From positions 1 to 63,333 of the forward strand of contig CAZNYB010000010.1 in assembly GCA_964577155.1 (NCBI GenBank): a stretch of 63,333 bases of DNA, given 5' to 3'. Under the pieces are notes generated by a model that worked only from the letters and a program-made list of their open reading frames with translations, did no database searches and was not told where the DNA came from. A program made the translations under genes and the position numbers. Positions 1 through 63,333 of the stretch are shown one piece after another. The first letter of the stretch is position 1, and each line of letters starts with the position of its first letter. Origin of the DNA: an uncultured Thermomicrobiales bacterium. Lineage in GTDB: Bacteria > Chloroflexota > Chloroflexia > Thermomicrobiales > CFX8.

Positions 1-329
1 TCAAGGAAAAATAGCGGGCGCGCGCCACCAGCCAGGATGTCATTGACACAATGATTGACGATGTCTGCGCCTATCGAGTGATGTTGCCGGGCTAATATAG
101 CAATCTTTAATTTGGTCCCGACCCCGTCGATACTGGCAACGAGGGTTGCCTGGTCCCCGGCGGGACCAACGCGGTAAAACCCGCCGAAATGGCCAAGACC
201 TCTCAGGACCCGAGGATTGAATGTTGATTCGACAGCGTTTTTGATGCCGTCGATGACATTGTCGCTTGCTTCAAGATCGACTCCGGACTTCTGATAATCC
301 CAGCCGTCGATCCGTTCATCGGAAGTCAT
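1..329 (-). CDS. purM: Phosphoribosylformylglycinamidine cyclo-ligase (AIR synthase), 5' part; runs off the window
   Basis: Not in the ORF track. Manual translation from ATG at 329 gives MTSDERIDGWDYQKSGVD...SIDGVGTKLKIA...HCVNDILAGGARPLFFL, with PurM motifs Y..SGVD, DGVGTK and VND. RBS AAGGAGG upstream. Confidence 0.93.
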   Translation of the reverse strand, partial: MTSDERIDGWDYQKSGVDLEASDNVIDGIKNAVESTFNPRVLRGLGHFGGFYRVGPAGDQATLVASIDGVGTKLKIAILARQHHSIGADIVNHCVNDILAGGARPLFFL

Positions 330-368
330 AGTCCCTCCTTGCCAGGCTGGCCATGTAACTGGAGGGCA

Positions 369-743
369 CTAAATCGAGTCAAATCCCTCGCGAACCGAGT
401 TTACCGTCCGGGAGAGAATCAGGCGGGATTGACCTAGGTTCATCGCTCCGGGTTCAGAGACCATGAGAAGCAGGTACTCATCGTTGAGCGGCGCCATTGT
501 AACGATGCTGTTCTCGAATTCAAGGGTCGTAATGCGGGCATCCTGCTCTCCTAGCTCCTGAGAGAGCCCGTCCATCATCATCAGACCAGGAGCAGCAACT
601 GCGGCAATTGCCTCTGCATCGACGTCAGGCAAAGATTCTGACTCTAATATAAGGCCATCACGGCTGACGACCGCAAGCATTGAGAGAGACGTGCTGCTGT
701 GAACGTCTCGAATCGTATCCCGTAGTTTTTCCGTTCCAGTCAT
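369..743 (-). CDS. Roadblock/LC7 (MglB-like) domain protein
   Basis: 124 aa; VVSRDGLILES, DAEAIAAVAA and MNLGQSRL match the roadblock/LC7 pattern; AGGAG RBS. Confidence 0.85.
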   Translation of the reverse strand: MTGTEKLRDTIRDVHSSTSLSMLAVVSRDGLILESESLPDVDAEAIAAVAAPGLMMMDGLSQELGEQDARITTLEFENSIVTMAPLNDEYLLLMVSEPGAMNLGQSRLILSRTVNSVREGFDSI

Positions 744-862
744 CCAGTCTCTCCTACTCAGCCGCTAGCCAAAGCGTCTCCCATTGTTGCTGCATTATAA
801 CGACGCCTGCATCAGTTCTCGAGAGCGTTGCAAGTGAGCCAGGTATCAGACGTAACTGTGCT

Positions 863-2194
863 CTAGGTTGATACCGGTTGCTGGACGAGAAAGTCATCGA
901 AGCGCGATCGCAAACGTGAAGGCACCTGGCCTTTGATGATCGTGCCGTCTTCCACATATTCCTCACACTCGATCTGACCCATGCGGTGAAAAATACCTAC
1001 CAGTTCTGACCGGGTATATGGGATGCATACTTCCAGGGTTATGTAGTCGAACGCTGATGCAACCGACTCTTCGATCCGCTGAAGTAGCTGATCGAGCCCT
1101 TCTCCGGTTGCAGCCGAGACTGGCAGATAATCGTCCGGTAGATCTTCGTCAAGAAACAACGACCGCCCATTTTCCGAAGAATGATCGACCCTGTCTATTT
1201 TATTGAGCGCCGTTAGCACCGGCTTATCTTCGACCGAAAGTTCATCAAGGACCGCAACGACTGTATCCGCCTGTTCGACAGCGTTTGGATGGGTGACATC
1301 CAGCACGTGTAGCAAGACGGTTGCTTCTTCGATCTCTTCAAGCGTTGCCCGAAAGGCGGCGATGAGCGTCGGCGGCAAATTGTGAATAAATCCCACCGTA
1401 TCCGTCAGCAACACGGTTCTTCCGCCAGGCAGGTCAACCTTTCGCGTCGTCGGATCGAGTGTTGCGAAGAGCTGGTCTTCTTCAAGCACATTTGCATCGG
1501 TGATGCGATTGAGTAGTGTCGATTTACCTGCGTTGGTATAACCAACCATGGCGACAATCGGAATCGCATTCTGGCGTCGCCGTCGTCTGTATAACTCGCG
1601 GTGCCGGTGAACCTGGCTGAGTTGGGTCTTGATGGTGTGTATTCGACGTTCGGCAAGCCTCCGGTCGACTTCAAGCTGAGTTTCGCCTGGCCCGCGAAGA
1701 CCTACTCCCCCGATCGCCTGCCGAGACAGGTGTGTCCACATCCGTGTCAATCGTGGCAGCCGGTACTCCAGCTGCGCCAGCTCAACCTGAAGTCGTCCTT
1801 CATGGGTAACTGCGTGACGAGCGAAGATATCCAGAATGAGCGTTGGTCGGTCGATTATTTTTATGTTCTGGGCTTCGGCATCCAGTATCGCCTCGATGTT
1901 GCGAGCCTGGGCAGGAGAAAGTTCATCGTCTATCACCACAACCACAGCCTGGCTGGCCTCTCGTAAAATCTTGACTTCCTCGAGTTTCCCTTTGCCGACA
2001 TAGGTGCGTGGATTGGGGTGGTTCAGCGTTTGTGTGACGGTGGCGACGACCTCGAGACTCGCTGTTTCGCAAAGAAGAGTTAGCTCGTCAAGCGCGGCTT
2101 CCTGGCTCCAGCCGTCATTGCGGTAGCCTACTCGCACAAGAACCGCTCGTTCCGGAGGAGACTGGATTTTGGTCAGATGTTCAGGTTGAGTCAA
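863..2194 (-). CDS. hflX: Ribosome-splitting GTPase HflX
   Basis: GKGKLEE, LILDIFA, GPGETQLEVDRR, G1 GYTNAGKS, LFATLDPT, DTVGFI, NKID. Confidence 0.97.
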   Translation of the reverse strand: MTQPEHLTKIQSPPERAVLVRVGYRNDGWSQEAALDELTLLCETASLEVVATVTQTLNHPNPRTYVGKGKLEEVKILREASQAVVVVIDDELSPAQARNIEAILDAEAQNIKIIDRPTLILDIFARHAVTHEGRLQVELAQLEYRLPRLTRMWTHLSRQAIGGVGLRGPGETQLEVDRRLAERRIHTIKTQLSQVHRHRELYRRRRRQNAIPIVAMVGYTNAGKSTLLNRITDANVLEEDQLFATLDPTTRKVDLPGGRTVLLTDTVGFIHNLPPTLIAAFRATLEEIEEATVLLHVLDVTHPNAVEQADTVVAVLDELSVEDKPVLTALNKIDRVDHSSENGRSLFLDEDLPDDYLPVSAATGEGLDQLLQRIEESVASAFDYITLEVCIPYTRSELVGIFHRMGQIECEEYVEDGTIIKGQVPSRLRSRFDDFLVQQPVST

Positions 2195-2357
2195 GTTACT
2201 CCAAACTATTTACTGATAACGATATTTGAACCAGTTGGCAGCCCGATTTTAACACCGCAAGCCTATATAAACGCCAGGCATTTTATTGATATCACTATCG
2301 ATATGGTGTCCCTGAAACGGGAATCGACGAAAACCGGGATGTGTCCGGCAACAGAGT

Positions 2358-3119
2358 CTACGTAAGACCCGTAAACACAACATTCTCTCTGGACACTGCC
2401 GGGTGCGGCGTGAGATCACGTTCGGAGTAGATCCCCCGCATATCTGGCGGCAGGAGCCTGGCAAGCTCGATCATGATTGCGTCAGTGAGTTCAGGGAGTG
2501 AATACCTTTTTCCGTGGTTATCTTCAGCGGAGAGCATGAATGGCTCACCAATATGCACTTCAACTCGAGGCCAACCGCTGGATCCTTCACGTTGTTTGAC
2601 ACCGTTAAACGGCAGATCAACCGAACCGATAATGACCATCGGAATGACAGGCGCATTCGAACGGAGCGCGACGAGACTGGCCCCCGCAAATGGCTCCTTC
2701 AATCCACCTGAAACAGAACGGGTACCTTCCGGGAACATTGCAACGGGCAATCCTTCATCGAGAATCGATGCAGCAGTTCTCAACGCCGCGCGATCTGGTG
2801 ATCCACGCTTGACCAGAAAACAACCCGCCTGTCTGGCAATCCACCAGGCTACCGGATAATCCGCGATTTCTTCCTTGCCCATCCAGAAAATCGGGCGAGG
2901 CATACCGGAGTAGATGAGCATTGGATCACCATTGTGGAGGTGATTCGCCACAACTACTGCGCCTCCCTTTTTCGGGATGTTGGACTGTCCAAGCACTCGG
3001 AACCTGATGACAATCCGCAGCAGTGGAACAAGAAAAATACTGAGGAGCAGGAACGGAATATGCTTGAGACGCCTTCGCTTGGTCAGCCGCCTGTTGAACA
3101 GTCCATCAACGTACGCCAT
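2358..3119 (-). CDS. plsC: Lysophospholipid (1-acyl-sn-glycerol-3-phosphate) acyltransferase
   Basis: NHLHNGD (HxxxxD) and FPEGTRS motifs. Start set at the ATG coupled to the cmk stop (TAATG). Confidence 0.85.
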   Translation of the reverse strand: MAYVDGLFNRRLTKRRRLKHIPFLLLSIFLVPLLRIVIRFRVLGQSNIPKKGGAVVVANHLHNGDPMLIYSGMPRPIFWMGKEEIADYPVAWWIARQAGCFLVKRGSPDRAALRTAASILDEGLPVAMFPEGTRSVSGGLKEPFAGASLVALRSNAPVIPMVIIGSVDLPFNGVKQREGSSGWPRVEVHIGEPFMLSAEDNHGKRYSLPELTDAIMIELARLLPPDMRGIYSERDLTPHPAVSRENVVFTGLT

Positions 3120-3835
3120 TAGCTTTCTCCGGATAACGTAAAGTGATGCTTGACGAGGCAAACAATTTCTTTCGCTGTTTCCCCGGGAGTTAAACCATCA
3201 GAGTCAATGATTACTGCGTCGTCAGCAGGTTTCAAAGGTGCGACCGATCTCGTGGAATCGAGCTCATCCCGAAGACGAACTTGTTCCATTACACGTTCAA
3301 TCGAGACGTCTTCTCCCCGGGCAAGGAAGTCTAGCTGGCGACGTCTGGCGCGTTCCTCAACTGATGCCTCCAGATAGATTTTCACGTCCGCGTCAGGTAA
3401 TACCACTGTGCCGATATCACGCCCCAGCAGAACGACGCGACCGGTGGATCCAATCTCGCGCTGCATGTCGAGCAGCGCTGCTCTGACGCCGGGGTATGCG
3501 GATACTATCGAGAGACCGCTGTCCGCTCCGAGTTCCTGCAGCGCCCACGTCACTTCAGTACCGTTCACAAAAATTTTCAACACCGAATTATTATCGACAA
3601 TTTCTTGTTTGATACAAAAATCGAGCTTATTGGCTATTGCCGTTACCGCTTCAGCGTTGCGAACGTCTACAGATCCTTCCAGCACCGCCCAGGCAACTGC
3701 CCGGTAGAGCAGTCCGGTATCGAAGCAAATAGCGTCTATCTGGTTGGCAACGAGCCTACCGACTGTCGACTTTCCGGAAGCTGCTGGTCCATCGATAGCT
3801 ATTGCGAACTGTTCGGGGAGAAAACAGAGTGTCAT
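3119..3835 (-). CDS. cmk: Cytidylate kinase
   Basis: IAIDGPAASGKST, DTGLLYR, GRDIGTVVLPDA, RDELDSTR. Confidence 0.96.
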   Translation of the reverse strand: MTLCFLPEQFAIAIDGPAASGKSTVGRLVANQIDAICFDTGLLYRAVAWAVLEGSVDVRNAEAVTAIANKLDFCIKQEIVDNNSVLKIFVNGTEVTWALQELGADSGLSIVSAYPGVRAALLDMQREIGSTGRVVLLGRDIGTVVLPDADVKIYLEASVEERARRRQLDFLARGEDVSIERVMEQVRLRDELDSTRSVAPLKPADDAVIIDSDGLTPGETAKEIVCLVKHHFTLSGES

Positions 3836-4632
3836 CGTGATTTCGGCCGGCGTTTGGAGGCGGATGAGTGGTTCTCGTCAGGACGGCGCACATGTACCGC
3901 TTCCTCGATCTGCTGCAGTTCGCCCGGAGTCAGTTCGCGCCATTCTCCGCGTTTAACATTGCCAAGTTGTAGCGGACCGATTCGCGTTCTTTTCAGTTTC
4001 CGAACCGGGTAACCAACCGATTCAAACATGCGGCGCACGATTCTGTTGCGGCCTTCATGGATTACGATCCTGACAACCGTTCCTTCATCAGTGAGACGTA
4101 GTGGACGAACTTGCGTAGGAACAGTAAGGATGCCGTCGACAGTTACACCTTTGCGGATTCGATTGAGTACTTCTGGCGGGGGAAAACCGTCCAGTAGAGC
4201 TTCGTATTCCTTTTCGATTTCAAACTGCGGATGCATGACGTGATAAGCAAGCGTGCCATCGTTGGTGAGTAGCAGCAGACCCTCGGTTGGACGATCCAGT
4301 CTGCCAACCGGCACGACTCGCTCTGGCACGTCGACCAGTTTCATCACTGTGTCACGACCTCGCTCATCGGAAGTGGTGGTGATGTAACCCGACGGCTTAT
4401 TGAGCATAATATAGCGTTTTTCTTCACGCCGTATCTGTTTGCCATCGACCGCCACCGTTTGACCGGGAAAAACCTTGACGCCAAGCGTCGTTGTGACGTT
4501 CCCGTCAATACTAACCCTGCCTGCCTTGATCATCTCCTCGGACTGGCGACGGGAAGCGACACCGTGCGATGCCATCACCTTCTGCAGGCGTTCACCTTTC
4601 GGTTCTTCTGTGCCAGTCGTTGTATCACTCAT
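3832..4632 (-). CDS. rluB: rRNA pseudouridine synthase (RluB/RsuA family) with S4 domain
   Basis: ERLQKVMA...SRR (S4), NKPSG, GRLD catalytic Asp, EGRNRIVRR; adjacent to cmk. Start moved to MSDTT. Confidence 0.88.
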   Translation of the reverse strand: MSDTTTGTEEPKGERLQKVMASHGVASRRQSEEMIKAGRVSIDGNVTTTLGVKVFPGQTVAVDGKQIRREEKRYIMLNKPSGYITTTSDERGRDTVMKLVDVPERVVPVGRLDRPTEGLLLLTNDGTLAYHVMHPQFEIEKEYEALLDGFPPPEVLNRIRKGVTVDGILTVPTQVRPLRLTDEGTVVRIVIHEGRNRIVRRMFESVGYPVRKLKRTRIGPLQLGNVKRGEWRELTPGELQQIEEAVHVRRPDENHSSASKRRPKSR

Positions 4633-4651
4633 GAAGGCAAGGGTACTCCTG

Positions 4652-5800
4652 TCAGTTGATCTCGTAAACCGGCAGTACGGCAATAGATTGACCGGATATT
4701 GTGAAACTGACTCTGCCGCGTTTGCCGTCCACCGCCACTGTCTCGTTGTAGTTCCAGTCGAGGCTCGAAACCGAGGATGAAGGCACGGCGACGGTTCGGC
4801 TCACTGGCATCCTGAGCCCTTCGGCCGCCAGATAGTCGCGCGCGCCGTCGGACTCCGAGTTGCCACCAAACTGCAACCAGGTAACAGCGCCATCAACGGC
4901 TCCTAATATGGCATTCGTGTCATCGTAGCGGAATTGACTTCCCAGCACCACCGTGATGATTGTATTCTCACCACGTTTTACCGCATTTACCAGACATTCT
5001 CCTGACAGTTCTGTCGTGCCGGTTTTTATCCCGATCGATCCTTCTCCGTAGAGAACATAGTGGTTTGAATTCTCAATGATGATTTCCCGGGCATTCGGAC
5101 CTTCTGCACGAACTACAGCCCAGGGGGTTGCGACGATGTGACTAAGCAGCCAGTCGGATAGTACCGCTTCAGATGCCCGGACGAGATCGCGCGCCGTCAT
5201 TTTCGTCATCTCGTTGTCAAAGCCGACCGGATCCGAAAAGTGCGAACCAGTCATTCCAAGCGCAAGCGCAGCATTATTCATCTCGCCGACAAAACGTCCA
5301 ACTGGATCCGGCGTACCCGGTTCGAGCCTGTCTCCAGCAATTCGCGCCAGTGCGAGACTTGCATCCCCGCCTGAAGGCAACAGCACACCGTAGAGCAGAT
5401 CATGAACGGATGCCTGGTCGCCAGGCAGGAGTCCAACCGCGGAAAACTCTTCAGGCAATATATCAGCCTCGGTAATGGTGATTACCTCATTGCGGTCGAG
5501 AATTCGTGACGCAACCAAAGCCGTCATAATTTTAACCGTACTGGCCGGCGGGAGTGGGACATCGGGATTATGAGCGTAGAGCTCTTGACCACTGGTGAGA
5601 TCCACTGCTATCGCCGCATTTGCGGTGATCTGCGGCGCAATACCTGATATGGCGTTGAAGGCGGGAGTAGCCGCTGTTTCATGTATGAGCGGTGGCTGGA
5701 GCGAGGCGAAAACCAGGCTGAATAGCATGACGATGACAGAGACTCGAACGTTGATGTTTCCTCCACAGACAACCGCTACGAACCGAAGTCCATTTATCAT
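4652..5800 (-). CDS. D-alanyl-D-alanine carboxypeptidase (peptidase S11)
   Basis: Signal/TM segment, PASTVKIMT (SxxK), LLPSGGDA, GIKTGTT (KTG). Confidence 0.88.
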   Translation of the reverse strand: MINGLRFVAVVCGGNINVRVSVIVMLFSLVFASLQPPLIHETAATPAFNAISGIAPQITANAAIAVDLTSGQELYAHNPDVPLPPASTVKIMTALVASRILDRNEVITITEADILPEEFSAVGLLPGDQASVHDLLYGVLLPSGGDASLALARIAGDRLEPGTPDPVGRFVGEMNNAALALGMTGSHFSDPVGFDNEMTKMTARDLVRASEAVLSDWLLSHIVATPWAVVRAEGPNAREIIIENSNHYVLYGEGSIGIKTGTTELSGECLVNAVKRGENTIITVVLGSQFRYDDTNAILGAVDGAVTWLQFGGNSESDGARDYLAAEGLRMPVSRTVAVPSSSVSSLDWNYNETVAVDGKRGRVSFTISGQSIAVLPVYEIN

Positions 5801-5900
5801 GTAGTATATGCGCTGTTTGTTTGGTCACGCGACCCGATGTTACGATTTTTCCCGTACCGCACTGTTGGTTGAATCAGTTCCGAATGCATGGAGTTACTCA

Positions 5901-6986
5901 ATGAAGCGGCTTGTCCGCGAAACAATCCTTAATCTGCATCCATATGAACCGGTGATGTCGGCTGAATCCCTTTCCCACCGGCTCGGAATGCCGATGGACA
6001 TGATTGTTAAACTCGACTCGAACGAAAATCCGTACGGTCCTTCTATTCTGGTCCAGGAAGCGCTGGCAACGAACGACCTGTTCCATCGTTATCCTGACTC
6101 GATGGCAGAGCAGGTCCGGGAACGACTGGCAATGTACGCTGGTTCCTCTGCAAAAAGGATCGTCATCGGAGCAGGTTCCGATGAACTCATTGACCTTATT
6201 CTGATGATGACGATTGATCCAGGTGACAGTGTAATCATTCCGGTGCCAACATTTGGCGTTTATCACACTCGCACAACGATTTTCGGCGGAGAACCTGTTC
6301 AAATACCTCGAAATGGGGATTTTGGGCTTGATATGGATCGGATCATCCAGTCGATTGATGCCCGCACCAAGGCTATTTTCATCTGTTCCCCAAACAACCC
6401 CTCCGGAAACCCGGCTACCAATCAGGAAGTGGTGCGACTGCTTGAAACAGGCATTCTCGTCGTCGTGGATGAAGCGTATTTCGAGTTCTCTGGAAAGACA
6501 GTGCTACCTCTGACCCGGGAATTTGATAATTTGATCGTGCTCAGAACGTTTTCAAAGTGGGCAGGTATCGCTGGTTTGCGATTTGGCTACGCAATTCTGC
6601 CGGAGTTGCTCGTTGATCAGCTCTGGAAGGTAAAACCTCCATTCAATGTCAGTTCGGCGGCGATGGTCGCGGCAGAAGCCTCGCTCGATGACCTTGAGTA
6701 TTTGCACATGTCGATCAACCGGATCCGCAACGAACAACGGCGACTGCACAGACGACTGGAACAGTTGGACTACCTGAGTACCTACCCGAGCGTTGCCAAT
6801 TTCATTCTTGCAAAAGTCATTCGGGGTGACGCCCAGGACATTTTTCAACGGTTGGCGGATCGGGGAATCATGATTCGCAATTTTGGTCCAGGGCCGATGC
6901 AACAATATTTACGATTCAGCGTCGGACGTCCTGAAGACACGACGAGGCTGATCGAAGCGCTGGAGACGATAGGTTCGCGGGTTTAG
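5901..6986 (+). CDS. hisC: Histidinol-phosphate aminotransferase
   Basis: KLDSNENPY, GAGSDELI, PNNPSG, DEAYFEF, RTFSKWAGIAGLRFG (PLP Lys). Start at the ATG after GGAG. Confidence 0.93.
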   Translation: MKRLVRETILNLHPYEPVMSAESLSHRLGMPMDMIVKLDSNENPYGPSILVQEALATNDLFHRYPDSMAEQVRERLAMYAGSSAKRIVIGAGSDELIDLILMMTIDPGDSVIIPVPTFGVYHTRTTIFGGEPVQIPRNGDFGLDMDRIIQSIDARTKAIFICSPNNPSGNPATNQEVVRLLETGILVVVDEAYFEFSGKTVLPLTREFDNLIVLRTFSKWAGIAGLRFGYAILPELLVDQLWKVKPPFNVSSAAMVAAEASLDDLEYLHMSINRIRNEQRRLHRRLEQLDYLSTYPSVANFILAKVIRGDAQDIFQRLADRGIMIRNFGPGPMQQYLRFSVGRPEDTTRLIEALETIGSRV

Positions 6987-6987
6987 T

Positions 6988-7716
6988 TCAGGACGCGTTC
7001 GAGATCGCCTCTGCTTGCAACGATGAGAGGTAGTGAATTCCAGGTTCCGCCAGATCCAGCATCGCACTCAGCTGATCCCTGCTGAACGTAGCGCCCTCTG
7101 CACTGCCCTGGATTTCAATTATTTTGCCTCGTGAATCCATGACCAGATTGAGATCTACGTCGGCTTTCGAATCCTCGGCATAGTTGAGATCCAGCCGTGG
7201 TTCACCTGCGACGATGCCTGCGCTTATGGCTGCAACCCGGCTGACAATAGGCGACCGTTTGAGTGTGTTTGTTTCGATCAGCGATTTGACCGCCAGTGAA
7301 AGGGCAACGTAGCCACCGGTGATCGCCGCCGTTCTGGTTCCGCCATCGGCCTGCAACACATCACAATCAATCGTGATCATCCTCGGACCCAATCGTTTGA
7401 AATCAAGACTGGCGCGCAGTGATCTGCCGATGAGTCGTGATATCTCTCTGGATCTGCCCGAATTCGTTCCCCGGTTCCGTTGAATTCGACTCGAAGTTGA
7501 GCGCGGCAACATTGAATACTCAGCAGTAACCCAGCCTGAACCAGAACCAGCGAGCCAGGCGGGAACCTGCTCGTCCACGGACGCCGTACACCAGACCCGG
7601 GTATCTCCAAAGGCTATGAGCGCTGAACCTTCCGCGTTTGGAGCCATGCCACATTCAATCGTGACCTGACGCATTTCACTGTTCGAACGCCCAGCTCGCT
7701 TCAACGTCAGACTCAT
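6988..7716 (-). CDS. rph: Ribonuclease PH
   Basis: GWVTAEYSMLPRST, EISRLIGRSLRA, DCDVLQADGGTRTA. Confidence 0.97.
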   Translation of the reverse strand: MSLTLKRAGRSNSEMRQVTIECGMAPNAEGSALIAFGDTRVWCTASVDEQVPAWLAGSGSGWVTAEYSMLPRSTSSRIQRNRGTNSGRSREISRLIGRSLRASLDFKRLGPRMITIDCDVLQADGGTRTAAITGGYVALSLAVKSLIETNTLKRSPIVSRVAAISAGIVAGEPRLDLNYAEDSKADVDLNLVMDSRGKIIEIQGSAEGATFSRDQLSAMLDLAEPGIHYLSSLQAEAISNAS

Positions 7717-9056
7717 GATGACTCCTGTTGTTCTTGTCGTTGTAGCTTGAGATGACGCCGTTTTATTGTCCGGTCCGCCAGCTCTCTCTCAAATCCGCGC
7801 TTTGTCGGAGAATAATATTCTCGGTGCTGAAGGTTGTTCGGGAGGTTTACCATCGATGTCACGGCTTCAGGATCGTCGTGCGCGTACTGGTATTCTGCTC
7901 CATAACCGATGTCTTTCATTAGTCCAGTCACTGCATTTCGTAAATGCAGCGGTACGGGTTCATTCCTCGTCACCTCTACATCAGCTTCTGCTGCTGCGTA
8001 ACCGGTGTAGAGCGCATTACTTTTCGGGGCTAGCGCGAGATAGACTGCCGCTTGAGCCAGCGCCAACTTACCTTCAGGCAACCCGATGAAATGCACCGCC
8101 TGCTGCGCCGCGACAGTAATCGGCAGTGCCTGCGGGTCTGCCAGACCGACGTCTTCACTGGCGAAACGAACCAGCCTCCTCGCGATGTAGAGCGGGTCGT
8201 CGCCACCATGGATCATTCTGGCCAACCAGTACAGCGTTGCGTCAGCATCAGAATCTCGCATTGATTTATGCAAAGCTGAGATTGCGTCGTAGTGCGAATC
8301 ACCGCTTTTGTCGTAGATCCCGGCTCGCCGGTGAGTCGCCCCGGCAATCATCTGGACGCTGATTTCGTCTCCAATTTCAGCCGCTACGCTGGCCATCTCA
8401 AGTGTGTTGAGCGCGAACCTCGCATCACCGTTAGAAAGGTTGGTGAGCAACGCCATTGCGTCATCGGAGATTGAAATATTCTCGGAGCCAAGACCGCGTA
8501 CTGGATCTTCGATTGCTCGCTGAATAACAGTCCGGATCGAGTTGTCGTCGAGAGACTTCAGCACGATGACTCGTGATCGTGAGAGCAACGGAGCGATAAC
8601 CTCGAACGAAGGGTTTTCTGTCGTCGCGCCAACCAGAATGACTGTACCATCCTCGACATACGGCAGGATCGCGTCTTGCTGCGCTTTGTTGAAGCGATGG
8701 ATTTCATCAATAAACAGCAGCGTCCGCTGCTCTTGCATTCCCAGCCTGTCTGCAGCTTCGGAAACGACTCGACGCAGTTCTGAAACACCAGACGAAACAG
8801 CGGAGATGGCAATAAATGCCGCCCTTGTCTGGTCAGCCAGCAATCTGGCCAGTGTTGTTTTTCCTACACCGGGAGGTCCCCAGAGAATCAATGAGCTGAG
8901 TCTGTCTCGCTCGATCATCTTGCGGAGCAGACTGTCGGAGCCAACAACGTTTTGCTGGCCAACGAACTCGTCCAGCGACCGGGGACGCATCCGCGCCGCG
9001 AGCGGTCCCTGACGGCTAAGTTGCTGTTTTCGATGTTCGTCAAAGAGACTATTCAA
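7713..9056 (-). CDS. rarA: Replication-associated recombination protein A (MgsA/RarA AAA+ ATPase)
   Basis: PLAARMRP, WGPPGVGKT, DEIHRFNKAQQD, GATTENPSF, SALHKSMR, ASEDVG. Confidence 0.96.
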   Translation of the reverse strand: MNSLFDEHRKQQLSRQGPLAARMRPRSLDEFVGQQNVVGSDSLLRKMIERDRLSSLILWGPPGVGKTTLARLLADQTRAAFIAISAVSSGVSELRRVVSEAADRLGMQEQRTLLFIDEIHRFNKAQQDAILPYVEDGTVILVGATTENPSFEVIAPLLSRSRVIVLKSLDDNSIRTVIQRAIEDPVRGLGSENISISDDAMALLTNLSNGDARFALNTLEMASVAAEIGDEISVQMIAGATHRRAGIYDKSGDSHYDAISALHKSMRDSDADATLYWLARMIHGGDDPLYIARRLVRFASEDVGLADPQALPITVAAQQAVHFIGLPEGKLALAQAAVYLALAPKSNALYTGYAAAEADVEVTRNEPVPLHLRNAVTGLMKDIGYGAEYQYAHDDPEAVTSMVNLPNNLQHREYYSPTKRGFERELADRTIKRRHLKLQRQEQQESS

Positions 9057-9074
9057 TAGAGAAGTTCTCCAAAA

Positions 9075-9947
9075 TTAACTCAGTAGTGCCAGAACGATAA
9101 ATGCTGGAACTGCAATAGCAAGACGGATGTAGACAGTAAGGGCAGTAAGCTCGTTCATTATTCGGGAAACCGCCAGGCTGCCAACCACAAAAAACACCAG
9201 CGTAAGTATTGCCCCGCCAATGTACCAGCTGGTATCCCAGTAACTCATGGCCCAGACAGCTTCCGCCAGAACAAGCACAACCACTCCCGTCCAGGCAGCC
9301 GACCAGGGCCAGGCATCGTGTAATCCAGCAAAATGAAGAACCATCATTATCGCGGTCAGAATGCCGACGAGTGGAACGGTGTATCGCAGCGGAGCCTTGA
9401 ACAGATAGATTGCTGAATAGCCCAAAAATGCCAGGAACAGAACAGCTATCAGCAAGCTCGCTACTGGACGCAGACGTTGAATTCGAATCCGGTTGACAAC
9501 CGCATAACGAGCGCTAGCGTAGACGGCAATTGCAATTGTCGTAAGCAAGAGCAGCACGACAATTGAGAGCCACCGGTTATACATCACCAGAAACATTCCG
9601 GCACTGTACGTTGCGATCGATGGACCAATCCAACCCGTGGTTCCAAGTTCAGCTCGTTGCTCGTTGACCACTTCCGCATAACTGATCCGATAGTGAGCGG
9701 CACGATCAGGGTCAACGACATACCAGGCAATGCCAGTGAGTGCCGCGGACAAAAAAACGGCCAGATAGTAGATTCGACCGTCAGCGGAGAGCAGCGGCAC
9801 CTGTGTCGGATCAGGCATGGCTTTCCTGACTGAGATCCCTAGCACGAGGACCAGCAGCCCAGCTATTCCGGCTACCAGCGAGGTACCCAGAATGAGGTGC
9901 TGACGGCGGCTCATATTCTGTCGGTAATTGCGAATCGTGCCGCTCAT
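9075..9947 (-). CDS. Multi-pass membrane protein of unknown function (DUF5656-like)
   Basis: About 9-10 hydrophobic segments; translationally coupled to tsaC. The family label is from recall. Confidence 0.7.
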   Translation of the reverse strand: MSGTIRNYRQNMSRRQHLILGTSLVAGIAGLLVLVLGISVRKAMPDPTQVPLLSADGRIYYLAVFLSAALTGIAWYVVDPDRAAHYRISYAEVVNEQRAELGTTGWIGPSIATYSAGMFLVMYNRWLSIVVLLLLTTIAIAVYASARYAVVNRIRIQRLRPVASLLIAVLFLAFLGYSAIYLFKAPLRYTVPLVGILTAIMMVLHFAGLHDAWPWSAAWTGVVVLVLAEAVWAMSYWDTSWYIGGAILTLVFFVVGSLAVSRIMNELTALTVYIRLAIAVPAFIVLALLS

Positions 9948-10567
9948 GGAAAGATTCCGTCAATACAGGATAGAGCAGATCTGGTGATTGAGCCTTCCCG
10001 GCGGATAATTCCAAACTCACCCGAGAGATCGAGAACTGTCGAAGCCGCCTGCTTGTCCAGCCGCCCGCCATTAAGAACCAGGTCGACGGCATCACCAAAA
10101 ATATCTCGCACCTGGTCAGCAGAGCGTGCTTCTGGCATTCCGGATCGATTCGCACTGGTTACGGCAAGGGCTCCACCGGCTCGGCCAATGAGCTGCAAGG
10201 TCAACGCTTTGTCTGGAATACGCAAGCCAACTGTTGAACCGCCGGCGAGGACATTTGGCGGAACTGCATCTGAAGCCTGGATGATGATTGTGATCGCTCC
10301 TGGCCAGAAGCAGGCGGCAACACGATCGGCCGTATCCGGAATATCGACTCCATACCGTCTCATAAGCCGAGGTGAATCGATCAGGACAGGTAAAGGCTGG
10401 CCAGGATCTCGACCCTTTAGCTCATAAACACGCTCGATCGCATGAGGGTGTTCGAGGGAGGCAGCAAGCCCGTACACCGTGTCAGTAGGAATTGCAATAA
10501 CACCGCCAGAGCGAAGTATCTCTACTGCTTGCGCTATTTCCAGCTTCTGAGCGCTGCTATCAGGCAT
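9944..10567 (-). CDS. tsaC: L-threonylcarbamoyladenylate synthase (TsaC/YrdC/Sua5)
   Basis: PTDTVYGL, KGR, FWPG, TSANRSG, ASTVLD. Start at MPDSS overlapping the uvrC stop. Confidence 0.93.
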   Translation of the reverse strand: MPDSSAQKLEIAQAVEILRSGGVIAIPTDTVYGLAASLEHPHAIERVYELKGRDPGQPLPVLIDSPRLMRRYGVDIPDTADRVAACFWPGAITIIIQASDAVPPNVLAGGSTVGLRIPDKALTLQLIGRAGGALAVTSANRSGMPEARSADQVRDIFGDAVDLVLNGGRLDKQAASTVLDLSGEFGIIRREGSITRSALSCIDGIFP

Positions 10568-12398
10568 CCTGCGACGCCTGCAAAGAGTCCTGAATCTGCC
10601 TGGCAAGCCGTGGACCAATGCCTTCTACTGCTGAAAGGTCATCAACGCTCGCCTCGCGAATGCGCTTTACGCTGCCAAACGTTCGAATCAGCGCTTTTTT
10701 ACGTTTCGGACCAACCCCGTCCAGCTCATCGAGAGCTGATTTGAAGGCTGTTTTTGTGCGTTTACTGCGTTGATAGGTGATGGCAAACCGGTGCGCTTCA
10801 TCCCGGATTCGCTGAAGCAGATAGAGCGCCTGCGAATCACGCGGCAGGATAACCGGCAAGGAACGATCAGGGACGAAGAGCTCTTCGTTTTCTTTCGCCA
10901 GTCCTGCGATCGGTACTTCAACCTCGAGCGCTTTCATGGCTGCAAGTGCGCTGCTGAGCTGCCCTTTGCCGCCGTCGACGATTACGAGATCAGGCATCGA
11001 CCGCCAGGATTGTGTCGACTCCTCGACAAGCGCCCGTTTGAATCTGCGGGTGATGACCTCGGCCATCGAGGCAAAGTCATCCTGCCCATCGACCGTTTTC
11101 ACCGAAAACCGGCGGTACTCTTTTTTATTTGGCCGGGCATTTTCAAAGACAACCATCGACGCCACAGTGTTTGTGCCTTGCAAGGTTGAGATGTCAAAGC
11201 ACTCGATACGTCTTGGCAGTGCCGGCAAGAGCAGGGCGTCCGCCAGTTCAGAAAGTGCGGCGATGAGTTTTTGCTCATTGTTGAGCCAGCGTGCAGTCGT
11301 TTGTTTCAGATTGGCAACGGCGCTTTTGGTGACCATTTCAAGCAACTGGCGCTTATGACCTCGCTGCGGAACTGTTAGCTGAACCTTCGAACCTCGCCGC
11401 TCCGTCAGGAATCCTAGAACGACTTCTGCGTCGGGAAGTTGTTCGGGGATGACAATTTCCTTCGGCACTATCGCAGCATCTTCATAAAACTGTGGGACAA
11501 AGCTTGAGAGAAGATCGGCCGTCGTGTCCTCAACCCTGGTGCCTGACAGCGCGAAAAACTCAGATCCAAGCATCTTGCCGTTGCGCACGAACGCGACCTG
11601 TACGCCGGCATCGCCACCGGCGCTCTGCGCCAGGGCTAGCACGTCGAATTCGCTGCCTTTCCCTGAGACAATGTTCTGCCGTTCGAGTACATGTTCAATT
11701 GCCGAGATCTCATCCCTCAATTTGGCTGCCTGCTCAAATTCGAGGTTCTCAGCGTGTTTTTCCATTTCAGCTTGCATCGCGGGAATCAGGTCATCGCCTT
11801 TGCCATTCAGAAACAGCTCGACGGAATCAATGACCTGCATGTATTCGGCATGACTTGTAGCGCCAGTACACGGCCCCAGGCACCGGCCAATGTGGTAGTA
11901 GAGGCAGGGCCGATCGGCATTGCCGGTTATCTCGATATCACACGGACGGTACGGGAATAGTCGCTTGAGCAGATCGAGTGTCGTGTGAACTGATCCAGCT
12001 GAGGTGAAAGGTCCAAAATAACGGGAACCATCATTGACAATCCTTCTGGTGCTGATGACCCTCGGCCACTGCTCATTGGTGATGCGGATGTACGGGTAGG
12101 TTTTGCCATCCTTGAGCATGATGTTGTAGTGCGGTTGGTAACGTTTGATCAGCTCATTTTCCAGAATCAGCGCTTCGGTCGGGGTATCGGTTCGGATTAC
12201 TTCAAGATCGGAAATATGCCTGACAAGTTCCCGTGTCTTCGGATCCAGTGAAGCTCTTGCCCGAAAATAGGACGACACTCGGGAACGCAGCGACGATGCT
12301 TTACCAACGTAAAGCACCTCACCACCTTCATTACTAAAAATGTAAACCCCGGGTTTGGGTTCAAGTACGCCGAGTTGGTCGGCAATTCGCTGATCCAT
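10560..12398 (-). CDS. uvrC: Excinuclease ABC subunit C
   Basis: GIY-YIG PGVY...YVGKA, CLYYHIGRCLGPC, RIECFDIS, DGGKGQ, RDEAHRFA, HhH C-terminus. Confidence 0.98.
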   Translation of the reverse strand: MDQRIADQLGVLEPKPGVYIFSNEGGEVLYVGKASSLRSRVSSYFRARASLDPKTRELVRHISDLEVIRTDTPTEALILENELIKRYQPHYNIMLKDGKTYPYIRITNEQWPRVISTRRIVNDGSRYFGPFTSAGSVHTTLDLLKRLFPYRPCDIEITGNADRPCLYYHIGRCLGPCTGATSHAEYMQVIDSVELFLNGKGDDLIPAMQAEMEKHAENLEFEQAAKLRDEISAIEHVLERQNIVSGKGSEFDVLALAQSAGGDAGVQVAFVRNGKMLGSEFFALSGTRVEDTTADLLSSFVPQFYEDAAIVPKEIVIPEQLPDAEVVLGFLTERRGSKVQLTVPQRGHKRQLLEMVTKSAVANLKQTTARWLNNEQKLIAALSELADALLLPALPRRIECFDISTLQGTNTVASMVVFENARPNKKEYRRFSVKTVDGQDDFASMAEVITRRFKRALVEESTQSWRSMPDLVIVDGGKGQLSSALAAMKALEVEVPIAGLAKENEELFVPDRSLPVILPRDSQALYLLQRIRDEAHRFAITYQRSKRTKTAFKSALDELDGVGPKRKKALIRTFGSVKRIREASVDDLSAVEGIGPRLARQIQDSLQASQDA

Positions 12399-12455
12399 AG
12401 CCTGTCAATTCTATCACTGGCGCCTGGTTCGTCTGCCGTGACAACGACATTTTAT

Positions 12456-12506
12456 TGACAGCCAGGCACTGTACGTGCATACTGTTCGTACAGTGCCTGG
12501 CTGTCA
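12456..12506. repeat. Perfect 20-bp inverted repeat (11-nt spacer) in the uvrC/alaS divergent region
   Basis: TGACAGCCAGGCACTGTACG (12456-12475) and CGTACAGTGCCTGGCTGTCA (12487-12506). Overlaps a candidate TTGACA-17-CATACT promoter. Confidence 0.9.
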
Positions 12507-12624
12507 TCAGTTGACCTACTTCAACGTTGTGACACTGTCAGACCAAAGAATACCGATCATTCGGCTACACTTGAACGCTATCGACGGCAGCTGGGGCAAA
12601 AACGTTGAGATAGGCGGACAAGTT

Positions 12625-15264
12625 ATGGATTCCCGAATGATACGGAAAACTTTTACCGAATATTTTGTAGAACGAGGTCATATCGCCGTGCCGTCCTCGT
12701 CGCTAATTCCAACTGATCCCACAGTGTTGCTGACAACCGCTGGTATGCAGCAGATGACGCCATATTTTCTCGGTCTTGAGTCTCCTCCGGGTCCTCGACT
12801 CACATCCATTCAAAAGTCCTTCCGGGCAGTTGGCAAAGCTGATGATGTCCTCGAGGTGGGCGATAGCACGCACCTGACCTTTTTCGAGATGCTCGGCAAT
12901 TTCTCGGTTGGCGACTATTTCAAGGAGACTGCAATCGAGCTAGCCTGGGATTTGTTGCACAAAACCTACGGGATTCCCAAAGACGCATTCTGGATTACCG
13001 TGAATCCTGACGACGACACATCTCGAAGCTACTGGCGCGACAATATTGGAATTCCCGCTCATAAAATTCAGGACGATCCGACAAATGTCTGGGGACCAGT
13101 CGGTGACACAGGTCCTTGCGGCCCGAATTCAGAGCTTTATGTCGACCTTGAGTATGGTCAAAAAGGCGATACCGGACGAGGTCCAGTCAGCGAAGACGAA
13201 GATCGGTACGTTGAAGTCTGGAATCTCGTCTTCATGGAGTTTTACCAGCAGGCTGACGGCAGCTGGGAGCAACTGGAAAGCCAGAATGTCGATACCGGCA
13301 TGGGACTCGAACGGCTGGCTATGGTCCTGCAGGAAACCGAAACCATCTATGAAACTGACCTGTTTTTGCCAATCATCAAATCGGCTGCTGAAATTGCTGG
13401 AGTTACTTACGGATTGGATCTGCGAACCGACAATGCGTTGCGCATCATCGCCGATCACGCCCGCGGCATCGCCTTTCTTATCGCAGATGGAGTAACGCCC
13501 GCGAATGAGGATAGAGGCTATGTACTCAGACGCATCCTCCGCCGGTCGATTCAAAAAGGGCACAGTCTGGGAATCACAGAACCTTTCCTCGCTCGTTTGA
13601 CCGATATCACGGTCGCTGAATTTGGTGATCAGTATCCCGAGTTGAGACAACATCAGGCGAGAATACAGTCGGTTGTCAACCGAGAAGAAGCCGTATTCCG
13701 GCAAACAATAGACGCTGGAATAACTCGTCTCAATGTTCTGCTTGCCGATCTGGAAGCGTCTGACGTGAACATGATTCCGGGTGGCGATGCATTTCGGCTG
13801 CATGACACCTACGGGTTCCCGATTGATCTCACCCTTGAGCTTGCTGGACGGTCTGGGTTTGAAGTCGATATCGAAGGATTTCGGGAGAATATACGAAACC
13901 AGAGAGAGCAGAGTCGTGGTGACCTGGCAAGGTTTGCCGATCTGGAACGCGAACGGGCTCCACTATATGCGGCCGTTGGAAACGATACATCCAGATTCGT
14001 TGGCTACGACACGGACAATTCTCGATCAACAATTGTCGCGATTCTGGGACCTGATTCCGCAGAATCCCATGCTGCGGCCGGTCAGGAAGTGGAACTGATC
14101 CTTGATTGCACGCCATTCTACGGCGAAGCAGGTGGACAGATTGGTGATACTGGCGTGGTTCGGACAGAGACAGGGGAATTTCGCGTAACCGACACCCGGA
14201 AACCATCTCCGCAAATCACGGTGCATCGCGGAATGGTCACTGAAGGCGACATTCAAACCGGGCAATCCGTCGAAGCGCAGGTTGACACCGAACGGCGCAA
14301 AGCAACGCAGCGAAATCACACGGCTACACACCTGCTACACCGGGCGCTGCGCATTGTGCTCGGCGATGAAACACACCAGGCTGGATCGCTGGTAACACCG
14401 GAAAGGCTCCGGTTCGACTTTACGAGCGTTGAGCCAGTCAGCAATGCGGAACTCGAGCGTGTATCTCGCATTGCCAATCTCCAGGTAATTGAGGACCTAC
14501 CGGTCGAATCCCGCCATGATTCGTACAGCAACGCTGTTGCTTCTGGCGCGATGGCGCTCTTTGGAGAGAAATACACGGAGCAGGTAAGAGTGGTCTCCAT
14601 CGACAGCTTCTCCAGCGAGCTGTGTGGCGGAACCCATGTCTCCAGGACAGGTGAAATTGGACCGATCATCATTCTTTCTGAGTCGTCGATTGGCTCGGGG
14701 GTTCGACGAATCGAGTCGATCACCGGTGAAACGGCGCTCGAACACATTCAAAATCTCAGCCGGTTGGCCAGTGAACTCAGCGAGACGCTGAAATCTCCGG
14801 AAAGCGAATTGATCAGCAGTGTTGAGCAACTACAGAAGGAACTTCGAGAACGGCAGGCAACTGTCGATGAGTTGAAGTTTAAATTGGCTATCAGCGGGGT
14901 GGATCAGCTTCTCGGCAGCGTAGTTGATGTCAATGGAATCCAGGTCCTAGCGAGCGTTGTCGAAGCACCGGACCGCGATACGTTGTTGCGTATTGGAGAT
15001 CGACTTCGAGATGCAATGCAGTCTGGCGTAATTGTGCTTGGAACAGTCATCGACGACAAACCGGCGCTGCTGGCAATGGTGACATCAGATCAGGCAGCAA
15101 ACGGTCTTCAGGCGGGCAAGATCATTCAGGAAGTCGCTCCAATCGTCGGAGGGCGCGGGGGTGGCCGTCCAGAAGTTGCTCAGGGCGGTGGTTCGGATGC
15201 AGCAAAACTCAACGAAGCAATTGATTCGGTTGTTGCCTTGATCGAAAGAATGGCTGACAGCTAG
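12625..15264 (+). CDS. alaS: Alanine--tRNA ligase
   Basis: TFFEMLGNFS, GPCGP, DTGMGLER, RNHTATHLL, ELCGGTH, GGRGGGRP. Start moved to MDSRM (AGGCGG upstream). Confidence 0.98.
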   Translation: MDSRMIRKTFTEYFVERGHIAVPSSSLIPTDPTVLLTTAGMQQMTPYFLGLESPPGPRLTSIQKSFRAVGKADDVLEVGDSTHLTFFEMLGNFSVGDYFKETAIELAWDLLHKTYGIPKDAFWITVNPDDDTSRSYWRDNIGIPAHKIQDDPTNVWGPVGDTGPCGPNSELYVDLEYGQKGDTGRGPVSEDEDRYVEVWNLVFMEFYQQADGSWEQLESQNVDTGMGLERLAMVLQETETIYETDLFLPIIKSAAEIAGVTYGLDLRTDNALRIIADHARGIAFLIADGVTPANEDRGYVLRRILRRSIQKGHSLGITEPFLARLTDITVAEFGDQYPELRQHQARIQSVVNREEAVFRQTIDAGITRLNVLLADLEASDVNMIPGGDAFRLHDTYGFPIDLTLELAGRSGFEVDIEGFRENIRNQREQSRGDLARFADLERERAPLYAAVGNDTSRFVGYDTDNSRSTIVAILGPDSAESHAAAGQEVELILDCTPFYGEAGGQIGDTGVVRTETGEFRVTDTRKPSPQITVHRGMVTEGDIQTGQSVEAQVDTERRKATQRNHTATHLLHRALRIVLGDETHQAGSLVTPERLRFDFTSVEPVSNAELERVSRIANLQVIEDLPVESRHDSYSNAVASGAMALFGEKYTEQVRVVSIDSFSSELCGGTHVSRTGEIGPIIILSESSIGSGVRRIESITGETALEHIQNLSRLASELSETLKSPESELISSVEQLQKELRERQATVDELKFKLAISGVDQLLGSVVDVNGIQVLASVVEAPDRDTLLRIGDRLRDAMQSGVIVLGTVIDDKPALLAMVTSDQAANGLQAGKIIQEVAPIVGGRGGGRPEVAQGGGSDAAKLNEAIDSVVALIERMADS

Positions 15265-15330
15265 CAACCTGTGCATGTATTGCAGCGGAGTTGTAACTGA
15301 GCCAGACGAAAGACTCGAAAGTAAAGAACA

Positions 15331-17070
15331 ATGGCCACAGAAGCAACCCCGCGAACAATCGAACTGGAATCTGAAGAGGATTTGCAGCAATTCCTTTCAG
15401 AGATACGCCAGCAAAAAGAGTCTGGGCGATTTACGGTTGATATCCCAGTCCAGTCAGACGTTCTTGCCACCAACAATGAAATGCGAGAGCTTGTTGCGCT
15501 CTGCCGATCAAAAAACATTGAACTCTCGCTTCGCACCGACGATCCTGTGAGGATAGAGTTGGCTCGTATCGCTGGGCTGGAAATTGAGCCACAACATATC
15601 GGTGAAAAGCAGTTCGCCTCCGCCTCAATCACTCGGAAGCAACTGTTAGTCAAACAATCGCAACCGAATGCGGGACTGCACGACGCCAAAACCGTCGTAG
15701 GCGCGGAGATTGCAGGAACGCAACCAGAAATCGAAACGCCTGAACCAGAGTCGACGAATACTCTTGAAGCGATGGAATGGTCTCAGTTTCCGACTGAATC
15801 GCAGCCCTCCTTCAGTTTCGTCATCACACCGCCAACCAAGTCCCGGAGTTTACCCGAGGCCGCTACGACGTCCCCGGAGCAAATCCGAAACCCACATCCG
15901 ACCTCTTCCACCAGAAAAAGACAACGAAGGTCCAGCGTCGGAGTGCTCTCAACCATCACCTTGATAGGCACGATCGTTGGAGTTGCGGTAATCCTGATCG
16001 GATTTTTCGCTCCATATGCAAATGTTAGCCTGACTCCCGTTACCACACCGGTCGAGACAGAGCTCGTGTATGGCGTTGCTGGTTCGGCTGAATCCCTCGG
16101 TGTTGCTCTTGAACCAGAAATCCTCTCGACAACGCTAAGTTGGGAAGGCTCCATGCCTACTACCGGCGAACGATTTGTTCCAGACGCAACCGCGAGCGGC
16201 GAAATCATCTTTACAAACCCCTCCACGTCCGCGGTCATCGTTCCTGCCGGGACAGTTCTTCAGTCAGATGATGGCATCGAATACCGGACGAGCGAAGAAG
16301 TAATCGTTCCGGCAGCTGATCCCTTCGGTAGTCGGATGTTCGGTAGCGGGCAGGTCGAAATAGTCGCGGCAATACCCGGACCGGAAGGAAACCAGGCAGC
16401 ACAGGCAATTACTGGAAATCTTGACAATGGTTTGTTCTTCCAGAACCAGCTTGCGATCGATGGTGGGACCATGCGGAGAATTCAGGTCGTTGGCGAGCAG
16501 GACGTTGAAAGCCTGCGAAGTACCGCCCAATCTGAATTCGAGCTGAAAGCAGCAGGAGAGGCAGCCTCTCAGCTCACCGGCGACCAGGTGATCATCGCTG
16601 ACTCACAAGCTATCGGTCCGGTTTCATTCACGTTAAGCGCAGAACCAGGAATCGACGCCGAGACACTCAGCATGTCAGCCACCGCTCCGCTGACCTTTGC
16701 GGTCTACTCTCCTGAGGAACTGCATCAACTGGCTCGCACAGAGATTCAGAACCTTGTCTCAAATGCTCAAACTGACAACGAACAATTGGATCCTGAGTCA
16801 ATCTGGATGTCAGATCCCGAACAGCTGGAAGAAGGACAAGGACTTGTATTCAAGATCCTGGCAGGTGGCAACCTTATCGCTATCCTGGATCAGGCGGAAC
16901 TTGATAGTCTGAAGTCGAACCTTCTCGGCGCAAACGAAACCGAAGCTATAGAACTGGCAAGTCAGGTCAACGGTGTTGCAGAATCAAGCGTTAGCTACGG
17001 ACCTGACTGGTTCCCTGTTTGGAGAGAGCCGCGACTAGAATCCAGGATATTCATTGAAATTATCAACTAA
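15331..17070 (+). CDS. Membrane-anchored baseplate J/gp47-like domain protein
   Basis: N-terminal alpha/beta domain, P/T/E-rich linker, one TM (~aa 203-228), then ASGEIIFTN, VPAGTVL and AAIPGPEGN motifs typical of the Baseplate_J family. Confidence 0.75.
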   Translation: MATEATPRTIELESEEDLQQFLSEIRQQKESGRFTVDIPVQSDVLATNNEMRELVALCRSKNIELSLRTDDPVRIELARIAGLEIEPQHIGEKQFASASITRKQLLVKQSQPNAGLHDAKTVVGAEIAGTQPEIETPEPESTNTLEAMEWSQFPTESQPSFSFVITPPTKSRSLPEAATTSPEQIRNPHPTSSTRKRQRRSSVGVLSTITLIGTIVGVAVILIGFFAPYANVSLTPVTTPVETELVYGVAGSAESLGVALEPEILSTTLSWEGSMPTTGERFVPDATASGEIIFTNPSTSAVIVPAGTVLQSDDGIEYRTSEEVIVPAADPFGSRMFGSGQVEIVAAIPGPEGNQAAQAITGNLDNGLFFQNQLAIDGGTMRRIQVVGEQDVESLRSTAQSEFELKAAGEAASQLTGDQVIIADSQAIGPVSFTLSAEPGIDAETLSMSATAPLTFAVYSPEELHQLARTEIQNLVSNAQTDNEQLDPESIWMSDPEQLEEGQGLVFKILAGGNLIAILDQAELDSLKSNLLGANETEAIELASQVNGVAESSVSYGPDWFPVWREPRLESRIFIEIIN

Positions 17071-17494
17071 ACCGCGCCCGGGCAATAAGTTGCTTGGGCT
17101 TGACCTTGGAGAGCGGTGGATCGGTGTGGCGGTGTCTGACGAGACAGGCATCATTGCTTCGCCTCTCGAAGTCATTGATCTCAAGTACGTCGGGTTGACC
17201 CGTATTAGAGATATCGCGAGCGATCGAGCAGTCGAAGCCATAATCGCTGGTTTGCCGCTTACGATGGCCGGCGATGAAGGCTTTCAAGCCCAGGAAGCCC
17301 GGTCCATGGCTCATGAGATTGGCAAACTCGTCGATCTACCTATCGTTTTCTGGGATGAGCGACTAACGTCCTCGATTGCCGAACAGGTAATTTTGCAGTA
17401 TGGCCGAAAACAAGCTCGTAGACTGAAATCGGAACATGATGCAGTTGCCGCAGCAGTGATGCTTCAGGGATATCTCGACTCCAACCCTGCTTAA
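17054..17494 (+). CDS. ruvX: Holliday junction resolvase-like / pre-16S rRNA nuclease YqgF
   Basis: LGLDLGERWIGVAVSD, GLPL, WDERLTS, DAVAAAVMLQGYL. Confidence 0.95.
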   Translation: MKLSTKPRPGNKLLGLDLGERWIGVAVSDETGIIASPLEVIDLKYVGLTRIRDIASDRAVEAIIAGLPLTMAGDEGFQAQEARSMAHEIGKLVDLPIVFWDERLTSSIAEQVILQYGRKQARRLKSEHDAVAAAVMLQGYLDSNPA

Positions 17495-17554
17495 TCTATA
17501 ATACGCTCGGAGAGGCGCTCTTCAAGAAAATTGAAGCCGGACAAGCGAGGCTAG

Positions 17555-17833
17555 ATGAAACTCATTATTGCTGTGGTGCAGAATAAAGATGCCGACGGAG
17601 TTGTTGATGCCCTGGTTGCGGCAGAATATCGTGCCACCCGCTTCGCAAGCACCGGAGGATTTCTTCGAAGAGGTAACACAACGATAATGGTCGGTGTCCA
17701 GGATCAACAGGTTGATCATGTGATCGACGTTATTCGTGACGAAGCCACTGCTCAGGCGGAAGAGAGTTCGCGTCCTGCGCAAGCTGCCGCAACCGTCTTT
17801 GTCCTGGACCTTGAAGAGTATCAGCGGCTGTAG
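17555..17833 (+). CDS. PII-like cyclic-di-AMP receptor (DarA/PstA/YaaQ family)
   Basis: MKLIIAVVQ, ASTGGFLRRGNTT, ATVFVL. Confidence 0.88.
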   Translation: MKLIIAVVQNKDADGVVDALVAAEYRATRFASTGGFLRRGNTTIMVGVQDQQVDHVIDVIRDEATAQAEESSRPAQAAATVFVLDLEEYQRL

Positions 17834-17919
17834 ATCGTCTCTTTCGCCAACCTGAATTCCTGATCGATTGACTGACACACAACCAGAACCTGCGCTTCCA
17901 TTGATCCGGAGCCGGAGAC

Positions 17920-19068
17920 ATGACCCGTCAATTGACCGTCACTGTTGATGGAGTGACCATCAGAGCCACGATGGCATGGACAGTCGTGGTCGTGTTGCTG
18001 GCTGGCATCACCCTCTATGTGAATACCCCTGCTGCCATGACCTCCAACCAGCAACTCATCTGGATTGCCTCGGTTGCCGTTGTAATTTTCGGTGGCATTC
18101 TGTCGCTCCTGCTACATGAGATCGCCCACATCGCGGTAGCTCGGAAATACCATCACCCGGTTTTATCTCTTGTGCCTGCATATCTTGGTTCATTACCCGA
18201 TACGGTCTATGAGCCAGAAAATCCGAGGCAAGAAGTCAAGGTCGCTATTGCCGGTCCAATCGCCAACCTGGTCCTTGGCAGCGTTTTGGCACTGGTGTGG
18301 CTGTTTTTACCCGACTCTGAGCACTGGCTGGTGAGGGCTTTCGGCATTGTCGCAGCATTAAACGGAGTTCTTGCGTTGGTAAATATTTTGCCAGGAGCGC
18401 CCTTTGATGGCGGCAGGATTTTCCGCGCTTTCATCTGGTACATCTCGGGGAATCTGATTCTCGGAACACGCTGGTCAGCGTTTTATGGCTATGTGCTGAT
18501 GACAGCAGGATTGGCTGCTGGTGTCTTGCTCATCTCAGCCGGTGAGTTCGCAGCAGTTTGGGGAGCCTGGGTATTGCTTATCTTCTGGACATTAAATCGT
18601 GCGGTAGGCGCAAGTACCCAGCATATCGTCTGGTTGGAGATGAGCCGCAGATTGAAAGTCAATGATCTGTTTGTAGGCAGTGGAAGGCGATTGCAAGCAT
18701 CTACAACGATTGACGACGCCATTGAAATGCTGCTTGAAGCCTATAACAAAGGTCCTACGTTGGTGATTGAAGACGGCCAGGCGATTGGCATGGTCGATCT
18801 GAGCAACATCCGGCCGGTCCCGCGATCGATCTGGACCGAGCGCACTGTTGGAGATGTTCTGTCCCCTTTGGACGACCGCCCAAAAGTAAAGGATGATGCG
18901 CCGCTGACAGAGTTGCTCAACCTGCTGCCACCTGATTCCGACGTCATCGTGCTGATAGAACGTCGCGGCAATGTTGTCGCTGCAACAAACCGGGAACTGG
19001 TGATCGAAAGCATGCGTGATTTTCTGCATGCTGAACACATGGAAAAACTACGCAGCGGACTTCGATAG
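17920..19068 (+). CDS. Site-2 protease (M50) with C-terminal CBS pair
   Basis: HEIAH, AIAGP and NILPGAPFDGGR motifs, followed by CBS-like repeats. Confidence 0.9.
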   Translation: MTRQLTVTVDGVTIRATMAWTVVVVLLAGITLYVNTPAAMTSNQQLIWIASVAVVIFGGILSLLLHEIAHIAVARKYHHPVLSLVPAYLGSLPDTVYEPENPRQEVKVAIAGPIANLVLGSVLALVWLFLPDSEHWLVRAFGIVAALNGVLALVNILPGAPFDGGRIFRAFIWYISGNLILGTRWSAFYGYVLMTAGLAAGVLLISAGEFAAVWGAWVLLIFWTLNRAVGASTQHIVWLEMSRRLKVNDLFVGSGRRLQASTTIDDAIEMLLEAYNKGPTLVIEDGQAIGMVDLSNIRPVPRSIWTERTVGDVLSPLDDRPKVKDDAPLTELLNLLPPDSDVIVLIERRGNVVAATNRELVIESMRDFLHAEHMEKLRSGLR

Positions 19069-19210
19069 ATTCACCGGTAGGAACTGGACGTCTAGTTCTC
19101 ATTAGCTTCGTACGTACGCATCTATCGGTTGTGTACGTACATCTATTCTGATAAAATTTCTCCGTTGGAAATCACCATTCTGTGACTCAAAGTCCAGCCT
19201 TGGGAGGCGT

Positions 19211-20527
19211 GTGGCTGAATGCCGTCCTTGTCACATACAAACTCAATGTTTGGCCGGTCTCAGATTCAGGTTGGGGATTGAATTGCGACATTCTCGAGTA
19301 GTCGTCACGATTACATTCATCCTGTTGGTTCTGATAGTTGCCTCTATTGTCGACTTCTCCCCAGCATTAGCCGCAAGATTTGATACTCCAGACATTACTG
19401 GCAGAAATGCCATTGTCGTCGATGCTGCCTCCGGACAGATACTGTATGAGAAACAAGCGACTACCAGAGTTGCTCCGGCTGGATTAACCAGACTCTTCAC
19501 CACGTTGCTGGCCCTTGAACTGGCGCCACTCAATCGATCGATGGAGGTACTGCCATCCGACGTTGAAGGCACAACCAATTCGGGAATTCAACCTGGAGAA
19601 TCATATACGTTGGAAGAATTGATCCATAGCATGGTGCTTGAAGATGATCTCGTTGCGACGATGGCAATCTCCCGAAATCTGGGCCAGGTAAATGCGGATG
19701 GAAGCGAATCAGCGGTTGATCGTTTCGTCGACATCGCCAATGACCGGCTGAAGACTCTGGGACTACAGAACACGAACCTCGAAAACCTATTCGGTCTTGA
19801 CCAGGTAGATCACTATAGTTCAGCTCGAGATGTCGCCGCAGCCACTTTGTACGCATATCGATCCCAGCCAGGATTCGATGCAATCATTGACGCCTCTGGC
19901 CGTCGATTGCACGAATCCGGTGTTGGCGACGTTGAGCAGTCGAGCAACACGTCAAGCAGTGTCCTGGGAGGAATTGTTGGCTCATCCGAAAATGCTGGAG
20001 CCTGTCTAGTCGAGATCGTTCAGCAAGATGGAAAAACTCTCATTGCTGTTGTTCTGGGCAGCACCTTTGACGCGCTTTCGTCAGACATGACGATCCTGAT
20101 TGATTTCGGGTTATCCTCGGCCGCGAACGCCACCTCGGTTCCATTTGGTCAGATCGCTTTCCCGGATCAACTGCCGGATAATCCACTGCCAGATCAGACC
20201 TCTGCCGTGCAATCGTTGCGAATTGCATCAAATGGTCAAACAACAGACGTCACATTGAAGTTGACGAACTCACCTGAACTCTGGACGAAGATAAAGTGGC
20301 CGCTCATCGCGATTCTGGTCTCAGTTGTTCTGCTGGTTTGCTGTGGGCAGCTGACCGTCTATCGACGGCATCAACGTCTGAGCAAACGCAATGCGGGCAG
20401 AAAAGTGGCGGTTGCTCCAGCGCATGGATTCAACGCCGAGACTCACGATCAACCATCGTCCGAGACAGTTCCGTTTCAGACGATCCAGCCTCTCATCACC
20501 TCGCAACGAGCTTACTCTGGAGACTAG
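19211..20527 (+). CDS. Peptidase S11 (DD-carboxypeptidase)-fold membrane protein with degenerate catalytic motifs
   Basis: Fold motifs AIVVDAASGQILYEK, HYSSARD and GACLV...LIAVVLG are present. SxxK reads GLTR and KTG reads IVG. C-terminal TM. Start uncertain. Confidence 0.8.
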   Translation: MAECRPCHIQTQCLAGLRFRLGIELRHSRVVVTITFILLVLIVASIVDFSPALAARFDTPDITGRNAIVVDAASGQILYEKQATTRVAPAGLTRLFTTLLALELAPLNRSMEVLPSDVEGTTNSGIQPGESYTLEELIHSMVLEDDLVATMAISRNLGQVNADGSESAVDRFVDIANDRLKTLGLQNTNLENLFGLDQVDHYSSARDVAAATLYAYRSQPGFDAIIDASGRRLHESGVGDVEQSSNTSSSVLGGIVGSSENAGACLVEIVQQDGKTLIAVVLGSTFDALSSDMTILIDFGLSSAANATSVPFGQIAFPDQLPDNPLPDQTSAVQSLRIASNGQTTDVTLKLTNSPELWTKIKWPLIAILVSVVLLVCCGQLTVYRRHQRLSKRNAGRKVAVAPAHGFNAETHDQPSSETVPFQTIQPLITSQRAYSGD

Positions 20528-20652
20528 CCTGGGTTGATCTAAAGACTGTCCTCAAACAGCTCCGTTCCTCGTGCTCATAGCCAGACTAAACAATCCAAGG
20601 ATCATCGCACAGAAAAAGCATGGACCATATGGATGCAAAGCTTCGGACTTAC

Positions 20653-20691
20653 TTGCCTGAAACCTCACAATATGATACGATTTGACTCAAG
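20653..20691 (+). promoter_or_regulatory. sigma70-type promoter of hspR-clpB with a HAIR half-site
   Basis: TTGCCT (20653-58), 17-bp spacer, TG-n-TACGAT (20676-81). ACTCAAG at 20685-91 is a perfect right half of the HspR operator CTTGAGT-N7-ACTCAAG; the left half is degenerate. Confidence 0.55.
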
Positions 20692-20728
20692 TTTGTTTAT
20701 GTTTTCATTGGCGAAAGCTGGAGGTCCG

Positions 20729-21103
20729 ATGCGTAGTAGTGAGCCGCTTTATGTCATTAGCGTCGCCGCGCGGCTGCTTCAATTGCACCCGCAAACGTTG
20801 CGGAAATACGAACGGGTTGGGTTTGTTGTACCTTCCCGGACCACCGGCAATCTTCGCCTTTACTCATCTGAAGATATCGAGCGACTTCAGCAAGTCAAGC
20901 GTCTGGTGGAGGACTACGGAGTCAATCTCGCCGGTGTCGAGATGGCGTTGCAAGTCACAGAATACGTCCGAGAATTACAGGACGAACTGCGATCGCATGA
21001 ACGAGAAGACTACGACAGTATTGCTGATGCGCTCAACGACGTACTTATCATGAACCAGGCGGATCCCGAATACACGCCTGAGGAAGACGGGAAGCAACAG
21101 TAA
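20729..21103 (+). CDS. hspR: Heat-shock repressor HspR (MerR family)
   Basis: YVISVAARLLQLHPQTLRKYER, PSRTTGNLRLYS, GVNLAGV; GGAGG RBS; immediately upstream of clpB. Confidence 0.9.
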   Translation: MRSSEPLYVISVAARLLQLHPQTLRKYERVGFVVPSRTTGNLRLYSSEDIERLQQVKRLVEDYGVNLAGVEMALQVTEYVRELQDELRSHEREDYDSIADALNDVLIMNQADPEYTPEEDGKQQ

Positions 21104-21106
21104 TTT

Positions 21107-23713
21107 ATGAACCCAAACCTATTGACGGAAAAAGCACAGGAAGCAATCGTCCAGGCACAACGTCTTGCCGAAGATCATCATCACGCAACACTGGACGTCG
21201 ATCACCTCATGTACGCGTTAATTGCCCAACCCGGCGGAGTGATTCCGCGGGCGGTCGAATTGCTGGATATTTCGACGAATGATCTATTAGCGGGTTTGGC
21301 GGATATCCTGGACGGCATGCCAACACTACAGTATTCAGCACAGGCGTCGCTCAGCGGCGACTTTCGCAAAACGTTGCAAGGCGCGGAAGATGAAATGCGC
21401 TCCTTTGGAGACGACTACATCTCGGCGGAACATTTGTTTCTGGCCGGACTCAAAGATAGCGGCAACAAATCGGTTAAGTATCTAGGATCAGCTGGTGTCA
21501 CAAGAGAGCGTTTTCTGAATGCCTTGACCCGTATCCGTGGTTCCCACCGGGTCACTGACCAGAACCCGGAAAATCAATATGAAGCGCTGGAAAAGTACGG
21601 CCGGGATCTGACCGAACTGGCACAGTCCAACAAGCTGGACCCGGTGATCGGAAGAGACGAAGAGATACGCAGAGTCATCCAGGTGCTTAGCCGCCGGACG
21701 AAAAATAATCCGGTGCTCATCGGCGAGCCAGGTGTTGGCAAGACAGCGATCGTTGAAGGCCTTGCCCAGCGCATCGTTCGGGGTGACGTTCCTGAAGGAC
21801 TGATCGACAAGACAATTATCGCCCTCGACTTCGGACAGATGATTGCCGGTGCGAAATATCGCGGAGAATTTGAAGAACGGCTCAAAGCGGTTCTGAAGGA
21901 AATCCAGGACTCGGCTGGCCAGATCATCGTCTTTATCGACGAATTGCACACCGTCGTCGGAGCTGGCGCAGCTGAAGGTGCTATGGACGCCGGGAATATG
22001 CTGAAGCCAATGCTCGCTCGAGGTGAGCTGCATGCCATCGGCGCAACGACGCTTGATGAATACCGCAAGCATATCGAGAAAGACGCTGCTCTCGAGCGGA
22101 GATTTCAGACCGTCTTCGTCGGTGAGCCAAGCGTCGAAGATACTATTTCCATCCTTCGTGGGCTGCGTGAGCGGTACGAAGTGCATCACAATGTCCGGAT
22201 ACTGGACAATGCGCTTGTTTCGGCCGCCGTCCTTTCCAACCGCTACATCACCGGCCGGTTTTTGCCAGACAAAGCGATCGACCTGGTTGACGAGGCTGCC
22301 TCTAAACTTCGGATGGAGATTACGAGCATGCCGGTCGAGTTGGATGAACTGTCTCGACGAATTATGCAGCTGGAAATAGAACGTGAAGCGCTACGTAAAG
22401 AAAAGGATGAGCCGTCCAAAAAACGACTCAAGGAGCTTGAGGCCGAACTGGCTAACAAGCAGGAGGAGAGCGACGCTCTCACGGCTCAGTGGGAACGAGA
22501 ACGACAGTTGATCCAGGATGTCGCCGACCTGAAGTCCGAGATTGAACAGACTCGGACTGAGATGGAATTGGCGCAGAGGACAGCGGACTACGCTCGGGCT
22601 TCCGAGCTTCAGTACGGAAAACTGTCTGACTTGGAAGCAAGGCTCCGCGAACGAGAGCACTCAATCGTTGACACAACTGTCGAAGGGCGGCTGCTAAAAG
22701 AAGAGGTCGATAGCGAGGATATTGCTGATGTTGTCGCGCGCTGGACTGGAATACCGGTAAGCCGGCTGATGGAAGGTGAAATTGAGAAGCTGATCCATAT
22801 GGAGCAGCGCCTTCATGAGCGCGTTGTTGGACAGGATGAAGCTGTTGCAGCAGTATCAAACGCCATTAGACGGGCCCGTGCTGGACTGCAAGATCCAAAC
22901 CGGCCACTCGGATCATTTATCTTCCTGGGCCCAACCGGTGTCGGTAAAACCGAACTTGCGCGATCACTCGCCCAGTTTCTGTTCGATGATGAACAGGCCA
23001 TGGTCCGGATCGACATGTCGGAGTACATGGAGCGTCACGCGGTAGCGCGGCTTATCGGCGCGCCTCCCGGCTACGTCGGCTATGAAGAGGGTGGTCAACT
23101 TTCCGAAGCCGTCCGCCGCAGGCCATATTCGGTCATACTTTTTGACGAGATTGAAAAAGCACATCCTGAGGTGTTCAACATCCTCTTACAGGTGCTGGAC
23201 GACGGCAGGCTGACTGACGGTCAGGGACGAACGGTTGATTTTCGAAACACCGTCATCATCATGACCAGTAACCTTGGTTCAAGCTATCTGGTAGGCAACG
23301 TGACGGACGAGGGAGAAACTCGTGAACGGGTCATGGAAGCACTTCATGCGTCGTTCCGTCCAGAGTTCCTGAACCGCGTCGATGAAATCGTCATCTTCAA
23401 AGCGCTAACCAGAGACGAGATAACCTCAATCGTTGAGATTCAGCTCGAGTATGTGAAAGATCGATTAGCCGACCGCGACATACAGCTGCAGCTTACCGAT
23501 GATGCCCGGACCTGGCTTGCTAACAAGGGCTATGACCCGGTGTTTGGAGCGCGGCCACTAAAGAGAGTGATTCAAAAAGAGCTTCTCGACCCGCTGGCTA
23601 TGAAGCTGCTCGATGGCGATATCCAGGATGGCGAAACAGTGACGGTTGAAACAGGCCTGGACGGTCAGCTCAATATTCGCGGCTCGCTTGTAACCGCTGA
23701 TATCGTCGCCTGA
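21107..23713 (+). CDS. clpB: ATP-dependent chaperone ClpB
   Basis: Two AAA modules (GEPGVGKT; GPTGVGKT), KYRGEFEER, and a long coiled-coil middle domain. Confidence 0.98.
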
Positions 23714-23739
23714 TAAATGCTGAAATAAGCGTATACTTG

Positions 23740-23776
23740 ACGGGCTACCAGCGTTTGCCGGGTAGCCCGTTTGTTT
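23740..23776 (+). terminator. Intrinsic terminator after clpB
   Basis: 10-bp stem ACGGGCTACC/GGTAGCCCGT followed by TTGTTT. Confidence 0.75.
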
Positions 23777-23810
23777 ACCGTGCAATTGCGGAAAAGAGTG
23801 GATTATCTTC

Positions 23811-23945
23811 ATGGACATCGTATGGGATCTGCTGAAATCCGCACTGACCCTTGGGTTTCTATTCTTTATTCTGCTGGCGATCGCGGTGCTATTTATTGTG
23901 GTCTTCAAAGTAGCCACCGATATCGATGATCGGATGCAGATCTAA
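23811..23945 (+). CDS. Putative 44-aa single-TM small protein
   Basis: Below the ORF-track cutoff. MDIVWDLLKSALTLGFLFFILLAIAVLFIVVFKVATDIDDRMQI; clean hydrophobic helix; purine-rich GAAAAGAGTGG upstream. Confidence 0.55.
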   Translation: MDIVWDLLKSALTLGFLFFILLAIAVLFIVVFKVATDIDDRMQI

Positions 23946-24075
23946 AGATTTCTGATTTAACGGTCGAATAAGCGCTCCGGAACCTTTCCGTGATCGAAGT
24001 CGTCTATCCCACAACTGGTGAAAAACGACTTCACACCGTTGCACTTCGACGGTAGATCGGAAAGGTCTCGCTCTT

Positions 24076-25071
24076 ATGTTCAACTCACTTCATCGCCGAC
24101 TCATCTCGAGACACTGGTACTTCGCGGCAATGCCGCTACTCGCGCTGGTGTTCGTTGCCTGTGGTGGAGGCAGTCAATTCGAAGTTGGAGGTGACTCGTC
24201 GTCGGAAGAAATGATTCAAGCGACGCCAGCCGCGGCGGTTGGTTCGAATGAGTTTGCTGAACCGGAAGCGTATGACGCAGGTTCAGACAGCGAATCAGAT
24301 GAAGCCTCGGACGGATCGCGAACTAATACGATTGCCTCGTCAATCAACTTCGATCGCTTCATTATTCGATCGTCCCAACTGACACTAACCGTCGAGGATG
24401 TCGGCGATGCTACCGTGTGGGTTCGTGACCTGGCTACACGCAGACAAGGGTTTGTCTTCTCTTCTAGCAGCTACACAGAAGAAATGCACCAGTATGCGCA
24501 GGTCACGATTCGAGTGCCAGCTGAGCAATTCGACGGCACGTTGTCTGAACTGCAGTCCGCTCCATTCGTGGTTCAAGTTGAACGAGAAGAAAGCTCATCT
24601 CAGGATGTTTCGGCCGAGTATGTAGACAACGAAAGCCGGTTGACCGCGCTTGAAGAGACCGAGCGTCGCTATCTCACACTGCTCTCAGAAGCGGATACGA
24701 TTGATGAAATTCTTCGGGTTGAGTACGAACTGAACACGATCCGCACCGAAATTGAATCAATCCAGGGTCGCCAGAACTACCTCGATGAGATGACTGCCTA
24801 TTCGACGATTTCTGTGACTTTGCAACCAGAAGCTGGGCTGGCTTCGCTACCTGATGGTGACAATACAGGCTTTTTCGGGACTATCTTTGGCGATGCCTGG
24901 GATACCAGCGAAGGCGTTCTCCAGGCAGTGCTGACTGTCTCGCTGACCGCCGGTATCGTCGGACTGGTGCTACTGCCCTTCGCAGTTGCCGGGTATCTGC
25001 TGTTTCGACTCGCCCGATCTCGTTTCCGACGGCCAGCGTCCCCCGAACCTGATCCTCAGACAACCCAGTAG
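24076..25071 (+). CDS. DUF4349-family lipoprotein with C-terminal TM
   Basis: Lipobox FVAC; IIRSSQLTLTV, IRVPAEQF, DVSAEYVD and YSTISV pattern. Confidence 0.82.
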   Translation: MFNSLHRRLISRHWYFAAMPLLALVFVACGGGSQFEVGGDSSSEEMIQATPAAAVGSNEFAEPEAYDAGSDSESDEASDGSRTNTIASSINFDRFIIRSSQLTLTVEDVGDATVWVRDLATRRQGFVFSSSSYTEEMHQYAQVTIRVPAEQFDGTLSELQSAPFVVQVEREESSSQDVSAEYVDNESRLTALEETERRYLTLLSEADTIDEILRVEYELNTIRTEIESIQGRQNYLDEMTAYSTISVTLQPEAGLASLPDGDNTGFFGTIFGDAWDTSEGVLQAVLTVSLTAGIVGLVLLPFAVAGYLLFRLARSRFRRPASPEPDPQTTQ

Positions 25072-26262
25072 CTAAGCACTGAGCAACGCTAAGCTGCAAA
25101 GAGCGTATGCTCGAGTAGCCTCCATAACTTCATCGATTCCTACCCACTCATCCGGCACGTGTGCCAGGGCAGGATCGCCAGGACCATAGATGATTGTCGG
25201 GATACCGGCGGCCGCGAAATGGCGGCCGTCGGTTGCCATGTTATATCCGGTCGGTGTCGGATCGATGCCAAGTTCCTGATTCGCTTGCTGCATCGCTTTC
25301 ACGATCGGGGAGCTGTCGTCCAGCAGCGTAGCCCGTCCTCCGATCTGACCTTCTACTTCAACTCTCATTCCTGGAATATTCACGATTGCCCGTTCTGCAA
25401 CGAGTCGTATCTCTTCGGTCGCCTCTTCAGATGTTTCAGAGGGCAATATCCGGCGATCGATGTAGATCGTGCATTTGTCGGGAACGACATTCGTTTTGAC
25501 GCCGCCTTCAATCTGGCTGATCGTCGCTGTTGACGGAACTTCGAACGGTGCTTGCTTGCGGCCTGCCAGTTTTGGCCAGAGTTCTTGTTGCAATGCGGTA
25601 ATTACCATGGCCATCCCTTCAATTGCCGGGACGCCATTCCAGGGGATCGCCGCGTGCGCCGCTCTGCCATAGACCGTTACCCTCACGCCAGCGCCGCCAC
25701 GTTCTCCAACACAAATTCGATTGAGTGTCTGTTCCCCCGCCACGACAAAATCAGGAAGCGGGTCCAGGTGCTGAACGGTATACAGCGCGCCATGCCGTCC
25801 ACCGGTTTCTTCGTCTCCGCAGGCATTGACTATGATCGAGCCATGTATCGGTACGCCGGACCGAACGACAGCTATTGCGCCCATGATCTGGGCTGCCATG
25901 CTGGCTTTGTCGTCCCCGGCTCCACGACCATAGACTTTACCGTCTGAAATGTGTGCCTCAAAGGGCGGAAACGTCCAGGCGCTTTCTTCACCGGTCGGCA
26001 CCACATCAACATGAGCGTTGTACAAAACAGTTGGTCCTGAGGCTCCGCGATAACGGGCCACCAGATTTGGGACGTGGTCGAGCTCTCCCAGTGTCGAACA
26101 GTCGAATCCTTCAGCGGCTAGTATGTCTGAGCAGATCTGGATCGACGCTCTAACATCACCTGGCGGATTCACCGAGGCGTCCTTGACCAGTGCCCGTAAC
26201 AGTTCGATCGTTTCATCTTCGTTGATGTGTTTGAGAATCGAGTCAATTGCCTTTGTCTGCAT
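25072..26262 (-). CDS. M20 family metallo-hydrolase (ArgE/DapE-like deacylase)
   Basis: HVDVVP, GRGAGDDK, DEETGG, AHVPDE. Confidence 0.9.
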   Translation of the reverse strand: MQTKAIDSILKHINEDETIELLRALVKDASVNPPGDVRASIQICSDILAAEGFDCSTLGELDHVPNLVARYRGASGPTVLYNAHVDVVPTGEESAWTFPPFEAHISDGKVYGRGAGDDKASMAAQIMGAIAVVRSGVPIHGSIIVNACGDEETGGRHGALYTVQHLDPLPDFVVAGEQTLNRICVGERGGAGVRVTVYGRAAHAAIPWNGVPAIEGMAMVITALQQELWPKLAGRKQAPFEVPSTATISQIEGGVKTNVVPDKCTIYIDRRILPSETSEEATEEIRLVAERAIVNIPGMRVEVEGQIGGRATLLDDSSPIVKAMQQANQELGIDPTPTGYNMATDGRHFAAAGIPTIIYGPGDPALAHVPDEWVGIDEVMEATRAYALCSLALLSA

Positions 26263-26377
26263 TTCAATGCCTTCCAGGTTTCATGTTGCCAATGGCAAGC
26301 AGTGTAGCATCGTGCCGTGTGATACAGTCCGCCGCGTAGTGTTTCAGCAGGAGTCGCCAGGCACGAAAGGAAACAGC

Positions 26378-27184
26378 ATGCATCGCGAACCTGAGTGGTT
26401 CAGTGAGATACGCGGATTTGTCATCGACATGGATGGCGTCCTCTATCGTGGATCCGCTCTCATTCCAGAGGTGCCGAGATTTCTTGATAGCCTGGCCCTG
26501 GCTGGAATCACGTACATGATGGCGACGAACAACGCGACTGCAACGCCTGCAGACTACGAACGAAAACTCGCCAGAATGGGAGTTGACGTACCGGCTGCGC
26601 ACATCCTTACTTCAGCGCTTGCGACCGCGGCTCACCTGCGGGCTACCTACCCTTCCGGGAGCAAGGCATACGTCGTCGGAATGCAAGCACTTCGTGACGC
26701 GGTATTCGGTGATGGGCATTTCGTGGAAGACTGGCAGGATGCCGATGTTGTTGTCTCTGGCGCTGACTTTGAACTTCGTTATGATGATCTGAAATACGCT
26801 TGCCTGGGTATTCGCGGTGGAGCAGATTATGTCGTCACCAATGCGGACACAACATTTCCATCTGAAGAAGGGATTATTCCTGGTTCGGGGGCAATTGTTG
26901 CTGCGCTCGTGGCTGCCACAAACGCCGAGCCTACCGTCGTGGGAAAACCAAGTCAGGTGATGGTTGACAACTGTCTTGAAATGATGGGACTACAACCTGA
27001 ACAGGCAGCGATGCTTGGAGACAGGCTCGATACTGACATCCTGGCAGGCCAGCGCGCAGGTATGAAGACGATTATGGTTCTAACTGGCATATCGTCTGAA
27101 CTTGACATTGAGGAAACTGGTATTACGCCAGATCTAGTGTTGCCAGATCTCGATCCGCTCAGCGATTGGATCTCGGCAAGATGA
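26378..27184 (+). CDS. HAD-IIA family phosphatase (NagD-like)
   Basis: DMDGVLY, TNN, GKPS, GDRLDTDI. Start at MHREP after AAGGAAA. Confidence 0.92.
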   Translation: MHREPEWFSEIRGFVIDMDGVLYRGSALIPEVPRFLDSLALAGITYMMATNNATATPADYERKLARMGVDVPAAHILTSALATAAHLRATYPSGSKAYVVGMQALRDAVFGDGHFVEDWQDADVVVSGADFELRYDDLKYACLGIRGGADYVVTNADTTFPSEEGIIPGSGAIVAALVAATNAEPTVVGKPSQVMVDNCLEMMGLQPEQAAMLGDRLDTDILAGQRAGMKTIMVLTGISSELDIEETGITPDLVLPDLDPLSDWISAR

Positions 27185-28005
27185 ACCTGGATCAGACTTC
27201 ATACAGCATCAACGATCCGGTCAAAATTCAGGGACGGGACGAGGTACTCGTTGAACAACGTTCCCTCGCTGCATTAAGGCTTAGCTACGCGCTGGATGCT
27301 CTACCGGGACCTGGCAACTGGATTCTGATGCCTGGCGCTGGAGCCGGAAGATATGCCAGGGCGTTCGCAAGACATTTTCCACAATCAACAATCACGGCAG
27401 GTGATTTGAGCTCCCTTGCGGTTAAAGAGGCAAAGGAACTTGGTGGAGGACCAGAATATCAGGTTTTCGATGTCTCCAGCATGCCGTTTGCCAGCGCATC
27501 TTACGACAGCGTGGTGTTTTTTGATCTGCTTGAACACGTTCCATCACCACAAACTGTGCTGTCCGAATGCTTCAGGGTGCTTCGTCCGGGTGGGGTGCTC
27601 CATTTTTTTGTCCCGCTTGAAGCCCAACCTTCCACCTTGTACCGTCTTCTTCAAGATGACAGATGGATTCCGATCCATCACTGGAAACAGGAACACGTTG
27701 GCCATATTCAGCGATTTACTTCAACAGAGGTGTTGAAACTCTGCTGGTCGGCTGGGTTTCTCGTTACCGATCTCAAATTTTCATTTCACATGGCAGGCCA
27801 GGTTCACGACATAGTCGACTACTGGCATCGTGAACGTAGCCGGGACACATCAAGCGGAAAACTTCCATTACCGGCCGTGCGAGCAGTTTCGAGACTGATC
27901 ATGATGGCTACCTGGAGACTCGCCTATCTGGAAGACAGAATGTATCGTGGGTCTGCACTTGCTTCCGGACTGCATGTCACCGCCACCAAACCATCCACCA
28001 GCTAG
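27181..28005 (+). CDS. Class I SAM-dependent methyltransferase
   Basis: GAGAG, GDLS, YDSVVFFDLLEHV, RVLRPGG; ATGA overlap with the HAD gene. Confidence 0.85.
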   Translation: MNLDQTSYSINDPVKIQGRDEVLVEQRSLAALRLSYALDALPGPGNWILMPGAGAGRYARAFARHFPQSTITAGDLSSLAVKEAKELGGGPEYQVFDVSSMPFASASYDSVVFFDLLEHVPSPQTVLSECFRVLRPGGVLHFFVPLEAQPSTLYRLLQDDRWIPIHHWKQEHVGHIQRFTSTEVLKLCWSAGFLVTDLKFSFHMAGQVHDIVDYWHRERSRDTSSGKLPLPAVRAVSRLIMMATWRLAYLEDRMYRGSALASGLHVTATKPSTS

Positions 28006-28094
28006 TGCTAGAATCTCAAAACACCGTTGAAGCATCATGCAGTAGCCACATACATGTTGGCTTGGAATATCGGTACAGAGGCAGGTAGGCATTC

Positions 28095-29642
28095 TTGAAC
28101 GAAGAACCGTCGGGACATTCTTCAGTATCTCTTGACGGTCGCAGTCTGTCGCTCCAGCAGATCGAACAGATTGCCCGGGACCGCGCTACCGTTTCTCTGT
28201 CCGACTCAACACTAGACAACATTCGCGCCGGGTTGCAGGTAGTAGCGCATTACGTTGATTCCGGCACTCCCGGATATGGAATCAACACCGGCGTTGGCTC
28301 ACTCAGCGACCGAACAATTTCCGCTCACCAGATTCACGATCTTCAAGAAAACCTCCTCAACAGTCACGCCAGCGGAACTGGCGATCGATTCCCTGATGAA
28401 GTCGTCAGAGCAGCCATGGCAATTCGATCGAATTCGCTGGCACTCGGACACTCTGGCGTCCGACCAGAAGTCATTGAATCCATTCTGACGTTGTTGAACA
28501 ACAACTTGATACCGTGCGTGCCCGACCAGGGGTCCCTGGGCGCAAGCGGAGATCTCGCGCCGCTGGCTCATATGGCGCTCCCGCTCATCGGGCTTGGAAC
28601 AGTCGCAAGTGACGGCGTTGTCCTGGATTCAGCGCATGCTCTTGCCCAAAACAACATCGTCAGACTCAAGTTGGAGGCAAAGGAAGCACTTGCTCTGATG
28701 AATGGCACACAGTTCATCTCGGCGCTGGCTACTCTGGCTCTTCTGGATGCAGAGCGGCTCCTTCAAAGCGCAATCTCAGTGTCGGCACTAAGCATGACGG
28801 CGCTCGGGGCACTACAAACGCCGTTTGATAGCCGGCTGCATGCCATCAGACCTCATCCGGGCCAGGTCAATGTTGCCCACACTTTGAGGTGGTTGCTCAG
28901 CAACTCCTCTGACGCATACGGAAAGAGAATGACTGCTCGGGTTCAGGATCCGTACTCGATTCGTTGTATCCCGCAAGTTTTCGGAGGGATCGAAGAGGCA
29001 CTGGCGCCGTTGCGATCCAGTCTCGAGATCGAGATCAACTCGGCGACGGATAACCCGCTCGTCTTTTTCGAAGACAACGCAGTCATTTCAGGTGGAAACT
29101 TCCACGGACACCCGCTGGCGTTGAAGATCGACGCCGCCAAAATTGCAATCGCCTCACTCGGCACGGTAAATGAGCGGCGCATTTCGCTACTCGTTGACGG
29201 TGTCGACCATGGATTGCCTAGATTTCTGGTGACTGAACCAGGCATCAATTCCGGATTTATGCTCGCGCACTACCTGACAGCAGGACTGGTTGCGGAAAAC
29301 CGCATCCTTTCCCACCCGGCCAGTGTCGATTCAATTCCAACCTCAGCGAATATCGAAGACTACAACAGCATGGGAACGATTGCCGCACGTCATTTCAGAC
29401 AAATCGTCCACAACGTCGAAAAAATTCTGGCAGTTGAAGCCCTGTGCGCCGCGCAGGCATGTGATCTTGTCGGCATAGTGCCAACAGGACCGTTGGGTTC
29501 CGTCTACGCCAGCATTCGAGAAGCTGCAACGTTTATGGAGACCGACGACCGAATCATCTCAACTGACATCGATCGAACAACACTGCAAATTAAAAAGGGA
29601 GCACTCATCGCTGTCCCTGAACTGGAAAGAGAGCCACAATGA
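28095..29642 (+). CDS. hutH: Histidine ammonia-lyase
   Basis: YGINTG, MIO-forming [32 protein letters not shown]; coupled to hutU. Confidence 0.92.
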
Positions 29643-31312
29643 CAGTACGCGTTGTACACCCGCCGACCGGACCGGAGATTTCCTGCAAAGGCTGGCTCCA
29701 GGAAGCGGCGCTCCGGATGCTCATGCACAACCTTGATCCGGAGGTAGCCGAGATTCCGGAGGAGCTCGTTGTCTACGGTGGCACTGGCAAGGCAGCTCGT
29801 AGCTGGGAAGCGTTTGATGCGATTGTCAACGCATTGCGGCAGCTTGAGAATGACGAGACGTTGCTCATTCAGTCAGGAAAACCGGTAGGCATTTTCCGCA
29901 CCCACGAAGACGCTCCGCGTGTCCTGATCGCGAATTCACTTCTGGTCCCGAAATGGGCAACCTGGGAAGACTTCTGGGAACTCGAAGGTCTTGGACTCAC
30001 CATGTACGGCCAGATGACCGCTGGCTCGTGGATCTACATAGGGACTCAAGGGATTCTTCAAGGTACCTATGAGACGTTTGCTGAGCTGGCACGCCAGCAT
30101 TTCAACGGTTCTCTGCAGGGAACGATCACGGTTACCGCAGGACTTGGCGGGATGGGCGGTGCGCAACCGTTGGCGATAACAATGAACGGCGGCGTCTGTC
30201 TGGTTGTCGAAGCAGACCCTGAGCGGGTGCGTCGACGTGTTGAAACGCGGTACTGTGACGAACTTGCAGAGGATCTTGATAGCGCTCTGGAACGGGTGAG
30301 CGACGCGGCCAAAGCCGGTGAGGCAATATCAGTTGCTCTGGTTGGCAATGCGGCCGAAGTCTTGCCGGAGCTTGTCAAGCGAGGATTTGTGCCAGACATC
30401 ATCACCGATCAAACTTCAGCGCATGATCCTCTCAACGGCTATGTCGTCCCTGAAATGACGCTGGAAGACGCCGTCATCTTGCGGCAAACAGATCCTAAAA
30501 CCTATACATCCCGCTCATTTCAAGCGATGGGGCAACACGTCCAAGCGATTCTTGCCATGCAATCCGCAGGCTCCATTGCGTTCGACTACGGGAACAACCT
30601 GAGAGGTCAGGCGTATCTGGCCGGTGTCGACAACGCGTTCGACTATCCAGGGTTTGTTCCGGCATTTGTTCGACCTCTGTTTTGTGAAGGAAGCGGTCCT
30701 TTTCGCTGGGTAGCGTTGTCTGGCGACCCGAAGGATATTCAGGTTACCGATGATGCGCTGATAGAACTGTTCCCTGAAAACGAGTCTCTCCATCGCTGGC
30801 TGAGGATGGCCGAAGAGCGCGTGGAGTTTCAAGGCCTGCCTTCTCGCATCTGCTGGTTGAACTACGGTGAACGGCATCTAGCCGGTTTGCGATTTAACGA
30901 ACTGGTCGCCTCCGGGCAGGTTCAAGCGCCGATTGTCATCGGTAGGGATCATCTTGATTCCGGATCAGTCGCCTCACCGTATCGTGAGACTGAAGGCATG
31001 AAGGACGGATCAGACGCTATTGCTGACTGGCCAGTACTCAATGCGTTGCTCAATACGGCGTCCGGCGCAACCTGGGTATCGGTCCACCATGGAGGCGGTG
31101 TTGGCATGGGCTTGTCGATCCATGCTGGAGTTGTCATCGTGGCAGACGGAACTCCTGAAGCAGCCAAGCGCCTTGAACGTGTCCTAACCAATGACCCGGG
31201 AACCGGCGTCATGCGACATGTCGATGCTGGCTACGAGCGAGCTATCCTGCACGCTCGTGCGACGAACATGAAGATTCCCATGTTGGATTCGAAAGTAGAG
31301 GCAGCTGAATAA
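29639..31312 (+). CDS. hutU: Urocanate hydratase
   Basis: [47 protein letters not shown]. Confidence 0.98.
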
Positions 31313-31336
31313 CAAGGCAACTTTCCGGCTTCAAGA

Positions 31337-32242
31337 TCAGCCACAGTGTTGATTGAGAAACTCGGTTGCCGCCTGACCTGCCTCTGTCGATGAGCGCAAC
31401 CACGGACCATGTCCGCCGTCAACAACCAGCATTTCCGCGTTTGGCATGACGTCTACTGCTTGTTGACCGATTTCAACAGAACCCATCGGATCTTCATCTC
31501 CCCAGATAAATAGAGTCGGTTGACGTATTTGAGCAATCTGATCGGAAGACAGACTCATTTCAGATATAGCTCCCCAAGGACGAACGAGTTGGTTGAGTGT
31601 CGCTTGAAAAGCAGGCGCAAAATCAGGCAAATTTTCAGTAGCTAGCAGCAGCTCAGCAATCTCAGGTTGCAACGGATATTCACGAACCATTTTCGATAAC
31701 TGCTCGACCTGGTTTGAGGAAGGCGGCTGCAACTTCATGACTATCTGATGAATGATAGGCACCGAAAGCATTCGCATAGGCAGGGGTGCAGATGTTGATA
31801 GCAGTAATGCTGGACAGCCAACATGGACAATAGCAGAAACTCGGTCTGCCTTCGCCATTGCAAACCAGCACGTCCAGAGAGATCCTAATGAATTGGCTAT
31901 TATTGCCGGTTTGTCCAGTTCAAGCGCATCAATCACCTCATGTAGAAATTGAACTGCGTTTGTTCGGATGTCTTTGAAAAAATGTACAGGCGCATTGGTG
32001 AGACCAAACCCGGGCAGATCAACTCCATACAAGGTGAAGCCAGGAAGTTGAGCCATCAGCGGTGCAAACATTGCTGCTGGAGTCCCGATTCCGTTTACCA
32101 TAACCACGGGAGGTCCTTCTCCGATCTCCAACACTTGTGCTTGCCCTCGACAAACCGGCACATCTATATACTGGGGCTCAGCCAGAACGTTGTTCCGTTC
32201 GAGGGCAAGATCTTGTGCGCGCTTAAATGCATCGACCGCCAT
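31337..32242 (-). CDS. Alpha/beta fold hydrolase
   Basis: DLPGFG, nucleophile ANSLG, IWGDED, GHGPW. Start at MAVDA after AGGAAGG. Confidence 0.88.
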   Translation of the reverse strand: MAVDAFKRAQDLALERNNVLAEPQYIDVPVCRGQAQVLEIGEGPPVVMVNGIGTPAAMFAPLMAQLPGFTLYGVDLPGFGLTNAPVHFFKDIRTNAVQFLHEVIDALELDKPAIIANSLGSLWTCWFAMAKADRVSAIVHVGCPALLLSTSAPLPMRMLSVPIIHQIVMKLQPPSSNQVEQLSKMVREYPLQPEIAELLLATENLPDFAPAFQATLNQLVRPWGAISEMSLSSDQIAQIRQPTLFIWGDEDPMGSVEIGQQAVDVMPNAEMLVVDGGHGPWLRSSTEAGQAATEFLNQHCG

Positions 32243-32361
32243 GCGACCACCTTCCTTGAAGTTGATAAGTAGGTTACAAGTAAGTGTTACACATGGCTGA
32301 ATCAACAACCTCACCTGCGAGAAACTGGATGCGTTGAGCCGAAAAAATAGCTTCAGGAATG

Positions 32362-33879
32362 TTAGGCAACATCCGTTGGTCGGTACTGCAATGCCTCGGC
32401 GAGGTGGTGAGATTGAATCTGATCTTCTCCAGCAAGGTCGGCTATTGTTCTGCTGAGTTTCAGGACGCGGTGATAGGCGCGGCCAGTGAGCTGCAACTGC
32501 CTCATTGCCGCTTTCATCAGCGTCTCGGATGTGTCATCGAGCTTGCATACTGCCTGAACTTCTTTAGCGCCCATGTCTGAATTGGTTCTCAGATCTGTCC
32601 CGCGAAACCGCGCCGTCTGCCGTTCTCGAGCGCTCTGCACTCGCTCGCGGATAGCGGAGGAAGATTCTCCGTCGCGACGGTCCGATAGTTTTTCATAGTC
32701 AACTTGCGGCACATCGAGATGAATGTCTACTCGATCCAGCAACGGTCCTGAGATACGTTTTTGATACCGAGTGATAACCGGAGTAGAGCAGGTGCAGTCC
32801 CGTGTCGGGTGTCCAAAATATCCACAGGGACACGGATTCATGGCCCCCACCAGCACGAAATTCGCGGGATACGTCACAGCGCCGGTTGCGCGGGAGATCG
32901 TAATTTCTCGATCTTCAAGCGGCTGGCGCAGTAATTCTAGTGATTGCGGTCCAAACTCCGGAAGTTCATCAAGGAACAGCACACCCCGGTGAGCCAGGGT
33001 GATCTCTCCCGGCCTGGGAAATCGACCTCCGCCAACAAGGCCAGCATAAGAGATCGTATGATGCGGTGAGCGAAATGGCCGTTCGCGAATCAGCGGTTGA
33101 TTGCCGGGTAAGAGCCCGGCAACTGAGTAAATTTTGGTGATTTCTATGGCTTCGCTCCGAGTGAGTTCTGGGAGGATAGAAGGCAGAGACCGGGAGAGTA
33201 AGGTCTTGCCAGCCCCGGGCGGTCCCTTCATAAGCGCATTGTGGCTACCTGCCGCGGCTACTTCAAGTCCTCGTTTTACCTGTTCCTGCCCACGAATCAC
33301 CGAGAAATCGAGCACATCCGATTCGGGAACTGATCCGTCGAAGGGTTTGCCCCGGTATGGAGGTATCGGCGCTTCACCAGTTAGGTGCTTGATAAATCCT
33401 TCTAATGTGTCGATTGGATAGATGTCGATATCTTCGACCAGCGCTGCTTCATCGGCGTTGATCCACGGCACATACGCGCGCTTGATTCCCTGCTGAGCAG
33501 CGACAGACACCATCGGAAGTACCCCGTTGGTGTGGCGGACACTGCCATCAAGAGATAGTTCACCGACGGTGATGGCATCATCTATATCCGCATCCAGCGC
33601 CCTCGACGCCAACAACACGCCAAGTGCGATTGGTAAATCATACGCCGGACCTTCTTTTCGGATGTCGGCCGGAGCAAGATTTACTGTCACTCGCCCGAGC
33701 GGAAACCGAACGCCTGTATTGCGAATTGCCGCTCGCACTCTCTCGCGCGACTCTTGTACCGCGGTGTCTGGCAAACCAACTACGATAAATCCTGGATGGC
33801 CTGGACTTGAATCGACCTCGGCTTCAATCAACACGCCTTCAAGCCCGATCGTCGCGCAAGTGATTACTTTGGCAAGCAA
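32362..33879 (-). CDS. comM: YifB/ComM Mg-chelatase-like AAA+ ATPase (DNA helicase)
   Basis: VGLPDTAVQESRERV, GPPGAGKT, FRSPHH, LFLDELPEF, NPCPCG, SGPLLDR. Confidence 0.93.
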   Translation of the reverse strand: MLAKVITCATIGLEGVLIEAEVDSSPGHPGFIVVGLPDTAVQESRERVRAAIRNTGVRFPLGRVTVNLAPADIRKEGPAYDLPIALGVLLASRALDADIDDAITVGELSLDGSVRHTNGVLPMVSVAAQQGIKRAYVPWINADEAALVEDIDIYPIDTLEGFIKHLTGEAPIPPYRGKPFDGSVPESDVLDFSVIRGQEQVKRGLEVAAAGSHNALMKGPPGAGKTLLSRSLPSILPELTRSEAIEITKIYSVAGLLPGNQPLIRERPFRSPHHTISYAGLVGGGRFPRPGEITLAHRGVLFLDELPEFGPQSLELLRQPLEDREITISRATGAVTYPANFVLVGAMNPCPCGYFGHPTRDCTCSTPVITRYQKRISGPLLDRVDIHLDVPQVDYEKLSDRRDGESSSAIRERVQSARERQTARFRGTDLRTNSDMGAKEVQAVCKLDDTSETLMKAAMRQLQLTGRAYHRVLKLSRTIADLAGEDQIQSHHLAEALQYRPTDVA

Positions 33880-33910
33880 TGTGCATTCCCCTGGTTGTCG
33901 TGAACTGGTG

Positions 33911-34492
33911 CTAGAACCAGCGACGCTTCCGCTCTATCATCACAACACCGAGCAGGTTTGCGCCCACTCGTTCGAGCGCGTCGCGGGCTTCAATGGCTTC
34001 TGCCCGGCGCGTCTTACCGGCTGAGATGACGAGTATCGTAGCATCTGCACTGGCTGCGAGCGCAAGTGCATCGTTCCATTCAGGCAATGGAGCGCAAGAC
34101 AACACAAGGTAGTTGAAGCGTTCTTCAAGAAGTTCGAGGGTATCTGGCAGATGAGAGGCTGTCAGCACGTCCGGTTGATCAAGGGTGCCTGGACCGATTT
34201 TTGTGAGGTTCTTTATCTCGGTCTGCTGCAGTGTTTCATCGACGGGTATGTTAGCCTCGATCAGATCAACAATGCCAGGCTGATCGGAATGGCCATTTCG
34301 CACATCGGTGTCGATATACAGACACCGATCGCCACCTCGTGCAAACGCCTCTGCCAGCCGTTCCGCAACCCGACTTGAATCCTGACGGTCGATATCAACT
34401 ACCAGCACGCTCTGAATGGGATCGCCATCACCGGTAAATTTAACCGTCGATCGGAGACCACGAAATGCTTCCGCGACGGCTTCAGTACTCAT
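33911..34492 (-). CDS. CpsD/CapB (BY-kinase)-like protein with degenerate nucleotide motifs
   Basis: AEAFRGLRS, YIDTDVR, DALALA and GANLLGVV match the CapB fold, but Walker A and the C-terminal Tyr cluster are missing. Confidence 0.8.
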   Translation of the reverse strand: MSTEAVAEAFRGLRSTVKFTGDGDPIQSVLVVDIDRQDSSRVAERLAEAFARGGDRCLYIDTDVRNGHSDQPGIVDLIEANIPVDETLQQTEIKNLTKIGPGTLDQPDVLTASHLPDTLELLEERFNYLVLSCAPLPEWNDALALAASADATILVISAGKTRRAEAIEARDALERVGANLLGVVMIERKRRWF

Positions 34493-35199
34493 GATTGCGT
34501 GTTCGCCCTTTCGAAAGAGTCCGGAATTCTCGTCAACAATGGCGTTTCCAAATATCGTTCAAGATCGGTTTCATTCTTCAACGTATCATCACGATAGATC
34601 AAATAGAAAACAAGCAGAAAACCGGCTGTCAGACCAAGGAGACCGGCGGCAACGGTATTAACTTTAACCCGGGGTCCGCTGGCTGTCGCTGGCGGATTTG
34701 CCTGTTCAAGAGCAAGAAGGTTGACCCGTCCGGGATAGCGATCTTCGATATCCTGAACCTGATTGACGAAGTCCTCGTTCTGTTCTTCATTGAGTTCAAT
34801 AAACCCTGCTGCAAGCGCATTTGCTATATCAGCTGAACGAGCGGGATCCGAATCAACGACGACGATCTGAACCGTATTCGTATCCGGGTTGTGTCCAAGC
34901 TGCAAAGTGCTCTGTGCCTGGCCAGGATCGATATAGTCCAGACCCGCCGATTGCAACGCCCCATTAACAAAATCCCAGCTATTAATCAGATCCTTGTACG
35001 ATGCCAGCCTGTTTTTTGCATACAGATCCAACCAGTAGTCGGCCGGCTCGGCGATTGCAATCAAACGAACGCTAGAGGTGTAGGTTTTCGCCTGCCTAAC
35101 TGTACCGACATACCCTACCAGGGCGGCGACGAGCGTCACAATCAGGATGATCCACCAGCGGCGAAGCACCTCGCCAGCCAACTCTTCAGGTCGCATCAT
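34489..35199 (-). CDS. Wzz/CapA (CpsC)-like polysaccharide co-polymerase
   Basis: LRRWWII TM, Y.S, P..P.GPRVKVN, second TM, DDTLKNETDLERYL..PLL.RIP. Confidence 0.85.
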   Translation of the reverse strand: MMRPEELAGEVLRRWWIILIVTLVAALVGYVGTVRQAKTYTSSVRLIAIAEPADYWLDLYAKNRLASYKDLINSWDFVNGALQSAGLDYIDPGQAQSTLQLGHNPDTNTVQIVVVDSDPARSADIANALAAGFIELNEEQNEDFVNQVQDIEDRYPGRVNLLALEQANPPATASGPRVKVNTVAAGLLGLTAGFLLVFYLIYRDDTLKNETDLERYLETPLLTRIPDSFERANTQS

Positions 35200-35885
35200 G
35201 ACTCATCACCTGGAATCACCGCGAGGTTGGGTAGCTCGATCACATGGCAGGCAGACTCCGCATCGTAAATTCGATCGTCTAGGTAGTCGATGGCGAAGGC
35301 AAGCAGAACACCAAATCCGAACGCCACCAGGATCGAAAGGATGAGGATAAGTCTCGTTCGCTGGGTATCTGAAGAAACTCCTCCAGGCAACTGAACCGCT
35401 CGTACCGTTGAGACTGGTTCCGACTGTTCATGGCCAAGATAGCTGGAGGTATTTTCCAACACCTCCGTAGCGGCAGCATTCGCGATTCTGAGCGCTTGTT
35501 CTGGATCTGACGATGTTGCCGATATTGTCAGAATGCGGTGCTTCCGGTCGGCAACGATTGCACCCTGGACTTCCCCGCCAGATGCCGTTTCCCCTGACGC
35601 TGCAATCCGGATTGCGACGTTGTTTGCGAAAACGTTGCCACGAACGATTTCAACCAGGTCGTCGATCTCAAATTCACTGGCGAGATAGTTGTAGTACTCG
35701 TCAAACTGAAAGTCTTCCGGAATGTCGGTTTCCGGCTGACGCACAACAGACAGTCTGGCAGTTGCTGTGTAGTTTGTGGTTCGAGTGACATCTTGATAAA
35801 TCGCAAAAATGATCACCAGCAACGGCAGGGCTAGAACGATATACCAGCGTCTGAGCAAAACAGCGAGATAGATTCTCAGCTCCAT
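35196..35885 (-). CDS. Wzz/CapA (CpsC)-like polysaccharide co-polymerase (second copy)
   Basis: MELRIYL..LRRW TM, YTATA, TM, YLDDRI...LPNLAVIP. Confidence 0.85.
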   Translation of the reverse strand: MELRIYLAVLLRRWYIVLALPLLVIIFAIYQDVTRTTNYTATARLSVVRQPETDIPEDFQFDEYYNYLASEFEIDDLVEIVRGNVFANNVAIRIAASGETASGGEVQGAIVADRKHRILTISATSSDPEQALRIANAAATEVLENTSSYLGHEQSEPVSTVRAVQLPGGVSSDTQRTRLILILSILVAFGFGVLLAFAIDYLDDRIYDAESACHVIELPNLAVIPGDES

Positions 35886-37060
35886 TGAATCTCCTGGCGT
35901 TCGGCGTGATAGGTGGCCATCGTAATATCAACCAGTTCAGCTAATTCCTGTTTGAAACGCCGGACCGAAAATTTCTGAGCATGAGAAACCAGTGTTTCTG
36001 TTGAAAACGTCTGCTTTTCGAACCGTTTTACGCCAGAAATCAAACTCTCCGCCGTTCGATCGCGAACCCAGATTCCAGTTACACCGGGAACCACAGAATC
36101 CAGCACTCCTCCTGCGGCAAGGGCTATGACCGGTCTGCCTGAAGCCTGGGTTTCTACTTGTGCGATTCCGAAATCATCTTCAGACATGAAAATCGCTGCC
36201 CGGCAGCAAGCATATGCCTCTCTCAACTCTTCATCTGACACCCGGCCAAGAAACGTAATCGACGGACCGGCTTTCCGTTCCAGCGACTGCCTGTCCCGTC
36301 CTTCACCAATGATGCGCAAAGGAAGTCCCAAGGCATTAAACGCTTCGATGACGATGTCGATACGTTTGTACGGGACTAACCGGGAGATGAGCAAAAAGTA
36401 ATCCTCGACACGGTCAGTCGGCAGCGGCTGAAACATTTCTACGTTGACCGGCGGGAAAATGACCGCCGCATCGCGTCTCCAAAAGGCACGAATTCGGTCC
36501 CGAACTGCGGTTGAATTTGCAATGAATTGATCGACACGAGGCGCGGTTGCCCTGTCACGCCAGCGGAGAAAGGACATATACGGCGGCAGAACTTTACGGA
36601 CGGGATCAGGCAAACGTTCGCGTTCGCCGTACTGCGGGAAATCCCAGGCAAAACGCATAGGTGCATGAATATAGCTGATGTGAACTGCGCCTGGTGGAGG
36701 CGAGACCATTTTTGCCCAGGCGCTTGAAGATGAGAGAACCAGATCGCATGGCGGGAGTTTCAGAAATTCAAACGATAGCGGAAAGGCAGGTAACGCCCAC
36801 TGGTGATTTCTCCGGGAGCCAGGAATTCGATTAATCCAGTTTGGTCGTATGTCCATTGACAGATATTCGTCAGGCATGCGCTCAGGATCGTAAACCGAGG
36901 TATACACCGGAGGGCTGTCCGCCATGCTGACCATGACTTCGAGCAGTCGCTCCGCGCCGCCATGCTGGTTCAGGTAGTCGTGGACGAGGATGGTGTTTTC
37001 AGGCAGCCTGGGCTGTGAAATGGTGCTGAAATTGGATTCGATAACGTTAATATGCGCCAC
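35876..37060 (-). CDS. Glycosyltransferase family 4
   Basis: HDYLNQHGGAER, SRLVPYKRID, EDDFGIAQVETQASG. Confidence 0.92.
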   Translation of the reverse strand: MAHINVIESNFSTISQPRLPENTILVHDYLNQHGGAERLLEVMVSMADSPPVYTSVYDPERMPDEYLSMDIRPNWINRIPGSRRNHQWALPAFPLSFEFLKLPPCDLVLSSSSAWAKMVSPPPGAVHISYIHAPMRFAWDFPQYGERERLPDPVRKVLPPYMSFLRWRDRATAPRVDQFIANSTAVRDRIRAFWRRDAAVIFPPVNVEMFQPLPTDRVEDYFLLISRLVPYKRIDIVIEAFNALGLPLRIIGEGRDRQSLERKAGPSITFLGRVSDEELREAYACCRAAIFMSEDDFGIAQVETQASGRPVIALAAGGVLDSVVPGVTGIWVRDRTAESLISGVKRFEKQTFSTETLVSHAQKFSVRRFKQELAELVDITMATYHAERQEIQWS

Positions 37061-38522
37061 GCGCTAACACTATTGCCGGGACCGTCCTCAGTATCGTTTT
37101 GACATCGAGCCAGGGGGACCAGTTCTCGGCGTAGTAGAGATCCAGGCGAACCATCTCGTCGAAGGTCAGATTGCTTCGGCCACTCACCTGCCAGAGACCG
37201 GTCAGTCCTGGTAAGACCAGGAGCCGGTCATAGTGCCACTCTTCATATTCGGCAACTTCTGGCGGCACCGCTGGTCTCGGTCCAACGATACTCATCTCAC
37301 CAAGGACAACGTTGAAAAATTGTGGCAATTCATCCAGGCTGGATCGTCGCAGGAAACTCCCAAAGCGAGTTCGTCGCGGATCATCTTTGAGCTTGAAGAG
37401 TAAATCGTTGCGACCATAAGCTTCCTGGAGTCGCGCTTTTTGGGATTCAGCATCTTCGATCATCGTACGAAATTTGTAGCAGGTGAACCGGCGGCCTTCA
37501 CGGCCAACCCTTTCCTGCCGGAAGAAGACTGACCCGTTCGAGTCCAGTTTGATGCCGAGAGCGATCAAAGCAAACAGCCAGGAAAAACCGATAAGGATGA
37601 ACGCGGACAAGATGATGTCCATGCTTCGCTTGATGAACGCATTCCATCCGGATATCTGAGCTGGTTTGACGCCGATCAGCGGTAGTCCCGCGACCTCATG
37701 AATATTGACCCGATCGAGCGCCATCTCAAAGAGATCTGGCACGAGTTTGCATTCGATGTCTTTCTGCCTGCAATCCTCCATAATCTGGTTCATGCTCTGG
37801 TGCTTTTCAGGAGGTAAGGCGATGATTACTTCGTCAACTGTATTCGCCTGTATCATTCTTGAAAGGGTAGCAATCGATCCTAGATACATCGGACGGTGGA
37901 CAGAGGATTGCGTAGCGATAGTAATCTCAGGGACTTCAAGACTATCGTCTACAAATCCGACGACATCGTAGCCAAGTTGGGGTTGTCCTAACAGCCACTG
38001 CATCACCCGACGACCGGCTTTGCCGCTACCCACGACGACGACTCTGTCGACACCGATTCCCTTCGCCCAGAGTCGTTCTCTGATCACTCGGACAATTATC
38101 CTGGCTACCAGTAGTATCCCGATGATGGTTGGCACCGCCAGGATGAACACCAGACGGGAGGGGGCGAAGCGCTGGAAAAATGCATACAGAACAACGAGGG
38201 ACATGGCGATGAGTACCCCGCTGGATATAATCCAGACTTCATCCAGCAAGGTGGCCCAGCGTGGCAACCGATACAGCCCTTTCATCTGAAAGACGACGGC
38301 TGTAAGTATGGCGACCAGAACGACTGTGCTGTAAAAGTTCGACAGCGGTTGGTGCGAGTTTGACGGAACCTCGCCGCCAAGTCCAACGTCGAACCTTAAC
38401 CAGTAGGCGGTTGCAAATCCGAGTGCCGCAAGAATCCCATCGGATGTCATGCGCAACGAAGTTGCAAACCAGCGAGGTATTCCGTCAATTCCGCGGTGTG
38501 CTACTCGACCGTTCGCCCCCAC
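37047..38522 (-). CDS. Polyprenyl-phosphate hexose-1-phosphate transferase (WcaJ/CpsE-type priming sugar transferase)
   Basis: 4 N-terminal TM, CoA-binding-like domain, KRSMD, KFRTM, DELPQF.NV..GEMSIVGPRP, PGLTGLWQV. Start moved to the GTG after GAAGGGG. Confidence 0.92.
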   Translation of the reverse strand: MGANGRVAHRGIDGIPRWFATSLRMTSDGILAALGFATAYWLRFDVGLGGEVPSNSHQPLSNFYSTVVLVAILTAVVFQMKGLYRLPRWATLLDEVWIISSGVLIAMSLVVLYAFFQRFAPSRLVFILAVPTIIGILLVARIIVRVIRERLWAKGIGVDRVVVVGSGKAGRRVMQWLLGQPQLGYDVVGFVDDSLEVPEITIATQSSVHRPMYLGSIATLSRMIQANTVDEVIIALPPEKHQSMNQIMEDCRQKDIECKLVPDLFEMALDRVNIHEVAGLPLIGVKPAQISGWNAFIKRSMDIILSAFILIGFSWLFALIALGIKLDSNGSVFFRQERVGREGRRFTCYKFRTMIEDAESQKARLQEAYGRNDLLFKLKDDPRRTRFGSFLRRSSLDELPQFFNVVLGEMSIVGPRPAVPPEVAEYEEWHYDRLLVLPGLTGLWQVSGRSNLTFDEMVRLDLYYAENWSPWLDVKTILRTVPAIVLARGAY

Positions 38523-38746
38523 AGCGTCCGGTTTCCCCCTTCGGTGAGCGCAATGCAATAAAGTCGAAGATTGCCCGAAAAATCCCCAAAGATCGCAGCA
38601 GAGTATAGCACAAATCGTCCCGCTACTTTGCATGCGAACTATGCGAACGTACGCGAAATGAGCACTACAAATTCAGGCAAACTGCCGCTCTTCTGCTATG
38701 ATCTGACGGCTTGAATCGCCGCAGCTATGATGGGGAAAGTTGCTCT

Positions 38747-39640
38747 GTGGAACGGCTTTGGACTCCCTGGAGGATGACCTACATAAACGAAGACAGCGGC
38801 AAGAAGGAATGCCCGTTCTGTGAAAGTCTCAAGTATGCAGATGCATTCGATTCACTCGTTGTCTACGTCGGAGCAACGCAATATCTCATCATGAATCTTT
38901 TTCCATACAACACCGGTCACCTGCTTGTCGTGCCGAAATCCCACCTGGCAAGTATCGAAGAGCTTTCACCCACCGAACGGTCCGAGATGTTCGAACTCGC
39001 CAATCTAGCCGTCGAAGCGTTACGCAACGCGATGAACGCAGACGGCTTCAACTTAGGCATGAATATCGGACCGGTGTCTGGCGCTGGCATCGCAGAGCAT
39101 GCTCATTTGCATGTCGTGCCACGCTGGTTCGGGGATACAAATTTCATGCCGCTGCTGGCAAATGTGAAAGTGCTACCAGAGCAGCTCCTGGTCAGCAAAG
39201 CAAAGATAAAAGCTGAGATCGACTCGATACTGAGCAAACACAATAAGTCGTTACGTCCCGCTGCGGGCGCGATTGTGTATGACAAGGAAGCCTCAGCCAT
39301 TGTGCTGAGAAAAACGGTCAACAATGAACTCGTTATTCCCAAAGGCAAAATAGAGAGTGGTGAATCAGTCGCTGAGGCTGCCATGCGAGAAGTGCTGGAA
39401 GAAACCGGGTATCAATCTCAAATCGCAGGTTGGGCCGGCCGGGAGACGATTGATGTTTCCTCAGCGTATCAGCTGGACGTCACCTATTTTTTAGCGACCG
39501 GCGTGCCAGGCAACACGACAGCAGAACACCTTGCAACAGACACAGTCCTGGTGCCAGTGGACGAGTCGCTCGCCAAATTAACCTTCGAGAATCAGCGAAA
39601 CATCCTTGAACGAGTACTTCCTCTGATTAATTCACTCTAG
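38747..39640 (+). CDS. HIT-domain / Nudix-domain fusion protein
   Basis: LWTPWRMTYI, CPFC, NLFPYNTGH and HAHLHVVPR (HIT), followed by Nudix box GKIESGESVAEAAMREVLEETG. Confidence 0.88.
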   Translation: MERLWTPWRMTYINEDSGKKECPFCESLKYADAFDSLVVYVGATQYLIMNLFPYNTGHLLVVPKSHLASIEELSPTERSEMFELANLAVEALRNAMNADGFNLGMNIGPVSGAGIAEHAHLHVVPRWFGDTNFMPLLANVKVLPEQLLVSKAKIKAEIDSILSKHNKSLRPAAGAIVYDKEASAIVLRKTVNNELVIPKGKIESGESVAEAAMREVLEETGYQSQIAGWAGRETIDVSSAYQLDVTYFLATGVPGNTTAEHLATDTVLVPVDESLAKLTFENQRNILERVLPLINSL

Positions 39641-39655
39641 CAGAAGTCCATTCGA

Positions 39656-40669
39656 ATGCCAGTAGCTACCCGATCAGCGCTATCAATCATATTCCTACTG
39701 GTTGCCGCTTTGCCGTTAATGTCGGTCCATTCGACCTCAGCTGCTGGAACCAGCCATTATGTCGCTTTAGGAGACTCCATAGCCGCTGGAACTGGCTCGA
39801 GCCTTCCGCAAACGAGAGGTTATCCGTCTATTGTCAGGAACTGGCTGTCCAAACAGTTAGCTACCCAGTTGATGCTTACGAACCTCTCTGTTCCGGGAGA
39901 AACGACCGGTTCATTCATCTCTGATGGCCAATTAGATGAGTTCATTCAACTGGCAAAAGAAATCCAGAACGAAGACGAAGAGATCGCTCTTGTCACCATT
40001 TCGCTCGGTGGAAACGAGATGCTGCATTTGTCGGCCAGCTCTGCAAATTCCCGCGAGATGGAGCTGCAGTTGTTTGAACAGAACATCCGGCAGGTTGCCG
40101 AGACGGTTCGCGCTGCGGTAGGCGAAGAAACCAGCATCGTATTCACAAACTATTATGACCTGACGTTTGGTGATCCCGCTCTGCCTGACACCGATGCCTG
40201 GTGGATCAGTAGATTCAATGAGGTAATCGAGAATGCCGCAACTGAACAACTGGCAATTGTTGCAAACGTTGAACAACAGTTCCGTGAGAACATCAGTCGA
40301 TACACGTTTACGCCGGTAAACGTCCACCCGAATAATCAGGGATATAGGGCTATCGCCTCTGCAGTCTGGAGTGCGCTGGGATCAGACACGGAGAATCCGG
40401 TCATTTCGGTCAGGTCCAGTCCGACAACTTCCCGGTCAACTCCGACACTCAAGATGACAATAACTGACAACGTTGAAGTAGATATGGTTATTATCCAGGT
40501 CAACGGTGACAGATTTTCGCCTCTCAGAGTTGGCGAACAAGAATATGTACTGTTGCTGGATCTAACTAATTTGAACAACAACTTAGCGAAGATTGAAACA
40601 TATGCCTACGACACCGCTGGCAACAGTGCTTCTACAGACTTTGAGTTCAGGTTCGAACCAATTGGGTAG
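39656..40669 (+). CDS. Secreted SGNH/GDSL hydrolase with C-terminal Ig-like domain
   Basis: Signal peptide, ALGDSI, GGNE, VHPNNQGY; C-terminal TITDN...AYDTAGN. Confidence 0.82.
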   Translation: MPVATRSALSIIFLLVAALPLMSVHSTSAAGTSHYVALGDSIAAGTGSSLPQTRGYPSIVRNWLSKQLATQLMLTNLSVPGETTGSFISDGQLDEFIQLAKEIQNEDEEIALVTISLGGNEMLHLSASSANSREMELQLFEQNIRQVAETVRAAVGEETSIVFTNYYDLTFGDPALPDTDAWWISRFNEVIENAATEQLAIVANVEQQFRENISRYTFTPVNVHPNNQGYRAIASAVWSALGSDTENPVISVRSSPTTSRSTPTLKMTITDNVEVDMVIIQVNGDRFSPLRVGEQEYVLLLDLTNLNNNLAKIETYAYDTAGNSASTDFEFRFEPIG

Positions 40670-40757
40670 TCACTCTCCAGAAGATACGATTGCTGATTCG
40701 AAGTTGTAGGTCTGAGTCTGTGGATCCGATGAAAAAAGTCACACCTGCACCCGATCG

Positions 40758-42062
40758 CTAACCGGTAAGATTCTCCTCCAGCGCGAAATGGGCAATTGGA
40801 CACTCGAAACAGCGTAAGTTTCGACAGCCGAGACGTCCTATCTGATGCAAGCCTTGGTTCTCAAGCGCCGTTCGAATTGGAAACTTTGAGTCACCGACGA
40901 TTTGCTTGAGTGTCCGCCTGACGATGATATCGTCTTTTGCGCCTGGCAGATTCTCCCACGAACGAGACACAGTTTCCTGTAATTGCGCGTCTTCATATAC
41001 CTGGGCATAGGCCGCCACAAACGGCGCAAACACGTTCGTCAGTATCTGACGGCTCCGACTTTTTCCAATTGCTGGAGACAATGAATCCAGCATGTTCTGC
41101 CAGGCAACAGTGCCCTCATCTGTGCTATCAAGCACAGCGGTCAGCAAGCCGTGTTCGGCATGTTTTGCCAGCAAATTCGCATACGAGGCAAGTCTCCGCA
41201 CCGGATGATTCGCCGGCCGCACCCGGTTAAGTGTCCAGTGAGAAAGTGCTATCGGTTCAATTCCATAGAAAGCCGAAACAGTGATGAATTCATTTTCCAG
41301 TGCCCTGGCAGCGTCGCTTGAAATCATCGCTGCTTTTATGTGCTGATCGGACAGCGGCAAGAATCCTGCCGTTCCAAGCAGCCCAGCCAGCACACCAGTG
41401 TAGCCCAATCTTCTATTGAATTGTTCCAGAAGGGTCAGTGGCAGCCGTTCTCCAACCAACCTCATGCCTTCTCGATTGTGAAGCAATCCTAGACCATCAA
41501 GGAATTGGCGGTGGAGCACCTCTCCGGCTGGCAACATTGTCAGTTCCTGTTGAATTGCGAGTTGTTTCGCAACCAGTCGTTCCCAACCCTTTTCCCGTAG
41601 TATGTTTCTAACTTTTGCTTCATGTCTGTGTGTCAGGATTGGCAAGCAGGTCGAAACCCCGAGTGAGCCAAGATCGAGAAACGGTATTTTTTCCAGGTGT
41701 CTTTGATCGACGAATGAGAGGTACCGCCCGAGTTCCAATGTTTCGACTGGTTGATTTGCGGACGTTCTAACCGGTTCTTCCAGATCGTCCGCCACCACAA
41801 CATGCAAGACTACATGCTCGTATTTCGGGTTTATGTCATGTTCATGCTGGTACCAGTCGCTGGACTTGAGGTGCAACTCGACCTGCCCGGTTTGCAACCG
41901 TCCGTCGAGCTCAAGCATGGCGTCCGAAAAGTCCGGTCCATTTGAATGCGTCCATATACCCGGGTAGATGACAGAAATGCTTCGGCCGCTGGTGGTGTAC
42001 ATCTCCGAAGAAAATCCACGGTTGTGCCAGATAAAGCTCAGAGTTCGTTCACTGATACTCAT
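40758..42062 (-). CDS. DUF2851 family protein
   Basis: YPG...GPDF, VELH..SSDWY.H.H...P.Y..VVLHVV, RPANHP.RRL, C-terminal CxxxxCxxC. Start at MSISE. Confidence 0.8.
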   Translation of the reverse strand: MSISERTLSFIWHNRGFSSEMYTTSGRSISVIYPGIWTHSNGPDFSDAMLELDGRLQTGQVELHLKSSDWYQHEHDINPKYEHVVLHVVVADDLEEPVRTSANQPVETLELGRYLSFVDQRHLEKIPFLDLGSLGVSTCLPILTHRHEAKVRNILREKGWERLVAKQLAIQQELTMLPAGEVLHRQFLDGLGLLHNREGMRLVGERLPLTLLEQFNRRLGYTGVLAGLLGTAGFLPLSDQHIKAAMISSDAARALENEFITVSAFYGIEPIALSHWTLNRVRPANHPVRRLASYANLLAKHAEHGLLTAVLDSTDEGTVAWQNMLDSLSPAIGKSRSRQILTNVFAPFVAAYAQVYEDAQLQETVSRSWENLPGAKDDIIVRRTLKQIVGDSKFPIRTALENQGLHQIGRLGCRNLRCFECPIAHFALEENLTG

Positions 42063-42171
42063 TTCCGGCACAGAGCAACACCTCAGGTTCTGATTGAATC
42101 GTTCGTTCCGGCAGTCTATCATCCAGAGTCGCAAAGCGAGAATGCTAGCTGTTGTGGAAGGGAATGGGTTG

Positions 42172-43179
42172 TTGACCGATCTGAAGACGAGAAAAACCGC
42201 GCTCATCACCGGGATAACAGGTCAGGATGGCTCCTACCTGGCTGAGTTCTTATTGGAGAAAAATTACCGGGTGATCGGAATGATGCGACGCACCAGCAGT
42301 GAAACACTGGGACGAATTGGCCATCTCCTGGATCGCATTGAACTGGTCTACGGCGATCTGCTCGAACAGAACTCACTCATTGATCTCGTCCGTGAATACC
42401 AGCCAGATGAGATATACAACCTTGCCGCGCAGTCTTTTGTCCCTACATCGTTCAAGCAGCCAGTCCTCACCGCGGAGTTCACCGCACTGGGCGTAACCCG
42501 GGTGCTCGAGGCTATTCGGCAGATAAAACCTGATGCTCGCTTCTACCAGGCTTCTTCGTCTGAGATGTTCGGCAAAGTCCGTGAAGTGCCTCAGACGGAG
42601 GAAACGCCTTTCTACCCTCGGTCACCATACGGCGTGGCCAAGGTCTACGGTCATCTCATGACTATTAACTACCGTGAGTCATACGATCTCTTCGCTGTTT
42701 CGGGGATACTCTTCAATCATGAGAGCCCACGGCGGGGGCTTGAGTTCGTCACCAGAAAAGTTACCTACGGTGTGGCAAGAATAAAAGCCGGGCTCGACAG
42801 CGAGTTACGGCTGGGAAATCTAGATGCGCTCAGAGACTGGGGATACGCGCCGGACTACGTGCGGGCGATGTGGCTCATGCTCCAGCAGGATGATCCCAAA
42901 GAATATGTCGTCGCCTCAGGGACAATGCATTCGGTTCGGGATTTGTGCAAAGTAGCATTCAATGTTGCCAGTCTGAACTGGGAAGAATTTGTCGTTGTCG
43001 ACCCAAGATTCTTTCGACCGGCGGAAGTCGAATTGCTGCAAGGAGATGCTGAGAAGGCTCGCTCGGAGCTAGGCTGGGCTCCTGAAACATCCTTTGAAGA
43101 GATGATCGCCGAGATGGTTGCTTCAGACATCGAACTCGTGCGAGAACATCCAAGAGCCATGTGGCCTGTCGTCGTTTAG
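42172..43179 (+). CDS. gmd: GDP-mannose 4,6-dehydratase
   Basis: [54 protein letters not shown] start after GGAAGGG. Confidence 0.96.
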
Positions 43180-44675
43180 TCGTTTGCGCTCGGTTCGACG
43201 GCAGGAGGAGAAGCCGGCGCGATTGACTCGGCCGGTGCCGGATCGTACGGTTTGAAGGCAAAGCGTTGTTTCTCTCGCCGGTCGCGCTCCCCAACAATGA
43301 GCGTTTCAGCCATGGCAGCTTCATCGGAGAGCTTGGCCTGGGTTATCACTTTGATTCCAGCGGCGGTCGCCAGGCTAGCTGCAAAACTATCAGCTGTCAC
43401 AACATCAATCGGTGTGTCCTGGCTTACAGCAAGCATGGCCAACTGCTGAAGTACCGGTAACTCGTCCCAACCAAGCGCGCCTGGACCGATAAGTAGAACG
43501 ATATGCTCTCGCCGGTCGGTGCTCAGAACTCCCTTGACTTCCTCCAGATCGCCGGGCTGCTTGACGGCAAGTACCCGCCTTGGCAGCGGGTTGCCGAGCT
43601 CGAAATAGACAGCCTGAATGATAATTTTTATAGTAGCCACCGCCGGTACCGCCAGTAGCAGACCAAGCATACCGAAGACTTGCGCGCCAGCAAGGACAGC
43701 AAAAATAACCAGCACAGGGTGAACCCGGACGATCCGGCCAATAAGTTGTGGAATAACGAAGTGGTCCTCGAGCATCCGTAAAACGAAGTAGGTGATGGCT
43801 ACGACGACGGCAAGTTCGACCTGAGTCCAGCCGAATGGAGCGTGCCCCTGAGACAGAGCCACGGTCACCGCCGCTGTTCCGGCAATCCATGGACCAATGA
43901 TCGGGATCAGTTCAAGAATGCCGGTCGCAATTGCCAGGGCGAGCGCATTCTCAACATCATATATACGCAGCGCAACGTAGGTTGATACCGACATGATGGC
44001 GAAGAGGATGACCTGGCCACGTATATATGCGCCAAGCGTCGCGTTTACCTGCTTGCCGACCCGGTCGATCGTGGCACGGTACCGACGTGGTGAGAGAATC
44101 CGAGATTGCCGCAGTATCTTGTCGCCATGGAGCAAGAAATAAAATGTGACAAGGAAATACACCAGGATATGCACTGCCAGTTCGACAGTATGCAGTACAA
44201 GAGGTACAGCGCGTTCTCCGAATCGGCCAACAAAATCCGCGACGATCTCATCAATGCGTTCGTTGAGATCACGCGTGTCGAATTCAATTCCGCCGATTCG
44301 AATAGTCTCATCGGCGATGAGCTCATTGCGAGCATTTTGAACTGAGTCAGGCAGCGAGTTGATCAGCCCCCGGCCCTGGTCCAGTACCACCGGTCCCAAA
44401 AAAATGATCAGCAGCGTGATGCTGGCGATGAAAACGACGTAGAGTCCAACTACAACGACGACACGTGGAAGACGCAACCATTGTTCAAGTTTCGCGACGA
44501 TTGGAAACAGAATATAGGCAGTGATCATCGCCCAGAGGAACGGCGCAAGGATCCCTGAAACGAGCGAGATAAAAAGGAAAGCAGCAACCGCGCCAAGCAG
44601 CAAGAGTACCGGCAGTATCCGGGACTCTCGTAATCGGTCAACGGGATGCATCAGTGCTCCTGTATCGGAGTCCAT
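43176..44675 (-). CDS. AI-2E family transporter with an extra C-terminal soluble domain
   Basis: [48 protein letters not shown]; then ~140 extra residues. Confidence 0.88.
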
Positions 44676-44778
44676 ACCAGCGGCTAGTACACATAATCAT
44701 CCGCTCCTCAGCATTGCCGATTGTAGCAGAAAGCCGCTGGTTCACCGCGAAAGTGAGCATTAAATTTTCCGTGACATG

Positions 44779-44807
44779 TTGACAAACAAGAACACTTGTT
44801 CTATAGT
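44779..44807 (+). promoter_or_regulatory. Near-consensus sigma70 promoter
   Basis: TTGACA (44779-84), 17-bp spacer, TATAGT (44802-07). Confidence 0.8.
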
Positions 44808-44836
44808 GTACGTACATATGTTCGGATCACTTGTTC
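44789..44836. promoter_or_regulatory. Three tandem LexA (SOS/Cheo-type) boxes
   Basis: AGAAC-ACTT-GTTCT (44789-802, perfect, in the promoter spacer), GTAC-ATAT-GTTC (44812-23), GATC-ACTT-GTTC (44825-36). Confidence 0.8.
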
Positions 44837-44868
44837 GTATTTGAAGAAAACGTAGAACGGAACCAAAA

Positions 44869-45063
44869 ATGGCTCAAATACTCTCACGACAGATTGCTCT
44901 CATGATCGTCATCGCCAGTTGCATGATTGTCGTCCTGCTTGTGCTCGCTTCGGGACTCAATGTCGACTTCGGCGCGGTATCAAGCCAGGCAGCCCCCCTG
45001 GCTCTGATTTGCGCGGCAGCATTGACCTTCCTCATCTTCAATCCGTTCGACGCTCAATCGTGA
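44869..45063 (+). CDS. Small two-TM membrane protein, putatively SOS-induced
   Basis: 64 aa with two hydrophobic helices; first ORF downstream of the LexA-boxed promoter. Confidence 0.7.
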   Translation: MAQILSRQIALMIVIASCMIVVLLVLASGLNVDFGAVSSQAAPLALICAAALTFLIFNPFDAQS

Positions 45064-45341
45064 TGTGCAAACCGGTTCAACTCACGCATTGATGAAGCTG
45101 ATGTTGCTCTGTTGCACTAGAATTCGCTGACTGGTATTCAAGTTCGACGATCTCGAGTGGTGCAATCACGAAAAGTTCAAACGCAACCCAGCTACCAACG
45201 ACCCAATCAGCGACCAAACCAGACAGAGCAACATCACTCCCGGCGCTGTTAAAAAAATACCGGGACTATCGTTACGTTCTCTTCGGCACCCTGTTCACCC
45301 AGAGCGGTCAGTGGATACTCAACATTTCTCTCGGCTGGCTG

Positions 45342-46433
45342 ATGCTGGAATTGACCAATTCAGCGTTCATGGTTGGCCTGATTGGTTTTGCGGCTGGCGT
45401 TCCAGTCCTTATTATCTCAATACCAACCGGAGCGATCCTCGACCGGGTCAACCGAAAGACGGTTCTGTTGGCGACCCAAACGGTGCTGATGCTGGTTGGT
45501 GTGATGCTAGCTCTGCTGGTGGTCGCCGGCATTGTTCAGCCCTGGCACTTACTCGTTGGGGCTATCCTGAACGGATCACTTATGGCGGTCGCTGCCGCGA
45601 CCAGACAGACGATCGTTCCGCATGCCGTCGCAGCGTCCGATCTGCCGCGAGCAATGGGAACCCTTGCGGCCGGACAGAATGCCGCGCGCATTCTGGGACC
45701 TTCGGTTGCCGGTGTCATCATTGGTGTTTTCGGAGTTGCCGGTTCGTTCGTATTTCAGGCTTCGGTCCTGGCGCTGGCGTGTCTGCTGACCCTGCCACTT
45801 TCCTCAGCAATTTCAAGGCGAAAAGCGTCGATACAATCTGCGAACAAGCTCACGGCGGGCTTACGCTACATCCACGACAATCCGTTGATGTTGAGCCTGA
45901 TTCTGATCGGGGCATTTCCGATGTTGTTTGCCTTCCCGTACTTGACATTACTACCGATCTTTGCGCGCGACATTCTCCAGATCGGGCCAGATGGTCTCGG
46001 TATCTTGATGACCGCGAGTGGCATCGGAGCTGTCAGCGGTGGATTGCTCACTTCAGTGATAGCCGATCGAATACAGCGTCTGGGCCTGTTCATTATCCTG
46101 GGCATGGCTGGCTACAGCGTTATTCTCACCTCATTTGCATTTGCTAACTGGACCCTCGCTGCGCTGATGCTGCTCGCGCTTTCAAGCGCCACCAGTTCGC
46201 TTTGCCTGTCATTGACCCACACCTTGATCCAGACCCACGTCGAGGACGACGTTCGTGGTCGAGTCACCGGTGTCATGATGCTCACTACAGGACTGTTTTC
46301 CATCGGTGCGCTGCCGATGGGCATGGTTGCGAGTTATTTCGGGGCACAGGTTGCCGTCGGTCTTGGGGCAGCAATTTCGGCATGTTGCGTTCTCCTTGTC
46401 GGACTGAAATCTACGGAATTGCGGGCGATCTAG
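45342..46433 (+). CDS. MFS transporter (DHA3/MFS_3-like); true start probably upstream
   Basis: GAILDRVNRK motif A, ARILGPSVAG, RGRVTG. The in-frame upstream sequence encodes the missing TM1 (see findings). Confidence 0.85.
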   Translation: MLELTNSAFMVGLIGFAAGVPVLIISIPTGAILDRVNRKTVLLATQTVLMLVGVMLALLVVAGIVQPWHLLVGAILNGSLMAVAAATRQTIVPHAVAASDLPRAMGTLAAGQNAARILGPSVAGVIIGVFGVAGSFVFQASVLALACLLTLPLSSAISRRKASIQSANKLTAGLRYIHDNPLMLSLILIGAFPMLFAFPYLTLLPIFARDILQIGPDGLGILMTASGIGAVSGGLLTSVIADRIQRLGLFIILGMAGYSVILTSFAFANWTLAALMLLALSSATSSLCLSLTHTLIQTHVEDDVRGRVTGVMMLTTGLFSIGALPMGMVASYFGAQVAVGLGAAISACCVLLVGLKSTELRAI

Positions 46434-46755
46434 TCGAGTCTGACAGGTGGATCCTGTCGATGCCATGGAGCGGAATGCGTCCAGTTTCCTTTTCTGCGAC
46501 GTAATATCAAGTAGGTTGACACCAGATAATGCGATGATCGCCTGCCTGGCAGGAGATCAATTTCTTCCGTTTGGTCAATTTTTCCAAACGGATACCGGGT
46601 TCTACACGTATTGGGGAAGGAGGACAGCTATCCGCTTGCAGTAGTTCAGACAGCTGTCTGGGGGTGTGCTGTCTTTTGAAGTCTGTAGACAAATACATCG
46701 CCTGCCCGACATCGAATTTCATGCCGGGTAGGAGCATTCTCAACAAGGAGAACAC

Positions 46756-48747
46756 ATGTCTGAACATGTCCACAAAGGATTAGACGAACTTCGCGAAAGC
46801 ATCCTCTCCGGTGACATGAGCCGCCGGCAGGTCCTCAAGCGAGCAGTCGCATTGGGGCTCAGCGCTCCGACAATCGCCGTCCTGCTGGCAGCCTGTGGTG
46901 GCGACGACGATGACGACGCCACCGCAACGGAAGATAGCGGCAGCGGTCAGGAAGCAACCGAAGTAGCTACCGAAGCCGAAGGCGACGCCACGGAAATGGC
47001 GACTGAGGATGTGGGTGAGACTACCGAAGCTGCCACCGAAGCGGAAGAAGATGCGACAGAGATGGCAACCGAAGCCGAAGGCGAAGCTACCACTGAAACA
47101 GGTAGCGCCGGTGGTGGAGGTCGCTTGAACATCCTGAACTGGCAGGCGGCTTCCATCCTGAATCCCCACCTGGCTCAGGGAGGCAAAGACTTCGATGCAT
47201 CCAGAATCTATGCCGAACCCCTGGCGGATTTCGACGGCGAAGGCAACCTCGTTCCGTTCCTGGCAACCGAAATTCCGTCTTTTGAGAACGGTTTGCTTGC
47301 TGCTGACGGCACCAGTGTCACCTGGACGCTCAAAGAAGGTGTTACCTGGCACGATGGCACTCCATTCACCGCTTCCGACTGTGTCTTCACCTGGCAGCTG
47401 GTCGTTGATCCCGAAGCTGCAACGACGACCAAATCGCAGTTTGAAGCGGTCGAATCGATGGAAGCCATTGACGACTACACCTTGTTAATCACCTTTAATG
47501 CCCCGACGCCAGCATGGTTCGATCCGTTCACCTCGGCTCAAAGCCTCGTCGTACCACAACACCTGCTGGAAGATTGGACCGGAGCGAAGCTGAACGATGC
47601 GCCGTTCAATCTCGCGCCAGTCGGCACCGGTCCGTACAAAGTGACTGAATTCAAACCTCAGGACACTGTCCTCTACGACCGCAACGAGAGCTACCATGTT
47701 GCAGGTCTTCCATTCTTTGACACCGCGGAATACAAAGGTGGCGGAGATGCCACCAGCGCAGCCCGGGCTGTTCTGGAAACCGGCGACGTTGATTACGCCG
47801 AGAACCTGCAAGTCGAAGCGCAGATCCTGCTTCAGATGGAAGCGACCGGCATTGGTCGCATCATTACCAGTGACGGCAACAGCGTCGAGCGCATTCTGTT
47901 AAATCGCACCGATCCGAACATCGAGATAGACGGCGAACGTTCACATCTCTCAACTCAGCATCCTGCGCTCAGCGAGCTGGAGTTTCGCCAGGCGTTGACC
48001 TACCTGACCGATCGAGAAACGATCGCCACCCAGCTGTATGGACCAGCCGGCAAGGCAACATCGAATATCTTGCCCGGACCGCCTCGATTCGATTCCCCGA
48101 ATACCAGCTTCGAATTCAACATCGAGAAGGCTGCTGAAATGCTCGATGCAGCCGGCTGGGAACTGGTAGATGGCGTCCGAACAAAAGGGGACTACTCGGT
48201 TAGCTTCCTCTACCAGACCTCTACGAACTCGGTTCGCCAGAAAACGCAGGAGATCGTGAAACAGGCGTTCGAAGAAGTAGGCTTGCCGGTTGAGCTCAAA
48301 GCAGTGGACGCCGGCGTTTTCTTCTCATCAGATCCCGGCAATCCCGATACCTACACCCACTTCTACGCGGATATCGAGATGTTCACGAACAACGGAACGG
48401 TGTATCCGGTTCGTTTGATGGGCTTTTACAAGTCCAATGTTCCCGAGGAAGACATTCCGACGATGGCGAACGAATGGTCCGGCCGGAACATCAATCGCTT
48501 TATCGGAACCCCGGCAGCGGATGAATACAACGAACTCTGGCTGGCTGCCAACACCGAGCTTGACGCGGAAGCCCAGAATGAATTATTCATCGGCATGAAT
48601 GACATACTCGTCAACGACGTGGTTGAAATTCCGTTGATTCATCGGACCTCGACAACTGCTGGAGCGAACAACAAACTCCAGGGCATCAAACCAACGGCCT
48701 GGGTGAGCGAATTCTGGGACGTCCGCGATTGGTACAAAGAGGAATAG
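46756..48747 (+). CDS. Peptide/nickel ABC transporter substrate-binding lipoprotein (family 5), Tat-type signal
   Basis: SRRQVLK, lipobox LAAC, acidic linker, LKEGVTWHDG.PFTA.D..FT, PVGTGPY. Confidence 0.93.
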   Translation: MSEHVHKGLDELRESILSGDMSRRQVLKRAVALGLSAPTIAVLLAACGGDDDDDATATEDSGSGQEATEVATEAEGDATEMATEDVGETTEAATEAEEDATEMATEAEGEATTETGSAGGGGRLNILNWQAASILNPHLAQGGKDFDASRIYAEPLADFDGEGNLVPFLATEIPSFENGLLAADGTSVTWTLKEGVTWHDGTPFTASDCVFTWQLVVDPEAATTTKSQFEAVESMEAIDDYTLLITFNAPTPAWFDPFTSAQSLVVPQHLLEDWTGAKLNDAPFNLAPVGTGPYKVTEFKPQDTVLYDRNESYHVAGLPFFDTAEYKGGGDATSAARAVLETGDVDYAENLQVEAQILLQMEATGIGRIITSDGNSVERILLNRTDPNIEIDGERSHLSTQHPALSELEFRQALTYLTDRETIATQLYGPAGKATSNILPGPPRFDSPNTSFEFNIEKAAEMLDAAGWELVDGVRTKGDYSVSFLYQTSTNSVRQKTQEIVKQAFEEVGLPVELKAVDAGVFFSSDPGNPDTYTHFYADIEMFTNNGTVYPVRLMGFYKSNVPEEDIPTMANEWSGRNINRFIGTPAADEYNELWLAANTELDAEAQNELFIGMNDILVNDVVEIPLIHRTSTTAGANNKLQGIKPTAWVSEFWDVRDWYKEE

Positions 48748-48782
48748 CCCGAGTTCAGTTATTGAACCTGGTTTTCAGTCTG

Positions 48783-48812
48783 GAGGGGTGGACGTTGAGT
48801 TCACCCTTCTTC
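48783..48812 (+). terminator. Probable terminator hairpin after the first SBP gene
   Basis: Stem GAGGGGTGGAC/GTTCACCCTTC (with G-U pairs); weak U tract. Confidence 0.5.
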
Positions 48813-49418
48813 ACGCCTGACACAGATATAGTTGAATAGCCCCGGGATTGCTTTTGGCTTCATCCTTCCATGTTTGTCCCTGCATGTGTTGTGGTATTCA
48901 GCTTTGTACAGAAGAGTTGGATCGCCAAGTTCCGTCGTAGACGTTGGCATCGTGCTCTCCTCGAGCGATTTCTGATTCATTTTTCAGGAGAATTCGAATT
49001 TCTCCTCCTCATATAGCCGCGCATGCATTTGACAGCTACTCGACTGACCTTATCGCAATCGATGAGTATCTTGATTCGCCTCACCTATCGCTTGTATATT
49101 AAAAACATCACTGAGATCAGGATTACCTTCGACTTGCGCATGCATCCAGAAGGGTCTTACTTTGCGTACTATTAGCAGGTCTGTTAGTATGACTTAACAA
49201 TTTACCCATGCGCATGTTTGCACCAGAATGTGTATGTATTTTTCGGTCAGCAATGGCGGTAGCGGGAACCTTTGAATCAACCAGGAAGGAGAACTGACAC
49301 CAGATCGTATTACTAACCCGGCAGCCTGAATTGTGTTGTCGAGGGGGAGAAGTCAGTGCTCTGTTTCTACAACAGGGGAATTAATCGGTGAGCATAGCTC
49401 ACAGTTTGGGAGAAAAAT

Positions 49419-51383
49419 ATGTCCGAACATTCAGGACTCGATGATCTTCGAGAACAAGTTTTGGCCGGGAGCCTGAGCCGACGTTCAGTTCTCAAGCGTG
49501 GAATTGCGCTCGGTCTTAGCGCACCGGTGATTGCCGCTCTGCTGGCTGCCTGTGGCGGTGACGATGATGATGACGACGCTACCTCGACTGAAGACGATGG
49601 AAGTGGCCAGGAAGCTACCGAAGTAGCCACGGAAGCTGAAGGCGACGCCACGGAAATGGCGACCGAGGCTGAAGGCGACGCCACGGAAATGGCGACTGAG
49701 GCTGAAGGCGACGCCACTGAAGAAATGAGCGAAGGCGGAATGGGTCGCGGCGCAGGCGATCAGATCCGCATCCTTTACTGGCAGGCGCCGACCATTCTCA
49801 ACCCACACTTCGCGCAGGGCGACAAGGACTCGAGCGCGGCAGCGCCAGTCATCGAACCGTTGCTCCAGACCGACAAAGACGGTGTTTTGATTCCAGCCCT
49901 GGCGGCTGAAGTCCCAAGCCTGGAGAATGGCGGCGTCGCTGCGGATGGTATGAGCGTTACTTACACCTTGAAGGAAGGCGTAGTCTGGTCGGATGGCGAA
50001 CCATTCACCGCCGAAGACGTGCGCTTCACCTGGGAATACATTGTTGATCCAGATTCCAGCACTACATCAATCGCAACCTACTTGCCGATTGAGGATGTTG
50101 AAGTCGTCGATGATCTTACGGTGACCATTCACTTCACCGATCCAACCCCAGGTTGGTTTGCTCCATTCGTAACCGGTTACGGCGGAGGTGTTCTACCAAA
50201 ACACCTGCTCGAAAACGACATCGGCGCTACTGCTAGAGATTCTGAATTCAATCTGAATCCGGTCGGAACAGGTCCGTACATCGTTACCGACTTCAAACCC
50301 GGCGATGTAGTTACCTATGCGATCAACGAGAGCTATCGTGAGCCTGACAAGCCATACTTTAGCAGTGTTGAATTCAAGGGAGGCGGCGATGCCGTTTCCG
50401 CCGCACGGGCTGCCATCCTCACCGGAGAAGTTGATTACGCATGGAATCTCCAGGTTGAATCAGCTGTACTGACGGACATGGAAAGCCAGGCTGAGACCGG
50501 CCACGTCATTATTCTCCCACCTGTCAATGTCGAGCGGATCTTGATCAACTTTAGTGATCCAAACACCGAGGTCGACGGCCAGTTCTCTCACCTTGGCACA
50601 CCGCACCCGTTCCTCAGCGAGCTTGAGGTGCGGCAGGCGCTAACCTACCTTTGTGACCGTGACACGATTGCCAACGAACTCTACGGAAAAGCTGGAGAGC
50701 CGACATCGAACGTGCTCGTCGCGCCGACTCGTTTTGTTTCTCCGAACACAAGTTATGAATTCAATCCAGACAAGGCTGCTGAGATGCTCGATGCCGCTGG
50801 CTGGGTTGAAGATGGTGGACAACGTCAGAAAGACGGCGTCTTGATGGAGATGCTTTACCAGACCTCTACCAACTCGGTTCGGCAGAAGACGCAGGAGATC
50901 ATCAAGCAGGCTTCTGAGTCAATTGGCATACCGATCGAAATCAAAGCGATCGACGCCGGGGTCTTCTTCTCATCTGATGCCGGTAACCCTGATACATGGG
51001 CTCACTTCTACTCCGACATTCAGATGTTCACGAATGGACCGTCCAGCACCTATCCGATCGCGTACTGCTCCAACTACAAGTCGGATGACATTCCACTTGA
51101 CATCGCTCAGAAGGAAAACGACTGGTCTGGCAGCAACGCCTACCGATGGGTAAATGACGACTACAACGCCTTGTACCTGCAGGCGTTGACGGAGATGGAT
51201 CCGGACGCCCAGGTGCCTCTCTTCATCGGCATGAACGACATGATCGTCAACGAGGTCGTTGAGATCCCGTTGGTTCAGCGACCGGCTGTTTCAGCAATCA
51301 ACGACAAGCTGATGGGCAACGATGGTTCGCCATGGACGCCTGAGACCTTCGATATTGCTAACTGGTACTTCGAAGAAGAGTAA
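49419..51383 (+). CDS. Peptide ABC transporter substrate-binding lipoprotein (family 5), paralog 2
   Basis: SRRSVLK, LAAC, acidic repeat linker, LKEGVVWSDGEPFTAEDV.FT, PVGTGPY. Confidence 0.93.
   Translation: MSEHSGLDDLREQVLAGSLSRRSVLKRGIALGLSAPVIAALLAACGGDDDDDDATSTEDDGSGQEATEVATEAEGDATEMATEAEGDATEMATEAEGDATEEMSEGGMGRGAGDQIRILYWQAPTILNPHFAQGDKDSSAAAPVIEPLLQTDKDGVLIPALAAEVPSLENGGVAADGMSVTYTLKEGVVWSDGEPFTAEDVRFTWEYIVDPDSSTTSIATYLPIEDVEVVDDLTVTIHFTDPTPGWFAPFVTGYGGGVLPKHLLENDIGATARDSEFNLNPVGTGPYIVTDFKPGDVVTYAINESYREPDKPYFSSVEFKGGGDAVSAARAAILTGEVDYAWNLQVESAVLTDMESQAETGHVIILPPVNVERILINFSDPNTEVDGQFSHLGTPHPFLSELEVRQALTYLCDRDTIANELYGKAGEPTSNVLVAPTRFVSPNTSYEFNPDKAAEMLDAAGWVEDGGQRQKDGVLMEMLYQTSTNSVRQKTQEIIKQASESIGIPIEIKAIDAGVFFSSDAGNPDTWAHFYSDIQMFTNGPSSTYPIAYCSNYKSDDIPLDIAQKENDWSGSNAYRWVNDDYNALYLQALTEMDPDAQVPLFIGMNDMIVNEVVEIPLVQRPAVSAINDKLMGNDGSPWTPETFDIANWYFEEE
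49635..49717 (+). repeat. 33-bp in-frame tandem repeat (~2.5 copies) encoding AEGDATEMATE
   Basis: GCTGAAGGCGACGCCACGGAAATGGCGACYGAG at 49635 and 49668, partial copy at 49701. Confidence 0.9.
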
Positions 51384-51409
51384 ACAAAGCTGAATAACCT
51401 TCAGCTGGG

Positions 51410-51440
51410 CCGGGAGTGCAATTGCACTCCCGGTTTTTTT
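51410..51440 (+). terminator. Intrinsic terminator
   Basis: Perfect palindrome CCGGGAGTGCAATTGCACTCCCGG followed by T7. Confidence 0.88.
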
Positions 51441-51458
51441 ACCTCTTCGAGTTTAAAG

Positions 51459-52178
51459 TTAACCGAATGTCACCGGCTTGCGAAGGTCTGGATAACTTCG
51501 TTTACTGTGTGAAAGTCCCATCGAGATCAGCGATTCAGTTAGCCAGATTGCTGCTTTTCCCGGGTCGATCACGACCACTCCAGGGTATGAAGTGGAGATC
51601 GATGTTGCTACTTCATCGACCTGCGACGTCATTGCCATGCACCCAAAACAGAGAGCGTCAGCGCCTTCCTCGACTGCTACTCCGGCAGCGTTGGTTAACG
51701 CCTGAAATGCGGCATCGGTGCCAAAGTCAAGCACCGGAACGCCGGCTGAGTACACGCCAGTGCAACGTGTTTCCAGACCAAGCTCTCTGACTTGCCGTTT
51801 CGCCAGCTCGATGACCTGTGGCAGCTGGACGAGGAGTCCGAAACGTCGCGCCAGAGCAGCCGCCAGATAGATTGATGCCATGCCCGGTCCGATGACTGGA
51901 ATGGTAACCAGTTCTCGTGCAGCCTCGAGTGACGGATCATGTCCACCCCAAATGATGATTCCGTCTGCTCCGGAACGTTCACTCTCTATGCACCGCTGCA
52001 GGATTCCGGGCGCGGTAAGTTCCAGCTCAGTTTGCGATTCGACTGAAGCTGGTCCGTCAGGCGAAACAACCAGCTTGATTTCTGTGCCAGGTGAAGCGAG
52101 ACAACTGATCGAATTTTGCCGGTCCGCGAGTGCTTGCTGATCACGACCAGAGATAACAACGACGACATCGATTCTCAT
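51459..52178 (-). CDS. Asp/Glu/hydantoin racemase-family protein (single catalytic Cys)
   Basis: GPASVES, DPSLEAARELVTIPVIG, FGCMAM, PGVVVIDP, GLSHSKRSYP. Start MRIDV after AAGGAG. Confidence 0.85.
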   Translation of the reverse strand: MRIDVVVVISGRDQQALADRQNSISCLASPGTEIKLVVSPDGPASVESQTELELTAPGILQRCIESERSGADGIIIWGGHDPSLEAARELVTIPVIGPGMASIYLAAALARRFGLLVQLPQVIELAKRQVRELGLETRCTGVYSAGVPVLDFGTDAAFQALTNAAGVAVEEGADALCFGCMAMTSQVDEVATSISTSYPGVVVIDPGKAAIWLTESLISMGLSHSKRSYPDLRKPVTFG

Positions 52179-52343
52179 TTGGTCTCTCCTTCTCAATCAA
52201 TTCAATCTGCCCACCAGTGGCTGCGTTTAGAGCAATCTACTCGTTGTAAACGCGAATGGTCTATGATGCATCAAAGTGAACGCAGTCTTCCGGCTGTTGA
52301 ACGATCAAAGGATAGCCGGTTCTGAAAGAACGGGAGTTGCGAG

Positions 52344-53306
52344 ATGCGAGTGCTGATCTCGCCCAGAATGCAAAATATCTGGGTTGACATCACCGACGAA
52401 CAAATCACGGAGATGAAGGACGCCGGAGCGACTGAAATCATCGTAGTGACCAATCGGGAAGAAGAGATCGACGCCATCCGGTCTGCAGATGTCTTCGTTG
52501 GCGCGATCGACCCGGAATTGTTCGAACACGCCGGTCAACTCCAGTGGGTCTCATCAGTCTCGGCCGGAGTCGACGGATTCATCTTTCCGGAATTCGTCGA
52601 GAGCGACATCCTGCTAACCAGCCAGAAAGGGCTGGTAGGTGAACACCTGGCCGATCATGGGTTCGGTTTGTTATTAAGCCTGACACGGAGTATTGCCTGG
52701 GCGGCTCGTCAACGATCCTGGGAAAATCGACTTGAAATGCGCGAAGAAAATGTTGAGTTGACCGATTTGACGATGGGTATCGTCGGCTTAGGCGGTACCG
52801 GAATTGCCATGGCCGATCGAGCTGCTGCGTTCGGTATGTCCTGCCTGGCGGTAGATCCGGAGGAGGTTAAACCCCATCCCGCGGTGCGAGAAGTGTTTTC
52901 TCCAGATCAGATCGTCGAGATGGCAACGCAATCCAACGTTCTGGCGGTCTGTTGCCCGCGAACCCCGGAGACGATCGACCTGGTAGACCGGGATGTCCTG
53001 TTCGCCATGCCGCAGGGAAGTTACATCGTCAACGTTACCCGTGGCGGTGTCATCAATGAACCTGCGCTCATCGAGGCGATTGAATCAGGGCAGATCGCCG
53101 GGGCAGGGCTTGACGTTGCCAGTCAAGAACCACTTCCGGCGGATAGTCCGTTGTGGAGCTATGACAACATCGTCATTACTCCCCACACCGCCGGGGCAAG
53201 CCAGTATCGCGCCAGCCGGGCTCACCAGAGACTGTGCAGAAACATCTCCAACTTTGCCAGCGGCAAACCACTGGAAGGGTTGGTTGACAAGCACAAAGGT
53301 TATTAG
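52344..53306 (+). CDS. D-2-hydroxyacid dehydrogenase
   Basis: SAGVD, GIVGLGGTG, NVTRG, LDV..QEPLP, TPHTAG. Confidence 0.92.
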   Translation: MRVLISPRMQNIWVDITDEQITEMKDAGATEIIVVTNREEEIDAIRSADVFVGAIDPELFEHAGQLQWVSSVSAGVDGFIFPEFVESDILLTSQKGLVGEHLADHGFGLLLSLTRSIAWAARQRSWENRLEMREENVELTDLTMGIVGLGGTGIAMADRAAAFGMSCLAVDPEEVKPHPAVREVFSPDQIVEMATQSNVLAVCCPRTPETIDLVDRDVLFAMPQGSYIVNVTRGGVINEPALIEAIESGQIAGAGLDVASQEPLPADSPLWSYDNIVITPHTAGASQYRASRAHQRLCRNISNFASGKPLEGLVDKHKGY

Positions 53307-53948
53307 ATGGCTGATGGTAGTCATTTTCGAGACCAGGTTCTGGTGAAATACGGGTTCACCCGGGATGCCTCAGAACTCCTGAAATCCATCCCGCTGGAAA
53401 TAGATTCCCCGGAAACTGATCGTGGAGGCGGATTCTGGTATCCAAACCAACGGCGTATTTTCCTGTATGGCGCCCAGGATGAAGCTTGTTTGCACGAGCT
53501 TGCCCACGCCTGGGCGGATGAGTCCGGTTTCTACACCGAACCGCATCCAGAAGATCCGTCACGCAACGCCAGACACTATTTCCTCAGGGAAGATGTACGG
53601 CTTGGAGCAGATGAAACTGACGTCGCCTACCGGCGGGTCGCCTTTCTCTGCTGGGAATACACCTACGGCAACCCGATGACCGGGTTTGAAGGCATGAGAG
53701 AAGCCGACTGGGAACGGTTCGCCGGACTGGCGTCAGGTGTCATGGGTGATATCAGCTTGATGCCACCGTACATTCGCCGCTGGTATACAGATCTGTTCAC
53801 CGGAAATCCAATGATTCCGGGTCCTGCCGAATTACCTGGCTGGGCGCCGACGGACTGGAGACCGGGCATGTTGCCTCGCAGCGAGTTGACCCTTGGTGAG
53901 GTAGTCTGGGAACGACTGTATACCTTCTACAGGAGGTGGCGTGGTTAG
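53307..53948 (+). CDS. Hypothetical protein with zincin HExxH motif
   Basis: GGFWYP...LHELAHAW...WERFA; directly abuts the upstream gene. Confidence 0.65.
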   Translation: MADGSHFRDQVLVKYGFTRDASELLKSIPLEIDSPETDRGGGFWYPNQRRIFLYGAQDEACLHELAHAWADESGFYTEPHPEDPSRNARHYFLREDVRLGADETDVAYRRVAFLCWEYTYGNPMTGFEGMREADWERFAGLASGVMGDISLMPPYIRRWYTDLFTGNPMIPGPAELPGWAPTDWRPGMLPRSELTLGEVVWERLYTFYRRWRG

Positions 53949-53955
53949 GTTGGGC

Positions 53956-54467
53956 CTAGCTCGGGTAACGGTCGGCGGCATCTCCGAAAGCAGTACCCGA
54001 CACCGCTGGTCCGTAGGCATCCATCCATTCAGCAGCCTGCTGCTTTGACACGCGTATGAATCTTGCTTCTGCTTTCGCGATGATCGAGCCTGTGCGCTGG
54101 TTCTGAAGTTCAGCTTCCGCTTCGAAGACGCGTTTGCGTGCTTGTGTAACCCGGCCAATCACCCGCAATGGTTCACCGACCGATGCAGGATTGCGAAAAG
54201 TCACTGTCATTCGTGCAGTGACGCCAATGTCTCCCCGGTAGGTGATTGCCCAGCTCATTGCTTCGTCCAGAATAGTGGAGAGAATGCCGCCGTGGGTCAT
54301 GCCAAGGTAGCCTTCATACTCCCGGCCAGGTGTAAAGTCGGCCCAGATACTTTCATCTTCGAGCGGTCGAAATCGGAGCTTGAGGCCGATCGGGTTGAGA
54401 TTTCCGCATCCAAAGCAGTAGTGTTCTACCGTCGAGTCGTTGATGATCGGTTGGTCAAGATCGAATT

Positions 54468-54474
<7 letters not shown>
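53956..54474 (-). CDS. PaaI family thioesterase (hotdog fold)
   Basis: CFGCG..NPIGL, HGGILSTILDEAM. Confidence 0.9.
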
Positions 54475-55988
<1,514 letters not shown>

Positions 55989-56195
55989 AGTTTCCTGCCT
56001 GTTTGTCAGATTCTGAGGTCGAAAACATCAATGATGCCCAATGCTGAAGGAAATCTCCGAACAGTGCTGGTCCTCTAAGCCTACCAGTGATAGACATAGA
56101 TTTACGCTAGCCTTAGAGTACGTATGTTGTGGCTCTGGCGGACGTATTTTCTGTCACAATTAATCAGTTAACTTTTTTACAGGATCAGGTTGTTT

Positions 56196-56465
56196 ATGGA
56201 ACTTATGACAGACGAGGACCTGGACTATATCTATGTCTTGATCCCAAATCCTGACTCGGGTGAAAGGGATCTGATGACGGTGAGAGAGTGTACCGATCAG
56301 CAGTTTCGCTGGTGGATAACAGGCATGGGAAACCACTACGGCGTTCAAATGTTGCCATCGCTTGGAAGAATCGGCATGGAAACCCGGCTTGGCATGATCA
56401 ACCGGCTCATTCGAAACGGAGTCAAAATTCACAAGCTGGCGAAAGACAGGCAGCTTGAGGCCTGA
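56196..56465 (+). CDS. Small hypothetical protein
   Basis: 89-aa ORF with natural composition, divergent from pyk, filling an otherwise empty gap. Confidence 0.6.
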   Translation: MELMTDEDLDYIYVLIPNPDSGERDLMTVRECTDQQFRWWITGMGNHYGVQMLPSLGRIGMETRLGMINRLIRNGVKIHKLAKDRQLEA

Positions 56466-56624
56466 AGTTCGATGTGCGGGATGCTCAATATTTACCTACA
56501 TTTAATTCACCCAGCATAGGATTGAACGATAGTATCGCTTGCGATCTTTGCGATCGAAGCTGTCTTGCATAGTTAGCCAGGAAACAACCGTCAATTAGCA
56601 ATTGACCCTCATCAGGAGCCAATC

Positions 56625-58037
56625 GTGCGAATAGCATTACTTTTAGCGTTGAGCATGTTTTTTGTTACCGCCTGTTCAGCCGGATATACCAGTGTCGGAA
56701 CTCCAACGCCGCAGTCCGGCCAGATTGCCACTGCAACTCAGACTCCGAGTCAAGCTACCCCCGGTCCATCAGATTCAGTGTCTCCGACTTCGCCTACCGG
56801 AGAATCGACACCAACCCCGGAGATGACAGCGCCGCCAGCAACGCCAGTTCCACAATTGCCGACAACGCCACCGTCGACCCAAGGTCCTGACACCGACACA
56901 TTGCGGCAGGAGATCGAACAAATAGAGCGAGAGGTCGTGGAAATCCGGCAGCTCGATCTGCTGACCGATCTCGATGAGCAAATCATCTCTCGTGAACAGC
57001 TGCGAGACAACCTCGAAGTCTTGCTGGAAGAGGAGTACTCACGCGATCAGGCTGAGATCGACATTCTTTCCTACTGGCTACTACGCCTGGTCGATAATCC
57101 AGACCTCGATCTCTATCAGTTGCAGCTTGATCTTCTTTCTGAGCAAGTTGCCGGATACTATGATCCAGAAACAGACGAGCTTTATCTGATAAGCGACAAC
57201 CAGGAAATGTCCGCAAATGACAAGGTGACGATGGCACACGAAATCGTCCACGGTCTACAGGATCAACACTTTGACCTTGTGGCACTAGATGCCATGACTG
57301 AGAACGCAGACCAGTCGGCTGCGTTGACCGCCCTCATTGAAGGTGACGCAACGTTGTCCATGACGGATTACCTGTTCAGCTACCTCTCCGAAGAGGAGCT
57401 GCTGGAGATTCTGATGGAATCGGTAGATCCTTCATTTAGTACCGATGTTTTGGATAACGCACCCCGGTACATCAGCGATGGTCTGATTTTCAGCTACGAC
57501 AGCGGTCAGGTATTTGCGGACGCGCTCAACCGATCAAATGGCAAGATAGCCATCGATCAGGCATTTGCAGACCCGCCGCTCTCTACCGAACAGATCCTGC
57601 ATCCCGAAAAATATTTGAGTGAGAACAGAGACAACCCGATTGACGTCACCTTGCCAGATTTAACCGCCCGGTTGGGTTCCGACTGGGATCTCACCTACAG
57701 CGACACGCTGGGTGAGTGGGACTTCATGATCATGCTGGAAGAGAACAACGCTTCCAATGCGCGATCAGGGTACGAGGGCTGGGGAGGATCAAGATTTGAT
57801 CTTTATGAATCCGGAGATGAAGCGGTTGTCGTCCTCGAAACACGCTGGGATTCTGAGGAAGACGCACAGGAGTTTCTCGACGCATACCTTTCGACGATCT
57901 CTGGCGACGCAACCACCGATCAGGTGTACAGCATTGATGGGATGTTCGTTAGCGTGATAGCGGCTGGAGATAGCGTGTCGATCGTTAGCGGTACATCGGA
58001 GCAGACGGTAGCTGAAGTAGTTGGATTTCTCTCGTGA
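56625..58037 (+). CDS. Putative zinc-metalloprotease lipoprotein with P/T-rich linker
   Basis: Lipobox VTAC, VAGYYDP, AHEIVHGLQDQHF, LIEGDA, PPLSTEQILHP, GWGG; AGGAG RBS. Confidence 0.8.
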   Translation: MRIALLLALSMFFVTACSAGYTSVGTPTPQSGQIATATQTPSQATPGPSDSVSPTSPTGESTPTPEMTAPPATPVPQLPTTPPSTQGPDTDTLRQEIEQIEREVVEIRQLDLLTDLDEQIISREQLRDNLEVLLEEEYSRDQAEIDILSYWLLRLVDNPDLDLYQLQLDLLSEQVAGYYDPETDELYLISDNQEMSANDKVTMAHEIVHGLQDQHFDLVALDAMTENADQSAALTALIEGDATLSMTDYLFSYLSEEELLEILMESVDPSFSTDVLDNAPRYISDGLIFSYDSGQVFADALNRSNGKIAIDQAFADPPLSTEQILHPEKYLSENRDNPIDVTLPDLTARLGSDWDLTYSDTLGEWDFMIMLEENNASNARSGYEGWGGSRFDLYESGDEAVVVLETRWDSEEDAQEFLDAYLSTISGDATTDQVYSIDGMFVSVIAAGDSVSIVSGTSEQTVAEVVGFLS

Positions 58038-58263
58038 CTTTGCTTCTTGCTCCACAGAACCGCCTCAGGTAATTGACGGCGGGAGAGGATAAATAGTACC
58101 CTCACCGGCGGCGTAGCAGACGTGCACTCGGGGGCATCGTGAAGACTCGAAATTTGTTCTCGTCGGATCAATTCAGGCACAGGAGCGGTTGACGCTACCA
58201 ACCCGTGAGGTTGGCATACCCTGCATGCTTGTAGTTGCTGACATGAACGAATGAGAGTACGAA

Positions 58264-59490
58264 ATGTCCACACCTATTAACTGCACCAAAGCGGTGCTTG
58301 CCTACTCAGGCGGTCTTGATACCTCAATCATTATTCCCTGGTTGAAGACAAACTACCGATGCGAGGTGGTCGCTTTTTCAGCCGACGTCGGGCAAAACGA
58401 AGAACTTGACGGCCTGGAAGAAAAAGCGATCAGAAGCGGCGCATCGAAGCTGATCGTCCAGGACCTCAAGGAAGAGTTCTTAACCGGTTATGCATTCCCG
58501 ACTTTGCGTGCCGGCGCGCTCTACGAGCGAAAATACCTCCTGGGAACCAGTTTCGCGCGACCAGTTATCGCCAGCCACCAGGTCGCTGTCGCCAAAGCAG
58601 AAGGCGCGGACGCCCTGTCACACGGTTGTACCGGGAAGGGTAACGATCAGGTTCGATTCGAGCTGACGTATCAGGCACTAGCTCCGGAGATGGCGATCAT
58701 CGCGCCGTGGCGTGAGTGGAATATCACCTCACGTGAAGATGCGCTTGAGTACGCCGCTGAACATCTCATCCCGGTAACCGCGTCGAAGGAAAACATTTAT
58801 AGCCGGGACCGGAACCTCTGGCATTACTCCCATGAAGGTGGCCAGCTCGAAGATCCCTGGCTCAGCCCGCCTGACACGCTCTACGGAATTACAAGCCATA
58901 TCGAAGATGCGCCAGACACCCCGGTGGAGATTACCCTGACCTTTGCGGAAGGCTGGCCGGTTGCCATCGACGGACAGGAGCTCTCGCCAATCGAGCTGGT
59001 TGAGCATCTCAATAAGCTTGGCGGGATCCACGGAATCGGACGCATCGATCTGGTCGAAAACCGACTGGTCGGAATGAAAAGCCGCGGTATCTACGAGCAA
59101 CCTGCCGCGACGATCCTGTCGACTGCGCACAAAGAGCTTGAATCGCTGACGCTGGATCGCCAGACGTTGCATTACAAAGACCTGGTCGCACAAAGATATG
59201 CGGAGATCGTTTACGACGGTCTCTGGTTCACACCGCTGCGCGAAGCGCTCGATGCTTTTGTCGATGTCACACAGAAAACCAATAGTGGTGATGTTCGGCT
59301 GAAACTCTACAAAGGAAACTGCATCGTTACCGGCCGCAGATCTCCTCATTCGCTCTATTCGGAAGATATTGCGACCTTTGGCGCAAGTCAGCAGTACAAC
59401 CAGGCTGACGCCGAAGGGTTCATCAAACTGTTCGGACTCCCGCTCAAAGTGTCCGCGCTCAGCAAAGATAGCTCCGTGTTGAACGACTAG
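58264..59490 (+). CDS. argG: Argininosuccinate synthase
   Basis: [38 protein letters not shown]. Confidence 0.98.
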
Positions 59491-60452
59491 TCTGGCAATC
59501 TGTAGCGTCGGTCAAGCAGATCAAGATCGTATGGGCGAGGAACTTCCTCGCCTATGCCCTTTTGCTGAATTAGACCGTCGTACCGGACCTCGAAGATCAA
59601 TCCATCAGAAAGCAGAGCATCCACATGGATGAGAATACGTTCCTGAGGTTCATTTTCCGGGAGAATACGCTCAGCCAACTCCCGTGCTGTAAGCCCGGCA
59701 TTCTCAGAAAGCAGTATTCGCACGATCTGACCACGGAAATACCGGCTGGTCGTCTCAAACTTTGGAGACACGGTATTGCTTTTCCGGGCAACTCTGTCAG
59801 CCAATGCAAGTTCGATATCCGGTCTCGCAGCACAATCTGCCTGCAGCGGGCAGCTTGTACAGTCCACCTGCCTGGACCTGCAAATCAGTGCGCCAAGTTC
59901 TATCAGCGACTGATTCCAGATATAGCCCTGGCGAGGAGGGACAAGTTCAACAGCTAGTTCTGCGATTTCCCGATTGTTCAATCGTTGTTCTGGGAAATCT
60001 GGCCCTTCGCTGACACGGTGCAAGACGCGCTTGATGTTGGTGTCTACGAATCCAACGTCCTGCTCGAATGCGAAACAGGCGATAGCGCCTGCTGTATACG
60101 GTCCAATTCCGGGAAGTGTTTGTAAAACATCTACCTGGCATGGAAATTTTCCGCTGTGTTCGTCAACGATGGTCCGGCAAGCCTGCTGGAGATTTAACGC
60201 CCTCCTGTTGTATCCCAGGCCAGACCAGGCCCGGAGAACTTCACTGGTCGGCGCATCAGCAAGCGCATCTATTGTTGGGAACCTTCCAAGAAAAGCGTTG
60301 TATTTTGGGATAACACGATCAACCTGCGTCTGCTGTAACATGACTTCTGAGACCAGGATCTTGTACGGATCCCGCGTCTTTCGCCATGGAAGGTCGCGGT
60401 GGTGTTCCGAGTACCACGACATCAGCTTTTTCTGTGCAGCTTTCGTGAACAT
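59487..60452 (-). CDS. mutY: A/G-specific adenine glycosylase (HhH-GPD, 4Fe-4S)
   Basis: [37 protein letters not shown]-x6-C-x2-C-x5-C. Confidence 0.93.
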
Positions 60453-60529
60453 GTTCTGCTTTCAAAATTCGTTGCGTATTCATTTCTAAGAACTTATGAT
60501 GCCTCTATTGTCAATGAAAGGCATTCTTG

Positions 60530-61624
60530 ATGGGAAGTAACGACAGACTGCGAGTTGGGTTAATCGGCGCGGGAACGATCGCCTTTAGCGCGCATCTGCC
60601 AGCAATTCAAACGCTCCGAAATTCAATAGAACTGGTAGCAGTTGCGGATATTCGAGAAGAAAACGCCGAAAAAGCTGCCAGGGATTTTGGCGCATCAGCA
60701 TGGTATTCAGACTACCGGCAACTACTGGAACGAGACGATCTGGATTTCGTTGATATCTGTACTCCAGAGTTTCTCCATGCCGAGCAAACGACGGCTGCGG
60801 CTGAAGCAGGATTGCATGTGCTCTGTGAAAAGCCGATGGCGCCAAGCCTGGCCGACGCCGACGAAATGCTAGACGCTTGCAAACGCAACAATGTCTGGCT
60901 GATGATCGCTCATTCCCGCCGGTTCACGCCAAGGTACCAGCGCATCAGAGAAGCGATCGATCGTGGAGAAATTGGCGAAGTCCGGTATGTCAGAGAAAAC
61001 GAACGCCGGCCGGTTGCAATGTACGATCAACTGGATGTCGCCACTAGCTACTGGGAACCCGAAGGGGGCGTTCCCTGGATCGCAATGGCTGAATTCACTC
61101 ATGGAGCGGCAATGACCAACGCCATTCATGAAACCGATCTGGCACGCTGGTTTGTAGGCAGGCAACCGACATCGATATTTGCCGAAGCACGCAAAACTGA
61201 CGATAGTTTCGCTACTCCAAACATGCTGAGTTACACCGTCACCTTTGAGAACGGGGCGGTTGCAGCCAGCGAAATCGTGAATCAACTGCCGCGAGGCTAT
61301 CAGTACTTTCATCTGATGGAGGTGATCGGCACCGAAGGCCGTATCCGAGCTGGCGACCAGGACATGCAGTTGTTGACCGCTGCCGGAATACATGGACTCA
61401 ATCAGCCAGCCAACATGCATGTGTTGTTGCACGTCGATCAGGCTTACGTCAATGAGATTGCAACGTTCGCACGGGCAATCCGTAGCGGACAACCACCTGA
61501 ACTTAGCCCGCACGAAGCCCGGGACGCCGTTGAACTGTCTGTCGCTGCCGTTCTATCAAGTCAACGAGGTCTACCAGTGACGCTACCGCTGCCGGAAGGA
61601 GTGGATTTGCATGTCAGCTCGTAG
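60530..61624 (+). CDS. Gfo/Idh/MocA family oxidoreductase
   Basis: GLIGAG, ICTP..H, CEKP, HSRRF, HETDL. Confidence 0.92.
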   Translation: MGSNDRLRVGLIGAGTIAFSAHLPAIQTLRNSIELVAVADIREENAEKAARDFGASAWYSDYRQLLERDDLDFVDICTPEFLHAEQTTAAAEAGLHVLCEKPMAPSLADADEMLDACKRNNVWLMIAHSRRFTPRYQRIREAIDRGEIGEVRYVRENERRPVAMYDQLDVATSYWEPEGGVPWIAMAEFTHGAAMTNAIHETDLARWFVGRQPTSIFAEARKTDDSFATPNMLSYTVTFENGAVAASEIVNQLPRGYQYFHLMEVIGTEGRIRAGDQDMQLLTAAGIHGLNQPANMHVLLHVDQAYVNEIATFARAIRSGQPPELSPHEARDAVELSVAAVLSSQRGLPVTLPLPEGVDLHVSS

Positions 61625-62369
61625 TCAACTCACCGTCATTGGTTCGGATCCACTGGCTGAGGCAATCCGAAATCTCGCTCACCCACCAGAGCTGGCCGAG
61701 CCAAGAACGCTCGTTACATCCGGAACATCGGTCCCAGACGGAGCAGTTGCTACCGGCATGGCAATGTTGTCTCCGGATGCCGTTGATCTCCTTCCGGAAT
61801 ATCTCTCTTTCAATGTCATGAGCGAAGTGCGAGAACTGGTAGCGTCTAGAGAGTGCGGCACGATTTATGGAGGCTACGCTTCACATCGCGTTGAAAGCCT
61901 TACAACGCGAGAGGAACTCAGCGAATTCGGATTGCTTCCAGTACTGAGCGTGATGCTGGCCCTCTTTCCAGGACCGGTGGAACGGGTCTGGGCGACGACG
62001 GCAAACATACTCAGTTCCGCTGAACCAGATGCCTGGTTCGTCCATATTCGATTCGCCGATGATCGATTGGTAACGATCGAAGTGCTGGCAGTGAACGATC
62101 TCAATACCGGAGATGAATTGCTGGTCGAAATCACCGGTTCAGAAAAAGTGCTCCGGGTTGAACCAATGCGGCAATCTGTCTGGGTTGAGCGCTGGAATGA
62201 GCCATCGATTCGACGTCTCTGGTGGGAAATCCCGGCCGAGCGACTTGTCGGACTGCTCGCGAACGACAGCGTTGTCTCGGGAGATGGACCACGGCTACGC
62301 CAGATCTGGGATGCGGTCATTCAGTCAAGCAATTCCGGGATGCCGGTCACGTTTACTGAGACCGGTTAG
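61611..62369 (+). CDS. Degenerate Gfo/Idh/MocA-like protein
   Basis: Overlaps the preceding gene with a GGAG RBS; C-terminal beta-sheet pattern (PVERVWA, VEITGSE, AVIQSSNSG.PV) resembles the Gfo C-terminal domain. Confidence 0.6.
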   Translation: MSARSQLTVIGSDPLAEAIRNLAHPPELAEPRTLVTSGTSVPDGAVATGMAMLSPDAVDLLPEYLSFNVMSEVRELVASRECGTIYGGYASHRVESLTTREELSEFGLLPVLSVMLALFPGPVERVWATTANILSSAEPDAWFVHIRFADDRLVTIEVLAVNDLNTGDELLVEITGSEKVLRVEPMRQSVWVERWNEPSIRRLWWEIPAERLVGLLANDSVVSGDGPRLRQIWDAVIQSSNSGMPVTFTETG

Positions 62370-63288
62370 ACCTGCTAGTTAGAACGTCTTGAATCAGCCC
62401 AATAGTCCGTTGAAACAGACCGCTTTCCGAACTGTCCAGCCAGAATACGTCTTCGAACTTCCTGAACCAGGTCTCTTGATGGCGCACGTACCGGTGGGTG
62501 GCGAAGCTGGTCAACTCGATGGCTTCCTCGACATCCAGTTTGCCGAGAATGACATCCCTGGCTTCCCGGTAGCCGATGGCGCTCATTGACGGAAGTGATG
62601 GTTCAACGTCTAGAAGTTCTCTCGCCTCATCAAGGATTCCGTGGGTGAACATCCAGTTCACACGCCGGTCAATACGCTGGTACAGCCGGTCTCGATCCTG
62701 GAACAAACCCAGTCGCAACATATCATAGGGAGGCGGCTGCTTTCCCTCAAGTTCGCTGAGCGGCTCACCGGTCGCTTCAAACACCTCAATTGCCCGAATT
62801 ACACGACGTTTGTTATTCGGATCAATTCTGGAGGCAGATACCGGGTCGACAGCTTGCAATCTTTCATGCAAAATATCGCCATTTTCAAGCTCCAATCTGG
62901 CGCGCAGCTCTTCGTTTGGAGCTACCCTCGGAACTCGCCAGCCTTCGATGAGCGCGCGAAAGTAGAGCGGCGTACCACCTACGACGAACGGCAGTTTATC
63001 CCGCTCCTGGATTTCTGAGATGAGTTTTCTGGCGGCATCGAGGTATTGAGCGAGTGAAAAGGATTCAGCAGGCTCGACGATGTCGACCAGATGATGCGGC
63101 ACGGAAGCAAGCTCATCAACAGTAGGTTTCGCTGTGCCGATATTCATGCCCCGGTAGAGATATTTTGAATCAGCGCTGATGATTTCAAGGTCGAAGTGCT
63201 GAGCCAGTCTCAACGCCAACCCGGATTTTCCGGTTGCAGTCGGCCCAAATATGAAGACTACCGGTGATGACGCCCGCCTGGCTGGCAT
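62353..63288 (-). CDS. miaA: tRNA dimethylallyltransferase
   Basis: GPTATGKS, ISADS, IGTAKP, PHHLVD, VGGTPLY, RRVIRAIE, AIGY, RHQETWF. Confidence 0.97.
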   Translation of the reverse strand: MPARRASSPVVFIFGPTATGKSGLALRLAQHFDLEIISADSKYLYRGMNIGTAKPTVDELASVPHHLVDIVEPAESFSLAQYLDAARKLISEIQERDKLPFVVGGTPLYFRALIEGWRVPRVAPNEELRARLELENGDILHERLQAVDPVSASRIDPNNKRRVIRAIEVFEATGEPLSELEGKQPPPYDMLRLGLFQDRDRLYQRIDRRVNWMFTHGILDEARELLDVEPSLPSMSAIGYREARDVILGKLDVEEAIELTSFATHRYVRHQETWFRKFEDVFWLDSSESGLFQRTIGLIQDVLTSRSNRSQ

Positions 63289-63333
63289 ATTGTACGTACA
63301 CCCCATCATTGCTAGACTTGGTTTCTGCGAGTT

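Follow-up and report, generated by a model that had tools for sequence, protein, structure and literature searches.

The window, a stretch of 63,333 nucleotides from an uncultured Thermomicrobiales bacterium, corresponds to one contig (C10) of a 4.19-Mb genome that is distributed over 186 contigs and has a G+C content of 55%. The locus followed up here centers on a short gene for a predicted membrane protein, which is preceded by a promoter overlaid with three predicted LexA operators. A transporter gene of the AI-2E family points away from this promoter on the other strand, and a transporter gene of the MFS_3 family lies downstream on the same strand. The coordinates of all features are collected in Table 1.

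Table 1. Features of the small-gene locus, in window coordinates
Feature	Coordinates	Strand	Basis or remark
AI-2E family transporter gene	43176..44675	-	Pfam AI-2E_transport, E 5.7e-62; divergent from the small gene
-35 hexamer TTGACA	44779..44784	+	Sequence read and promoter scan
LexA operator 1 (predicted), AGAACACTTGTTCT	44789..44802	.	Perfect palindrome within the 17-nt promoter spacer
-10 hexamer TATAGT	44802..44807	+	First T doubles as the final base of operator 1
10-bp palindrome TGTACGTACA	44807..44816	.	Spans the expected transcription start
LexA operator 2 (predicted), cGTACATATGTTCg (core GTACATATGTTC, 44812-44823)	44811..44824	.	Over the start site
LexA operator 3 (predicted), gGATCACTTGTTCg (core GATCACTTGTTC, 44825-44836)	44824..44837	.	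Leader; abuts operator 2
Small membrane protein gene, 64 aa	44869..45063, including stop codon	+	ORF translation, almost wholly hydrophobic
MFS_3 transporter gene	45252..46433	+	Pfam MFS_3, E 7e-46; downstream of the small gene

The two promoter hexamers score 11 out of 12 in a promoter consensus scan and form its sole forward-strand match between positions 44500 and 45500. With respect to this promoter, box 1 occupies the spacer, while boxes 2 and 3 lie directly 3' of the -10 hexamer; the cores of the latter two, GTACATATGTTC and GATCACTTGTTC, each carry one mismatch relative to GAAC-N4-GTTC. An earlier note, made from the letters of this DNA alone, had described TTGACA-17-TATAGT with a perfect box in the spacer, two further one-mismatch boxes and a 64-aa hydrophobic ORF, and we found every one of these elements at the place claimed for it.

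The palindrome TGTACGTACA at the transcription start, which is expected near 44814, is a genome-wide promoter-adjoining element and is not peculiar to the small-gene locus. It occurs 36 times in the genome (about 3 copies would be expected), and a TAnnnT hexamer directly precedes it in 17 of the 34 usable copies, compared with 8% of control positions.

To read the boxes in their genomic context, we examined the sites of the whole genome. GAAC-N4-GTTC is found 124 times (about 60 expected), and the extended form AGAAC-N4-GTTCT 13 times (about 3 expected in 4.19 Mb). The extended sites are intergenic and lie just 5' of genes, including the Pfam-confirmed genes for RecA, a DinB polymerase (IMS and IMS_C domains), an ImuB-like IMS protein, RuvB, DnaN, a DinB-family protein and an AlkZ-like glycosylase. 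More of them precede the gene for a macro-domain protein and a Phd/PIN gene pair. The recA gene carries AGAACAGGTGTTCT 45 nt upstream, and the same box was present at recA in all five relatives checked, which came from both families that carry the small gene. The lexA gene, recognized on contig C63 by TIGR00498 (178.8 bits, cut-off 110.95), has the operator AGAACAGATGTTCG, which differs from the extended box at one flanking base, and one-mismatch variants of the box stand ahead of genes for PriA, a Tag-like glycosylase, a glyoxalase and a DrrA-like ABC ATPase. Judged by this distribution, AGAAC-N4-GTTCT is the predicted SOS box of the window genome. GAAC-N4-GTTC has reportedly been demonstrated earlier as the LexA motif in a member of the Chloroflexota, Dehalococcoides. 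It is also described as the LexA motif of Gram-positive bacteria (PMC3323433).

We next scored the boxes of the locus with a symmetric weight matrix built from 13 sites that exclude the small-gene locus (12 perfect sites and lexA's own). Box 1 reaches 21.5 bits and rank 16 genome-wide, next to lexA's own operator, which reaches 21.3 bits and rank 17 and is itself among the 13 sites of the matrix. The boxes match the motif of the genome's own recA and lexA promoters, as the earlier note's reading of them as LexA operators implied. Boxes 2 and 3 are weaker, the former with 11.5 bits (rank 46) and the latter with 4.8 bits and no rank. The claim of a triple box can therefore be kept as far as the presence of three boxes is concerned, with the qualification that the third is weak alone and draws its support from conservation in relatives. 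Among the 29 sites of at least 15 bits in the genome, the small-gene promoter alone has two further sites of at least 4.5 bits within 50 nt, and one other strong site has a single extra site within that distance. This number of operators suggests a tighter repression than at any other SOS gene of the genome. The small gene is also the only one beside a strong box in the window genome whose product is small, hydrophobic and multi-helical. Taken together, the small gene is very probably under LexA (SOS) control. Six sequencing runs were listed for the locus, three of them possibly from the source sample; all are DNA or presumed DNA, with no RNA run among them. Beyond the gene itself, the locus fixes the LexA motif of this Thermomicrobiales group and yields its first, predicted, regulon, which comprises recA, lexA, ruvB, dinB, an imuB-like gene, priA, dnaN, an AlkZ-like and a Tag-like gene, and a DinB-family gene.

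We then asked how far this promoter arrangement extends. The operator pattern GTTCTA-N4-6-GTACGTAC-N4-GTTCG was searched in 185,579 species genomes and matched 34 times. In 33 cases the match stands ahead of a member of the small-gene family (HMM E 9e-31 to 7e-8), in records labelled Thermomicrobiales, Thermomicrobiaceae, Chloroflexia, Chloroflexi, Nitrolancea, Sphaerobacter or Thermalbibacter longus CFH 74404. On the evidence of this pattern, the boxed promoter is tied to the small gene. The 34th match, in a record labelled as a beta proteobacterium, has neither a promoter nor an ORF and was set aside as a chance occurrence.

After removal of duplicates, 44 distinct loci were available for comparison. 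All 44 keep TTGAC[AGT], a perfect GAAC-N4-GTTC within the spacer and a second box with at most one mismatch, and 42 of them retain GTACGTAC. In one genus, the second box is perfect and is placed 8 nt further downstream. Of the 44 loci, 25 add a third box that deviates at one position at most, and four of these 25 a fourth; in the loci without a third box, only the GTTC half-site is kept. Counting boxes with up to one mismatch between the -35 hexamer and the ATG, there are two in 19 loci, three in 21 and four in 4; seven loci have an additional box just 5' of the -35 hexamer. The mean information per alignment column is 1.21 bits over the promoter and operators, compared with 0.23 bits in the 25 nt upstream. 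As read from these alignments, the operator layout is better conserved than the protein sequence. The boxed promoter accordingly stands at every homologue, with at least two boxes at each of the 44 loci, a point that the earlier note had proposed as a check.

The small ORF itself was traced by several searches, which differed in their reach. A six-frame search with the single sequence recovered homologues of 38-56% identity in all 19 other genomes of the home family, spread over eight other genera, and nothing convincing in 41 genomes of four other families. Its best E-value outside the home family was 0.013, and it overlooked a second family of carriers entirely. A profile of the home family gave weak matches (E 2e-5 to 6e-3) in 8 of 33 genomes of this second family, and all eight proved to be ORFs of 56-62 aa with two helices and the same boxed promoter. 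Three further profile matches, in three other families (L042-L044), lie inside frames of 78, 165 and 466 aa and lack boxes; we regard them as spurious. The home-family profile also missed at least one true member, a locus with four boxes that was recovered by the promoter pattern.

For the final distribution count, a joint profile of 28 sequences was run over all 192 genomes of the order. It placed the gene in 19 of 19 home-family genomes in addition to the window genome, and in 27 of 45 genomes of the second family, where one genus had none (0 of 11). The gene was not found with this profile in the 127 genomes of the remaining families: f2 (0 of 7), f5 (0 of 12, including two genomes flagged as unpublished, G047 and G031) and f4 (0 of 108). 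Since the profiles are known to miss diverged members, these absence counts depend on the query. In five genomes of the negative groups, the double-box pattern recovered only a lexA promoter and a chance site, and no analogous small membrane gene. The lack of matches in these 127 genomes and in one genus of a carrier family suggests that the small gene is dispensable for the SOS response as such.

Every carrier genome, the window genome included, holds exactly one match to the 28-sequence profile. In the protein tree, the home family is united with a support of 90/90 and the genera hold together, a grouping that fits vertical descent of the small gene. An exhaustive HMMER search returned 34 proteins at E ≤0.001 among 1.84 billion representatives. 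The earlier note had supposed a family characteristic of the Chloroflexota as a whole; with this small return, and with carriers in two families of a single order only, that scope has to be given up. A word-indexed protein search found 37 clusters, none with a Pfam domain. Twelve of the clusters are named, 11 of them 'hypothetical protein' or 'Uncharacterize…' and one by an evident mislabel. The description of the ORF as unannotated likewise needs narrowing, as some public records label homologues 'hypothetical protein' and it is thus not unannotated everywhere. The carriers include the cultured Thermalbibacter longus CFH 74404 and records labelled Sphaerobacter and Nitrolancea.

Is the ORF translated at all? 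It could be fortuitous, with the promoter serving an untranslated leader or the downstream genes. Short hydrophobic ORFs are easily over-called, and the ribosome-binding site is poor in the window genome, with GGAG, GAGG and AGGA all absent within 18 nt. One of these motifs is present ahead of the small gene in 29 of the 44 homologous loci. Against a fortuitous frame, an ATG at the homologous position is followed by an open frame of 56-65 codons in every one of the 44 distinct loci (61-65 codons in all 20 home-family loci), and the downstream genes vary from locus to locus. Selection points the same way. By the method of Nei and Gojobori, dN/dS lies far below 1 in the five closest pairs, at 0.07-0.17, and its median is 0.34 over the 170 of 190 pairs that have a finite dS. 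In the alignment of 28 members, two residues, G29 and P43, are invariant, and they are the only ones; Q8 and Q40 come close to invariance. From these sequence comparisons, the fortuitous reading appears close to refuted already, and the 64-aa ORF is judged to be a real, single-copy gene under purifying selection. The homologues and the constraint that the earlier note had made the touchstone of its proposal are thus in place, in two families.

We further characterized the predicted protein. An AlphaFold2 model based on the 28-sequence alignment places helices at residues 2-29 and 34-57, with a mean pLDDT of 72.6 and a pTM of 0.38, and both helices are rich in small residues. Charges are distributed unevenly: the N-terminal stub has on average 1.04 K+R and no D+E, the loop 0.21 K+R and 0.82 D+E, and the C-terminal tail 1.21 K+R and 1.36 D+E. 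By the positive-inside rule, this pattern suggests that both ends are cytoplasmic and that about 10 residues face outward. The small protein is therefore predicted to form a two-helix membrane hairpin with both ends inside.

Comparisons with family and structure collections gave little to attach to this hairpin. A Pfam scan at E-values up to 1 returned only a chance match to PIG-F (E 0.32), with no LysM domain and no toxin family, and in NCBIfam no match fell below E 0.0029. A structure comparison by Foldseek with the PDB produced no match at E-values up to 10. In the protein atlas, the nearest entries were unnamed Chloroflexota clusters (0.86-0.87) and DUF2964 (0.86), which is below the level that counts. 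At the nucleotide level, Rfam contained no RNA match at the locus, and a sigma-70-like antisense promoter in or after the small ORF was absent in 40 of 43 loci.

A search of PHROGs bears on a phage origin. The small protein might be a domesticated holin-like relic of a prophage, of the pinholin type, kept under LexA control. In size and in its two-helix topology with both ends inside, it does resemble class II holins and pinholins, and SOS control is typical of prophage lysis functions. Yet the PHROGs gave nothing significant: weak matches were obtained for 4 of the 28 members (best E 0.0021), and these were to a family without annotation. Nor is an endolysin, spanin or other phage gene adjacent at these loci, which are flanked by transporter genes, argG or a helicase gene, and the small gene occupies one conserved chromosomal locus with vertical descent. 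We consider a phage relic highly improbable.

The genes around the locus provide a further line of evidence. Of the 41 loci whose upstream DNA extends to 350 nt or more, 28 have the AI-2E gene as their divergent neighbour, in both families and at 35-104 nt from the -35 hexamer, and in 27 of these 28 loci no recognizable divergent promoter for it was seen. The MFS_3 gene comes next after the small gene in 10 of the 27 loci with enough downstream DNA. In the window, no terminator-like site separates the two, and the MFS_3 gene shows a start-codon anomaly, with a canonical start codon absent before position 45342; it is possibly read through from the small-gene promoter. Elsewhere, the downstream position is taken by argG (5 loci), a solute-binding protein gene or an ORF without a Pfam match. 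Of the 8 loci read in the second family, 6 have a convergent gene at this place. Terminator-like hairpins lie 3' of the small ORF in one genus. Co-regulation of the neighbours with the small gene would be partial at best. As the neighbouring genes vary, the small gene stands out as the constant target of the promoter.

This neighbourhood could nevertheless be taken to mean that the small protein is an SOS-controlled accessory or regulatory subunit of the AI-2E protein or of the MFS_3 exporter, which would tune export or ion flux during DNA damage. The recurrence of the AI-2E gene across both families at a short distance from the promoter, and the uninterrupted run into the MFS_3 gene in the window, would agree with such a role, and a DrrA-like ABC ATPase behind a LexA-like site suggests that export may belong to the regulon. 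Neither neighbour stays with the small gene throughout, however: the AI-2E gene is missing in 13 of 41 loci and the MFS_3 gene in 17 of 27, and what follows the small gene elsewhere may be argG, a gene for a solute-binding protein or one in convergent orientation. One genus has the terminator-like hairpins mentioned above. Moreover, shared descent of a neighbourhood says little about partnership. We regard this role as decidedly unlikely.

Combining the sequence of the locus with the established LexA/RecA mechanism, we infer the following course of repression and release. In undamaged cells, LexA dimers would occupy the strong spacer operator and one to three weaker tandem operators over the start site and leader. 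Upon DNA damage, RecA-stimulated self-cleavage of LexA would free the promoter, and the protein would be made in a burst and then inserted into the membrane. The constant product across the loci would be an inner-membrane protein of 56-65 aa with two transmembrane helices, cytoplasmic ends and an outer loop of about 10 residues. Acting inside the membrane, this protein might then delay division at the late machinery, that is, septal wall synthesis, for the duration of DNA repair.

Our most likely single reading is thus that the small protein serves as the SOS division-checkpoint effector of this lineage, to which we assign a probability of roughly 0.4. More specifically, and just as tentatively, it may be a checkpoint hairpin of new architecture with neither a soluble nor a wall-binding domain, which as many as four or five LexA operators keep silent and which, when released, stops septal wall synthesis, or growth in some other way, purely by contacts within the membrane. 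We rank this reading first because the gene is single-copy and vertically inherited, because its product is the only one of its kind beside a strong box, and because a checkpoint of this sort is a known, widespread SOS device. SOS responses are described as making wide use of small integral membrane proteins that stop division at a late step (PMC13396833). The retention of the boxed promoter across two Thermomicrobiales families makes the small gene the best candidate there for a damage-induced brake on growth or division, and the lack of an antisense promoter in most loci also counts in favour of a checkpoint. Counting against it are the two helices and the absence of an extracytoplasmic domain, which set the small protein apart from every known SOS division inhibitor. 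Also counting against it are the lack of LysM and of sequence similarity to these inhibitors, the position away from lexA, the missing matches in three families of the order and in one genus of the second carrier family, the weak box 3 and the poor ribosome-binding site of the window genome.

The same features invite a different interpretation, in which the protein is an SOS-induced membrane toxin of the TisB/DinQ type, whose hairpin would oligomerize and dissipate the proton motive force, leading to dormancy or tolerance after heavy damage. Tight repression is typical of harmful products, as at the tisB and colicin promoters, and here the promoter with the tightest operator control in the regulon precedes the gene of a very small and almost wholly hydrophobic product. 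Its helices are rich in small residues, and no extracytoplasmic domain is predicted with which it could reach wall enzymes. Type I toxins, however, are usually patchy in distribution and multi-copy, whereas the carriers in both families have the small gene once per genome, with vertical descent and purifying selection; its product matched no toxin family in Pfam. The leader is short and taken up by operators, and most relatives have a good AGGAG site at its end. Together with the missing antisense promoters and Rfam matches, this means that RNA-level control of the type I kind is not visible at these loci, though a non-consensus promoter or a trans-acting RNA might provide it. We hold a toxin to be unlikely, though a reading to be kept in mind.

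Each of these outcomes would carry its own lesson. A division inhibitor of this form would show that the division machinery can be brought to a halt by nothing more than a helical hairpin, and a toxin would be a type I-like toxin under transcriptional control alone. If the checkpoint hairpin is real, the Chloroflexota would gain with it their first defined DNA-damage effector, and it would serve as a minimal tool with which to probe the poorly known division machinery of this phylum. As a separate observation on that machinery, the FtsW gene of the window genome sits between MurD and MurC. The earlier note knew of no such effector in the phylum, and our search of the literature on Thermomicrobiales, with subscription journals mostly outside its scope, agrees with it, having found nothing on the small gene or on any SOS effector there. 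Proteobacteria, Firmicutes and Actinobacteria have known SOS-induced small membrane proteins that halt growth or division; these are mutually unrelated and must be sought lineage by lineage. The locus described here, a single-copy orphan gene behind a sharply defined promoter, adds a directly testable candidate to this series.

Among known systems, class II holins and pinholins (for example, S21 of phage 21) are similar in size to the small protein and likewise have two helices with both ends inside, yet the small gene differs from them in having neither a phage context nor a significant PHROG match. TisB of Escherichia coli, a 29-aa type I membrane toxin controlled by LexA, is likewise a small hydrophobic SOS product. 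It has a strong LexA operator, is harmful if expressed freely, and is restrained by the small RNA IstR-1 and a structured leader. By contrast, no known RNA was found at the small gene, 40 of 43 loci are without a sigma-70-like antisense promoter, and the small protein has two helices and is encoded by a conserved single-copy gene over two families. TisB is described as a dormancy-inducing membrane toxin (PMC11575346).

Closer in the proposed role are the division inhibitors that monoderm bacteria make upon DNA damage, namely YneA of Bacillus subtilis, ChiZ (Rv2719c) of Mycobacterium tuberculosis and SosA of Staphylococcus aureus, which are likewise small, lineage-specific integral membrane proteins. 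YneA and SosA are described as under LexA repression exerted at GAAC-N4-GTTC operators, all three proteins as blocking a late step of division, and YneA as binding FtsW via its transmembrane helix (PMC13396833, PMC6851548). The second of these sources presents the Gram-positive inhibitors as single-helix proteins encoded beside lexA (PMC6851548). YneA, ChiZ and SosA have one helix each and a C-terminal part that functions outside the cytoplasm, a LysM domain in the case of YneA and ChiZ, whereas the small protein has two predicted helices, about 10 residues outside, and neither LysM nor any other Pfam domain. Whereas yneA and sosA adjoin lexA, the small gene and lexA lie on different contigs (C10 and C63), and the ORF upstream of lexA on the other strand encodes 784 aa. 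Searches with Pfam, NCBIfam and HMMER gave no sequence similarity of the small protein to YneA, ChiZ or SosA.

SidA of Caulobacter crescentus, a 29-aa SOS-induced division inhibitor of the inner membrane, and DidA are likewise tiny, hydrophobic and virtually without a soluble domain. SidA has a single helix and half the size of the small protein, to which it is not homologous, and its operator is of the alphaproteobacterial direct-repeat type. SidA is described as controlled by LexA, and both SidA and DidA as acting wholly within the membrane, on FtsW or FtsN and not on FtsZ (PMC13396833). The small protein stands outside every named family, since it is homologous to none of them and lacks the single helix, the extracytoplasmic part and the lexA adjacency of the Gram-positive inhibitors. 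As far as control and size go, it would nonetheless take its place in the class of YneA, SosA, ChiZ and SidA.

A first LexA regulon could be predicted for the window's genome, with sites distributed over contigs C13, C63, C41, C76, C45, C15, C44, C23, C35, C1, C24, C34, C25, C130 and C67; its putative members are listed in the table, together with two features of the promoter and leader of the gene for the 64-aa membrane protein. Two further ORFs follow predicted LexA sites, one on contig C174 (C174:3570), which we take to encode an SMC-like protein, and one on contig C132 (C132:1428), presumably ribonucleotide-reductase-like.

Predicted LexA regulon of the genome and sequence elements at the small gene
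Feature	Position in window	Remarks
RecA, LexA, RuvB, DinB, ImuB-like protein, PriA, DnaN		predicted regulon
AlkZ-like and Tag-like proteins		predicted regulon; glycosylases
DinB-family protein, macro-domain protein, glyoxalase, PNPOx-like protein		predicted regulon
Phd/PIN toxin-antitoxin pair		predicted regulon; adjoins a large AAA_19 protein
DrrA-like ABC ATPase		predicted regulon
Palindrome TGTACGTACA	44807-44816	10 bp; genome-wide repeat, other copies e.g. at 19132 and 63291
GAACgGAAC	44855-44863	two direct GAAC half-sites, 6-14 nt upstream of the small-gene ATG

At locus L142, in a genome from another family of the order (G027), the lexA promoter carries two boxes 7 nt apart; a small soluble ORF of 55 or 102 aa, depending on the frame, is divergent from lexA, and this locus holds no gene for a small membrane protein. 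The RecA match of genome G006 (loci L148/L149, contig C2, approximately 132202-132995) falls into two pieces in different frames, covering profile positions 1-100 and 104-262, which may reflect a frameshift, either an assembly artefact or one carried by the gene itself.

The densest operator array among the loci seen was found upstream of the small gene at L055, L060 and L141, which represent Sphaerobacter-labelled records and one further related genome. At each of them four LexA boxes are present, none with more than one mismatch: box 1 lies in the promoter spacer and is followed by three abutting boxes that reach the ribosome-binding site. Where the window's leader has its paired half-sites, most relatives have AGGAG, and some relatives from two other genera also retain a lone GAAC at the same position.

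Downstream, G+C-rich hairpins resembling intrinsic terminators separate the small ORF from the MFS_3 transporter gene at four loci of one genus of the home family (L019, L020, L021 and L022), and these hairpins suggest largely monocistronic transcription of the small gene at these loci. No such hairpin is present between the two genes in the window. In the window, none of the codons ATG, GTG and TTG occurs in the MFS_3 frame between the in-frame stop near 45095 and the ATG at 45342, and the gene's conserved N-terminal motif, KKYRDYRYVLFG, starts at 45252. In most relatives an ATG precedes this motif by no more than about 10 codons; the window has CTC at the aligned position. Judging from the sequence, the gene would either initiate at a non-standard codon (CTG at 45246 or else an upstream ATC) or have lost its first helix.

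The palindrome TGTACGTACA occurs 36 times in the genome, compared with approximately 3 copies expected. Among the 34 usable copies, 17 have a TAnnnT hexamer that ends 0-6 nt upstream of the palindrome or overlaps it by one base (8% of control positions), and 9 also have a -35 element in which four or more of the six positions match (1% of controls). GTACGTAC is conserved in 42 of the 44 small-gene promoters, which come from two families, and is retained even in those with a shifted second LexA box. The palindrome may be a promoter element at the start site, or the site of another factor.
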